From Rhodothermaceae bacterium bin80 (GTDB taxonomy: Bacteria; Bacteroidota; Rhodothermia; Rhodothermales; Bin80): DNA of 64,000 nucleotides. Position numbers and translations under genes: made by a program. This document shows positions 1-64,000 of this stretch, one piece after another. The notes below the pieces were generated by a model. It worked only from the letters and a program-made list of their open reading frames with translations, was not told the origin of the DNA and ran no database searches. The DNA lies in assembly GCA_002238805.1 (NCBI GenBank), contig MPNB01000001.1, forward strand, positions 71,957-135,956, read 5' to 3'. How positions within the stretch are numbered: the first letter of the stretch is position 1; the number at the start of each line of letters is the position of its first letter.

Positions 1-1
1 T

Positions 2-247
2 AATGCTGCCGGCATACAAGTCACCGCGGAAAGGACCGCCTACATCGGAGATTCCGTAGACGATATAACCGCTGCACGTGCGGCAGGAATGCTCTCTATC
101 GGTGTCGTGCCCCCACACTTGAACCCTCAGACACATGAACCCCTCTTACATGAACGCGGAGCACATTTGGTTGTAACTGACCCAAACAGTCTTCCCGAAA
201 AAGTATCTTGGCCTAATGATTGGGCCGGAGAAATTTTTGAAGTATAG
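2..247 (+). CDS. HAD-family hydrolase, C-terminal fragment (runs off window start)
   Basis: Manual translation of frame 2 gives ...TAYIGDSVDDITAARAAGMLSIGV..., HAD motif IV (GDSxxD); stop TAG at 245-247. Confidence 0.8.
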   Translation, partial: NAAGIQVTAERTAYIGDSVDDITAARAAGMLSIGVVPPHLNPQTHEPLLHERGAHLVVTDPNSLPEKVSWPNDWAGEIFEV

Positions 248-405
248 CCATAAAAAAGGCACCGCAAACACCTGGAAATGTCGTGCGATGCCCTGTCCCT
301 GGCTTCCACTCACTGGAAGACAACCTAGCCTACGGAGGGTTTTACCGGAGGTTGCACATGTGGTTGGGAATTTGAAGTGCGTCACACTTATTGTATCGCT
401 GATCC

Positions 406-1263
406 ATGTTACGGCTGCCATTCTTTCTTGCCCGTGGTTTTGTAGCTGCTGAAACGCTTTCTGGCGCGATCCCTGTAATCCGGCAGCTGCATGACAAGGG
501 AGTGCTCACAACAGTGGACCTACTCGGCGAGCACGTAACGCGTCGAGATCTGGCACTGCTGGGGCGTGACAACTACATCCATCTATTGCAGACGCTGGCC
601 TCAGAACCTCAACTGGAGCGCAATATCTCCATCAAGCTTTCCATGATCGGACAGGTGATCGATGAAAATTTTTGTCACGACAACCTGTGTACTCTCTTGG
701 ATGAGGCCCGGGCGTTGAACGCCTTCGTGCGACTTGATATGGAAGGTAGCTCGGTTCTGGAGTCAAGTCTTCGCATTTTTGAGTCCGTACTACCCGAGTA
801 TCGTGAACATGTGGGTATTGTGCTGCAAGCGTACCTGAAGCGTACCGAAGAGGATGTGAAACGTATGTGCCGTTTGGGCGCGCGCGTGCGCCTATGCAAG
901 GGCGCATACCGTGAACCCTCGACGATTGCCTGGCGGCCCATGCCGAAAATCCGCACACAGTTCATCCGCTGTATGCACATCCTGCTTCGAGACGGCAATT
1001 ACCCCGCCATAGCCACGCACGACGACGCACTCATTGAAAGCACCAAAGCGTACGCCTTGGAAAAAAGCATCGACGCATCAAGATTTGAGTTCCAGATGCT
1101 CTACGGTCTGCGCCAAAAAACACAGGTGCGTATCGTCCGCGATGGGTACAACATGCGTGTTTACGTGCCCTATGGTCGCATGTGGCTACCCTACTATGCA
1201 CGTCGGCTCCGTGAACGACCCGAAAACGTCTCTTTCCTGCTGCGCAATTTTCTGCGATCCTGA
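406..1263 (+). CDS. Monofunctional proline dehydrogenase
   Basis: FVAAET, DLLGE, SIKLS, RLDMEG, RLCKGAY, ATHD, EFQMLYG and YVPYG motifs. Confidence 0.93.
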   Translation: MLRLPFFLARGFVAAETLSGAIPVIRQLHDKGVLTTVDLLGEHVTRRDLALLGRDNYIHLLQTLASEPQLERNISIKLSMIGQVIDENFCHDNLCTLLDEARALNAFVRLDMEGSSVLESSLRIFESVLPEYREHVGIVLQAYLKRTEEDVKRMCRLGARVRLCKGAYREPSTIAWRPMPKIRTQFIRCMHILLRDGNYPAIATHDDALIESTKAYALEKSIDASRFEFQMLYGLRQKTQVRIVRDGYNMRVYVPYGRMWLPYYARRLRERPENVSFLLRNFLRS

Positions 1264-1268
1264 CCGGA

Positions 1269-2255
1269 TTATCCGGATTCCGCTGCCAAAAACCGCTCCG
1301 CGTCTATTGCTGCCATGCAACCGGTCCCCGCTGCAGTGACGGCCTGCCGATAGACATGGTCCTGCGCATCTCCACACGCAAATACACCGGGGATGTTGGT
1401 TTGAGTTGATCTTGGCCGAGTCTCAATGTATCCCTGCTCATCCACGTCAAGCCAGGACCTGAAAAGCGTCGTGTTCGGTGTATGTCCGATCGCTACAAAG
1501 AATCCACGGACTGCCAGATCCCGTTCGGAGTTATCGATCACATTCCTGAGCCGAACACCGGTCACTTCGTCTGCACCCAGTATATCTGTAACGATGGTGT
1601 TCCAGATGATCTTGATCTTCGGATGCTCCTTCACGCGTTGCTGCATGATCTTTGATGCACGCAGCTCGTCTCTTCGGTGGATCAGCCAGACCTTTGACGC
1701 GAAACGCGTCAGGAAAAGCGATTCTTCCATTGCGGTGTCACCTCCACCGACCACAGCCAAGTCTACCCCCCGGAAAAACGCACCATCACACGTTGCACAC
1801 GCAGATACTCCGCGCCCCAATAAGCGTTTTTCGTTTTCCAAACCCAGATAACGGGCTGAGGCGCCCGTGGCAACAATGACGGTATCTGCGAGAATCCCCG
1901 TTTCCTCATCCACCACAGCCTTCAGTGGACGTTGGGAAAGATCAAGATGAGTTATCTCACCGTACTTCACTTCGGCCCCAAAGCGAACTGCCTGAGCTTT
2001 GAAGTCCTCCATCATGGCCGGTCCAAGAACTCCGTCCACATAACCCGGATAGTTCTCTACATCCGTGGTCGTTGTGAGCTGTCCTCCGGGCTCAAGTCCT
2101 TCATAGACAACCGGAGCAAGATTTGCTCGAGCCGCATAGAGCGCCGCGGTGTACCCCGCCGGACCGGAACCAATTATGAGCACCCTGTGGTGTGCTGCAC
2201 CCTCAAACGAAATTTCGTGGGGAATCGGAATGGACGACATTTTATCTGGGTTCAC
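1269..2255 (-). CDS. trxB: Thioredoxin-disulfide reductase
   Basis: [37 protein letters not shown]. Confidence 0.97.
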
Positions 2256-2335
2256 TCACTCCATACAAGGCACACGCACTAGGCGATACCGTGCATATAA
2301 ACTGGAACGGTTGTTTCCCGAAAGACTTCGGTTTG

Positions 2336-2668
2336 TCAGGCTGTCTGGCTGATAAGCGCGTCAAGCCTTTTCTGAAACTCCCGCTTCCTGGCCGACCCTA
2401 TCATCTGATCACGCACCTGCCCATCGACAAAAAAGAGCAGCGTCGGAATTGAGCGTACACCATATTGCATTGCGGTCTGTGGATTTACATCAACGTCAAC
2501 CTTGCCAATCTTCACCCGGCCGGCATACTCAGTGGCCAGTTCGGATACGATTGGTGCTACCGCTCTACACGGACCACACCAAGCAGCCCAGAAGTCAACG
2601 AGTACGGGAATATCGGATTCCAGCACTTCGGTTTGAAAGTTAGTATCAGTCAGCTCAATAGCAGCCAT
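2336..2668 (-). CDS. trxA: Thioredoxin
   Basis: WCGPC active site; start placed at MAAIEL (ATG 2668). Confidence 0.96.
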   Translation of the reverse strand: MAAIELTDTNFQTEVLESDIPVLVDFWAAWCGPCRAVAPIVSELATEYAGRVKIGKVDVDVNPQTAMQYGVRSIPTLLFFVDGQVRDQMIGSARKREFQKRLDALISQTA

Positions 2669-2729
2669 GATTCTCGAGTATTGTTTAGATAGTGTATTGT
2701 ACGCAGAACTGGTGCGCAAGTTATGGGAA

Positions 2730-5012
2730 TTATGCAGCAACTCGGCGCGCCATGTGTTTCGGAATAGATCCGAAGTAGACCGTCCTCATCGCGTCCGTAG
2801 TGCAGTGCAATACACTCTTACCTCCGACAGCAACCGATAGTGCCGGATTTGAGGAAACGGCCCCCAGGACGGTTAACTGTACGTCTGGATGCTCGGCAAC
2901 AAGCGTCTCTAACTGATCCGCCTTTGACCGCGCTGCCGTAAGCAATATCCGAGACTGTGCCTCGCCGAAAAGTAAAGCATCCGTGCGGGCCATGCTCTCG
3001 GGGTTCAGTCGAATATCCACGCCCAGGTTTTCTGAAAAAAGGACGCATTCCGCCAAAGCCACAAGCAACCCTCCGTCAGAAACATCATGTGCACTTGTAA
3101 TAAGTCCAGACTGAATCATGGCGAGGGCAGACTCCTGTACCGCACACTCCTCTGTCATATCCAGATGGGGGGCATCTCCACGGGTTAGCCCGTGGCGTGT
3201 GTACAAGTATTCTGTTGCTCCGAGCTCGCAATGCTGCGTGCGAAAATTCCAGGCCTTCGGACTAAGTAAATAGATCGTGTTGCCTGGTGTGCACAATCCT
3301 GACTGTGTCGCGTGAGCAGTGACATCCTCCACCAGCCCCAACATCCCTATGGTCGGAGTCGGGAAGACTGCTCCCCCCGGGTTTTCGTTATAGAACGAAA
3401 CATTACCACCGGTTACTGGAGTATTGAGCTTTCTACAGGCATCGCCCATACCCCTCACGGCCTCCTTGAAAGTCCAGTATACCTCCGGCTTGTACGGATT
3501 ACCAAAATTGAGACAGTTGGTGATTGCCAGTGGACGCCCACCGGTACATACCACATTGCGAGCAGCTTCCGCAACGGCTATCTGGCCTCCTTTGTACGGA
3601 TTCAGATAGACATAGCGTCCGTTGCAATCTGTTTTTACTGCCAGGCCTTTGTCTGAATTCTTGATCCGTACCACTGCTGCATCCCCGGGCCCTGGAGCGT
3701 TGATGGTACCGGTGCGCACCATGGTATCATACTGTTCATACACCCACTGCTTGGATGCGATATTGGGGGACCCCAGCAGACTGAGTAGGGCGCTTTCCAC
3801 CTCGTGCACATGCAGATCCTCTATTGCAGGCAGCACAAAGGTTGTATCCAAGTAGCCCGGTCGGCGACTTTCGCGATGATAGACTGGGGCGCCTCCCCCT
3901 AAAACCAGATGATCGGCCTCCACGTCAGCCACCTGCTCTCCCCTGTACTGTACCTGAACTCGACCCGTATCCGTGACTTCTCCCACACATACCGCGTACA
4001 GATCCCATTTGATAAAGATAGCCTGCAGCTCCTCTTCTTTACCGGGTACACAAACCAGTAACATGCGCTCCTGGCTTTCAGACAGCATAATTTCGTAGGC
4101 GGTCATATCGGCTTCACGAACCGGTACATGGTCCAGGTTCAGGCGCATGCCGGCGCCACCTTTTGCACTCATTTCACACGAGGAACATGTGATGCCCGCT
4201 GCCCCCATGTCCTGTATGCCGACGACTACACCTGCAGCAAGCGCCTCCAGTGTGGCCTCCAGGAGTAATTTTTCCGTGAAGGGGTCGCCTACCTGTACAC
4301 TCGGACGTTTTTTTTCGCTCTCTTCGGATATTTCCTCGGACGCGAAGGTGGCTCCGTGGATACCGTCTCGGCCTGTTGCCGAACCTACAATAAAGACCTT
4401 ATTGCCAGCACCCTCTGCAATAGCAGACGCAGTGCCATCCACTTTCACAATCCCCACACTCATGGCATTCACTAGCGGGTTACCCTCATAAGCCGGATCG
4501 AAGTACACTTCTCCGGCCACGGTAGGGACACCAAACGAATTCCCATAGTCACCAATCCCGCGAACAACACCATCAAACAGATACCGCACTCTGCTATGCT
4601 CAAGGGACCCGAACCTCAGCGAATTAAGTGCGCAGATCGGGCGCGCACCCATGGTAAAGATATCGCGATGAATTCCCCCTACGCCGGTCGCAGCTCCCTG
4701 ATAGGGTTCAACGGCCGAAGGGTGATTATGACTTTCAATCTTGAAAGCGACTGCCAAGCCATCGCCAATATCGACCAGTCCGGCATTCTCGTCTCCCGCA
4801 CCAACCAGCAGGGCGCCTCCTTCGCGAGGCAAAGTTTTCAGCATCGCAATGGAGTTCTTGTACGAGCAGTGTTCGCTCCACATGACCGAGTAGATCCCCA
4901 GTTCGGTTATGGTTGGCGTTCTTCCCAACCGCTCCAGAATCCATCTGTATTCCTGGTCCGTGAGTCCGTGCTCAGCGGCCAATGCCTCATCGACAATGAT
5001 TTCGGTATTCAT
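2730..5012 (-). CDS. purL: Phosphoribosylformylglycinamidine synthase subunit PurL (short type)
   Basis: [48 protein letters not shown]. Confidence 0.97.
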
Positions 5013-5494
5013 CAATTTATTGCCTGGTGGCCCTTTTACCACTTACTGCGATAAGTTACCCCAATATGAAGAGTTTTCCACATTCATATACAAAAGTGTT
5101 GATACAGTGCTGGCACTATTGACGCCAGTGTGTCGTATTTCGAGACGACTGCGATCTCCCAGGAATCCGACAACATGTACTTAATCGGAGTATTGCAACA
5201 ACATCAATTCGGTGTATGCCCGCTTCGTGTCTATCTTTTTTCAGGTTGCAGGTGTAGGAGCCGGCTGTAACTCCAGATAAAGCCCCCCAATCCAGTGGAG
5301 CTGATGAAGAAGGGTGACACACAATTACGAATCCAAATTCAGCAAGCGCTCGTATAGTTCACCACGGACAGACCCAATTTATGGGACGAACTCCCAGTCA
5401 TACACCTGGATTCACTCGCCGGTAATTTAAACGCCAGCCTATCTGGAATGGAATCTGCCAAAACACTTCCTTTGTAACCAAACACTGAGTTTCT

Positions 5495-6781
5495 ATGATG
5501 AACCGTGAGACATCCATACGGGCCTCAATCATTTTGCTGGTTGCATTTTTTGTGACTGTCGATGTTTCAGCACAAGTTTACTTTGTAGCTGATGAAAAGA
5601 GGATAAGCGTGAATGGGAGGATAATAGAATCCAGTAACCTACCCAAAAACCTGCCTGATCTAGTGCCGCGGGGTTTTTCTTTGTATTCTGTCGGTTCTTT
5701 TCCAATGCGGGTCAAAATCAATGATTTAACATACGAGATTTGGAGAGATAGAATTGTAGAGTCTTGCGGAACTGGTAACTTGAGCTTCAAGCTCCAGATA
5801 GGTCCAGACCCAGATTTTATCGAAATAGCGACTATGGGTTCAGGCAGTAAGGAACCCCGTCACCAGATTGAGACACCATTTTTGGTCAACTCGTTCAAGG
5901 GAGATGGACAGGAAACAGATCTGTTTATCAATTATGGAATCCCTCCAGAATCCATCCCTGATTTGCCGAAAACAACAATAGCAAGTGCGGACTTTCACAC
6001 CTACGCAGCTTTGGACTCCATCATTGATTACCCGAACGGAACAATAGAGGTAAATGCAAACGTTACGTCGTATCTCAGTGACGATCAAGGAGAAACCCAC
6101 GCTGAGCGTACGAAAAACATTGATGGCTTCTCTACCAATCAGATTGTGGCATTTCCTGATCAGAATCTATTGGTTGGTACACAGCAGATGCAACTTCAGC
6201 CAGGCACATATGAACTCTTCGTCGTACTCGAGATGGCCAGCAAAGAGACTCACGGTGTTTGGACTCGGGAGATTTCGGTGCCGGATTATGATCAGATCGG
6301 CGTCACATTGAGCGATATTATGCTTGCTTATTCTGTCGAACAAGCTGAAAATGGTGTGCCCCCGAGCACGAATGAAATTATTCGAAATGATCTCTCTATA
6401 CTGCCGGCACCACGGAGTCTATATTCTACTGAGTTGCCGATCTATCTGTACTTCGAGATCTATGGGTTAACCCTAAATGCTCAGGGGAGAACTGATTATG
6501 ATGTAGAAATCACATTGGAACCCAAGAATACTGATCGTCGGATCCGGCGTGTGATAAGGAGCATATTCGGTAAGAAGCGGAACAGAGAGGGGGTGTCTGT
6601 AAGCTATACGGAGAACGGTTCACTGCGCGAAGAATCTTTGTACCAGATTCTGGATGTCAGTGACCAGAAAACAGGACCATACACACTAACCCTGGTTGTT
6701 CGGGATAATGAGACGGGTAAAGAATCCGAACGGACACAAAGCCTGTTTTTGGAGAGATGGGGGTTCCCATGTAGTGAGTGA
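5495..6781 (+). CDS. Secreted hypothetical protein; C-terminal part resembles the Ig-like region of GWxTD-family proteins
   Basis: Signal peptide; LSDIMLA...IYLYFEIYGL...YTLTLVVRDNETG pattern; no GWxTD motif seen. Confidence 0.55.
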   Translation: MMNRETSIRASIILLVAFFVTVDVSAQVYFVADEKRISVNGRIIESSNLPKNLPDLVPRGFSLYSVGSFPMRVKINDLTYEIWRDRIVESCGTGNLSFKLQIGPDPDFIEIATMGSGSKEPRHQIETPFLVNSFKGDGQETDLFINYGIPPESIPDLPKTTIASADFHTYAALDSIIDYPNGTIEVNANVTSYLSDDQGETHAERTKNIDGFSTNQIVAFPDQNLLVGTQQMQLQPGTYELFVVLEMASKETHGVWTREISVPDYDQIGVTLSDIMLAYSVEQAENGVPPSTNEIIRNDLSILPAPRSLYSTELPIYLYFEIYGLTLNAQGRTDYDVEITLEPKNTDRRIRRVIRSIFGKKRNREGVSVSYTENGSLREESLYQILDVSDQKTGPYTLTLVVRDNETGKESERTQSLFLERWGFPCSE

Positions 6782-7367
6782 GCGGGTAGGCGAAGGGTCA
6801 GAGTGTAACCTTTGGAAATATATCTCAAACTGAAACTTATAAAACCGAACGGCTTCTGGAAGAAGACTCCGCAGTACTGCACGACATGGCTTGGCTGCAT
6901 CTGCTTCCAGTGAAATTACCGTGCTTGTCCAGGTTTTCGTTTAGTCCCTCGAATTTCTCCAAGTAACCCAGACCCGTATTCATGTTTTACAGCGTTTCTG
7001 AACGCATGAAGCAATGGTTATTTCCATATTAGTAGGGAAACTCATTTTCGGAGACCGACGAGTGAACAGACCCAGAAGCGCTAAAATCTGATGTTTTCAC
7101 GGACAGGCGAAGCGTCTAAAGATCTGGGCTTCCATGCCTTGATTGATGCTCAGACCTGTACCAAGCCATACCTCAAAAACAGAAAGGAACCATCGCTGGA
7201 TCTAGACGGTGATCCCGAATTAATTGAGCCACTTCGTCATGGTCAACCGGTCGTTTCGAGGACATGTAACCAACTCAGAGTACAGGATCTCTGATAAACC
7301 GAATCGTCGGAACAATGTGACTGGAATCGAACTAATTGCGTCTAACCATAAACCAGACATAAATACC

Positions 7368-8009
7368 ATGAAATCCCTAGTTCAAGTTGTTCTCCTATCA
7401 GCTATCGTCATGGTCGCGGCGTGTGACAGTGCCGATACCGAACCAGAAAATACCCCGTTAAGCGAGCGCGAAACAGAAGAGCTACTGACAGCATTGTTGG
7501 TGGTGGTGTCAGATACGATGCCACAGATTACAGCCACTCACAGCCCAGAAGAATTCACCATCGCGTGCCCTGAAGAAGGGGAGATGCGTTTGTCGGTTAA
7601 TGTTACTGATGCAATGCCCAACGATAGCACATCACGTCTATCCATTGGGGTTGACTTCACTCCAAACGGGTGTGGAATCAAGGGTGACGAGGGGACAGAA
7701 TTTACGCTGGATGCCGAACAGAGCATTAACTACCTCTCTGTTTTAACTATCCAGGGTTTCTTTAGCGATGTGGAACTTGAAGGAGGCCTAGATGGACAAC
7801 TAGACTGGATGGTGGAAAGCCGATCAGGTACGTGCACAATTGACTTGGACGCGGAACTGGAAGTGAGCACAGACCTGTCAAACGCCCGTAGCCTGTTGGC
7901 TGGCAGCGCGTGTGGTCACGAATTGGCTCTTGTTGATACCAGTTCGTTCCTCCAGAGTGGACCGGAGAGTGAACAGATCCGGCGCAAGCCTGTTCGTCCT
8001 CGGTTCTAA
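7368..8009 (+). CDS. Putative lipoprotein
   Basis: MKSLVQVVLLSAIVMVAAC lipobox; acidic mature part with several Cys. Confidence 0.7.
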   Translation: MKSLVQVVLLSAIVMVAACDSADTEPENTPLSERETEELLTALLVVVSDTMPQITATHSPEEFTIACPEEGEMRLSVNVTDAMPNDSTSRLSIGVDFTPNGCGIKGDEGTEFTLDAEQSINYLSVLTIQGFFSDVELEGGLDGQLDWMVESRSGTCTIDLDAELEVSTDLSNARSLLAGSACGHELALVDTSSFLQSGPESEQIRRKPVRPRF

Positions 8010-8071
8010 TCTGAAAGTTGCTTGCGCAGTGACGTTGTCTTTCAGCAATACTGTAATAGTCCACACTAACC

Positions 8072-9220
8072 ATGTCTTCCCTTATGTTGGACATTTTGCC
8101 ATACGTCAGGCGTAGCCTTGTTTTATCGGGCGTGATTCTGCTGCTTCCGCTGATAACATCTGCTCAGTCAGTAATTCATCCGACGAAGGAAAATATTCCT
8201 GTCTCCTCGGATCCTCGCTTTGAGTTAGGGCATAATGATAACGAGGAGGTATGGAGTTGGGACATGATGGATATAGCAACGGTAGGTGTTGACGAGGGGG
8301 ATGCACACGAAATGATTGGGATGGTGTGGGATTTTGATGTCGATCACAAGGGTACCATGTACTACGTCGATCTAATGGGTAGAGAAGTTCGTGCCTATGG
8401 TTACGATGGCAAATTTATTGCTGTGGTGAGCACTGCTGGAAGTGGCCCGGGCGAGTTCAGACAACCCGGAGGGCTCGCAGTTATAGAAGACGGCCGTAAG
8501 ATAATTGTAGGTGATTTTGGCGTGGGTCATGTGTTTCAACGTGAAGGGGATACATTCAATCTGATTTCTACAAATCATCCTGAATACCCGCAAGGGGATG
8601 CACTCTGTGCCATGAATGGATTTTACTATAAGCAGAGTTATGTTGGGAAGGAACACGGTGGTGTGATTCACAAATACACGCTGGGAGGTGATTGGGAAAA
8701 GTCCTTTGGGAAACCATACAATTACGAAAGACACTTTGTTGTATCTGCGATTGTTGGGGACGCCATGCTTGCGTGCAACGCAAAGCACGGCGTGATTGCT
8801 CAGACTACCAACCATATTCCTGCAATGACAGGATATTCGGAGGATGGAGAAGAGCTCTGGCAGGTCACGTTTTCAGATTACCGTAGCGACATAGTACTCG
8901 AGGTAGAGAAGGGGCTAAGATATCACACTGTTCTGCATGAGGACAATGCGTCGGTGTTCAAATCACTCTTTTCTGATGGAGATTATTTCTACGTAACCTA
9001 CAGTCACTTAAAAAGAGATTTGAAAAATATACCGCCTATCAAATTTATGGAAAATCACATATTTCGTGTTGATGCACGAACAGGTTTGGGACATTATCTG
9101 GGTGCTGGTCCGGAACCTGGTGAACATCTGTTGGCAGTAGACGGTGAATATCGTTTCACTACAACGCAAAACGAGGGATTTCCACAAATCCGAGTTTACA
9201 AACCTGGACAATCGCAATGA
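8072..9220 (+). CDS. Secreted 6-bladed beta-propeller / NHL-like protein
   Basis: Signal peptide; GSGPGEFRQPGGLAV NHL-like motif. Confidence 0.7.
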   Translation: MSSLMLDILPYVRRSLVLSGVILLLPLITSAQSVIHPTKENIPVSSDPRFELGHNDNEEVWSWDMMDIATVGVDEGDAHEMIGMVWDFDVDHKGTMYYVDLMGREVRAYGYDGKFIAVVSTAGSGPGEFRQPGGLAVIEDGRKIIVGDFGVGHVFQREGDTFNLISTNHPEYPQGDALCAMNGFYYKQSYVGKEHGGVIHKYTLGGDWEKSFGKPYNYERHFVVSAIVGDAMLACNAKHGVIAQTTNHIPAMTGYSEDGEELWQVTFSDYRSDIVLEVEKGLRYHTVLHEDNASVFKSLFSDGDYFYVTYSHLKRDLKNIPPIKFMENHIFRVDARTGLGHYLGAGPEPGEHLLAVDGEYRFTTTQNEGFPQIRVYKPGQSQ

Positions 9221-10001
9221 GCCGGGAAAATCCTCGATTTTCCAGGCGGCGCAGGAGGTCTGACGCAGGCCATGAAAATGGACGATGGTGGTGGTTGTCG
9301 GCTACGGCAATTATTATCGTGGCTTTTTTTGCTTGGATCCAGGGGATGGCTCCCCGGGACACCCAGCATAGAGATACACTGGCCTGTTGAATCTTCTACG
9401 TCTGGGTATATACCGTCTTATACAGATACGTTTGCCCCCTCCCAGGATATTCTTGACGAATTCGAGAGATCGGCTTGCCTTCCGATGTTCAGGCTTTAGC
9501 TGAGTGACGGGTAACAACCACAACCCATCCTTTTATTTTCTTCACAGGGCTGCCGGAACACCCCTCCCGTACTTATAGCCACTTCTGCGTCTGGAACGGT
9601 AACGATTGCGTTGTACGGTTTTCTGGGTGGTGTTAAGGGAGCTAAGTTCAAGCTTAAGTACTTCGAAGCTGCTGGTAGCGAGACTATCTTTTGGATATCA
9701 CGCAGCATGCAAACTTGTGTCACGGATTACCCGTTCCAGGAAGTGTTTTTCTTAGGTTCTATCACATAATATTGTGGCTAGAAGTTAGGTTGCCGTAGAA
9801 AAATTTGCATCTCGAGACATGCATTTTTTCTGTATTTCCAAGGGTAAGAGGCACCCTAAACATAAGCTGACCATTACTATTTGCGAGGAATCCGATATGA
9901 CCGGGGTTGTCTCGCGGATAGAGCAATGCCCCGTTCCCGTGCTTCCCCCAGATGCTTTGCGCACTTACCTAAAATGTGATCCCAAACTATTTGCTCCTCA
10001 G

Positions 10002-24016: not shown

Positions 24017-25321
24017 ATGCTACGCTTGCCTGTACTCCTCTTATTACTACTGCTGCCTGGTATAGCCACGGCCCAGTGGACCGCTGAAAACCCCGGAAGT
24101 GACAACCTCACTGTTCTGGGGCATATTCCCCTAGGGCCGCGGCTCAGTGTTGCTGATCTTGATATGGAACAGGAGCTGTCCAGACCATTTGTGTATGTCT
24201 CCCGCATGGTGTACGGAGACGAAGGATCCAAAGGCACAGATATTATTGATGTTTCCGACCCTGCGAACCCCCGTGTGATCTACCGGTGGAGAATAGAAGA
24301 GCAGGACCTGCATTTGAGGACCGGCGGGATGGATGTGAAATATTTTAAGTGGAAGGATCGCTACTATGTCGTGCAGTCGCTGCAGTTTGGTGCTGGCGGA
24401 CCTAACAACGACCTCGGGGCTGTAATCCTGGATGTAACCGGTTTACCCGATTCCACACAGGTGCGTGAGGTTGCGCGCATTCACGAACCTGAACTGCCCG
24501 GGGGGTTCCATAATATTTTCGTGTATGCCCATTCGAGTGGTCGCCCACTGCTCTTCAGTACGGTTTCCGGGCCCTTTGCGCACGTATATGATCTCGGGAC
24601 GATTGTCGAGGGCAATCTAGACGAGGGCTTTGTTGCCCGCGTGCCCGTTCCGGAATCCCCGCTTGGCCGCGGCCGTGCGCGTGGATATCACGACTTCTAT
24701 GTTGGCTATCACACAGAAACCGGTCAGGACCGTTTTTACGGCGGCGGCATCGGAGGATATTTCGTCTACGATATCACCGATTTACAAGCGCCGTCTCTAC
24801 TGGTAACCCTGACCGGCATTAATGGGGTTCGCAGCGGACACACCTTTACCCCCGGCCCGCATGGCCGGTATGTGATCGCCGAAACCGAGTATCGCTACGC
24901 ACCGTTGCGCATCTTCGACCTGAAACCTGCTCTGGACGGCGAAGTGTCTAATATCAACCGCCCCATCAGTGCATGGACCGCAGACTGGCGTAACCTGGTT
25001 CACAATCATGAAGTCCGCTGGCCGTACGTTTTCGTATCCGGCTATCTGGATGGTTTGCAAGTTTTTACACTCATAGACCCGGAAAGCCCCGCGACCGTCG
25101 CCTACTACGACACTTATCTAGGTCCACCAAACACGGACCGCTACCCCGTTTTCAACGGGGCCTTCGGCGTGGACGTGCGCAATGCAGATGGACTTATTGT
25201 CGTTAGTGATATGTCTACCGGTTTTTGGACCTTCAGGATGGATGGTTTCCGGGGCTGGCACGGTGATAACTGGGGAGTCCCGAATATTTCAAGTGCACAG
25301 GACTGGAACGGTCTTCAATGA
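24017..25321 (+). CDS. Secreted LVIVD-repeat beta-propeller, paralogue 3
   Basis: TDIIDVSDPANP; GGFHNIF, RGYHDFY, RSGHTFT, LVHNHEV. Confidence 0.8.
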   Translation: MLRLPVLLLLLLLPGIATAQWTAENPGSDNLTVLGHIPLGPRLSVADLDMEQELSRPFVYVSRMVYGDEGSKGTDIIDVSDPANPRVIYRWRIEEQDLHLRTGGMDVKYFKWKDRYYVVQSLQFGAGGPNNDLGAVILDVTGLPDSTQVREVARIHEPELPGGFHNIFVYAHSSGRPLLFSTVSGPFAHVYDLGTIVEGNLDEGFVARVPVPESPLGRGRARGYHDFYVGYHTETGQDRFYGGGIGGYFVYDITDLQAPSLLVTLTGINGVRSGHTFTPGPHGRYVIAETEYRYAPLRIFDLKPALDGEVSNINRPISAWTADWRNLVHNHEVRWPYVFVSGYLDGLQVFTLIDPESPATVAYYDTYLGPPNTDRYPVFNGAFGVDVRNADGLIVVSDMSTGFWTFRMDGFRGWHGDNWGVPNISSAQDWNGLQ

Positions 25322-25824
25322 TTAGCGTGGTTTACCTAGTCTTGCTGGCGTTGCCTTCGCCAACTCAACCGGGTGAATGCTCGGATGACTATTATGTCAT
25401 CGACCTGATTCCCACTCGTCGGGTCCCCGCCGCACGCCAAGCGGAGGGCTCAGCGAGACTGACCTTCGTTCCATCTCCTTTTGGCGTTGCAGTTGATCCG
25501 GGAGGGAGTTACCGCTATAATCTCGATGTTCAAGTGAGTCGCTTGGGATCCATACCCGGGCATGAATACACCGCTTGGCTCTCCACTCCTGACCTGAAAG
25601 AGGTCGTGCGTCTTGGGCCTCTTTCGCGCGAGGGTCACATAGCCGGTTCGGTTTCCTGGAACAAGTTTCTTGTGATTATCACGCTTGAGCCGGAAGGAAG
25701 TGATCCTGCCCGATGGACGGGCCCGGTGGTCATGCGGGGCCTATCGCGCAGCGGACTGATGCATACCATGGCAGGACATGGACCGTTTCAGCAAGAGCCT
25801 TGCACCGTTTATGGGTATTACTGA
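25318..25824 (+). CDS. Small secreted hypothetical protein with C-terminal MHTMAGH..C motif
   Basis: Hydrophobic N-terminus; ATGA overlap with the upstream gene; 3 nt before the oxidase. Confidence 0.7.
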   Translation: MISVVYLVLLALPSPTQPGECSDDYYVIDLIPTRRVPAARQAEGSARLTFVPSPFGVAVDPGGSYRYNLDVQVSRLGSIPGHEYTAWLSTPDLKEVVRLGPLSREGHIAGSVSWNKFLVIITLEPEGSDPARWTGPVVMRGLSRSGLMHTMAGHGPFQQEPCTVYGYY

Positions 25825-25827
25825 GCC

Positions 25828-27513
25828 ATGAAATTTGTTTCGTTGCTTCTGGCTACCCTGAGCCTTATTCCGTGCGCGCTCTCACAGCATCAACACCATG
25901 GTCACACAATGACCGCTGGCTCCCCTGACAGCGTGGTCTGGCGGATGCCCCCAATGGATATGACCATGCCGATGTTACCCGGCCTGGAGAACGCACTCCC
26001 TCCGACGCCCCCGGATCTACCTTTGCTGGACCCAGAACTCCCCCAGGCGATCCCCGGTGAAGTACTGTCGCTCGCTGACGGGGACACCCTGTATCTGACG
26101 GCATCTCCCGTTCGCCGTCAGATCGCCGGACAGGATGTTGTGATGTTCGGCTACAATGGGCAGTATCCCGGTCCCCTGCTGAAGGTTTCCAAAGGCTCGG
26201 TCATCACGGTCGTATTCAGGAATGCTCTAAACGAACCTACCACGGTGCACTGGCATGGCCTCCGGCTCGATAACCGGTTCGACGGGATTCCTGGTATGAC
26301 ACAACCACCTGTCGAAGCTGGCAACGATTTTATTTACGAACTGCGCTTCCCCGATAACGGACTCTACTGGTACCACCCACATATTCGCGAGGACGTGCAA
26401 CAGGACCTTGGCCTTTACGGCAATATGCTGGTCCTCCCCGAAACGCCCGACTACTACGGTCCGGCAAACAGGGACGAGGTGCTCTTACTGGACGATATTC
26501 TTCTCGACGAAAATGGTTTGATCCCGTACGGAAAGGACGTTCCGACCCATGCACTTATGGGGCGATTCGGCAATGTTATGCTGACCAACGGTGTGACCGA
26601 CTACCGCTTTGAGGTAAATCGCGGCGAGGTTGTGCGCTTTCACCTCACTAATGTGGCCAACGCACGCTCTTTCAATGTTAATTTCGGGGGGCTGCCCATA
26701 AAGGTCGTGGCATCCGATCTGAGCCAGTTTGAGCAGGAAACATGGGTGTCCAGCATCGCCATTTCCCCCGCCGAGCGCTACGTTGTTGATGTCCTTTTTC
26801 CTGAACCCGGACCCGTAGCTATTACGAACACCATCCAGGCTATTGATCACTTTCGGGGAGTATTTTATACCAGTGTCGACACGCTTGCCCTCGCGGTAGT
26901 GGGAGAATCACCGGCTTCCCCGGACTACAGCCAGTCTTTCGCAGAGCTAAGAGAAAACCTCGATGTTTCGGCAGACATTGATTCTTTTCGCGACCATTTT
27001 GACCGTCCGCCTGATAAATCACTTACGCTTTCGCTTCGCGTGAGGGATCTCCCGATCTCCATAATGCTCTCCATGGAAATAGACACACTCTATGTGCCGC
27101 CCGTTGAATGGAATGATGCCATGCCGATGATGAACTGGTTGTCTACTGGTGCACAGGTAGAATGGGTTCTGCGAGAACCGGATACCGGACTCGAAAATAT
27201 GGCCATCCACTGGGATTTTCAGGTTGGCGATGTGGTTAAGGTGCGGATCTTTAACGATCCCCGCAGCTTCCATCCCATGCAGCATCCTATCCACTTCCAT
27301 GGTCAACGATTCCTGGTCCTGGAAACGGACGGCATTCGTAATCAGCACTTGGTCTGGAAGGACACAGCAATTGTTCCGGTTGGTTCAACGGTGGACTTTC
27401 TGGTGGACATGTCTAATCCAGGTGACTGGATGGCACATTGTCACATCGCCGAACACCTTCAGTCCGGTATGATGTTGGGCTTTACTGTAAAAGCTCCCCT
27501 AATTGGTCAATAA
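25828..27513 (+). CDS. Multicopper oxidase (CueO/laccase-like)
   Basis: HWHG, WYHPH, HPIHFHG, HCHIAEHLQSGM; His/Met-rich N-terminus. Confidence 0.95.
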   Translation: MKFVSLLLATLSLIPCALSQHQHHGHTMTAGSPDSVVWRMPPMDMTMPMLPGLENALPPTPPDLPLLDPELPQAIPGEVLSLADGDTLYLTASPVRRQIAGQDVVMFGYNGQYPGPLLKVSKGSVITVVFRNALNEPTTVHWHGLRLDNRFDGIPGMTQPPVEAGNDFIYELRFPDNGLYWYHPHIREDVQQDLGLYGNMLVLPETPDYYGPANRDEVLLLDDILLDENGLIPYGKDVPTHALMGRFGNVMLTNGVTDYRFEVNRGEVVRFHLTNVANARSFNVNFGGLPIKVVASDLSQFEQETWVSSIAISPAERYVVDVLFPEPGPVAITNTIQAIDHFRGVFYTSVDTLALAVVGESPASPDYSQSFAELRENLDVSADIDSFRDHFDRPPDKSLTLSLRVRDLPISIMLSMEIDTLYVPPVEWNDAMPMMNWLSTGAQVEWVLREPDTGLENMAIHWDFQVGDVVKVRIFNDPRSFHPMQHPIHFHGQRFLVLETDGIRNQHLVWKDTAIVPVGSTVDFLVDMSNPGDWMAHCHIAEHLQSGMMLGFTVKAPLIGQ

Positions 27514-27586
27514 TTGGTATCTTGATTCTGAGCCGTCGTGTTCTTGCAAGTGTGGTCACCTTCAAAAAACAGTCGTCATGGTCTTT

Positions 27587-28507
27587 ATGCGTTATTCTCT
27601 CCTGGTTTTCACAGCAATCTTTGTCATCGTGCTTACCGGATGTAATCCAAGAGCCGTTGAAACCCTAACCCTGGACGCTCCTGAAACCCTCGAGACCAAT
27701 CAGAGTGGTGAATTCTCGGCAGCGGCCAATGAAGAAGCCCGTCCCCCGGTTATGTACGCTTGGGAGTTTGGCGATGGCAGCACTGCAGATAGTTCCTATG
27801 CCGCACATGCTTACGGCGAAGCGGGTTCCTACACGGTAACCGTTACAGCAAGCAACAGGAACGGACGCTTCTCGATCTCCGAGACCACGAATGTTATGGT
27901 AATGGATCCTCCAGTACCTGCACAGGTTCTGGCCCTTCTAGCCAGCTCCACGAGCGTGGATACCCGCACACCCGTTGAATTCTCTGCAAACGTCCGGGGT
28001 GACGCTCCTTTGACGTATGCCTGGAATTTTGGGGATGGCACTTCTTCCGCTTCTCCCAGACCTCAGCATACTTATATGGCAGAGGGACAGTATGGCGTGT
28101 CGCTGGAGGTCTCCAATGAGCACGGACGAGACGCCCGTACATTAACGGTCACAGTAGAGCAGTATGAGCCTCCCTATTGCGCAGATCTCGCGGAAATGAG
28201 TACGGTCTTTTTCGAGCGTAATTCTAGTCTGCTGACCGACTCTGTTCAACCGGCATTAGACGATAATCTTGAGATTCTGGGCGAATGTTTAAATCTCCGA
28301 GTGCGCATCGAAGGCATGACAAGCCCCTTGGAGCGTAACCCCCAGACACTGTCGGAGGACCGTGCGCGGGCTGTTCGTGATCACTATATCGCGAACGGGA
28401 TCGATGCTAGCCGTATCACAACGACTGGTGTTGGGAGTGCAGATGGCGCGTCCAAGAAGAGCGGGGCAGACCAGTTCCGCAGGGCAGATTCGATCCCGCT
28501 CCGCTAA
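27587..28507 (+). CDS. Lipoprotein with two PKD domains and a C-terminal OmpA-like domain
   Basis: LTGC lipobox; WEFGDG and WNFGDG; LSEDRARAVRDHY..GIDASRI. Confidence 0.88.
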   Translation: MRYSLLVFTAIFVIVLTGCNPRAVETLTLDAPETLETNQSGEFSAAANEEARPPVMYAWEFGDGSTADSSYAAHAYGEAGSYTVTVTASNRNGRFSISETTNVMVMDPPVPAQVLALLASSTSVDTRTPVEFSANVRGDAPLTYAWNFGDGTSSASPRPQHTYMAEGQYGVSLEVSNEHGRDARTLTVTVEQYEPPYCADLAEMSTVFFERNSSLLTDSVQPALDDNLEILGECLNLRVRIEGMTSPLERNPQTLSEDRARAVRDHYIANGIDASRITTTGVGSADGASKKSGADQFRRADSIPLR

Positions 28508-29028
28508 GTGCTGCACCAACCTCGCTGTACGGCGCCATCCTCCCCGATGGTATAGAACTCCAGGTCTCTGCCTGTTCGGAGCTTGGTTATGTAGATGATT
28601 TGGCCGACGTGCATCGAAAAGTGCTCAACCGCGTGATAGATCGCCCCTAGAGTTGTTATCTGGATCCCCTGAATTGTCCGGGACTGCTCCAGTAGGTCCT
28701 GCTCCAGTTCGTGCAGCACCTGAACTGCCTGCTGTACGGTAGATCTCAATTCTTCGAGCAGCGCGGCTGCATCATTTCCGCCGTCAGCTGAAAATTCTTG
28801 TGCTCGCTGGCGGTTGTCCTCCACACCACCAACCCCGGCGACAATCCACTGATGCAGGTTGCCGGCCAAGTGAAGCAATAAATTCCCCACACTATTTGAG
28901 GCCTGATTTTGTCTCCACCACAGATCCGCATTGGGCAGGACCTCCAGACACCTCTCGATCTTCGGCAAATAGTCTTTCAGCAAGAGATTCTGTGATTGTC
29001 TGATAAAGAGCTCGCGTGCACGATCCAT
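28504..29028 (-). CDS. DinB/DUF1572-family protein
   Basis: NSVGNLLLHLAGN...EHFSMHVGQI. Confidence 0.85.
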   Translation of the reverse strand: MDRARELFIRQSQNLLLKDYLPKIERCLEVLPNADLWWRQNQASNSVGNLLLHLAGNLHQWIVAGVGGVEDNRQRAQEFSADGGNDAAALLEELRSTVQQAVQVLHELEQDLLEQSRTIQGIQITTLGAIYHAVEHFSMHVGQIIYITKLRTGRDLEFYTIGEDGAVQRGWCST

Positions 29029-29539
29029 TTGGTTTTCTCTTATGATTGTCGTCTCTTCGAGAGAGTTCTGCGACGTTTGGGCGACCTGTCTTCCGTTGTC
29101 CGTATTAGATCACCACGATCCTTCCCCTTCCAAAACTTGCACTCCTGATAGCACTCGACTGGCATCATTTCTGGTATAAGATTTGCCCATCACGGCTTCA
29201 GCCCAAAATACTGTTCTGGAGTAACCATCTGAAACTCCGGTCCTCCACCTATCCTCCTTCAATCCTCAACTCGGACGGCATAATATACTTTATTCGCGGC
29301 GTCTGTGAAACCCTTCTGTTACTACCCTGCGGGAGGCTCCGGGTCTCCTGGCAGCAGAAACTCATCACCAAGTTCTGTAAGACCCTAACGCAAGTTGTTG
29401 TCTTATCCCTATCTTGGTAGCAGGCTCTCTCGGTTAACTGAATAAGGGGCGATCTGAGCGCTTTTTCATGTGCTCTCCTATCACTATCTTCTCCGAGAGA
29501 CCCTCCGCTCTGCCCAGACTGATTCTGACACGTGTTTTT

Positions 29540-31189
29540 ATGAAAATTCAACGGCGCTATATCCTACCGATAACGCTGCTATTCTTGGCGGGAGGGTTGC
29601 TGGGAGCCTCTTTTGGTCGATACTTCAGCGACATAACGGAAGACCTGCGCAAGCTTGAAGAAGCTTTTCTCCTGATCAACCGTAGCTATGTTGATTCCGT
29701 AGATCCCGGCCAAGCCGCCGAACATGCGATTGGAGGAATGCTCAAGTCACTCGACCCGCATTCTTCCTACATCGATGCTTCAGCATTTAAAGAAGTGGCC
29801 GAGACTTTTCAGGGTTCCTTCGGTGGCATTGGGATCTGGTTCCAAGTGCTTGACGGCGATACTGCGCGCGTGGTTTCACCAATAGAGAATGGTCCCAGCG
29901 AAAAGGCCGGAATCCGAGCAGGCGACCGAATCATTGCCGTTAACGATACCTCGGTGATCGGTATCGGCGAGGATGAAGTGAAGCGACGCCTTAAAGGGCC
30001 CGTGGGTACGCAAGTCGAGGTAACCATACGACGATTGGGTATTCAAAGACCCTTCACCGTGCCCCTTACACGTGACCTGATCCCGCTGTACTCGATAACC
30101 AGCAGCTATATGGTGGACGATATCACAGGGTACATCCGAATCAGTCGATTTGCCCAAAGCACCTACGCTGAATTCCTTCAAGCCCTCGACGAACTTCAGG
30201 GACAGGGAATGGAGCGTCTGCTCTTGGATCTTCGGGACAATGGTGGTGGGCTCATGCAGGCTGCCGTCGCAATTGTGGACGAAATGCTGGCCGGTAGTGG
30301 ACACATTGTCAGCACTATCGGCCGCAGCGTGCCAAGCGAAATTTACGTTGCCCAACGTACCGGCCGCTTCGAAACACAACCCATTATTGTTTTGGTTAAT
30401 GGTAACTCCATTTCCGCAAGTGAAATTGTGGCTGGGGCCCTGCAGGATCATGACCGTGCGCTACTCGTTGGTCAGCGAACCTTTGGGAAAGGATTGGTGC
30501 AAAACCAGTTTCCTTTGCCCGATGGGAGCCGCCTGCAGATTACAACTGCCCGCTACTATACCCCTTCCGGCCGATTAATACAAACTCCGTACGAAGAAGG
30601 GGATTACGAGGGGTACCTAGAGACTAAACTGGAGGGCCTGAGCGAAGCCTATCGAGATCCCGAAAAATACGCGGAAAGCATTCCGGATTCGCTAAAGTTC
30701 ACCACCACACATGGGCGTACCATCTTTGGTGGAGGGGGAATCATGCCGGATCATGTTGTTGAGGGCGATTCCCTTAGACCTCGCATCCTGCATGCACTCT
30801 ATGGCGGTGCACTATTCGAAACCTTCCGTCTCTGGTTCGAAAGTAACGAACAGGCACTGCGAACCACCTGGGAGGATCGAACAGATGAATTCGTGAACGA
30901 TTTTGCTTTTTCGACTGCGCAGTGGGATGCCCTATGGATTTCTGGAGCCTCGGCCCAAGTACCTGTAACTTTTGTGGTTGCTGATCCTTCGACTGAAGAA
31001 CTGCAGTTCACTTTCGGTGAACTCAATGAAAACAGTGAAACGATCCGTCTTTACTTCAAAGCACTTCTTGGCCGACAGTTGTATGGTTCCCGCACTGCTT
31101 CACCGCTATTTAACGCCATCGACGAAACCTTCCAGGAGAGTCTGTTATTCTGGTCTGAAGCCGAGGAGTTAGCTCTTCTCAATCGATAG
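29540..31189 (+). CDS. S41 C-terminal processing peptidase (CtpA/Prc-like)
   Basis: LDPHSSY, PDZ domain, [38 protein letters not shown]. Confidence 0.93.
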
Positions 31190-32405
31190 TTGACCACGGC
31201 AGGCATGTGATTTTCACCTCTTGCCCGCCGGATGGATCGACACAGTCTTCTGGAAGGTGAATGAGACAATTGGCGTGCTGCAGCGAAGAGTATAGGTTTG
31301 ATGCCTGTGGTCCGGTGGTCTGCACAACCAGCTGCCCTCCTGCCTGACGGACTGCTTTACCACGGACGAAGTGATGCAGGCCAGCTGCCTTTCGCACCGG
31401 GAATTCCAGCATTGCACGCAGGAAGGGTGGTCTTACCTCGGCAGCTCCCATGAGTGTGAGCAGTGCGGGGCGTACATATTGAAGAAAGCATACCGCCGCT
31501 GAGACCGGATTACCTGGCAAACCAAAAACCAGTTGGGATCCCAGCGTACCAAACAACATTGGTCCACCTGGCCGCTGACGTACACGCCAGAAACACCGCC
31601 GAAAACCTAACTGCACAAGCACATCCTTAACTAGGTCATGTGTCCCCACGGACACGCCTCCACTAATAAGTAACACATCCGCCCCCTGACTAGTCTCAAG
31701 CGCTTGAATCAAGCTATCAGGATTATCTCGGGCAACTAGCGGACCAGTCACCAAGCCACCAACGTCCAACACCTGTGCTGCGAGACCCGGACCATTAGCA
31801 TCGCGAATTTTTGCGGGAGGCAAAGGTACATTTGCCTCCAAGTGTAACTCATCACCCGTCACAATAACTGCGACACGCGGAATCCTTCCCACCTTTATTT
31901 CCTGGTAGCCGGCCGTCGCTATCATACCCACAACCGGCGGTGTAATTTGCGTGCCCCTATTTACTACCGATGCGCCCTCCGTCACGTCCTGGCCTGCACG
32001 CCGAATATAAGCCCCCCTCTTCGGACATCGATTAATGTTCACCAAATCAGGTTTAATTTCAGTTGTCCACTCTACCGGAACCACAGCTTCCGTTCCCGGA
32101 GGCACTTTTGCTCCCGTCATAATCCGTATACAGCTTCCTGGCTTTACTTCACCTACCGGGTTCTTTCCTGCGGGAATATCTCCATCCAAACGCAGACTCG
32201 CAGGAATTTTCGTAAGGTCCTCCATGCGAACCGCAAAACCATCCATACCCGAATTATCGAAAGGGGGTATTGCTTCCCGAGCGATTATTTCCTCGCGCAG
32301 TACCTGCCCCAACGCCGCTGAAAGCGACACTCGCTCGGTCGGAAGTAACCGAAGCTCCGCATTAATTTTCCGCAATGCTTCCACAACAGTGATTCTATTT
32401 TGCAT
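31179..32405 (-). CDS. moeA: Molybdopterin molybdotransferase
   Basis: [38 protein letters not shown]. Confidence 0.95.
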
Positions 32406-32410
32406 TATCT

Positions 32411-32700
32411 CGTGGATAAGATGTTAGATCCACTGGATTTATTTTCAACGCTTCGGATGCAACTTCAATTTTGTGAATACAAATGTAGTTATTCACGTTT
32501 TACTCACAAACTTGGAATCGACGCATGAACCCCTTTTAGGGGCAAATATTGCCCATTTAGGCCCATATAGGCGCTCCTAGCCAAAGTATGCTTTGAGTTA
32601 TCCACAAATTCACAGCTCCAACGATAGATAGTGCTTTTGAATTTTAAAACATCCTATAATAGAAGCATAATAGGATGTTGTGGATAACTTTTCCAACACC
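32411..32700. other. Probable replication origin (oriC): DnaA-box cluster with AT-rich, DnaA-trio-like tract
   Basis: Perfect TTATCCACA 32598-32606 (tandem AATTCACA) and TGTGGATAA 32679-32687; near-boxes at 32411, 32472, 32489, 32500; TAA-TAG-AAG-CAT-AAT next to a box; apparent C-rich to G-rich switch across this point. Confidence 0.65.
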
Positions 32701-33257
32701 CTGCAGCCACACGGTTTCTCGCACTCTCCGTAACCATTGCTAAGCACGCTGTTTACCTTGGATGCGTTTGTATTTCGGCATCACCACCATGTCAAGTGCT
32801 CTTCCACATGTTGCAGTACCCGTATTCAGTGCAGAACGGTAGTACGCCCCATAGTACTGAATCCGTCTCTTCACCTGTCCATTGCATTGTTCGGGCAAGG
32901 TCAGCCAACTGTGGAGATACTTCCGGATACGTTAGGATGCCTTGTTATGCTTCCAGGTATGAAACTTATGAAGTCTCCCTGCTTGACTGTGCACGACGAG
33001 GGAGAAACGTGTATTCCAGAAAATAAAACTAATTCCCGTTCTTATGGCGTTCAGTCCGGCATCTTCGTTGGGGCAGGGAACCAATGCGTTACATATAGCA
33101 ACCACCACCGCTCGTCTTTGTGATTCCGCAGCGCGCGCGCCATCAGTTCATGATTCTACCATGTCAAAAAATGACCTGAAACGGATGTGAGCTGAATAGA
33201 ATCCCGAGTAGCTACGGCGCGGTTCTTGGTTTGTATATTATCCTCTCCTACTTCAAG

Positions 33258-34187
33258 ATGATGTCCATGAATAAGCTGTTATCCTGTATTGAAGAACTAC
33301 AGATTCGTATCAAGACGCACGGCAACAGTCTGATGTCGGATGAATTGCGAACGCGTGTGGCATTGATTGATCCTCTATTGTGTGCGCTTGGATGGGAAGC
33401 ATCCAATCCAAGAGTGGTCACAGTCGAACATTCGATAGAAAAAATACGGGTAGACTATGCTCTACTCGGAGAAGACGGCAAACCTGTGGCCATACTTGAG
33501 GCAAAAAGCCTTGGAATAAATCTATCGCACAAAAGCCGCATGCAGATGCTGAATTATGCCAATTCGGGGGGTATTAAATATGCGGGACTCACAAACGGAG
33601 ATCACTGGGAACTGTACTCAGTCTTCAAAGAGGTCCCATTGCAAGACAAAAAATTATTGGATATATCCATCGAACAACAGATGGCACATCATATTGCATT
33701 GCAGCTTTTGTGTCTGTGGCGACCCAATCTGCGTTCAGGTAAAGTTACTACAGCTTCTACGCCGATTGTTGGATTACCGAATGGTCCTAAGCCGACTCCC
33801 TCAGATCGGAAAGGATGGATCAGTCTGGCCAAATATGATCCGAAGCCCAAAACGTCAGTTCCTTCTGTGGCCCATTTCTGGAACGGAACAGAGAGAGAAC
33901 TCAAAAGCTGGAGGGATTTATTATTAGTAACTATTGAGTTGCTTTACAAAGAGGAGCGATTAACAACGGATAAGCTACCTTACTCGTGCACTGGAGGCAA
34001 ATACCTTATTCACACGAAGCCTCACCATGGAAATGGCACACGATTCAGGAGTATTCGCCGTCCAAATGGCACACCATTCTTTATGGATGCAAATCTGACT
34101 GCAAAACAGGTCAGGCGTTATTGTAGAAAGCTGTTGAAAGATTTCGGGAAGGATCCAAAAACTGATGTACACCTGAAGGTCATGTGA
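33258..34187 (+). CDS. HsdR_N-like PD-(D/E)XK nuclease fused to a putative DNA-binding (SeqA-C-like) domain
   Basis: DELRTRVALIDPLLCALGW..VDYAL..ILEAK..QMLNYA..LTNGDHW; C-terminal GTPFFMDANLTAK. Confidence 0.7.
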   Translation: MMSMNKLLSCIEELQIRIKTHGNSLMSDELRTRVALIDPLLCALGWEASNPRVVTVEHSIEKIRVDYALLGEDGKPVAILEAKSLGINLSHKSRMQMLNYANSGGIKYAGLTNGDHWELYSVFKEVPLQDKKLLDISIEQQMAHHIALQLLCLWRPNLRSGKVTTASTPIVGLPNGPKPTPSDRKGWISLAKYDPKPKTSVPSVAHFWNGTERELKSWRDLLLVTIELLYKEERLTTDKLPYSCTGGKYLIHTKPHHGNGTRFRSIRRPNGTPFFMDANLTAKQVRRYCRKLLKDFGKDPKTDVHLKVM

Positions 34188-34652
34188 TCCGATCACATTT
34201 TTGACAAGCGAGGTTAGTTACACTGAATATCTAAACTGAAACCCGTGCAGATGTTATAGGGAGCGAAAAAATCCATTTCTAGGGATTTAAAGAGTTTTTT
34301 GAGAGATGTCGGTTTTCTTTATCACGAGATCACAGTCTGGGGTTACATAATGGATTATTTTTGAAATATTTTGTTAATACGGGTTGGTTTGAAGAGATAG
34401 GCAACTCCCTACAATGCATTTGCTGTCTGTGTCTATCTGAACAACAGCACGATCTTTGCCGGTGCAGTGAACGTTTCCATTTTCCGTAGGTTGACCGCTC
34501 CACTAGGTAGCCTTATTGGTTGGATATTCTTCAGATCTAGTTATTTTATAGGCTCGGGCGGGAGTTGGTAACGAGGTACTTAGATATTTAGGCGTGATTG
34601 AAGCCCGAGTGTGTGGCACGCTGCAAAAAGCTTCGTAGTTTGAATAGTTCCA

Positions 34653-35495
34653 ATGATTAAGCGAATAGTTGTCGCGCTGGATGCTGACACGGATACCCCA
34701 GTGGCAACGCGTTATGCAACAGAGATTGCACGCGAACACAATGCTGAGCTGACGGGAATGGCCGTCGTGGATATGGCTAGCATTTCGGCATCTTCAAAAG
34801 GTGGCGGAATTGGCAGCATGTATCTTATGTCAAAGGTTCAGGAAAGCCTAACGGTTGAAGCCCGCGAGGTCGCCCAGACGTTGACGCGGGCATTTAGGGA
34901 CGCTGTGGCCGAAAGCGGAGTCCAGTCACAGGTTGTCATTGAGGAAGGAGTGGCACTTCAACGCATTATTGAGGACATGAACTGCCGGGATTTGTTGGTT
35001 ATTGGCAAGGAGCCACATTTCTTCTATAGCCACCCTGACGAAACCCCCACGACACTGGAAGAGATTGTCAGTCATGTGGTGAGTCCCGCCTGCGTGATTC
35101 CTAGCAGATACAGGAAGGTTGAGCGAGTAATGGTTGCTTATGACGGCAGTGCTGCCTCGGTTCGTGCCATGCGCAGTTTTTTCCAGCTCAAGCCTTTTGG
35201 GAGTGGCGTAATTGTAGAGGTAATCAATGTGTACAGCAAGGGGGAGCGTGCCAGTGCATTGCTCGCGCTTACGCAGGTGAAAGCGTATGGCGAAGCGCAT
35301 GGATATTCTGTTAATACGCTTGCTCTTGAAGGAACAGATCCGAGCGAGGAAATCGTAAAGGCGCTGGAGCGCCATCAGACAGATGTTCTGGTAGCCGGTG
35401 CACATATTGTTTCCCCGTTATCCCGGATTGCATTTGGATCAACGAGTGCAAGTCTATTGCACCAGGTCAATATCCCCATGTGGCTGGAGGCCTAG
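34653..35495 (+). CDS. Tandem-domain universal stress protein
   Basis: KRIVVALD..., VMVAYDGSAAS, DVLVAGAH..FGSTSASLL. Confidence 0.88.
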   Translation: MIKRIVVALDADTDTPVATRYATEIAREHNAELTGMAVVDMASISASSKGGGIGSMYLMSKVQESLTVEAREVAQTLTRAFRDAVAESGVQSQVVIEEGVALQRIIEDMNCRDLLVIGKEPHFFYSHPDETPTTLEEIVSHVVSPACVIPSRYRKVERVMVAYDGSAASVRAMRSFFQLKPFGSGVIVEVINVYSKGERASALLALTQVKAYGEAHGYSVNTLALEGTDPSEEIVKALERHQTDVLVAGAHIVSPLSRIAFGSTSASLLHQVNIPMWLEA

Positions 35496-35519
35496 CCTCT
35501 GGCATAACCGCCAGGTTTG

Positions 35520-36017
35520 ATGGCGACTCCACCTCGCCGCCGAGCACGTTGCGCAGTGCTGCAAGCGCTTTACGCATACGCGCTCAGTGGAGATACCCAG
35601 TCTCACGTAAATAATACTGTTCTTTTGCCGCGGCTGCCTCGGCAGGAGGGGGCCATGGATCTGGGAATAGCACTATTCAGCAAGGTGATTGGTGAGCATG
35701 ATCTGCTCGATGAAATAATTGCCACAAATACCAAAAACTGGGATTTGAAGCGCATTCTCAGGATCGACCTGATCATTCTCCGCATGGCTATCTGTGAATT
35801 CCTGTACTTCAAACAGATCCCTCCCAAGGTGACCATGAACGAGGCTATTGAGCTAGCCAAAATGTTCAGTACCGAGGAAAGCAAAGATTTTGTGAATGGC
35901 GTACTTGATTCGATTGCGTTCAGATTAAGAAAAGAAGGCAGGCTCGTCAAGAGTACGGCAGGGCTTCAAGGTTGGGAGGAGATGGTGCAGAGGCAGAACA
36001 CCCAGCGATCCAAGTAA
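35520..36017 (+). CDS. nusB: Transcription antitermination factor NusB
   Basis: RRRARCAVLQALY, DLIILRMAICE, NEAIELAKMFS, FVNGVLD. Confidence 0.95.
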   Translation: MATPPRRRARCAVLQALYAYALSGDTQSHVNNTVLLPRLPRQEGAMDLGIALFSKVIGEHDLLDEIIATNTKNWDLKRILRIDLIILRMAICEFLYFKQIPPKVTMNEAIELAKMFSTEESKDFVNGVLDSIAFRLRKEGRLVKSTAGLQGWEEMVQRQNTQRSK

Positions 36018-36123
36018 ACAGGAAAATTTGCCTTGGCAATTTTTAGGCGTTGGCGTTAGTATCTGGAATCCACCCATCTGATTATTCCATGTGTGATACT
36101 TGAGATAGGAACACGGTGTGTGA

Positions 36124-36783
36124 ATGGGACTCATTGCTGTCGGTGATATTCATGGTTGCTCGCGGACGCTGAAAGCTCTGTTAAAGATCTTGTCTCCCGG
36201 ACCAGAAGATCATCTTGTTTTCCTGGGGGATTATGTGGATCGTGGACCGGACACACGAGGGGTTATTCATCAGTTGCTAACACTGTCCAGTCAGGTCAAA
36301 TGCACTTTCTTGCGAGGCAATCATGAGCAGGCGATGCTGGACTGGTTGAGTGGAAAGAAGGGAACTCATTGGTTGTATTTTGGAGGAGAAGAAACCCGGC
36401 AGAGTTACGTGCAGGGAGGCAGGATGGAAATGCCAGCGACGCATCTATCCTTTCTACAATCAACCACGCTGTACTTGGAGACATCGGAGTTTTTCTTTGT
36501 TCATGCGGGGCTTCGCCCTGACTGTACGGTCCAGGAAAACAAGCGTCGCGCAGATGCCGAAGTATTTCTCCGCTATCGGGGCCATCTCCGAGTAGCGGTG
36601 CCACTATGGGAAAAGTGCGTTGTATTTGGGCATACGCCACATTCGGATCCGATATTGACCGATCGGATGATTGGCATTGATACGGGCTGTGTGTTTCCGG
36701 AACGTCTTGGGCAGGGACGCCTGACCGCAATCCGATTGCCCGAGCGCGAGGTGATTGCGGTTGCCAACCAGGAGTTCAGCTAA
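36124..36783 (+). CDS. Ser/Thr phosphatase-like metallophosphoesterase
   Basis: GDIHG, GDYVDRG, RGNHE, VHAG, GHT, IDTG. Confidence 0.92.
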   Translation: MGLIAVGDIHGCSRTLKALLKILSPGPEDHLVFLGDYVDRGPDTRGVIHQLLTLSSQVKCTFLRGNHEQAMLDWLSGKKGTHWLYFGGEETRQSYVQGGRMEMPATHLSFLQSTTLYLETSEFFFVHAGLRPDCTVQENKRRADAEVFLRYRGHLRVAVPLWEKCVVFGHTPHSDPILTDRMIGIDTGCVFPERLGQGRLTAIRLPEREVIAVANQEFS

Positions 36784-37360
36784 AGGGTTTGGCCTTCAGG
36801 ATATCTGGTGACCTCATCGATAGATCCTTTCTTGTCTCACGTCGGAGGATCTATTTTGGCAGGCCACAATTCAGTCAGGTGAAGCCAGCGCATCTCTTAC
36901 GGACTGTGTTCCCGGATCCGTAGCGGAGAATTCGTCACATCCTTTGAAGTACTGCTTACTTGATCCAATGAGGAGATGCCTGAATGTCCGGGATTTTTGC
37001 CAGTTCTTGCAGATCGCACGTGTCTTCGCGTTTCTCGCCCTTCAGGAAAACGAGCACCGCTTCCAGCACTGTTAGTCCGGTGTAGCGCGGATTTGGGCGG
37101 GGAGCGCTGTTCCACCTGTTCAATGCGTTTGCGCTGCTTTTCCGATAGCTCTTGTTTGTCTTGTTTCATTGTTCGCCCTCTTCCATTTTGTGTTTAACAT
37201 ATTCGCCGATCTGGAATAACCCATGCAGGCTCTTCCAGACCGGCCAGATAAATGGGCCTCTAAGAAAGAAAGGTTGCAACGATCAAGGTAATCAGCAACG
37301 GTACCCCCTGTTCCTCCTGCCATTAGGTGCTAACTTGGGGAATTAGTGGAATACAGGGGA

Positions 37361-38530
37361 CTAATCTCTAAGTTCTGGGAACGCCCACTTTGTGAAGCTT
37401 TTAGCGACTACAGCGCAGAACTTAAGTGTGTTCTCGCTAGTCAACATGTCAATAGAGGGAACACCGCACTCTGAGAGTGCATGATTGATTGCATGATTGA
37501 TTGCGTTGTTTTTGGCCCGCTGTCTGTCTAGCTCTACCCATGTATCTAGCAAGGCCCCCACAGCCGTTTGCGTTATGTCAGAGGCAATCATTTCGTAATC
37601 GTAAATTCTGCGAATCTCGTCTGACGATATATCTATATCAACTTCAAGCCCCAAGTCCTTTCCGGTCACCGGATCAATGGCATACCCACACGAAAAATCC
37701 GCCCCTGCATATTTGCTTGATAAGCAGGCAATTATTCGATAGACGCCAAAGTATTCTACATAGGCGACTATCTGCTTCTGAAGAGAATCTCCGCGAATCC
37801 AGACGCAATGGAAGAACGATTGCCTAGGTCTGTTTCTTACCAAATCCCTCATGTTGAAGTATCCAAAACATGGTTCCCCGTCCTCGAACAAATAGCTTTG
37901 GGCATGCTCGCACTGATCAATGTCCAGCCCACAGCGATATAGCATGGCGAGGCAAGTTTTAATAACAGACTTGCCAGCCTCCACGCCGCCAAATGTGAGC
38001 TCGCCCCTAAACCAACTGCTTGGCTCTTTTGACCTAGTTGCCAGTTGAAGTAACTTGTCCCGGCTTAATTTCGGGTGCTTTTTCACAATGCCGGGTATCA
38101 TGCTTTCCAATTCCTTGAATGTCCGTGCTTTGATATTTACTTTTATCTTTCCGTCCAATTCCTTGATTTCACACACGGGTTTTGCAAGACTCATTGATCC
38201 GTCAGGGTGATACCTGAGCCCTTTGCCGTCGATCCCTTCTACGGCAAAGGGCTGATTGGCACCACTAGAGCGCTTAACGCCCAACAATGTGCAAAATGGC
38301 CTCAAGTGCCGGACAAGCTCCGCGTCCCATTTATTGCCAGTTCTACTGTTACAGTCAATGCATATAAACCAATTGACCTTTCTGCGGCCTCCGATTGCGT
38401 TGGGGAATATGTGCTCCTTGGTGGCGTTCGAGTCAGTGAGCGGAGTCTTGCACAAAGCGCATGGCATATTGTCGTAGGTCGTCGTCTCTTTCGTCATAGT
38501 AATGTTCTGTTTGTATATCGTTCTGTCCAT
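37361..38530 (-). CDS. HNH endonuclease-family protein
   Basis: CALC...KEHIFPNAIGG...ICIDCN. Confidence 0.8.
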   Translation of the reverse strand: MDRTIYKQNITMTKETTTYDNMPCALCKTPLTDSNATKEHIFPNAIGGRRKVNWFICIDCNSRTGNKWDAELVRHLRPFCTLLGVKRSSGANQPFAVEGIDGKGLRYHPDGSMSLAKPVCEIKELDGKIKVNIKARTFKELESMIPGIVKKHPKLSRDKLLQLATRSKEPSSWFRGELTFGGVEAGKSVIKTCLAMLYRCGLDIDQCEHAQSYLFEDGEPCFGYFNMRDLVRNRPRQSFFHCVWIRGDSLQKQIVAYVEYFGVYRIIACLSSKYAGADFSCGYAIDPVTGKDLGLEVDIDISSDEIRRIYDYEMIASDITQTAVGALLDTWVELDRQRAKNNAINHAINHALSECGVPSIDMLTSENTLKFCAVVAKSFTKWAFPELRD

Positions 38531-38849
38531 CTATGTCATATATCCGAATCCCGCTCGAAGGTCATGCGCAACTCCACATGCTTGCTCTCACCTGTAACCA
38601 GACGCGTGCCATGCGTTGCTGTAGCCGGAACGAACTCGGTTTTATATCGCTTTTCTTCGTGTTTGCGGAGTAAGTACGCTGGTAATCCGGTAGAAATTCC
38701 GCTCGCAAATCGCCCCCTTTATTGCCAAATCGACAAGTTGTAACTGTATCCTATAAATGTGCGCACGACCTACGGGTATCGTCAGATTGGCATGGATGAA
38801 TCGAATTGCATCATCCCATTCAGCAAGGTGCGTACCGCCTTTCATATTG

Positions 38850-39370
38850 CGGCACAAATTCGTGCTTATCCGACCAAGATACGCACCATTCGCGCACGAA
38901 TTGGCCTTGCAGTCCACGCTCCTTATCCGGTCAATCAAGGCGTGGACGGGCACTTTGGTCTTAGGTAGTGCCCCCGGTTATTTGATGTCGGATTCGTGGT
39001 TACCGCTTCGGTGCGGCCCGGCTGAACGGCCCAGAACAAAGAAGCTGGTTGGCACAGGGGAATCTTTGCCGTCCAATGTGAAGCAATCCCGCACAAGGTT
39101 CGTGATTGACGAATATGCCAATAATGCGGGATAATTCGTTGCCGCGTGTGCTTCCGAGACATGTTTGGCAGTGCAACGCAACAGTGCAAACATTGTGGAA
39201 GGACATTGCCCGCTGAATAAACGCTGACGAGAGCTTGTGATACCTCCCGTACCGCGGATTGCCGACCACAAGCACTTTGCTATATTCGTCTGGAACGTCA
39301 AACTTTAACGAGTCAGTACGCATGACGGCCTCGTGCTGCGGGTCTAAGTCAAGCCGGTTAAGTTGGTGCA
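38850..39370 (-). pseudogene. Frameshifted DNA methyltransferase remnant
   Basis: VLVVGNPRYG (degenerate NPPY), continuing across frames (LSSAFIQRAM / LPNMSRKHTRQRIIP / FTLDGKDSPVPTSF); limits approximate. Confidence 0.5.
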
Positions 39371-39374
39371 TTTA

Positions 39375-39640
39375 CGCTATCAATTCACCGTGCATCAGCC
39401 TGCGGCCGACCATGCCAGCTACTATGTGCTGTATTTGATCCTTTGTATCCAGATTGCGCAGGTTATGTTTGCCCGCGAACTGCGCTACATACCTGTGCTG
39501 GCATGCACGTCCACGAATCCCTTCAATGTCTTGCCGTTCGCATTCTCGATTACCTGTGCGACCACCTGATTGGAGACCCTATCTTTATTCCCAAGGCCAC
39601 CTTTTTGCCCACTGTGCCTCGACCGACCTTGAGTTCCTGC
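39375..39640 (-). mobile_element. IS1595-family transposase remnant (internally deleted)
   Basis: GRGTVGKKVALGIK / DRVSNQVVAQVIENANGKTLKGFV / HRYVAQFAGKHNLRNLDTKDQIQHIVAGMVGRRL. Confidence 0.75.
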
Positions 39641-39836
39641 TCCGTTGGTTCTCGGTTTTCGCTCTTCCTCTTGGCTTCAGATGGATGCGACATTATCTGA
39701 CGCATTGCGAGCTCCATCTCTGGTATTGTGATTGTCTTGCACTCAGTCCTCGCTATCTCCGAAACGTCGATCTCGTGCTTCTTTAGTGTCATTTGTTGCA
39801 TAATTGTGGAGCTTTTATCATAAGGCAAACGTGAAT

Positions 39837-40958
39837 TTATCTCGCACCCTTGCTTTGGTTACACCGCCTATGCACCACCTGACAATTCGACTCTTCCGTC
39901 CTCCCGCCCTTTGACCATGGCTTTATGTGGTCTGCATGGGCATCATCATATGCCATGGCTTCACCGCAGATTGCACACTTACCCTCCTGCTGCTGGTAGA
40001 TTGTTGTCTTGGTATTCTCATCGAACGTCCGCAGGTTAAGCAGGGCTGGTTGCACTTCCCCACCTAGGATGTACTCGTAGATCCCTGATTTCTTCTTCAC
40101 TTCCAAATCTTTGAGCAGCTCCTGTTGCTTCTTTTTAGTGTCCTCTGGGTTGTAGGTCTTCATACCATACTTGCGGTGTAGATCTCCCCAGTTGAGGTTG
40201 TGCATGGACAATTTATTTGTCTTGAAGAGAGACTCGATCCATCCGTAAACTTCCTTGAAATATTCCCATAAGCCATCCGCGTTCTCTTCGTGTTGGTGCA
40301 GAGCCATAAACTTCCGGATCTCACTATCCTTACTGCTCCCGGTCATCCACTCGATGATCCTCTCCAGATGTTCCTGTCGCTCCCGATCCCCTTTCATGTA
40401 CTTGGAGCACATTCTCTGCTGATTCCCTGCTCTAGTGAAGTAGTACTGTGCAGAAGTTGTCCATGCTCCAGGGTAGAGAGAGTTCCGTAGCTCTTGATCC
40501 GACAGAGCTTCCGCACCTGTGTTGATTGTCTGGAACCACTTCATGAGTTCGCTATGTTTCCCCTTGCAGATATAGACATGGAGTTCATAGTCCATAATCT
40601 TTTTTCTACCCTCGTCCGACATGCTTGACCAGAAAGTCTCCCGCCCATCAAGGATGATGTGACAAAGCCCTTTGCGTATATACCCCGCAATCGTCATGAT
40701 TCGCTGCTGCCCGTCCAGTAACTCAAATTTCCCATCCCCCTTATCCGCGAAGTAGATCAGATTGATCGGACGGTGATAGTAAACGGACTCCATCAGTGCC
40801 ATCTTAAAGTCCTCGTTTTCCTGATGTATGTACTGGCGTTGGTAGGGCGGGCGAATGTTCAGGTTACCGCGGTAACCAACGATTTTTCCAGTCTCTTCAT
40901 CTGCCTCGTAACCATCCACGATCTCGCGGACAAGAATTTTCTCCTCTTTAATTTTCAT
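39837..40958 (-). CDS. DUF262 (GmrS/ParB-like) plus C-terminal HNH endonuclease
   Basis: RPPYQRQY, LDGQQR, FQTINTG; CAIC..ADHIKPWSKGGRTEESNCQ. Confidence 0.88.
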   Translation of the reverse strand: MKIKEEKILVREIVDGYEADEETGKIVGYRGNLNIRPPYQRQYIHQENEDFKMALMESVYYHRPINLIYFADKGDGKFELLDGQQRIMTIAGYIRKGLCHIILDGRETFWSSMSDEGRKKIMDYELHVYICKGKHSELMKWFQTINTGAEALSDQELRNSLYPGAWTTSAQYYFTRAGNQQRMCSKYMKGDRERQEHLERIIEWMTGSSKDSEIRKFMALHQHEENADGLWEYFKEVYGWIESLFKTNKLSMHNLNWGDLHRKYGMKTYNPEDTKKKQQELLKDLEVKKKSGIYEYILGGEVQPALLNLRTFDENTKTTIYQQQEGKCAICGEAMAYDDAHADHIKPWSKGGRTEESNCQVVHRRCNQSKGAR

Positions 40959-41958
40959 GAGTTGCCTCCTTGTGACGGATTAAGATACGTGCGTATTTTT
41001 TCTTTCCATTGATGTAGGGATAGCCAAAATTGGATTCCGTGACCCTGGTCGTAGCCATCTGCCCGACAATCTCGAACTGCTCTGGGCAGAACTTATCCAG
41101 GAATGAACTAGGTACCCCCATTACTCCACGATAATCCTCCGGAATGTCCCTTACTGCGTCCACATTGATCGCATCGTAGTTATCGTATTTCGAATACTGA
41201 TCAGGTCTGTACGTCTTATCCAGAATCAACGGTCTATGTCGCTTGCTGTGATCAAGATTAGTGAACCATACTGCATTCCCCAACCTCCCCTTTACCACCC
41301 CCCCTACCAAGCGGTAGCTGCTACCCTCCTTCTTGGTCTTAACCATATCTCGTGCATACGCATCGGGCACGTCAAAGAGCATGTCTCGGCTGCCCGGACC
41401 GTGACCAAGCCAGACAAGCCCGTCCTTGATGAGCGGAAACATTTCCTTGTAGTCGATTGCAGTGGTTCGTCCGATAATCAAAAACTTCTTATCATGCTCC
41501 ATCAGCTGTGAAACATACTCCCTGAAGAGAGAGAATGGCGGATTCGTGCAGACAATGTCTGACTGCTTCAGCATCTCAATACACTCCTCGCTCCGGAAGT
41601 CTCCGTTTCCGTTCAGGTGCTTCACCGCGATTTCATGCGGATCTGGGTAGCGGTTTCCGTTCTTGTCGCCTTCGTACTCTAGGTAAATTGCCCGTCTGGA
41701 ATCATGTTGGGAAAACCCATCCCGATCCTGACTCTTGTAGCAGGTGGTGATCAGCTTCTTGAGTCCAAGGAACTCGAAGTTGAGCGAGAAGTACTTAAAA
41801 AAGCTACTCACTCTGGGGTCGTCGCAGTTGCAGTACACCACCCTCCCCCTAAAATGGTCTGTGTAGTGGCTGAGTTCGCTCTGTATGTCGGTTAGCTGCG
41901 TATAGAATTCGTCCTTTTTGTTTCGCTTCGCAGCGTGTAAATCCCGGTTCTGTGACAT
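40948..41958 (-). CDS. Adenine-specific methyltransferase, EcoRI family
   Basis: AKRNKKDEFYT, YCNCDDP, GDFRSEEC, TNPPFSLFREY. Confidence 0.9.
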   Translation of the reverse strand: MSQNRDLHAAKRNKKDEFYTQLTDIQSELSHYTDHFRGRVVYCNCDDPRVSSFFKYFSLNFEFLGLKKLITTCYKSQDRDGFSQHDSRRAIYLEYEGDKNGNRYPDPHEIAVKHLNGNGDFRSEECIEMLKQSDIVCTNPPFSLFREYVSQLMEHDKKFLIIGRTTAIDYKEMFPLIKDGLVWLGHGPGSRDMLFDVPDAYARDMVKTKKEGSSYRLVGGVVKGRLGNAVWFTNLDHSKRHRPLILDKTYRPDQYSKYDNYDAINVDAVRDIPEDYRGVMGVPSSFLDKFCPEQFEIVGQMATTRVTESNFGYPYINGKKKYARILIRHKEATHEN

Positions 41959-42240
41959 GGGTTATTTGTTTCGGATATGCTGGTTTAACACGTAGGTTGC
42001 GGCGGGGGCTTCGCGAACAGTGTGTGTAGATCGCTCGAGCGAGATGGTCGAATGCATCTTCCAGTGAGGACAAACCAAGTCCAGTTGTAAGGATTCACCT
42101 TAGCATGCAACATATTTCTCTATGCGTTACAACTTTTTGTCGCATCTCATCAGAGAAATTAGCCTAGTACTGTTAAGTCGTGCAGGCTTACTGCGTTCTC
42201 AATCCTGTTAGTGTAGGGCTAATTGGCCGAGAGCAAATGA

Positions 42241-43245
42241 TCATGCGGTTAGGTCTTTGTAGGAAATACGACGGTTTCCTAGGTTGCGTGCAAATGCAGC
42301 CATTCGATCAATGGTGGGGATCTCACAGTTTCCGATATTGAGACGCATAGTGGATTCGTTCACGTATCGGTGGAGGTGCTTTGGTGAAACAGGATACCAT
42401 GTGCCATTGAGAGATCGCTTGAACAGTGCCCAAAACCCTCATACTGTTGGTGTTCACGCCTCCTCTCCACATTCTTTCTGGCTATGATTGACTGAAGCAT
42501 GTGTGAGCGGCAAATTGTCGTATATCCTGGATTCGTCCGTGTAAATTACTGCCCCAGCCTCAACTGAATCTACCGCGAACTTGTTTGCCGTTTTACCGTA
42601 TGTGTTTGAACTGGATCCACAATGATCGCACCATTGCGTTCTTTCGCTCCCATTACAGGAATCTTCTCCACCGTCCCCCGCCCCGCATTCAGCTTCTTGT
42701 CTGCGTGTTTATTAGATTCTTTCCCACCAATATATGACTCGTCCATCTCAACAACATTGGAAAGTTTTAACTCACCAGACTGGCAGGCTTCGCGAATTCG
42801 ATGCCGCATATACCAGCTGTACTGCACGCCCAGCTCTTTTGATAGCTGCTTTGTACTCACGCCTTTCCTAGTAGTCATCACGCTGAAAATGGCGATCATC
42901 CAGTTCTGCAGAGGCGTTTTTGTTGCGTGAAGAACTGACCAGTCGTAACAGTGAAGTGCTTTCGGCATTTTCCGCACCAATACGCATTCGGTTTGCTCGG
43001 CGGAGTGGTAATTCGCTTGGTTTCCCCGCACATATTGCAGGTAGGCATTCCATCCCAACGCACCTGTTCGAGCCCATTTGATGCACGCGTTGTCATCTGG
43101 AAACTTCCGTAGAAGTTGTACAACGCTGATTGTTTCAACAGTCCGCGTATTAATTCTTGCATGAACTTTTGCTGAGCTGCTGATTATTATGTGTCACGGG
43201 AACGAAAAATTTCAGTGCCAGTGTGGATTTTACTATATAAATCCC
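42241..43245 (-). mobile_element. IS1595-family element, frameshifted transposase pseudogene
   Basis: Zn ribbon CNMC..WCGKC, VEMDESYIGG, KKLNAGRGTV, IYTDESR, SPKHLHRYVNE; putative end GGGATTTATATAGTAA at 43230-43245. Confidence 0.85.
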
Positions 43246-43291
43246 ATATACCTCCCTCCCCCAAAAGGTAGTCTCGTCGAAGGGAATCAAA

Positions 43292-43801
43292 TCACAAAGC
43301 AACCCAAATCCCAAAGCGAAATGCCGGGCGTCGTGAGCCGATTTCAGCGAAGACGATTTGTCGGCCCAGTGAGCCGGTGTATCGAATATACGGATCGAGA
43401 AAAAGGCTGAACTGACGATTTTTCTCCGCACGTGAGGCGTTTTGCAGGAAAGTTAGTGCAGGGCCGAAGCGCACACCGAGGTAAAGATCATACGCGTAAT
43501 TTGCCCGCCCTATAACGCGCAGGATCCCCAAAGGGCGCAGTGCAGCCCCGACGCCCGCGGAGATATGCACGGGCGTTCGTTCTTCCCAGAGTTCAGTATC
43601 AACGAAAGTGATCACTTCAAGCGAGTAGACACTGCGGGTTTGAACGTGTCCTGCTTGAAGTCCAGCACCCGGCCATGCGCCAAGCCCGACCTGCAGCTGT
43701 GAGGTCTGTGCTAAGGCGGGAAACCCGCTTAGAACCAAGGATATAAGCAGGCAGCTGGTGGTCCTGTACAGAATCAATGGCTTGTTAGTCTGTGCACGCA
43801 A
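43292..43801 (-). CDS. Secreted / outer-membrane beta-strand-rich hypothetical protein
   Basis: Signal peptide (PALA-Q), amphipathic strands, aromatic-rich C-terminus. Confidence 0.6.
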   Translation of the reverse strand: MRAQTNKPLILYRTTSCLLISLVLSGFPALAQTSQLQVGLGAWPGAGLQAGHVQTRSVYSLEVITFVDTELWEERTPVHISAGVGAALRPLGILRVIGRANYAYDLYLGVRFGPALTFLQNASRAEKNRQFSLFLDPYIRYTGSLGRQIVFAEIGSRRPAFRFGIWVAL

Positions 43802-43803
43802 TG

Positions 43804-43870
43804 ATTGCCGGATTGCCCGGTGCTGGAAAGCCCATGCTCTTTAACGCGATTAGTGGCGCAGGTGCCGTCC
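43804..43870 (+). repeat. Degenerate direct repeat of the ychF 5' coding end
   Basis: Translates IAGLPGAGKPMLFNAISGAGAV versus ychF IVGLPNVGKSTLFNALSGAGAV (from 45718). Confidence 0.75.
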
Positions 43871-43959
43871 CGTTAATCGGTAAACCCTGGTCACATCCAT
43901 TGGACTAACGTCATTTCAACTATTGGGGGATTATGTGCTTAACTGCACGGTACCGATTT

Positions 43960-44450
43960 CACGGGTCATATTTCTGAACCACGGCTTTTACGGTCACCCC
44001 ATTGGGATACGAGTTGCCCCTTGCGGTGGATTCCCCATGTAGCCAACCTTCAGGATCTGTAATTGATTGTCCTGAATCTTAACATCCTCCGGGATCGTGA
44101 GAAAGGGTGTGTGCCATGTCTGGAATGTAGCCTCGGCCGATCTTTTCCTTCTCTGAAGAACGCCTTCCAGGCATCTGCCTGGTATTTCAGCGTGCAGCGA
44201 ACCACCTTGAAGGGGTATTCAGGCAATCATCCAATCCTGTGTCTGAGCACATGAAACGTTTGTCCAGTGAGAAAAAGCTGACTGAGAGTGGCTTGTTTCC
44301 TGCTTCGTTCGCTTGCTCGTACGCTTCATTTTGCCGTGCGAGCATGGCGTTCCATAAAAACCTGTACGCACCCGCTAACCCCCAACAGCTTCGGCGCATT
44401 CTCGCGACTGCCAGGAAATAAGCAGAATTCGCCAGTGCGGTAAGCAGTCG
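43960..44450 (-). pseudogene. TnpB (IS200/IS605-type) N-terminal remnant
   Basis: LFPGSRENA..LAGAYRFLWNAMLARQNEAY..SVSFFSL..YPFKVVRCTLKYQADAWKAFF..TIPEDVKIQDNQLQI across frameshifts. Confidence 0.7.
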
Positions 44451-44654
44451 CGCGCACTTCCGTTGATTCGGTTTCAGGACCGGTTCTACGAACGCAGTAA
44501 TCGGCACATCATCCGTTCGCTCCTGCCAGTAGATTTCCGAATTGGCCCCATATGTGCAAATCGCGCACATTTCCGTCTAAATGGGAGAGTATTCCCCCTT
44601 AAACGCGATGCTTGGGACAGTCTGACGCGCTTTACGACAACTCCAAGGCATAGA

Positions 44655-44987
44655 TCAAGTGAGGGCGATAACAGCCGAAAGAATTATCGTTGCAAAACCA
44701 ATGACCCAGATCAGGACATTGTACTTCGTGTTCACAGCGTCCAACTGGGCCTTCATGGTTGCGTTCACAGTATTCATGGTTGCGTTCACAGTGTCCAACT
44801 GGGCCTTCATGGTTGCGTTCACAGTGTCCAGTTTTGCTCCGAATTGAGCAATTAGATTTGCGGATGCCATATTTTCGAAAATTTCAGTGAGTTCGTTTGC
44901 TTCATCAGCAGTGAGCTTCTTCTTGCGCAGTAGCCTAGAAGCACGCGTGAATGGACCTGTATGGTCGTTGTTTATCTCTTCTGACAT
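44655..44987 (-). CDS. Small coiled-coil protein with C-terminal TM and internal repeats
   Basis: LDTVNATMKAQ repeats; hydrophobic C-terminus. Confidence 0.65.
   Translation of the reverse strand: MSEEINNDHTGPFTRASRLLRKKKLTADEANELTEIFENMASANLIAQFGAKLDTVNATMKAQLDTVNATMNTVNATMKAQLDAVNTKYNVLIWVIGFATIILSAVIALT
44730..44833. repeat. In-frame tandem repeat (33+21+33 bp units)
   Basis: GTTCACAG..TTCATGGTTGC units start at 44730, 44763, 44784, with a partial unit at 44817. Confidence 0.85.
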
Positions 44988-45699
44988 GAGGAGTTTGACC
45001 AGATTAGAATTCAGAGGTTCCTGGTTTGATAGAGTGATTCAACCCCCCACTGTCATGTTCACGTGTCGCCAGTCCTGTTCTCCAGCCTGTAAGATAGTCT
45101 CCATTATGTTCCGGCAAGCGCGCACTATTTGTGCATACATTCATGTACGCATTTTTGCAGATGCACGGCTATTGCGATCGCCATACTGGACAGTAAGGAT
45201 GGAACAGGCAAAACCACCATAGCGATGGGGATGTAGAGCCAAGGGGCCGGCGCGGTACTCGTATTCATTACATCCCCTATGTGGAAGAGCAAAGAGCTTT
45301 TGAAGCTTTTCATGCGAAACTAATTGAATATCAGGCACAGTTATCTGGCAGCGTAGACTGGAGCACTCTCGCGAATAAGGTGCAAATATGAGGGGGACAG
45401 CATTTTCTACGTTGCCTCAACTAGGATTTCGCTGCCAACAAGGGACTTGCCGTGCACAGATTTGGATATGTCAAACAGTTCCCCCGGAGACCTGGAAAGA
45501 CCCAGGATCAAACGGGTATGCACACCAATGCCGGTTGAGACGTATAAGGACGCTGCTCCGACCGGAGTTCAGGATCATCGAAGGCGGGCCCCGAGTAGGT
45601 GCCGGGCCGAAACATGTTCTAATCGAGCATCAAGGTCAGAGCGGTTCAGGTTTGGATCATGCAGATGATTCCCCGTATAGATTCAATTGTCGTTCGGTG

Positions 45700-46797
45700 A
45701 TGCCCCTCAATTGTGGTATTGTTGGACTGCCTAATGTTGGTAAGTCCACGCTCTTTAATGCGCTTAGCGGTGCAGGCGCTGTTGCTGCGAATTATCCATT
45801 TTGCACCATTGACCCCAATCGCGGGATTGTGCCAGTACCAGATGAGCGACTGAACCGACTGTTTGCTACGAACTCGTCTGCCCGGGTTGTTCCCACGACG
45901 ATAGAGTTTGTGGACATCGCAGGTTTAGTGGCTGGTGCCTCACGAGGAGAAGGCCTCGGGAATGCTTTTCTCGGACATATCCGGCAGGTAGATGCCATCG
46001 TGCATGTTGTGCGGTGTTTTGAGTCTGAGGGAATCACGCATGTGGCCGGTAAAGTAGACCCCGGGCGAGATATAGAAATCATCAACACAGAGCTGTTGCT
46101 GAAGGATCTGGAGACAGCGGAGCGCTTCACGGAAAAATGGCAGAAAGCAGCGAAAGGCGGGGATGCAGCGGCGGGGATGACGGCAGCATTGGGTGCGCGG
46201 CTAACGACTCATTTGGCCCAAGGGAAGGCGGCGCGGCTGCTGACAGAGCTCACCAGAGAAGAGCAGCGCTGCGTTGATGAAATGTTTTTGCTAAGCAGAC
46301 GCCCTGTTCTTTATGTTGCCAATGTGGGAGAGTCGGATTTACCCGAGGGGAACGCATGGGCCAAACAGGTCCGTGACATTGCCAACAGTGAACAGGCAGA
46401 ATGTTTAATTTTATGCGCAGAGTTTGAGGCGCAGTTAGCCGAGTTGGATGATGCTGAGAAAACAGCTTTCCTGGAAAGTGAAGGACTTTCGTCCGGTGGC
46501 CTGCAACGCCTGATTCAAGCGGCTTATAGGTTGCTGAATTTGATTACATTCTTTACACATGGGCCAAAAGAATCACGTGCATGGACGGTTGTGGCAGGAA
46601 CCTGTGCACCCCAGGCAGGAGGCCAGATACATAGTGACTTCGAGCGCGGATTTATTCGTGCAGAAACCGTACATGTAGAGGACTTTGTTCGTGTAGGCTC
46701 AGAAGCAGCGGCTCGAACCTCCGGCATCATGCGCTCGGAAGGTAAAGAATACGTAGTTCAGGATGGTGATGTTATTCTCTTTCGATTCAACGTATAG
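45700..46797 (+). CDS. ychF: Redox-regulated ATPase YchF
   Basis: GIVGLPNVGKSTLFN, NYPFCTI, DIAGLV, IHSDFERGFI, EGKEYVVQDGD. Confidence 0.97.
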   Translation: MPLNCGIVGLPNVGKSTLFNALSGAGAVAANYPFCTIDPNRGIVPVPDERLNRLFATNSSARVVPTTIEFVDIAGLVAGASRGEGLGNAFLGHIRQVDAIVHVVRCFESEGITHVAGKVDPGRDIEIINTELLLKDLETAERFTEKWQKAAKGGDAAAGMTAALGARLTTHLAQGKAARLLTELTREEQRCVDEMFLLSRRPVLYVANVGESDLPEGNAWAKQVRDIANSEQAECLILCAEFEAQLAELDDAEKTAFLESEGLSSGGLQRLIQAAYRLLNLITFFTHGPKESRAWTVVAGTCAPQAGGQIHSDFERGFIRAETVHVEDFVRVGSEAAARTSGIMRSEGKEYVVQDGDVILFRFNV

Positions 46798-47604
46798 ATG
46801 GAAAACGGATTGAAAATGCAGAAAGCAGTAGTTCTTGTTTTAAGTCTGTTCATTACCGTTACGGTTTGGGCGCAGGAGGACCCCGTCGCAGATTCGCTCG
46901 CCCAGAGAGTGTTTGAGGCCGCCGGAGGACCTGATGTGTGGTCGAGGGTGCCCTATCTGGCTTTCAGTTACGGCACAGAAGTGAATCGCCTGCCCGGTCG
47001 TGTGATTCGCCATCTGTGGAATCGAAAGACAAACCAGTACCGCTTGGAAACACCAGGACCGACGGGAGAACCCTACGTTATTCTCTTTGACGTGGATACG
47101 CGACAGGGAAAGGTTTATTGGGGTGGTGCAGAGGTCGGCAATAAAGAAACGGCAACACGGGTTGCAGATGCTTTCCAGCGGTTCGTAAATGAGACATTCT
47201 GGCTTTTGACACCATTGCGGCTGTTTGATGCAGGGGTTGAACGGGCATTCCTGCCTGATTCGTCTAATGAAGTCGTGGATGTACTACGCATCCGGTTCAC
47301 CTTACCGGATCGCGCACCGACAGACGAGGTGTATCTGTACGTTGCCCGCGAGACGGGGAGAATTGTTCAATGGAAGTATCGCACTCCTGCAGATGGGCCG
47401 GATGCACCACTCCGTGCATTTGAGTGGAGAGACTATACGCGTTACGTTACACCCGTTGGTGAACTGGTGCTGTCAACCCGCAAACGTGCGCTTGGGCTTC
47501 CGTATGAGGTTGTTACGCGCAGTATTCGGATGCCCCAGGAGGTTCCCGATGACTGGTTTACCACAGGAGAACCTAAACTGACGCCAGGGGCGGGGAGACA
47601 GTGA
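46798..47604 (+). CDS. Secreted hypothetical protein
   Basis: Signal peptide; AAGGPDVW...FVNETFWLLTPLRLFDAGV. Confidence 0.65.
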   Translation: MENGLKMQKAVVLVLSLFITVTVWAQEDPVADSLAQRVFEAAGGPDVWSRVPYLAFSYGTEVNRLPGRVIRHLWNRKTNQYRLETPGPTGEPYVILFDVDTRQGKVYWGGAEVGNKETATRVADAFQRFVNETFWLLTPLRLFDAGVERAFLPDSSNEVVDVLRIRFTLPDRAPTDEVYLYVARETGRIVQWKYRTPADGPDAPLRAFEWRDYTRYVTPVGELVLSTRKRALGLPYEVVTRSIRMPQEVPDDWFTTGEPKLTPGAGRQ

Positions 47605-48833
47605 TGGATTACCGGCTGTTCATCGCACGGCGGTACCTGAGCAGCCGGCAGCGTGTTCGTCTGATCACCGTGATCTCCGGTATCTCGGTCACCGGAGTGG
47701 CCGTGGGGGTTGCTGCGTTGATTGTGGTTCTCTCGGTCATGAATGGGTTCTATGATGTTGTACGTGATTTACTCGTTTCCCTGGATCCACATGTTCGTAT
47801 AGTTGCCGAGGCAGGGAGCGGGTTGCGACAAGTAGAGGCAAATGGAATAGTAGATCAATCTCTGCAGCTACCCCAGGTAATAAGTGCAGAGCCCTATGTC
47901 GAAGGCAAAGCACTCCTTGTACCAACCAGTCGAACAGAAGTCAATCGTGTTGTGATCGTACGGGGAGTAATGGGAAACACGGTAAGAGAGGGCATCGTGA
48001 TTGGGGAGTTCGATACCGCTGAACGAGGCTTGATTATGGGGCTCAGCCTTGGTCAGCGGCTGGGACTTTCTCCAGGGCCGGAAATCAGCCGGGTAACACT
48101 TTTTTCTGCGCAAGGATTGGGACTGATGCTTACCCGTGTGTTTTCGCCGCCGCCGATCCGCCCCTTTGATGTTCGTGGTCTGTACAAACTGGAAGAGACC
48201 TATGATAACACGCATGTGTTTATTGGGTTGGAGGAGGCCCAGCGCCTCTTTCACATGAGCGACGCAGTGACTGGAGTAGAACTGCGCCTCTCTCATCTGG
48301 AGCATGCCAGCGCAGTCAAGCGCAGCCTGGAAGCATTGTACCCGGATGAACTGAAGGTTCAAACCTGGTATGACCTTCAACAGTCCCTGTATGACGTAAT
48401 GCGTCTGGAAAAATGGGGTGCATCACTCATATTGATATTAATCAGCGTGGTCGCGGCCTTCAATATTGTGGGATCACTCTCTATGGTAGTTGTTGAGAAA
48501 AGGAGGGATGTAGGGGTTTTGCAGGCGATGGGAGCATCCGCTCGTGATATCCGCCGGATTTTTTTGATACAGGGCGGGTTGATTGGTGCGCTTGGTGCTG
48601 GATCTGGGTTCGTGATCGGGTTGGGGCTTGTGCTGGTGCAGAAGTACTTTGAGCTTGTACCGTTGCAGGGAGCGGAGTCATTTGTTATTGAGACCTATCC
48701 TGTTTCTATCCAGGCTCTGGACCTGATGCTGATAGCAACCGTATCTTTTGGCCTCTGCCTGCTGGCAGCGCTGTATCCAGCGTGGCGCGCTGCCCGGATT
48801 GAACCAGCGAGGGCGGTAGCCCAGGATCGTTAG
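47604..48833 (+). CDS. LolC/E (FtsX-like) ABC permease
   Basis: FIARRYL, VLSVMNGF, AAFNIVGSL, YPAWRAA. Confidence 0.9.
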   Translation: MDYRLFIARRYLSSRQRVRLITVISGISVTGVAVGVAALIVVLSVMNGFYDVVRDLLVSLDPHVRIVAEAGSGLRQVEANGIVDQSLQLPQVISAEPYVEGKALLVPTSRTEVNRVVIVRGVMGNTVREGIVIGEFDTAERGLIMGLSLGQRLGLSPGPEISRVTLFSAQGLGLMLTRVFSPPPIRPFDVRGLYKLEETYDNTHVFIGLEEAQRLFHMSDAVTGVELRLSHLEHASAVKRSLEALYPDELKVQTWYDLQQSLYDVMRLEKWGASLILILISVVAAFNIVGSLSMVVVEKRRDVGVLQAMGASARDIRRIFLIQGGLIGALGAGSGFVIGLGLVLVQKYFELVPLQGAESFVIETYPVSIQALDLMLIATVSFGLCLLAALYPAWRAARIEPARAVAQDR

Positions 48834-48892
48834 CGGGAACGTCTGGCGAACCTATACATAAAACCGGGCCGCCCAAAAGAGAAAAGGCAGTG

Positions 48893-49129
48893 ATGGCACG
48901 AAAAGATCGTCTAACCGGCAAGGGGCCCATGTCAGGCAATAATGTCTCACATGCGCACAATAAAACGCGTCGGCGCTTTGGGGTAAACTTGCAGACCAAA
49001 CGGTTCTTCCTACCGGAAGAAAAACGGTGGGTGACCTTAAGGGTCTCGGCAAGTACAATAAAAACCATCAACAAGAAAGGTGTTGAGGCGGTGTTGCGTG
49101 AAGCCCGTAAGCAGGGCATCCGCATTTAG
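48893..49129 (+). CDS. rpmB: 50S ribosomal protein L28
   Basis: [20 protein letters not shown]. Confidence 0.96.
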
Positions 49130-49146
49130 ATACAGAGATTGCGATA

Positions 49147-49320
49147 ATGGCACGAAAAGGAAAAGATGTTCGGCTCAATGTGATCCTCCAGTGTACGGAG
49201 GCGCCAGGCACGAGCCGGTACTCCACGGTAAAGAACCGGCGCAATACGTCGGGTCGACTGGAGCTCAAGAAATACAATCCTGTGTTGCGCAAACATACGT
49301 TGCACAAAGAAATCAAGTAG
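49147..49320 (+). CDS. rpmG: 50S ribosomal protein L33 (below ORF-track cutoff)
   Basis: Manual translation [57 protein letters not shown]. Confidence 0.95.
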
Positions 49321-49322
49321 GG

Positions 49323-49493
49323 ATGGCCAAGAAGCAATCTTTCGGGGACAAGGTCCTCAAACGCCGTCAAAAGCGCGAAGTGATGGCCAAACTCATTATT
49401 GCGGAGAAAAAGCCGAACGGGAGTTTTCGCTTCAGGGAAAAAATGGTCCCTCAGCAGAACGTACAAGCGGAATTGAAAGCCGCTACCCGCTGA
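49323..49493 (+). CDS. DUF4295-like small basic protein
   Basis: MAKK..MAKLIIAEKKPNGSFRFREKMV, in the usual position after rpmG in FCB bacteria. Confidence 0.75.
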   Translation: MAKKQSFGDKVLKRRQKREVMAKLIIAEKKPNGSFRFREKMVPQQNVQAELKAATR

Positions 49494-49504
49494 ATGGCCC
49501 GATT

Positions 49505-49578
49505 CGGGGCGTAGCTCAGCCCGGTAGAGCGCTGCGTTTGGGACGCAGAAGTCGTCGGTTCAAATCCGGCCGCCCCGA
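49505..49578 (+). tRNA. tRNA-Pro(UGG)
   Basis: CGGGGCGTAGCTCAG..CTGCG-TT-TGG-GA-CGCAG..GTTCAAATC. Confidence 0.95.
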
Positions 49579-49611
49579 CTGGTGCGGATAAGTCAGTTCT
49601 ATTACATACAG

Positions 49612-49885
49612 GCGCTCGTAGCTCAATTGGATAGAGCAGCGGACTTCTGCAAAAAAGCGGGCCGCTGGCCGGAAACGGCTGGCGTGTAAGTGGTCAAATT
49701 CGGGGAAGCCTACGGAGCTTCTGCTTACGGTAATCCCGAGCCAAGCCCCAAGAGGGAAGGTGTAGAGACTAGACGGCCACCACCTTCGTTCAGTTACTGA
49801 AAAAGGTGAAGGGATAGTCCAGGGAGTCGGGAAACCGACACAAACCTGAATCCGCAGGTTGCAGGTTCGAGTCCTGCCGGGCGTG
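49612..49885 (+). tRNA. tRNA-Arg(UCU) interrupted by a group I intron (exons 49612-49648 and 49849-49885)
   Basis: Joining the exons restores the GCGGA-CT-TCT-AA-TCCGC anticodon arm, the T arm GCAGG-TTCGAGT-CCTGC and the acceptor stem. Confidence 0.92.
49649..49848 (+). ncRNA. Group I intron (IC3-like, 200 nt, no ORF)
   Basis: P1 with U.G at the 5' splice site; AAATTCGGGGAA (P), AATCCCGAGC (Q), GTAGAGACTA (R), GATAGTCC (S); GAAA-capped P2 and P9; terminal G. Confidence 0.93.
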
Positions 49886-49894
49886 CACACACAT

Positions 49895-49965
49895 GGTGAC
49901 GTGGCCGAGTGGCTAGGCAGAGGCCTGCAAAGCCTTGTACGGCGGTTCGAATCCGTCCGTCACCT
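49895..49965 (+). tRNA. tRNA-Cys(GCA)
   Basis: GGTGACGTGGCCGAGTGG..CT-GCA-AA..GTTCGAATCC, U73 discriminator. Confidence 0.94.
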
Positions 49966-49966
49966 C

Positions 49967-52174
49967 TCACAAAGGAGCCTGATCTCCATCAGAAAACACA
50001 AGGTCATGCTCCTCCGGTTTACGGTATTGCTCCAGATTTTCGAAGCGTGCGTAGTCCTTGATAAAGGAGAGCTTCACCGCCCCTGTCGGCCCATTCCGAT
50101 GTTTGCCGACGATGATTTCCGCAACACCGTCCGTTGACTCGTTGTTCTTGTCGAGATCAATTCCGTAGTAGGATGCACGGTAGATAAACGCAACGACATC
50201 GGCATCCTGTTCTATTGCACCGCTTTCCCGCAAATCAGACAATTGTGGTCGCTTATCCTTCCTGTCTTCGGCGTTCCGGTTCAGCTGGCTGAGTGCGATC
50301 ACAGGAATATCCAGCTCTTTTGCAAGCCCTTTGAGGGATCGGGAAATGTTCGCAATCTCCTGCTCACGATTGTCTTTTGATCGGCCTTGCATAAGCTGCA
50401 GGTAGTCAACCAATACAAGGCCGATATTGTGCTCGGATTTTAGACGTCGGCATTTGGCACGCAGCTCCAGCACTCCGAGGCCGGCAGTGTCATCAATAAA
50501 AATTCGTGTATGGGCAAAATTGTTTGCCGCCCGCACAATAGCATCAAAGTCGGTCTGGTGCAGCTTGCCGGTGCGTGCGTCCTGTGAGTTGACACGGGCC
50601 TCTGATGTCAGCAAACGCTGGGCCAGCTGTCGTCCACTCATCTCCATGGAGAAGATTGCACAACTCACTGGTTTTTCAGGATACATTGCTGCGTTACGTG
50701 CACAGGCTAACGCAAAGGCCGTGTTATGCACACAGACATCGGATGCCACAAAATTATGTGTTTCATCAATGGTTAGATCAAACACCGGCCGGAGGCCACG
50801 AGCTTCAATGTTCGTGATCTCGTCGTAAACGATCTGTTGATTTTTTTCACCCCATCGGCCTGACCCCATGGGGGTCACGGTCCAGGTTCCTGCCTCGTGC
50901 TGGACTCGGGCCAAAATGCCGAACCTCAGCAGCAGATGAGCCAGTTGTTGGGCGAGCCGCCGGGAGGATACATTGATCGCCTTTTTTATTGCAAGCAACT
51001 GATCAACAAAGCTCTTCAGACAGGCATGATCAAGTGCAAAGGCCCAGTCAGGCAGTTGCTGCAATCCCCGGGATTTCACAAGTGTTCCACGAGTGTCCGG
51101 CATTGGGCGCATCACGCGATGTGGGTACAGAATAGATGCAGCAAGTTGTGAGATATGAGTATCCGGAACTGTTTTGGCCCCAAATACCGGAAGCTCACTC
51201 GGAACAGCAATTGCACAGCCAGGTGCGAGTTCGTCCAAAGGCTGCCAGCCTCGGGGAGTGAGAAAGGGATGCGAGAGCGTCGTACTGACGGAGCGGCCAA
51301 GGTGAGTCGTGACCCGGTAGACGGGCTTGAGTCCATCATCTATGTACGCAGAGGGCGTAGTTATGGAAAAACGATGATCCTCCCCCAGAGTCAGTAAGCG
51401 CGCATTCTGTTGATCATACAGGTCAGTTATGCGGACCAGTCTCCCGTCAGACTGCAGGATCGGCGTGTCCGCGTCAACACATTTTCCCATAGAAGGACGT
51501 CCGGCAATGATTATCAGGTCCGAGTCCTGCCAGCCACCCGTCAACTTATCCAGTTCGCTGAAGCCGCTCGTTACACCAGTGAGCTGACCGTCATGTCCAG
51601 AGAGATTCTGGAGGTGATCAATGGTATCCCGCACAATGTCCGTAAGGTTTTTTGCCGAGCGTCGCACCTGACTCTCGGAGATTGTAAAAAGGTCTGTTTC
51701 AGTCTGGTCGAGAAGTTCGAAGGCATCGGTTGCTGGATCATATGCCTGAGTGATGCGCTTACTCATCGTTTCGATGACCTTTCGTAAAAGCGCTTTCTGG
51801 TTTAGGATACGCGCGTGATGCTCAGCATTTGCTGAAGTTGCAACGCGTTCTGTGAGCTCGTCCAGATAAGGGAATCCACCGACCATATCCAAATGTCGGG
51901 ATTTCTTCAACTGCTCCGCAACCGTAATGAGGTCCGTGGGCTGTCCCTTTTCAAAAAGATCGCAGATCGCCTGATAGATCCGCGCGTGTTTGGGCAGATA
52001 AAATGAGTCCGAAGGCAGGATTGCGGATGCGATGTTTACGGCCTCAGCATCAATCAGCATTGCGCCTAGGACATACTGCTCGACATCCACTGCCTGGGGT
52101 GGAACGCGCCCCGAGTAGTCCTGCAAATTCTGGACCAGTACCGGGCCTTGAGGTCGAGAGGCTTCGTATTGCAT
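49967..52174 (-). CDS. dnaB: Replicative DNA helicase with intein
   Basis: GRPSMGK|intein|TAFA, FSMEMS, DYLQLM, LSQLNR, DLRESGAIEQDAD, KHRNGPTG. Confidence 0.96.
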   Translation of the reverse strand: MQYEASRPQGPVLVQNLQDYSGRVPPQAVDVEQYVLGAMLIDAEAVNIASAILPSDSFYLPKHARIYQAICDLFEKGQPTDLITVAEQLKKSRHLDMVGGFPYLDELTERVATSANAEHHARILNQKALLRKVIETMSKRITQAYDPATDAFELLDQTETDLFTISESQVRRSAKNLTDIVRDTIDHLQNLSGHDGQLTGVTSGFSELDKLTGGWQDSDLIIIAGRPSMGKCVDADTPILQSDGRLVRITDLYDQQNARLLTLGEDHRFSITTPSAYIDDGLKPVYRVTTHLGRSVSTTLSHPFLTPRGWQPLDELAPGCAIAVPSELPVFGAKTVPDTHISQLAASILYPHRVMRPMPDTRGTLVKSRGLQQLPDWAFALDHACLKSFVDQLLAIKKAINVSSRRLAQQLAHLLLRFGILARVQHEAGTWTVTPMGSGRWGEKNQQIVYDEITNIEARGLRPVFDLTIDETHNFVASDVCVHNTAFALACARNAAMYPEKPVSCAIFSMEMSGRQLAQRLLTSEARVNSQDARTGKLHQTDFDAIVRAANNFAHTRIFIDDTAGLGVLELRAKCRRLKSEHNIGLVLVDYLQLMQGRSKDNREQEIANISRSLKGLAKELDIPVIALSQLNRNAEDRKDKRPQLSDLRESGAIEQDADVVAFIYRASYYGIDLDKNNESTDGVAEIIVGKHRNGPTGAVKLSFIKDYARFENLEQYRKPEEHDLVFSDGDQAPL
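50723..51481 (-). mobile_element. Intein (253 aa) in the DnaB P-loop
   Basis: Starts CVDADT, block B TLSHPFLT, ends VFDLTIDETHNFVASDVCVHN|T. Confidence 0.93.
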
Positions 52175-52186
52175 GGTAAGGGTAAA

Positions 52187-52891
52187 TTACTGAAGGGCCG
52201 GGCCTGTTATGTACAGTTTTTGCAATAGTTGCAGGTCTTCCCAGGCTGGCCGCTTCCAACGCTGATTACGCAGGAGGGCTGCCGGGTGGTACGTTACAAG
52301 CAGCGGGATGCCGTGATAATCGTGAACTTTTCCTCGAAGTGAACCTAATGTGCTCTTGGTGTTGAGCAATGTTTCTCCGGCAACCTTGCCTAGGCAAAGT
52401 ATGAAATCGGGCTGGATAAGTGCCATCTGTTTGTATAGCACCGGTAAGTGAGCCGCTATCTCCTGTGGTTCAGGATTCCGGTTACTCGGAGGTCTGGATT
52501 TCAAAATGTTTGCAATAAAGAGCTCTTCCCGGGATAGTTGGATGGCGGCAATCATCTTATCCAGAAGTTTTCCCGCCCTGCCGACAAAAGGTCGACCTAG
52601 GCGGTCTTCGTCAGCACCAGGCGCCTCTCCCACGAGCATGATCCGTGCCTGAGCACTGCCTTCGCCAAAGACAGCACTGGTGCGCATGGCGTCAATCGGA
52701 ACCAAGATAGATGTTTCCACATAATGTCGGAGATCTTCCAGGGACGAGAAAGCCCGTACGGGATGCTCCGTGGGGATCAGGTTTGTAATCTTCTGAGCAA
52801 AGCCTCTAGGAGGTTCAATCGGCACAAGAGGACCGTGCATTTCTGCCTCTGCATACAGACAGTCCCTCAGGCCGTGAAGTAACTCAACCAT
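52187..52891 (-). CDS. Uracil-DNA glycosylase, family 4
   Basis: GEAPGADED, PFVGRAG, RPPSNRNP, TYHPAALLR; start uncertain. Confidence 0.9.
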   Translation of the reverse strand: MVELLHGLRDCLYAEAEMHGPLVPIEPPRGFAQKITNLIPTEHPVRAFSSLEDLRHYVETSILVPIDAMRTSAVFGEGSAQARIMLVGEAPGADEDRLGRPFVGRAGKLLDKMIAAIQLSREELFIANILKSRPPSNRNPEPQEIAAHLPVLYKQMALIQPDFILCLGKVAGETLLNTKSTLGSLRGKVHDYHGIPLLVTYHPAALLRNQRWKRPAWEDLQLLQKLYITGPALQ

Positions 52892-52989
52892 GTTATGCAA
52901 AAATTGTGATGCAACCCGCGAGAGTTTAACCCGCCCAAGACAAAATTCTCGAAGAAAAGGGGCGAAGTTATCCGCCATATTTCAACAGA

Positions 52990-54204
52990 TTATGCACAAT
53001 CTGCTAAAACACGATCAAGGAGAGCCGTAGCAACCTCCTCCTTCGGCATTACAGATAAAGGGTAGGAGGAGCCGTCTTTTCCCAGGAGCGTCACTCGATT
53101 GGTCCCTGTACCAAACCCGGCACCGTCCTCGGTCAGGTTATTGAGCACAATCCAGTCCAGGGTTTTTTCAACTAGCTTGCGGCGGGCATTGGTCAGATCG
53201 TTTTCGGTTTCCATGGCGAACCCTACCAGGGTTTGATGTTCCTGGCGATGCTTTCCGAGTTCTGCGAGGATGTCGGTGGTGCGGCGCAGTTTGAGTACGA
53301 GTTGGTCGGCCTCTTTCTTAATCTTTGAGGTATGAAATTCAGCGGGCGTATAATCTGCTACAGCAGCGGCCATAAATACAAAGTCCGCGCTCTGATGAAC
53401 CAGAACGGCTTCGAGCATCTCCGCACTTGTGAGAACATCAACCCGGTGGACACGGTCTGGTGTCTTGAGCAAAGTCGGACCTGTGACCAGCGTAACACGG
53501 GCTCCGCGTCTGGCGAGATCTTTGGCAAGCGTGAATCCCATGGTCCCGGTCGAATGGTTGGAGACAACCCGGACAGGGTCTATTGGCTCATAGGTAGGCC
53601 CGGCAGTAACCAGAGCATGCTTGCCACGAAGTTCTCCGGGCAGGAGTTCAGCAAGACGTTCAAGGATATCCTCTACATCGGGGAGGCGCCCGATCCCCAC
53701 GAGGCCACTGGCCAACTCCCCGTAGCCAGGTTCCAACACCTTATAACCTAGTTCCTGTAGGGCGAGAATGTTTGTTTTTACGGCAGGATGCAGGTACATA
53801 TCATGATCCATTGCCGGGCACACAAGAACAGGGCAGCGAGCGGCCAATGCGGTTGCAGTCAGCATGTTGTCTGCAAACCCGTGAACCAGCTTTGCCACAG
53901 TTTGCGCAGTGGCCGGAGCGATAAGGAAAAGGTCTGCCCAATGCCCTAAGGTTATATGTTTGGTCCAGGCATCCTCGTCTCCACTGTCGGTGAGTTCTGT
54001 AAGCACGCGGTGGCCTGAAAGGGTCGACAGGGTTGTTTTTGTGATAAACTGAGCAGCATCCCGGGTTGTGATAACCTGCACTTCAGCACCAAGTTTACGT
54101 AAGGCCCGGGTGATCTCAGCGGCTTTGTACGCCGCGATGCTACCGCTCACCCCCAGGAGGAGGCGCTTACCCTGCAAGTCACCAATTCGACTGGACTCAC
54201 TCAT
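52990..54204 (-). CDS. coaBC: Bifunctional PPC decarboxylase / PPC synthetase
   Basis: GSIAAYKA, APATA, PAMDHDM, VTAGPTYE, AAVADY, VGFAMET. Confidence 0.96.
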   Translation of the reverse strand: MSESSRIGDLQGKRLLLGVSGSIAAYKAAEITRALRKLGAEVQVITTRDAAQFITKTTLSTLSGHRVLTELTDSGDEDAWTKHITLGHWADLFLIAPATAQTVAKLVHGFADNMLTATALAARCPVLVCPAMDHDMYLHPAVKTNILALQELGYKVLEPGYGELASGLVGIGRLPDVEDILERLAELLPGELRGKHALVTAGPTYEPIDPVRVVSNHSTGTMGFTLAKDLARRGARVTLVTGPTLLKTPDRVHRVDVLTSAEMLEAVLVHQSADFVFMAAAVADYTPAEFHTSKIKKEADQLVLKLRRTTDILAELGKHRQEHQTLVGFAMETENDLTNARRKLVEKTLDWIVLNNLTEDGAGFGTGTNRVTLLGKDGSSYPLSVMPKEEVATALLDRVLADCA

Positions 54205-54755
54205 TGTTGGAGGTACGACTCAATCAGGGAAATAGCCTCAGTAGCAGCCTCATCAAGAGAATCGTTTACAACAAGGGCATCGAACTGATCCGCATAAGCG
54301 AGTTCGGTCTTGGCTCTCTGGAGGCGTGTGAGCAGGGTTTTGTCCGTTTCTGTCCCCCGGTCACGCAGACGTCTTTCCAGTTCAGCTTCAGAGGGAGGGG
54401 CTACGAAGATGAAAAAACCTCCGATGGAGGAGCGGACATTCGCGGCCCCCTTAACGTCGATATCCAGGAGGACCGGCCCCCCGACTTCTTTTGAGTTGAA
54501 ATGTGGAGTACCGTAGAAACAGCCGGGGTAGACCTCCTCGTACTCGAGGAGTGCACCCTCCGTGAGGAGACGCTCAAACTCAGGTAATGAGACAAAGAAA
54601 TAATCCTTGCCGTGCTTCTCATAAGGCCTCGGGGAACGCGTCGTCACCGAGACGGCCAGGTGCATACTGGGAAATGCATCCAGGACCCGCTGGGCAATGC
54701 TGGACTTTCCAGCACCGCTCGGAGCAGTCAGGCCAACAATTTTTTGACGGCTCAT
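54201..54755 (-). CDS. gmk: Guanylate kinase
   Basis: APSGAGKS, SVTTRSPR, GKDYFF, YGT, DIDVKGA. Confidence 0.95.
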   Translation of the reverse strand: MSRQKIVGLTAPSGAGKSSIAQRVLDAFPSMHLAVSVTTRSPRPYEKHGKDYFFVSLPEFERLLTEGALLEYEEVYPGCFYGTPHFNSKEVGGPVLLDIDVKGAANVRSSIGGFFIFVAPPSEAELERRLRDRGTETDKTLLTRLQRAKTELAYADQFDALVVNDSLDEAATEAISLIESYLQQ

Positions 54756-54914
54756 GGGCAGAAATGTCTTGTGGCCGGAGGTGAACAGCTTGATCCCCGG
54801 TTCACGTGGTTGGGAAGCTCCCAACCATGTACTTCGTTACCCAATCAGGCAAGCCCAGCATGGGGGTTCCAAGGGGCAGAGAACAGTGTCTGTTGTATAT
54901 GCCTGCATGGTTTG

Positions 54915-55002
54915 CGGAGAGGGAGGGATTCGAACCCTCGGTACCCGGTTAGGGTACACTCGCTTTCCAGGCGAGCCCGTTAGGCCGCTCCGGCACCTCT
55001 CC
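54915..55002 (-). tRNA. tRNA-Ser(GGA)
   Basis: GGAGAGG acceptor stem, CTCGC-CT-GGA-AA-GCGAG, long variable arm, GTTCGAATCC. Confidence 0.95.
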
Positions 55003-55571
55003 TATACTTCCATAATTTCCTTCTCCTTTTGACGAAGAAATTTGTCGATCGCTGACACGAAACGGTCTGTTTCCTTTTGCAGTCGCTCTTCGGCCAGGTA
55101 TCGCATGTCCTCCGAAAGGTGTTCTTCCTCCTGAGTGGTCTTTAACTCGTCCTTGGTGCTGCGTCGGATATTGCGGATGGCTATCTTTGACCGCTCACCG
55201 ATCTGCCGTACCCGCTTGCAGAGTTCTCTCCGACGCTCTTCCGTCAGAGGAGGAACCGGTACCCGGATGATCACGCCGTCATTGGAGGGGTTCAGTCCCA
55301 GATTGGCGGACATTATCGCTTTCTCAATGGCGTCAATAGAGGACTTATCCCATGGTGACACAACCAGAAGATCCGGCTGTGGCGCGTTTATGGAGGACAA
55401 TTGATTCAGGGGGGAAACACTGCCATAGAATTCAACCCTGACATTCTGCAGCATAGCAGGGGCCGCTCGACCCGCCCGGACAGCTCGCAACTCTTTGCCT
55501 AGATGTTGCATTGAGCGCTCCATATGGTCTACAGCATCTGACAGTATTAATTCCAGTAATTCGTCTAACAT
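55002..55571 (-). CDS. frr: Ribosome recycling factor
   Basis: VRAGRA, NLGLNPSNDG, PPLTEERR, IRNIRR, KEKEIMEV. Confidence 0.97.
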   Translation of the reverse strand: MLDELLELILSDAVDHMERSMQHLGKELRAVRAGRAAPAMLQNVRVEFYGSVSPLNQLSSINAPQPDLLVVSPWDKSSIDAIEKAIMSANLGLNPSNDGVIIRVPVPPLTEERRRELCKRVRQIGERSKIAIRNIRRSTKDELKTTQEEEHLSEDMRYLAEERLQKETDRFVSAIDKFLRQKEKEIMEV

Positions 55572-55588
55572 GGTGATGGCAAGGCAGG

Positions 55589-56347
55589 CTACTCCCAATG
55601 TACGTAAGAGCCCACTTTCGTTCCGCGAACAATTCGCTGTATATTTCCCGGTTCATTCACGTTGCAGATTACGATGGGCATCTTGGATTCCTCGCACAAC
55701 GTAAAGGCGGTCTTATCCATAACTTTCAGTCCCCGGCGAATGACCTCATGGCCGGCAATCGTAGCATAGTGTTTTGCGGTCTTGTGTTGCTCTGGATCAG
55801 CCGAATAGATTCCGCTCACTCGAGTAGCCTTGATGAGCACATCCGCGCCAATCTCCAAAGCTCTGAGTGCAGCAGCAGTGTCCGTAGTAAAGTACGGGTT
55901 GCCGGTTCCCCCGCCAAAAATGACCACACGTCCCTTTTCGAGGTGGCGTATAGCTCGTCGACGAATGAATGACTCGGCAATTTCTTCCATCTTGATGCTT
56001 GACTGCAGCCGTGTCTGGACACCCAGCTGTTCCAAGGCATCCTGAAGGGCCATGGCATTGATCATGGTGGCCAACATGCCCATATAATCACCATGCGCCC
56101 GGGTCATATTCCGGGTAGCAGCTGAAACCCCTCGGAATATGTTGCCTCCGCCAATTACAATGGCCAGTTCTACACCGGTTTCTGCTACAGCACGCAACTC
56201 TCCGACCCAGGCTGTAAGCACCTTGTCGTCGATACCAAAAGAAAGCCCTCCCTGCAGTGCTTCGCCACTGAGCTTCACAAGCACGCGCTTGTAGACAGAT
56301 TTTTGAGGTACAGGATTCGGCATAGTCGTGACCGCATGCGGGGTCAC
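55589..56347 (-). CDS. pyrH: UMP kinase
   Basis: KLSGEAL, GGGNIFRG, DYMGMLAT, GNPYFTTD. Confidence 0.97.
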   Translation of the reverse strand: MTPHAVTTMPNPVPQKSVYKRVLVKLSGEALQGGLSFGIDDKVLTAWVGELRAVAETGVELAIVIGGGNIFRGVSAATRNMTRAHGDYMGMLATMINAMALQDALEQLGVQTRLQSSIKMEEIAESFIRRRAIRHLEKGRVVIFGGGTGNPYFTTDTAAALRALEIGADVLIKATRVSGIYSADPEQHKTAKHYATIAGHEVIRRGLKVMDKTAFTLCEESKMPIVICNVNEPGNIQRIVRGTKVGSYVHWE

Positions 56348-57183
56348 TCACCCAGTGCACAGCGCACAAATTCACCAACGTTTGCTCCGGCCTTTTTCAG
56401 CACATCCCGAACGCGCAGCGAGGCATCTTTAACAAAAGGCTGCTCCACCAGGACATTGTCCTTGAAGAAGCGCTCCAGCTTACCTCTGGCAATCCGGTCC
56501 AGGAGGTTCTCCGGCTTGCCTTCAAGCCTTGCTGCTTCTTTACCGATCTCGAACTCTTTGTCCTGAATGGTCTGGGGCACGTTCTTGCGGTGCGCGGCAA
56601 GCGGGTTTAATGCAGCAATCTGCATAGCGACGTTTCGTCCTGTTTCCTCGAGCGAACCGGTACCTGAGAGTGTGACTAACACGCCCAGGCGGGAGCCGGG
56701 ATGGATATAGTCGATCACTTGACCCTCCTGAACAGAGAGGAGCGAAAAACGCCGAATCCCCAGTTTCTCACCAATCTTGCCGGTAAGATCTGTCAAGGCT
56801 TCGCCAACCGTACGACCATTCCTGAAGGGCAAAGCCAGCAACGCATCCAGGTCAGCGGGGCGTGATGAGAGAATAAGATCTGCCACCGCATTTGCGAAAG
56901 CATCAAACTCATCATTGCGAGCGACAAAGTCGGTTTCGCAGTTGACCTCAACGATGATTCCGGTGTGACCGGAATCGGAGATGCGGGTTAGAATGAGTCC
57001 TTGGAGTGCTTCGCGGTCCGCACGCTTTGCAGCAACACGCTGCCCCTTTTTACGCAAAAGGTCTACGGCAGCATCAAGGTCGCCACCTGCTTCACCGAGA
57101 GCCCGCTTGCAGTCCATCATCCCTGCACCGGTCATGTCGCGGAGTCGCTTGACATCCTTTGCTGAAATAGAGACCTGAGTCAT
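56344..57183 (-). CDS. tsf: Elongation factor Ts
   Basis: LRDMTGAGMMDCK, EVNCETDFVA. Confidence 0.97.
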   Translation of the reverse strand: MTQVSISAKDVKRLRDMTGAGMMDCKRALGEAGGDLDAAVDLLRKKGQRVAAKRADREALQGLILTRISDSGHTGIIVEVNCETDFVARNDEFDAFANAVADLILSSRPADLDALLALPFRNGRTVGEALTDLTGKIGEKLGIRRFSLLSVQEGQVIDYIHPGSRLGVLVTLSGTGSLEETGRNVAMQIAALNPLAAHRKNVPQTIQDKEFEIGKEAARLEGKPENLLDRIARGKLERFFKDNVLVEQPFVKDASLRVRDVLKKAGANVGEFVRCALGE

Positions 57184-57433
57184 TGGTTGTAGTCTTGTTG
57201 TTGCTAAAATCTTAGCAGGTTGCCAAAGTAGGAGATCATTAAGCCAAAGCATTCATGCCGGAGCAGCAAACGACATGCTCCGGGTACAATCACTGTCACA
57301 CAGTTTCGCACGGAGTTTTGAGTAGGCCGCCAGTCTGTGGCATAGTTGATTTTTGCAGGCTTGTAGGAGTTAAATCCGTTTATGTATTTTTGAACAGTTT
57401 CTGCCGGATACCCAGGCAGGACTAGAGTTCAGA

Positions 57434-58228
57434 TTATTTACGTGGCCTTTTCTTTCCTCGTCCCTCCTGACGCTTTTCCTGTTCCGCTTTTTTGTTGGCG
57501 GCGTTGATCTCCGCCTGTTTTCGTCCCTCATTTACGGCTTGGGCAATCGTATGCGAAATGATCTGGATGGACTTAAAAGCATCGTCATTGCAGGGAATGA
57601 CGTAATTCACCAGATCGGGGTTGCAGTTGGTATCGACCATGGCTATTACCGGGATACCAAGTTTACGTGCCTCGTTGACTGCGATGCGTTCCCGGCGCAT
57701 ATCCACGACGAAGAGGCACCCCGGAGTTCGGGGCATTTCAGCGATACCGCCGAGGTTTCGCTGAAGCTTCTCCAGTTCCCTGGATTTCATCAGGCGTTCT
57801 TTCTTTTTGAGTTGATCCAACGTTCCGTCTTTGCCCATCTTGGCCAGACTCTCCATACGACGGATACTGTTCCGGATCGTCTGAAAATTGGTCAATGTTC
57901 CTCCGAGCCAGCGTTCCACAACAAAGGGAGATTTGCAGGACTCTGCGGCTTCCCGGACGGTTTGCTTTGCCTGTTTTTTTGTTCCGACGAAAAGCACAGA
58001 TTTACCCTGCCGGGCAAAGCGTGTCGCCGTATCAGCTGCCCGGGAGAGCAGGTTTTGGGTCTGTAACAGGTCGATGATGTGGATTCCATTGCGCTGCATG
58101 AAGATGTAGCTACGCATCTTGGGATTCCACCGACTGGTTAGGTGGCCGAAGTGTGTTCCAGCCTTTAGAAGATCTTCTACAGAAACCCGGTGTTGGGTTG
58201 AACCGTGATCGGTTACGGGATTGCTCAT
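57434..58228 (-). CDS. rpsB: 30S ribosomal protein S2
   Basis: AGTHFGH, WNPKM, RWLGGTLTNF, DTNCNPD. Confidence 0.98.
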   Translation of the reverse strand: MSNPVTDHGSTQHRVSVEDLLKAGTHFGHLTSRWNPKMRSYIFMQRNGIHIIDLLQTQNLLSRAADTATRFARQGKSVLFVGTKKQAKQTVREAAESCKSPFVVERWLGGTLTNFQTIRNSIRRMESLAKMGKDGTLDQLKKKERLMKSRELEKLQRNLGGIAEMPRTPGCLFVVDMRRERIAVNEARKLGIPVIAMVDTNCNPDLVNYVIPCNDDAFKSIQIISHTIAQAVNEGRKQAEINAANKKAEQEKRQEGRGKKRPRK

Positions 58229-58324
58229 ATTTTTGGGGATTGGGTTAGACCACCAGGATCATCACTTGCAGGGCCAACCGGGGAGGCACCCAGCCGTGCA
58301 TCAGAGCCTGTGCGGGATTGTTGG

Positions 58325-58720
58325 TTATCGTTTAGAGAATTGGAAGCGTTTACGGGCTTTGGGTTGTCCGTACTTCTTGCGTTCCACCATTCTGGGATCG
58401 CGTGTCAGAAATCCGGCCTCTCGAAGAGCTTTCCGGCGTTCCTCATCGGCCTGGACAAGCGCGCGCGATGCACCAAGACGGATCGCTTCGGACTGTCCGG
58501 TAAGTCCGCCACCTCTTACGTTGACCACCAGGTCATACATTCCTGAGGTTTCGGTGACGTCGAAGGGAGACAGGAGTACACGTCTTCTGGTCTCCATCTT
58601 GAAGTACTCGTCGAGCGGGCGGCGATTGACAATCACACGACCGGAGCCTGGGCGCATATAAACGCGGGCCGTTGAGGTTTTTCGACGGCCGATAGCGACA
58701 AACTCGGTAAGGTTGGCCAT
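58325..58720 (-). CDS. rpsI: 30S ribosomal protein S9
   Basis: GRRKTS, GGGLTGQ, ERKKYG..QFSKR. Confidence 0.98.
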   Translation of the reverse strand: MANLTEFVAIGRRKTSTARVYMRPGSGRVIVNRRPLDEYFKMETRRRVLLSPFDVTETSGMYDLVVNVRGGGLTGQSEAIRLGASRALVQADEERRKALREAGFLTRDPRMVERKKYGQPKARKRFQFSKR

Positions 58721-58748
58721 TAACGGATCAACTCGGATTTATTTGGGA

Positions 58749-59192
58749 TTAGCAGGGTAATTCTTCGGGATTCTGTGCGCCGTGGGGATGGTCTGCACTC
58801 GCGTATACCTTGAGCTTGGTCAACATTTGCCTGCCTAGCACACCTTTCGGCAGCATACCTTTGACAGCATGGCGTAAGAGGTGTTCTGGCTTTTTCGCAC
58901 GCACGGCACGTGCTGTGCGTGATTTCAAGCCGCCCGGATAGCCGCTGTAACTGTAGTAGAGCTTCGCATCCTCTTTGTTACCGGTAAAGCGGACTTTGTC
59001 TGCATTGACAATAATCACGTAGTCCCCAGTATCTACATGGGGGGTGAAGATCGGCTTATGTTTGCCTCGCAAAATGGTTGCCACCCGTGAGGCCAGACGT
59101 CCCACTATGGCTTGTTCTGCGTCAATGACATACCACTTCCGCTGCACCTCCTGGGCGTTGGCGCTATGTGTTTTGTAGCTTTGAATCTCCAT
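58749..59192 (-). CDS. rplM: 50S ribosomal protein L13
   Basis: GRLAS, GKHKP, DTGDYV, YPGGLK, GMLPK. Confidence 0.98.
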
Positions 59193-59275
59193 TCCTTTGC
59201 AGTCTTGGGCGCATTTCTAGCGTAGCAGAGTGGTACGCCGAATGCAACAGCAAAGTTCACTTCAGAAATTTAGGA

Positions 59276-60409
59276 CTAGAAGGTGTTGAGCATGACCGGC
59301 ATAATCAACATCGTGTACTCAAAAGATTCTTCCTGTTCCACGGGTGTGATGAGTGCAGCGCGGTTTGGTGTGCCCAATGCAAGATTAATGTCTTCCGCAT
59401 GGACATACCTCAGGGCCTCCTGGAGATAGGTCGCATTAAATCCAATCTGCATGTGGTCTCCAAGATACTCACAGGGGATCGTCTCACGTCCCTTGCTGGA
59501 TCGCTCAGGGTCATGAGCGCTGACCTTGACCTCCGCCTCTTTGCAGTCCAGGACGACCTGGTGTGATGCGCGCGAGGCAAAGATGTTTACTCGACGCACA
59601 CTGTTGTACAGATCGTCCTTGCGCAGGAGGACCACTTTATCATTGTTTGATGGGATCACGCGCCGGTAATTTGGGAACTTGGCGTCAAGAAGAGTGCTGA
59701 CCAGATGGGTGGAACCAAAAGAGAAACTGATGCTGTTCTTACTGATCTGTATGGTGCACTCGTCCGCGCCGGCAATACGGGTTGCTTGTTGGAACACCCT
59801 GAGTGGTATGAGCGCGCTCGTATTTGTGTCATTATCAAACCCCTTCAGAGCACACATTGCCAGCCGATGGCCGTCAGAGGTAATGGCTCGTACAATATCT
59901 TTTTCGATTTCTAGGAAAAATCCCATCATGCCGGGCCTGGACGTATCCTTACTCGCGGCGAAGCCCACCAAGTCCCAAGCCTGCTTCAAGCGCTTCCGCT
60001 CAATCTTCACGGGTTCTCCATCTGTAATCAGAGGGAAGTCAGGGAACAGTGTGCCTTTGTGGCCCATCCAGACATATTTGCCGTTTTTGTGTTCGAGAAC
60101 GAGGCTGTAGTCTTGCCGAGCTTCAAAAGTGATCGGCACATCTGGCAGAGCTCGACAAGCTTCAAGGAGACGTTTGGCGGGTACGGCGATCTGGTCAAGC
60201 TCCTCATCCGGTTCGCTGGAAAAGTCAATCGGAATGCTATGCCGAATGGAAAATCCAAGATCGGAGTCCATAGCCCTCAACCGGAGAGCATCTCCCTGTC
60301 GATGTAAGTGAATGCAATTCCAGATATCCGCTTTAGGTTTGCTTGGCAAGGCACCACTAACGATGTCCAGAGCGTTGGAAAGATCGTTGCTGTTGATGGA
60401 GAATTTCAT
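59276..60409 (-). CDS. dnaN: DNA polymerase III beta clamp
   Basis: TSDGHRLA, FPNYRRVIP, IGFNATYL, LIMPV. Confidence 0.93.
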   Translation of the reverse strand: MKFSINSNDLSNALDIVSGALPSKPKADIWNCIHLHRQGDALRLRAMDSDLGFSIRHSIPIDFSSEPDEELDQIAVPAKRLLEACRALPDVPITFEARQDYSLVLEHKNGKYVWMGHKGTLFPDFPLITDGEPVKIERKRLKQAWDLVGFAASKDTSRPGMMGFFLEIEKDIVRAITSDGHRLAMCALKGFDNDTNTSALIPLRVFQQATRIAGADECTIQISKNSISFSFGSTHLVSTLLDAKFPNYRRVIPSNNDKVVLLRKDDLYNSVRRVNIFASRASHQVVLDCKEAEVKVSAHDPERSSKGRETIPCEYLGDHMQIGFNATYLQEALRYVHAEDINLALGTPNRAALITPVEQEESFEYTMLIMPVMLNTF

Positions 60410-60432
60410 GGGGAGAGCAGAGCGTCCCTGCG

Positions 60433-61833
60433 TTAAGTCAGGAGAGTAACTTTACGTCGGATATCAGCTACACGGTTACGGTAATTAATGTCCGTTTCGA
60501 TGAGGTTGTTGACACTTTTCACAGCATGAACAACGGTTGAGTGGTCGCGACCTCCAAACTGGAGACCGATTGCTTTGTGGGTATAGTCCAGTTCACGACA
60601 AAAATACATAGCCAATTGTCGTACCTGTACAATTTCCCGCTTTTTTGTTTTTTCATGCAGACGGCTTTGGTCAATACCGAAATAGTCGCAAACCAGCCGC
60701 TGGACCCTGTCTATGGATAGTATGGCATGCGGTCGCCTGATGAAATCCTTCAGAGCAATTTTTGCCAGGGATTCGTCAATCGCCTGTGTTGTATAGGTTG
60801 CCTGTGCCAGTAGACGCACAAGTGCTCCCTCAAGTTCACGAATATTTTTTGTAATGTTCTGGGCAATGTAGTCAACTACCCCAGGAGGCAGGTCCAAGCC
60901 AATCTCATCAGCCTTCCGGATCAAAATAGCCGTACGGGTCTCGAGGTCCGGTGGTTGAAGGTCTGCTTGGAGACCCCAGCAAAAACGAGAGAGTAACCGC
61001 TCCTCAATCCCCTCGATTTCTTTTGGAGGTCGATCTGCACTAAGTACGATCTGGTTGCCATTCTGCTGCAATTCGTTGAAAACACAAAAGAACTCTTCCT
61101 GTGTTTTTTCCTTCCCGCCGAAGAACTGGACATCGTCGATAATGAGGACGTCTATTTTTCGATAGTATCTGGAGAATTTCTGAACTTTTTTTTCCTGAAT
61201 TGCCTGTACAAACTCGTTTGTGAACCGCTCACTCGAAACGTAGAGAACACTCTTGTCCGATCGCCAGTTTTGGATGTGGTTCCCGATGGCGTGTATGAGA
61301 TGCGTTTTTCCCAGTCCAACGCCGCCGTAAACGAGAAACGGGTTATAGGCGGTACCACCAGGCAAGTCAGCAATAGCCCGGGCAGCGCTGTAGGCCAACT
61401 GGTTGCAATCACCAACGACAAACTTGTCGAAAGTATGACTTTCCATCAGGTGGCTTTTTACAACAGGTTGGGCAGTCGTCTCGGGCTGAAACGCAGGCGT
61501 ACGGTGAGCGACGCTGTCGGAGGCAGGTACCTGATAAGTACTCTGGGTTTGACGGGGCCCTATGTCCTCCTGTACGACGACAACCTCGTAATACAGGCGG
61601 TTTTTCTCGCCAAGTACACGGGTTAGGGTTGTCCGGAGGAGCAGATTGTATTGTCCCTCAAGGTACTCGTAGTGAAATGGGCCGGGTACCCGGAGGGTAA
61701 GCTTTGAGATACCATCATCCTGAGCCAAGGCCACAGCTTCCAAGGGGGTGAACCAAGTCTGGAAGCATTGAGGGCTTACGTTGTCTCGGATCACTTCGAG
61801 ACACGCTTCCCAAGCAGATTCTGCGGTAGGCAT
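60433..61833 (-). CDS. dnaA: Chromosomal replication initiator
   Basis: NPFLVYGGVGLGKTHL, IDDVQF, RLLSRF, NIRELEGAL, GGRDHSTV. Confidence 0.98.
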   Translation of the reverse strand: MPTAESAWEACLEVIRDNVSPQCFQTWFTPLEAVALAQDDGISKLTLRVPGPFHYEYLEGQYNLLLRTTLTRVLGEKNRLYYEVVVVQEDIGPRQTQSTYQVPASDSVAHRTPAFQPETTAQPVVKSHLMESHTFDKFVVGDCNQLAYSAARAIADLPGGTAYNPFLVYGGVGLGKTHLIHAIGNHIQNWRSDKSVLYVSSERFTNEFVQAIQEKKVQKFSRYYRKIDVLIIDDVQFFGGKEKTQEEFFCVFNELQQNGNQIVLSADRPPKEIEGIEERLLSRFCWGLQADLQPPDLETRTAILIRKADEIGLDLPPGVVDYIAQNITKNIRELEGALVRLLAQATYTTQAIDESLAKIALKDFIRRPHAILSIDRVQRLVCDYFGIDQSRLHEKTKKREIVQVRQLAMYFCRELDYTHKAIGLQFGGRDHSTVVHAVKSVNNLIETDINYRNRVADIRRKVTLLT

Positions 61834-61948
61834 TCAGGATGAGGATTGAACAAAACGCAACAGATGACTCAAAGATAGTGCAATTGTACGATTGCGCAGA
61901 CTGCGAGACCAATAAAGGTAAGGGCTTTGCGAAAACAAGTTGACAGAG

Positions 61949-62203
61949 TTATCCACAATTTATCCCCAAAAATTTGCCGAAAAACACCAACACCATTATT
62001 CTTGATAGATTATTAATAATTGTCTATAAACGTGGGAACCACCGGCTAAAGCGTGTATTTTGGCCCAAATGCCTGAAAAGCTTTGTTTCAGTTTGAGGTT
62101 TGATCATTAGTTTCTCGGAAAAAGTTGCAAGTTATCCACATAAAAGGTCACCACAAGTCAGGTTTACGGAGATAACATTGGCCATCTGCAATAAATATCC
62201 ACA
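61949..62203. promoter_or_regulatory. DnaA-box cluster upstream of dnaA (autoregulatory region or origin half)
   Basis: TTATCCACA at 61949 and 62132, TTATCCCCA at 61960, ATATCCACA at 62195; AT-rich tract about 62000-62030. Confidence 0.75.
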
Positions 62204-62289
62204 AAACTGTCAGTGAAACACAAGGAACAGAGATTGGGAAACCTGCAGGGCTATTGTCAGGTTTACACCTGCTATCCTTTAATGAGACC

Positions 62290-62769
62290 ATGTTGAAGGT
62301 TGATTTAACTGCACCCCAAGGGGGGCTATTTGAACTTGTTGCTTCGGACTTGGATCTGGATCCAGCGATATTTTCCAAAATTCAGGTGAACTTGGAATTT
62401 AAGCAGTCGGAGGACACCCTTCGTGTGATCATAGGGGTTCAGTCGGATGCTCTCCTGGAATGTGATCGTACGCTGCAGGAGTTCGTAATGCCCATCAGCA
62501 ATACTCATGAACTGCTCCTCCTGACGCGTGGTCAAGAGCCGGATGCGGATGGCACGACGGAGCAGATTGAACTGGAGCCCCGACAGCGGGTGTTGGATTT
62601 AACCAGTATAGCTCGTGATGCGTTGATGCTGGCCATCCCCGTCAGGAAGGTGGCACCAGAGGCGGAGGAATTACAAATACAAACAAGTTTTGGTGCTCCC
62701 GCAGAGGAAGCTGATCATCGTTGGTCAGCTTTACTTGCCATGCGAGAGGAGCATGCTCACAAATATTAG
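62290..62769 (+). CDS. YceD/DUF177-family protein
   Basis: ECDRTL..LDL..ARDALMLAIP..DHRWSAL; upstream of rpmF. Confidence 0.85.
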   Translation: MLKVDLTAPQGGLFELVASDLDLDPAIFSKIQVNLEFKQSEDTLRVIIGVQSDALLECDRTLQEFVMPISNTHELLLLTRGQEPDADGTTEQIELEPRQRVLDLTSIARDALMLAIPVRKVAPEAEELQIQTSFGAPAEEADHRWSALLAMREEHAHKY

Positions 62770-62772
62770 ACA

Positions 62773-62964
62773 ATGGCCAATCCCAGAAGAAAAAACTCAA
62801 AGGCACGCACACGCAAGCGCAGGGCGGTATACTACGGGGGTATTGATAACCCCACCACGACGGAATGCGAGCAGTGTGGCAGCGTAAAGTTGAGACATCG
62901 TATTTGTCCAAATTGCGGAACCTATCGCGGTCGCCAGATCATAGAACCGGCAGACGACGTATAG
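62773..62964 (+). CDS. rpmF: 50S ribosomal protein L32
   Basis: MANPRRKNSK..CEQC..HRICPNCGTYRG. Confidence 0.96.
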   Translation: MANPRRKNSKARTRKRRAVYYGGIDNPTTTECEQCGSVKLRHRICPNCGTYRGRQIIEPADDV

Positions 62965-63003
62965 AGGGTTACGTGCTTGTCCACGACACTGGGTTGAAGA
63001 TAT

Positions 63004-64000
63004 ATGGCGATTCGTGTAGCAGTCGACGCAATGGGCGGGGATCGTGCACCAGCGGTGATTGTTGAGGGTGTTACGCGGGCCGTTGCAGCCTCGGAGGGGA
63101 AGTTGCAGGTGCAGCTCTACGGCCCTGAAGAGGTGATTGGGCCGGTGTTCAATCTCTGGGGAGCCCCACCTGGAGTCAGCATTGTTCACGCCCCCGAGGT
63201 CATCGGAATGGGTGACTCTCCGGTTTCAGCCGTTCGTACGAAGCCACGCTCATCCATTCACCTTGGGCTCATGAGCTACAAGGAGGGTCGCTCTGACGCG
63301 TTCCTAAGTGCAGGCAATACCGGGGCCATCGGAGCCGCGTCTCTTTTTGTGCTGGGACGTCTGCCAGGTGTGTTTCGGCCGTCCATTCCCACGCTCTACC
63401 CAACTACCAGTGGCGTTTGTACCATTCTGGATGTTGGGTCCAATATGGACAGTCGCCCGGAACATCTGCTGCAGTTTGCCAAAATGGGATCGGCTTACGC
63501 CGGGGTTATGATGGATATTGCCCGGCCGCGAATAGGTCTGTTGAGCGTGGGCGAAGAGCCGGCCAAAGGCAATGAGTTGGTCAGAACCACCCACGAACTA
63601 TTGGTTAATGCCGTAGATTTGAACTTTATCGGTAACATTGAGGGGCGGGATATTCTACACAAGAAAGCAGATGTCATTGTATGTGACGGGTTTGTCGGCA
63701 ATATTGTCCTCAAGTTGAGTGAGAGCATCAAAACGGCAGTTCCAGAAATGATCTGGCAGGACCTGCAACCGTTAAACCCGGAGACAGACGTCATCGAAAC
63801 ACTAAAAAAAGCTATTTCTGGACTCAAACGTCGCTTTGATCCTGAGCACTATGGAGGTGGAAGCCCATTGTTGGGTGTGGAAGGTGAAGTATTTATTCTG
63901 CACGGGGACACGACAGCCGGCGCAGTGGAGCAGTGTGTGCTCAGGGCTGCACAGGCCGCAAGAGCCAATCTGACCAATGCGGTCCGAAAAGCTCTGGCTC
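63004..64000 (+). CDS. plsX: Phosphate acyltransferase PlsX (runs off window end)
   Basis: Manual translation MAIRVAVDAMGGD..SAGNTGA..LDVGSN..GNIEGRD..CDGFVGN. Confidence 0.93.
   Translation, partial: MAIRVAVDAMGGDRAPAVIVEGVTRAVAASEGKLQVQLYGPEEVIGPVFNLWGAPPGVSIVHAPEVIGMGDSPVSAVRTKPRSSIHLGLMSYKEGRSDAFLSAGNTGAIGAASLFVLGRLPGVFRPSIPTLYPTTSGVCTILDVGSNMDSRPEHLLQFAKMGSAYAGVMMDIARPRIGLLSVGEEPAKGNELVRTTHELLVNAVDLNFIGNIEGRDILHKKADVIVCDGFVGNIVLKLSESIKTAVPEMIWQDLQPLNPETDVIETLKKAISGLKRRFDPEHYGGGSPLLGVEGEVFILHGDTTAGAVEQCVLRAAQAARANLTNAVRKALA

Follow-up and report, generated by a model that had tools for sequence, protein, structure and literature searches.

What lies between the tRNA-Pro(UGG) and tRNA-Cys(GCA) genes of Rhodothermaceae bacterium bin80, where a tRNA search in its standard setting reports nothing? 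In the 64,000-nt stretch of DNA that was analysed (hereafter the window), tRNA-Pro(UGG) is found at 49505–49579 and tRNA-Cys(GCA) at 49895–49966, both on the plus strand and both detected by ARAGORN and the Rfam tRNA model, as the first and last members of a Pro-Arg-Cys tRNA cluster. ARAGORN in default mode, which admits no introns, misses the Arg gene and calls nothing between the other two. With introns allowed, the same program reports tRNA-Arg(tct) i(38,200), a tRNA-Arg(UCU) gene at 49612–49885 (plus strand) that is interrupted in the anticodon loop, between U36 and A37, by a 200-nt segment (49649–49848) with a G at both ends. This segment is very probably a functional, ORF-less, Azoarcus-like group I intron, residing in the only tRNA-Arg(UCU) gene detected in the genome.

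The split gene and the fold of its intron

Exon 1 of the gene (49612–49648, plus strand) comprises the 5′ strand of the acceptor stem, the D arm, the 5′ strand of the anticodon stem and the loop nucleotides C32, U33, U34, C35 and U36, the last of which is the splice-site U. Exon 2 (49849–49885, plus strand) comprises A37 and A38, the 3′ strand of the anticodon stem, the variable loop, the T arm, the 3′ strand of the acceptor stem and the discriminator G; CCA is not encoded. When the two exons are joined by script, ARAGORN reads the product as tRNA-Arg(tct), a regular 75-nt cloverleaf with the anticodon loop CU-UCU-AA. The splice junction is also fixed independently of any intron model, because an intronless orthologue from another family of the order (the gene of genome G031, locus L175) aligns to five closed genomes of the genus as two halves, query positions 1–37 and 38–74, with 92–100% identity (97–100% for exon 2 against query 38–74); the remaining matches of this gene in those five genomes are just 73–83% identical. 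Contiguous tRNA-Arg(UCU) genes occupy the same tRNA cluster in other families of the order, next to tRNA-Pro in G031 and G030 (Pro-Arg) and next to tRNA-Cys in G037 (Arg-Cys). At window position 49616, the acceptor stem of the window gene has T5·G68, whereas most relatives have C5-G68; the stem is closed by G1·T72.

The covariance model for group I introns (Rfam RF00028, Intron_gpI) covers 49636–49841 over its entire length (model positions 1–253 of 253), with a score of 68.4 bits, above the gathering score of 50, and an E value of 3e-15 in the 64-kb window. The minimum-free-energy (MFE) fold of the intron alone has −71.9 kcal/mol (z −2.0, 200 shuffles) and recovers P2, P3, P4, P5, P6a, P8 and P9. 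An earlier reading of this DNA from its letters alone (the sequence-only reading) had proposed that tRNA-Arg(UCU) is interrupted directly after its position 36, and on this point the Rfam score, the spliced cloverleaf and the covariation agree. The intron elements that it had named, namely a P1 pairing UCU/GC with GCGGG and containing a U·G wobble (the slash here and below marks the splice site), P2, P3, P7, P8, P9 and the terminal G, are each present in the sequence.

Two alignments were used to assess covariation. The first comprises 25 sequences, from the window, 23 genus-mates and one sister genus; 93.6% of its cells pair, and in 13 of 58 pairs both partners have changed, a result that none of 500 shuffles equals. 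The second comprises 29 sequences and spans the window's family and four other families of the order, leaving out 12 near-identical genus sequences, G173 and the long-intron genes of G032, G105 and G079. In this alignment, 98.0% of 1421 cells pair, compared with 28–45% when the 3′ partners are slid by 1–3 columns; 19 of 49 pairs show compensatory changes, spread over P1, P2, P3, P5, P6a, P8 and P9, and none of 500 shuffles reaches any of five measures. The predicted core runs from P3 to P9 with a P3/P7 pseudoknot and is supported by covariation apart from P4, P6 and P7; the invariance of these three helices makes covariation neutral for them, and their assignment comes from alignment to the Rfam model alone.

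The helices all lie on the plus strand and are given here with gene numbering (position 1 = window 49612) in brackets; counts of both-side changes refer to the 29-sequence alignment unless stated otherwise. P1 is formed by exon UCU and intron GC at 49646–49650 (35–39) with the internal guide GCGGG at 49657–49661 (46–50), closed by the loop AAAAAA. Its splice-site wobble, U49648·G49659 (U37·G48), is kept in 29/29 homologues, and the intron pair 38–47 is AU in 14 sequences, GC in 10 and GU in 5. The P1 register of the Rfam model itself contains two non-standard pairs and was dropped; the register with the U·G wobble is the one that covaries. P2, at 49663–49684 (52–60 with 65–73), has nine base pairs, eight of them changed on both sides, and a GAAA tetraloop at 49672–49675. 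P3, drawn from the Rfam alignment and covariation, pairs GUGGUC at 49690–49695 with GGCCAC at 49775–49780 (79–84 with 164–169); its pair 80–168 is UA in 25 sequences, CG in three and UG in one. P4, at 49700–49705 with 49734–49739 (89–94 with 123–128), is nearly invariant and encloses P5/P5a at 49709–49730 (inside 98–119). P5 has the form CCUACG...UACGG, which we take to resemble the 11-nt tetraloop receptor, and P5a contains two compensatory pairs in the 25-sequence alignment. P6 (3 bp, invariant) and P6a (3–4 bp, two pairs changed on both sides) lie at 49740–49761 (129–150). P7, the putative guanosine-binding helix, pairs GACUA at 49767–49771 with UAGUC at 49815–49819 (156–160 with 204–208), forming the pseudoknot with P3, and none of its five pairs varies in the 29 sequences. 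P8 and the P8a hairpin, drawn from the MFE fold and the alignment, lie at 49781–49808 (170–197); the five proximal pairs of P8 are 88% paired with two compensatory pairs, and the distal part aligns poorly in the 25-sequence alignment. P9, at 49826–49839 (215–219 with 224–228), is a 5-bp helix, GUCGG with CCGAC, that is changed on both sides in four of its five pairs and carries a GAAA tetraloop at 49831–49834. The terminal G (omega G), at 49848 (237), precedes the 3′ splice site; this G and the GAAA loops of P2 and P9 are invariant in 29/29 sequences.

Distribution, size and relatives of the intron

The split tRNA-Arg(UCU) gene is inherited across the whole family and is not an oddity of a single genome. 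It occurs in 23/23 other genomes of the genus (88–99% identity), in the sister genus and, in an order-wide sample of 251 genomes, in 36 of the 37 genomes of the window's family, closed ones included. In four other families of the order the intron is patchy, being found in 4/7 genomes of family f2, 2/2 of f9, 3/3 of f23 and 1/5 of f27, and the same sample gave no match in its 21 remaining families (for example, 0/35 genomes of f5 and 0/37 of f10). A single match in family f25 (1/37) proved to be a tRNA-Leu(UAA) intron and was set aside. ARAGORN reads tRNA-Arg(tct) with an intron at the same site in 20/20 further genes, a set that excludes two partial matches (G163 and G250), with intron lengths of 198–254, 277, 675 and 679 nt. 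The presence of the intron in all 23 genus-mates and in 36/37 genomes of the family, together with the Pro-Arg-Cys neighbourhood shared with intronless relatives, favours vertical inheritance.

Across a phylum-wide sample of 401 genomes, intron matches are confined to the order Rhodothermales, with none outside it. A collection-wide scan by core pattern yielded at least 120 loci, and among the matches listed just one Arg(UCU) host comes from outside the order, at positions 439–720 (minus strand) of contig L168 from a metagenome-assembled genome titled Anaerolineae. This tRNA-Arg(UCU) gene is split at the same position by a group I intron of 194 nt, the core of which is at most 69% identical; the contig may be mis-binned.

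The sequence-only reading had placed the intron among the most compact of its kind, and this holds within our sample. The 92 well-called tRNA introns among the matches listed have a median length of 240 nt; five of the 92 are 205 nt or shorter, one of these is mis-called, and the shortest credible one among the matches listed has 202 nt. The Arg(UCU) intron measures 194–208 nt across the genus and its nearest sister genus, with 200 nt in the window, 194 nt in G015 and 198 nt in G056. The window intron contains no credible ORF; the lack of a homing ORF had also been noted from the letters alone. Homologous introns of 675 nt (G032) and 679 nt (G105) carry an ORF of 174 or 172 aa, at L029:281–805 (minus strand) and L048:254–772 (plus strand), respectively, which lies in the P5 loop, antisense to the tRNA and the intron. 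The ORF of G032 matches HNH_2 (PF13391; E = 1.4e-6, 28.5 bits, cut-off 21), and that of G105 is visibly homologous. The endonuclease-bearing homologues fit the usual cycle of invasion with an endonuclease, fixation and loss of the endonuclease gene.

For the relationships of the intron, we built a quick maximum-likelihood tree of 124 intron cores, to which the scan contributed the matches listed; the search was short, and the tree has several long branches. The splice sites of several introns, among them those of L168, of L065 and of the Lys gene of the window genome (G000, described below), were set by hand after automatic calls had misplaced them. In the tree, a clade of 27 (SH-aLRT 98) holds all 17 Arg(UCU) introns of the tree, together with eight betaproteobacterial tRNA-Ile(CAU) introns at the same site, a mis-called ninth, and the Arg(CCU) intron of Nostoc linckia (L097). 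Three alphaproteobacterial Arg(CCU) introns (L065, L095 and L161) fall outside this clade, beside alphaproteobacterial Leu(UAA) introns. Provisionally, the nearest relatives among the matches listed thus appear to be the betaproteobacterial Ile(CAU) introns and the Nostoc Arg(CCU) intron, a placement that speaks against the jump from an alphaproteobacterial Arg(CCU) intron suggested by the sequence-only reading.

The Azoarcus-type Ile(CAU) intron (Ile2.5Ug, IC3) shares with the Arg(UCU) intron the insertion site after the fifth nucleotide of the anticodon loop, U−1 and the omega G. The betaproteobacterial Ile(CAU) introns among the matches listed are of the same size class (202–223 nt) and share the layout, in which P2 and P9 each carry a GAAA loop and the intron ends in ...GGGAG-hairpin(GAAA)-CACAAACC-G. 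Our comparison was made with these sampled homologues, which we presume to represent the Azoarcus intron. The host anticodon arms are nearly identical, with CAGCGGACT-CAT/AATCCG in Ile and CAGCGGACT-TCT/AATCCG in Arg, a likeness that would ease transposition between the two hosts. In contrast to the Ile(CAU) type, the intron described here has an Arg(UCU) host in another phylum, the guide GCGGG rather than GUG and two extra intron pairs in P1, and some Arg(UCU) members are 5–11 nt shorter (194–200 nt). The Arg(CCU) type, Arg.5Ug, of alphaproteobacteria such as Agrobacterium and of cyanobacteria shares the amino-acid family and the insertion site: the Arg(UCU) intron likewise interrupts the loop CUUCU/AA, with U−1 and the omega G, but its host anticodon is UCU, not CCU. 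Within that type, the Nostoc linckia intron has a similar P9 and 3′ end, and the alphaproteobacterial introns have a different 3′ domain. The tRNA introns inserted after U34 or U33 share the core strings of the scan pattern, GGTGTAGAGACTA...GAAGNNATAGTCC, but are longer (median 240 nt among the matches listed) and belong to the other major branch of the tree. A scan with these strings picks up Leu(UAA), CAU and Arg(CCU) introns, and this result, together with the clade shared with Ile(CAU) introns, relates the Arg(UCU) intron to the anticodon-loop introns labelled IC3 by Williams 2020 (bioRxiv 10.1101/2020.01.27.920355).

Williams 2020 gives four classical bacterial types (Leu.3Ug, Arg.5Ug, fMet.2Ug and Ile2.5Ug), all marked IC3 on the authority of the group I intron database, and adds 17 more, which brings the known host types to 21. 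The literature covered, a scope that ends short of the full host table of Williams 2020, yielded no account of an Arg(UCU) intron host; the part of PMC8450103 covered mentions only fMet and Ile2 introns. The tRNAscan-SE 2.0 paper, in the part covered, describes the tool as not designed for group I intron detection. The 'introns' of 20–50 nt in the covered part of PMC5733544 were set aside as not comparable. The host tRNA is outside the classical four; in other respects the intron is a fairly ordinary member of a class of bacterial tRNA introns that is already known.

Proposed splicing, AGA decoding and competing explanations

In the pathway that we propose, the Pro-Arg-Cys cluster would be transcribed and the intron would fold into P1–P9, including the P3/P7 pseudoknot, and dock its two GAAA loops (P2 and P9) on helical receptors. 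An exogenous guanosine bound at P7 would attack the phosphate 3′ of U36, which is held in the U·G wobble of P1; the terminal G would then take the place of the guanosine, and the 3′ OH of U36 would attack the 3′ splice site. Joining of CUUCU to AA would produce the mature anticodon loop. No classical P10 could be drawn, because AAU in the 3′ exon is not complementary to the bases that precede the guide sequence; the two exons are therefore probably held together by the anticodon stem of the tRNA. These steps are those of standard group I chemistry. With regard to its history, the intron would have been acquired in an ancestor of the window's family within the order, would then have lost its homing-endonuclease gene, and would since have descended vertically, its removal being a processing step that AGA decoding cannot do without.

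RNA evidence was sought in the contigs (Logan) of four runs, in which RNA ends are not visible. Two RNA-library contigs are identical to the unspliced locus, one over 49619–49929 and the other over 49554–49886, and could represent precursor RNA or contaminating DNA. The latter is exact up to 49886 and then continues with 50 bases unlike the window, which points either to a different strain or to a chimera assembled by way of the conserved 3′ exon. The joint 49648→49849, which skips exactly 200 nt, occurs in contigs of three RNA runs. These joints were rejected as spliced product, as they carry 3–5 mismatches in 59–68 exon bases and have foreign flanks; most simply, the contigs that bear them derive from intronless tRNA-Arg genes of other organisms.

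The genome of the window (G000; 4.08 Mb, 192 contigs, 94% complete) has 41 intronless tRNAs by ARAGORN, among which the Arg anticodons are ACG, CCG and CCT only. No second tct anticodon was found among these 41 tRNAs, and a BLAST search of the gene against the genome did not find another copy of its exons, although a second UCU gene may lie in the part that the assembly lacks. The Arg(CCU) tRNA is encoded by a separate intronless gene on contig C58. In 1095 long ORFs, AGA accounts for 4660 of 701,826 codons, a frequency of 6.64 per 1000; its share among Arg codons is 9.6%. Since no intronless UCU gene was found and AGA makes up this share of the Arg codons, and since a CCU anticodon by the standard decoding rules reads AGG and not AGA, the cell should need to remove the Arg(UCU) intron in order to decode AGA. 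The reliance of AGA on splicing, which the sequence-only reading had surmised, is thereby supported by the tRNA inventory and the codon use.

Three other explanations of the locus were weighed. The intron may be a true group I intron whose splicing in the cell needs a protein helper, a maturase or a tRNA-binding chaperone, because its small periphery would be unable to fold alone at physiological Mg. In favour of such dependence, the intron lies at the lower end of the sizes seen, with 200 nt where the 92 introns among the matches listed have a median of 240 nt, and the P8 segment of the genus has drifted from the CCUACG...AUAGG form of other families. However, both GAAA tetraloops are invariant, P5 retains its receptor-like motif, and neither the intron nor the DNA next to it holds a conserved protein gene; furthermore, similarly small Azoarcus-type introns self-splice efficiently. 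We consider the need for a helper improbable, though the most plausible of the three.

A dead pseudogene disrupted by an intron, with AGA read by a UCU gene absent from the assembly or by the Arg(CCU) tRNA, could be argued from the incompleteness of the genome and its division into 192 contigs, and from the RNA contigs, which gave no usable spliced junction. Against it, the arrangement is kept in 36/37 genomes of the family, including closed ones; the exons are 92–100% identical to intronless orthologues, the pairing of the intron helices is kept by compensatory changes, and a CCU anticodon is not expected to read AGA. We hold a dead gene to be very improbable. It is scarcely conceivable that the locus instead encodes a protein and that its RNA features are incidental: a 124-aa frame is open on the minus strand (49516–49890), but it overlaps tRNA-Pro and the whole Arg gene, and the substitution pattern is that of paired RNA. 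In addition, the introns of close relatives measure 194, 200, 201, 202, 203, 204, 205, 207 and 208 nt, differences that are not multiples of three, so that the 124-aa frame cannot be conserved.

Two further introns in the genome and wider significance

The intron in tRNA-Arg(UCU) has two counterparts in the same genome, both outside the window. The initiator tRNA-fMet(CAU) gene contains a 274-nt group I intron after U33 (C120:41243–41516, minus strand), of type fMet.2Ug; RF00028 matches at C120:41281–41476 with 41.4 bits, below the cut-off. The core of this intron is 77% identical to that of the Arg intron over query positions 82–166, and core matches occur in 23/23 genus-mates. The tRNA-Lys(UUU) gene contains a 346-nt group I intron after U34 (C49:21504–21849, plus strand), with an RF00028 match at C49:21494–21823 of 32.6 bits, likewise below the cut-off; the intron is kept in 23/23 genus-mates, in G024 and in one other family (G039). 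The spliced products of both genes form normal cloverleaves. No Lys(CUU) gene was found in the genome, and Lys(UUU) is the only tRNA-Lys found. Because of the fMet and Lys introns, the inventory of 41 intronless tRNAs contains no tRNA-Lys and only two tRNAs with the anticodon CAT.

These introns bear on genome annotation: standard tRNA finders miss the Arg gene, and genomes of the family will thus seem to be without tRNA-Arg(UCU), tRNA-Lys and an initiator tRNA, which can be misread as incompleteness or odd decoding. With regard to evolution, the locus is a clear instance of an intron that has become fixed in an essential, single-copy gene throughout one family, with endonuclease-bearing relatives persisting in neighbouring families and with its closest relatives in a different tRNA that has a near-identical anticodon arm. 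For ribozyme work, the members of 194–200 nt push the Azoarcus-type class down in size and come with rich natural covariation. The known working of group I introns is unchanged by the Arg(UCU) intron.

A broader proposal would treat tRNA-Arg(UCU) as an undescribed host class, which arose when an intron of the Ile(CAU) or Arg(CCU) type transposed into a near-identical anticodon arm, in a family whose single-copy, essential initiator, Lys-UUU and Arg-UCU tRNAs have long kept ORF-less introns; these may have been retained because splicing, with its need for guanosine and Mg, ties the capacity for translation to the nucleotide state of the cell. We put this forward as a speculation that is unlikely to hold in full. 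If it were true, the members of 194–200 nt would rank with the smallest group I ribozymes in nature and would be useful as minimal scaffolds.

Elsewhere in the window, a TPP riboswitch (12529–12626, minus strand, 68.7 bits) adjoins the 5S end of an rRNA operon (12686–17809).

Follow-up and report, generated by a model that had tools for sequence, protein, structure and literature searches.

The stop codon of frr shares one nucleotide with tRNA-Ser(GGA) in a Rhodothermales lineage, probably as a tolerated by-product of spacer loss

Is a junction at which the stop codon of a protein gene and the first base of a tRNA are one and the same nucleotide a purpose-built switch, or is it a by-product that the cell can tolerate? 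This question is raised by the 3' end of frr, the gene that encodes ribosome recycling factor (RRF), within the window, by which we mean the whole 64,000-nucleotide stretch of DNA that was analysed. When translated from the ATG at 55571, frr yields a product of 189 amino acids, and its frame in the list of open reading frames ends at 55002. Residues 26–187 of the product match the Pfam domain RRF (PF01765; E = 2e-60), and the C-terminal ...IMEV is kept across the order at the loci of relatives. On the minus strand, the sequence at the junction reads ...ATG GAA GTA TAG, followed directly by GAGAGGTGCCGG. The Rfam tRNA model (RF00005) places its position 1 on 55002 and scored 55.6 bits, the gathering score being 29. 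In a thermodynamic fold of the region, the 7-bp acceptor stem GGAGAGG/CCUCUCC likewise begins at G55002. In all relatives that have a spacer between the two genes, GGAGAGG is the 5' end of the tRNA, and G55002 therefore belongs to the tRNA. The preliminary description of this DNA had assigned G55002 to tRNA position 1 and had drawn the 7-bp acceptor stem from it; ARAGORN, Rfam and the fold agree on this assignment. It is thus confirmed that the last base of the frr TAG doubles as the first base of tRNA-Ser(GGA). The coordinates of the features are given in Table 1.

Table 1. Features around the frr/tRNA-Ser(GGA) junction, and other tight junctions between a coding frame and a tRNA.
Feature	Position	Strand	Basis and remarks
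frr (ribosome recycling factor)	55571..55002	minus	189 codons plus stop TAG; ORF list, translation, Pfam
frr stop codon TAG	55002..55004	minus	G at 55002 is tRNA nucleotide 1
tRNA-Ser(GGA)	55002..54914	minus	ARAGORN; Rfam gives 55002..54915
pyrH-like ORF	55589..56347	minus	ORF list; 17-nt gap upstream of frr
tsf-like ORF	56344..57252	minus	ORF list; 4-nt overlap with pyrH start; own start codon uncertain
rpsB-like ORF	57434..58228	minus	ORF list; first gene of the co-oriented rpsB-tsf-pyrH-frr cluster
gmk-like ORF	54201..54755	minus	ORF list; start taken at the ATG before MSRQKIVGLTAPSGAGKS
9-bp GC-rich hairpin, no U-tract	54807..54827	minus	fold; 87 nt downstream of the tRNA, before gmk
Unassigned 150-codon frame and tRNA-Val(CAC)	G000:C123:50736-51265		gap 0
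MerR-like gene and tRNA-Pro(GGG)			gap 10 nt
tuf and tRNA-Trp			gap 11 nt

Three artefacts were considered for this junction. A mis-called stop codon was ruled out because the RRF domain reaches residue 187 of 189, and a pseudo-tRNA because the gene is the only Ser-GGA tRNA in the genome. A tRNA that begins one base later was ruled out by the 5' end of the tRNA in the relatives. tRNA-Ser(GGA) is present in a single copy among the 41 tRNAs found by ARAGORN in its own assembly, which is 94% complete, and it does not have an encoded CCA. With a tRNA recognised by two methods and a Pfam-positive CDS that lies upstream and overlaps it by at least 1 nt, the junction belongs to the class of same-strand CDS/tRNA overlaps.

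On the minus strand, the cluster rpsB, tsf, pyrH and frr is followed by tRNA-Ser, a gap of approximately 158 nt, gmk and coaBC; the gene names other than frr were taken from reading the translations. The hairpin in the gap was not called by the consensus terminator scan. It is possibly a transcript end or a processing signal; it may mark the end of the transcript, and terminators of this lineage need not resemble the E. coli consensus. Elsewhere in the window, tRNA-Pro(TGG) is located on the plus strand at 49505–49579. A small frame ends 11 nt before it, and the last 56 residues of this frame have a weak match to DUF4295 (24 bits, with a cut-off of 27 bits). The lineage itself is placed among sponge-associated Rhodothermales MAGs.

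frr was found in 59 of 61 related genomes, and at all 59 loci we measured how far the next tRNA lies from the stop codon of frr. A tRNA-Ser(GGA) on the same strand follows frr at 56 of these loci, which represent about 25 families. The remaining three are cut by contig ends, and two of them (L009 and L031) retain the tRNA start, GGAGAGGTG. The spacer ranges from −1 to 174 nt among the loci of the relatives. At the 58 assessable loci, it measures 51–174 nt in 22 cases, 12–32 nt in 6, 2–5 nt in 12 and −1 in 18, and a spacer of at most 5 nt is retained in several genera. In a wider sample of 80 frr loci, a tRNA follows frr at 16, of which 15 are genomes already counted and the sixteenth is a further Bacteroidota MAG with a gap of 54. 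The other 64 loci, which come from other phyla, have no tRNA after frr. Judging from these loci, the adjacency of frr and tRNA-Ser(GGA) is an old arrangement in Rhodothermales.

The 1-nt overlap itself is present in 17 of the 24 genomes of the genus (the genome of the window included, and L009 by sequence only) and in one genome of a sister genus (L025). In the other seven genomes of the genus, a rebuilt stop codon, which is TAA in five of them, is followed by 2, 4 or 5 new bases. Conservation in relatives, which had been named in advance as a check on the overlap, was therefore found in most of the genus and in one sister genus, whereas insertions of 2–5 nt have undone the overlap in the seven genomes. 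From the 1500 nt of coding sequence that precede the stop codon, a maximum-likelihood tree was constructed for 40 of the 58 loci by a 'quick' method, in which support is limited to SH-aLRT values; the branches of three rows are long, and the outgroup was not monophyletic. The 18 more distant loci (L036–L040, L042, L044–L046, L048, L050, L052 and L054–L059) were outside the tree. On this tree, the overlap must have changed state at least twice, by one gain and by one loss inside the genus, and the gain maps to the well-supported stem of L025 and the genus. These results indicate that the overlap is inherited and long-lived, yet has been undone without visible consequence. In addition, its presence at 18 of the 58 loci in one coherent clade shows that it is no one-off chance event. 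It persists across deep divergence, with RRF identity down to 68% and with the synonymous sites scrambled.

Because there is no spacer, there is no room for a terminator or a promoter between the two genes, and every complete frr transcript would run into the tRNA. A scan for σ70 promoters detected none on the minus strand. The TAnnTTTG box is absent from the minus strand of frr, pyrH and tsf, and the window holds 30 of these boxes in total, compared with 27 expected. In 24 sequences of the genus, the third-codon-position entropy of the last 20 frr codons was 1.17, which is equal to the gene mean and takes rank 70 among 170 windows of codons. Simple motifs and synonymous sites thus give no sign of a promoter inside frr, where a weak or unconventional promoter could escape detection. 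The arrangement resembles that of secG-leuU in E. coli: neither a promoter nor a terminator was found between frr and the tRNA, there being no spacer and no promoter-like site inside frr. As with secG-leuU, the protein gene and the tRNA that follows it would be carried on one transcript, to judge from the sequence.

It is nevertheless conceivable, although unlikely, that the tRNA is made mainly from a promoter of its own in the 3' part of frr; read-through transcripts, being translated, would then rarely be cut, and the overlap would have almost no effect on frr. It is generally known that the demand for a tRNA is usually far above that for one mRNA. Furthermore, Bacteroidota-type TTTG boxes are located 10–40 nt upstream of the tRNA in long-spacer relatives (for example, L028, L036, L039 and L056), and T-rich ...TTTTGC or TAnnTTTG-like boxes are located at the same distance upstream of tRNA-Gly(CCC), tRNA-Met (C22), tRNA-Leu(TAA) and tRNA-Tyr in the genome of the window (G000). 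It is therefore probable that in the ancestor tRNA-Ser was served by a promoter of its own, and the boxes suggest that the present Rhodothermales lineage uses promoters of the Bacteroidota type. The sequence CGnTTTGTn occurs approximately 57–60 nt upstream of the tRNA in several members of the genus. However, the TTTG of the genus depends on a synonymous Phe codon, for which the window has TTC and no TTTG. The rank of 70 among 170 shows no excess of synonymous conservation in the last 20 codons, and no promoter-like site was found on the minus strand. Moreover, full-length frr mRNA would still carry the complete tRNA and would remain a substrate of RNase P.

The ends of assembled transcripts were also considered. 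In four metatranscriptome runs, all from one study and available as assembled contigs only, the frr contigs end at 55002, 54998, 54998 and 54999. These ends, with no contig bridging into the tRNA, were rejected as RNA evidence since they come from contigs of a single study. A contig from a k = 31 graph ends 30 nt past a strain difference; L005, the closest relative, differs from the window at exactly 55032, and 55032 − 30 = 55002, so an end there is explicable by assembly. Nor does the lack of contig coverage at the tRNA's 5' half count as a finding.

RNase P cleaves immediately 5' of tRNA position 1, and this rule predicts a cut between 55003 and 55002. The genome encodes a type-A RNase P RNA (C104:14313-14721; 259 bits), one tmRNA with the tag ANDYSYAMAA, and SmpB (198 bits). 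We soundly infer that maturation of the tRNA would leave a stop-less frr mRNA ending in ...GUA-UA. ArfA (PF03889) had no match in the genome, and no RF-1-domain protein of the size of ArfB was found, PF00472 matching only two frames of 355–365 amino acids that were read as RF1 and RF2. Five closed genomes of the genus (G001, G003, G006, G011 and G017) have two PF00472 frames each, of 355–406 amino acids, and no ArfB was found in any of the five. tmRNA-SmpB appears to be the only ribosome-rescue system in the genus that is recognised with the ArfA and PF00472 queries. Since neither ArfA nor ArfB was found, there is no known route to untagged RRF, and the ArfA and PF00472 queries gave no factor for the tmRNA-independent release of an untagged product that marks genes of the arfA type.

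All 41 tRNAs of the genome were screened for long upstream frames. Outside the window, the TAG of rpe ends 10 nt inside tRNA-Arg(CCT) (G000:C58:14899-15624), and the 219-residue product of rpe matches the Pfam domain Ribul_P_3_epim (PF00834; E = 1.2e-67). Thirty loci of relatives were examined for this pair, of which L141–L163 overlap. The 10-nt overlap was observed in all eight loci of the clade to which the window belongs. In all 15 other loci of the genus, the rpe frame extends 39 nt into tRNA-Arg(CCT) and ends with a TAA in the anticodon loop, and approximately 12 C-terminal residues of their rpe product come from tRNA sequence. In one other genus, 6 nt separate rpe from the tRNA, and at six more distant loci there is no tRNA close by. 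Besides the tight junctions before tRNA-Pro(GGG) and tRNA-Trp, there is the 150-codon frame whose TAA abuts tRNA-Val(CAC); it has a Cys-rich N-terminus and no Pfam match, and is a putative gene. The rpe overlap and these tight junctions indicate that overlap of a CDS with a tRNA is a habit of the genus and is not peculiar to frr. By post hoc arithmetic across differing methods, the two overlapped tRNAs out of 41 are an approximately 20-fold excess over the roughly 0.2% (250 per 115,660) that can be derived from a large survey (PMC4131195). Such an excess hints at a property of this lineage for which pure neutrality does not account.

We consider the most probable reading, with a probability of roughly 0.6, to be that the overlap is a tolerated by-product of the loss of the spacer between frr and a co-transcribed tRNA, and not a purpose-built switch. 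frr and tRNA-Ser(GGA) would be an old, co-oriented and most likely co-transcribed pair of Rhodothermales, whose spacer shrank and then vanished in the ancestor of the genus and its sister, leaving TA-G common to the stop codon and the tRNA. The graded series of spacers (51–174, 12–32, 2–5 and −1 nt) was counted in favour of such a loss. Each maturation of a read-through transcript by RNase P would strip the G of the stop codon from the frr mRNA. tmRNA-SmpB would rescue the ribosomes that arrive at the resulting ...GUA-UA end, and RRF that carries the tag would presumably be degraded. Only an insertion that rebuilds the stop codon undoes the overlap, which is therefore hard to escape and would be passively inherited.

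The overlap would be tolerated because its cost would be small, and the secG-leuU co-transcript of E. coli gives an indication of this cost. RNase P frees the tRNA there by cutting once, 14 nt downstream of the secG stop codon, and the secG mRNA then has a half-life of less than 30 s owing to exonucleases (Mohanty & Kushner, NAR 2008, PMC2241853). Among the 40 3' ends of secG reported there, 32 were inside the coding sequence and 8 kept the spacer. The secG cleavage product retains its stop codon thanks to the 14-nt spacer, whereas the frr product would lack it. Since the secG mRNA is rapidly lost despite this spacer, the loss of one stop base would add little. A severed mRNA with only a few spare nucleotides would lose its stop codon to 3' exonucleases almost at once, and the 1-nt overlap would therefore be near-neutral. 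On the other hand, the long persistence of the overlap and of spacers of 5 nt or less could reflect selection for a tight junction.

The preliminary description had gone further and had proposed that the junction couples the RRF level to tRNA processing and trans-translation, with a ribosome at the stop codon shielding the cut site as feedback. In such a circuit, a ribosome on UAG would block both the folding of the tRNA and the RNase P cut, and the cut would make the frr mRNA a non-stop mRNA that is cleared by tmRNA. Scarce RRF would lead to lingering ribosomes, intact frr mRNA and more RRF, and plentiful RRF to cutting and removal. The geometry of the junction permits this, and a ribosome on UAG would cover the first 10 or so nucleotides of the tRNA in its mRNA channel. 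All 189 codons would survive the cut, which changes only the fate of the product, and many relatives retain a junction of at most 5 nt. In E. coli cells depleted of RRF, moreover, post-termination ribosomes stay at stop codons and in 3' UTRs, tmRNA is impaired, and ArfA, the product of a non-stop mRNA, rises 39-fold (PMC7538156). However, any gene that ends beside a tRNA would be subject to the same shielding, and in the same genus rpe, which is unrelated to recycling, overlaps a tRNA more deeply than frr does. The 22 loci with spacers of 51–174 nt show that the adjacency did not arise for that purpose, and the overlap has reverted in 7 of the 24 genomes of the genus. Neither ArfA nor ArfB was found in the genome of the window, nor ArfB in the five closed genomes. 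We therefore regard homeostatic control of RRF by this junction as improbable. Given the reversions, the rpe overlap and the lack of a route to untagged RRF, the proposed coupling is unsupported. The non-stop mechanics of the original interpretation can be upheld as a prediction from the absent spacer, the single-copy tRNA, the RNase P RNA, tmRNA and SmpB.

arfA offers a further comparison. Cleavage of the arfA mRNA by RNase III makes it non-stop, and tmRNA tags the product (PMC7538156). Both genes would have their expression tied to trans-translation by an endonuclease that cuts constitutively, within the stop codon or upstream of it. They differ in that the enzyme here would be RNase P acting at a tRNA instead of RNase III acting at a hairpin, and no backup release factor was found. 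Moreover, no pattern of conservation points to regulation. In Carsonella, smpB overlaps ssrA in half of the strains only, and a feedback idea has been raised for it (PMC4131195). The mRNA of a quality-control gene would be made non-stop by maturation of an adjacent stable RNA in both cases; the genome of Carsonella is, however, extremely reduced and the partner is ssrA, while the genome studied here is unreduced and has an ordinary tRNA as the partner.

A bolder form of regulation, in which the frr/tRNA-Ser junction acts as a sensor of recycling capacity and tRNA-punctuated stop-less messages such as those of frr and rpe are a regular control layer of the genus, is very doubtful. Parked ribosomes would keep the acceptor stem unfolded, and a shortage of RRF would prolong the life of intact frr mRNA and would spare RRF from tagging, as with the crippled tmRNA of RRF-depleted E. 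coli. An excess of RRF would clear the site for the cut, after which the frr message would become a tmRNA substrate.

Least credible of all is a completion of the stop codon as in animal mitochondria, where excision of tRNAs leaves U or UA and polyadenylation completes the stop. The frr CDS also abuts a tRNA, excision would leave exactly UA, and an added A would recreate UAA, so that the frr mRNA would not be truly non-stop. The secG mRNA freed by RNase P in E. coli is indeed acted on by poly(A) polymerase and PNPase, but tails on bacterial RNAs mark them for decay (PMC2241853). The genome has only one PF01743 gene (poly(A) polymerase or CCA-adding enzyme), which is presumably needed as CCA-adding enzyme because tRNA-Ser(GGA) has no encoded CCA; no dedicated poly(A) polymerase was found, and the rpe overlaps of 10 and 39 nt are beyond such repair. 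Unlike that of mitochondria, the genome is 4 Mb in size and has ample intergenic DNA, for example the approximately 158 nt after the tRNA.

The general idea of such junctions was published in 2014 (Hudson, Lau & Williams, Front Microbiol 5:421, PMC4131195). Among 115,660 valid t(m)RNA genes of 2031 genomes, that survey counted 379 same-orientation overlaps with Pfam-positive CDSs, with the CDS upstream in 250. It proposed these overlaps as high-frequency sources of non-stop mRNA and traced them to few evolutionary events, within closely related genomes. The present case resembles this class in that a Pfam-positive CDS lies upstream of, and overlaps, a valid tRNA on the same strand, a non-stop mRNA is predicted, and the overlap is restricted to related genomes and to one and the same tRNA. 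In contrast to the cases described in the survey, frr loses one base of its stop codon only, and the whole protein is still encoded. The top case in the survey is FtsW/RodA with tRNA-Ile-CAT in Helicobacter, whereas two different genes are involved in one genus here. The main text of the survey has no match for frr, and a literature search yielded neither a paper on an frr/tRNA overlap nor an experiment that tested a CDS/tRNA overlap. With the frr/tRNA-Ser junction, this rare, already published class gains a further and well-documented member.

The presence of two housekeeping genes that overlap tRNAs in one non-reduced genome is mildly unusual. It is also a caution for annotation, since gene callers frequently shorten or omit one feature where two overlap. 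If the cut occurs as predicted, an essential translation factor and a central enzyme of the pentose-phosphate pathway would be translated from messages whose stop codons are routinely lost, and tmRNA-SmpB would be the only rescue system found for the frr and rpe messages. The genus would then be a natural test bed for the tolerance of non-stop mRNA and for the competition between translation and tRNA maturation.
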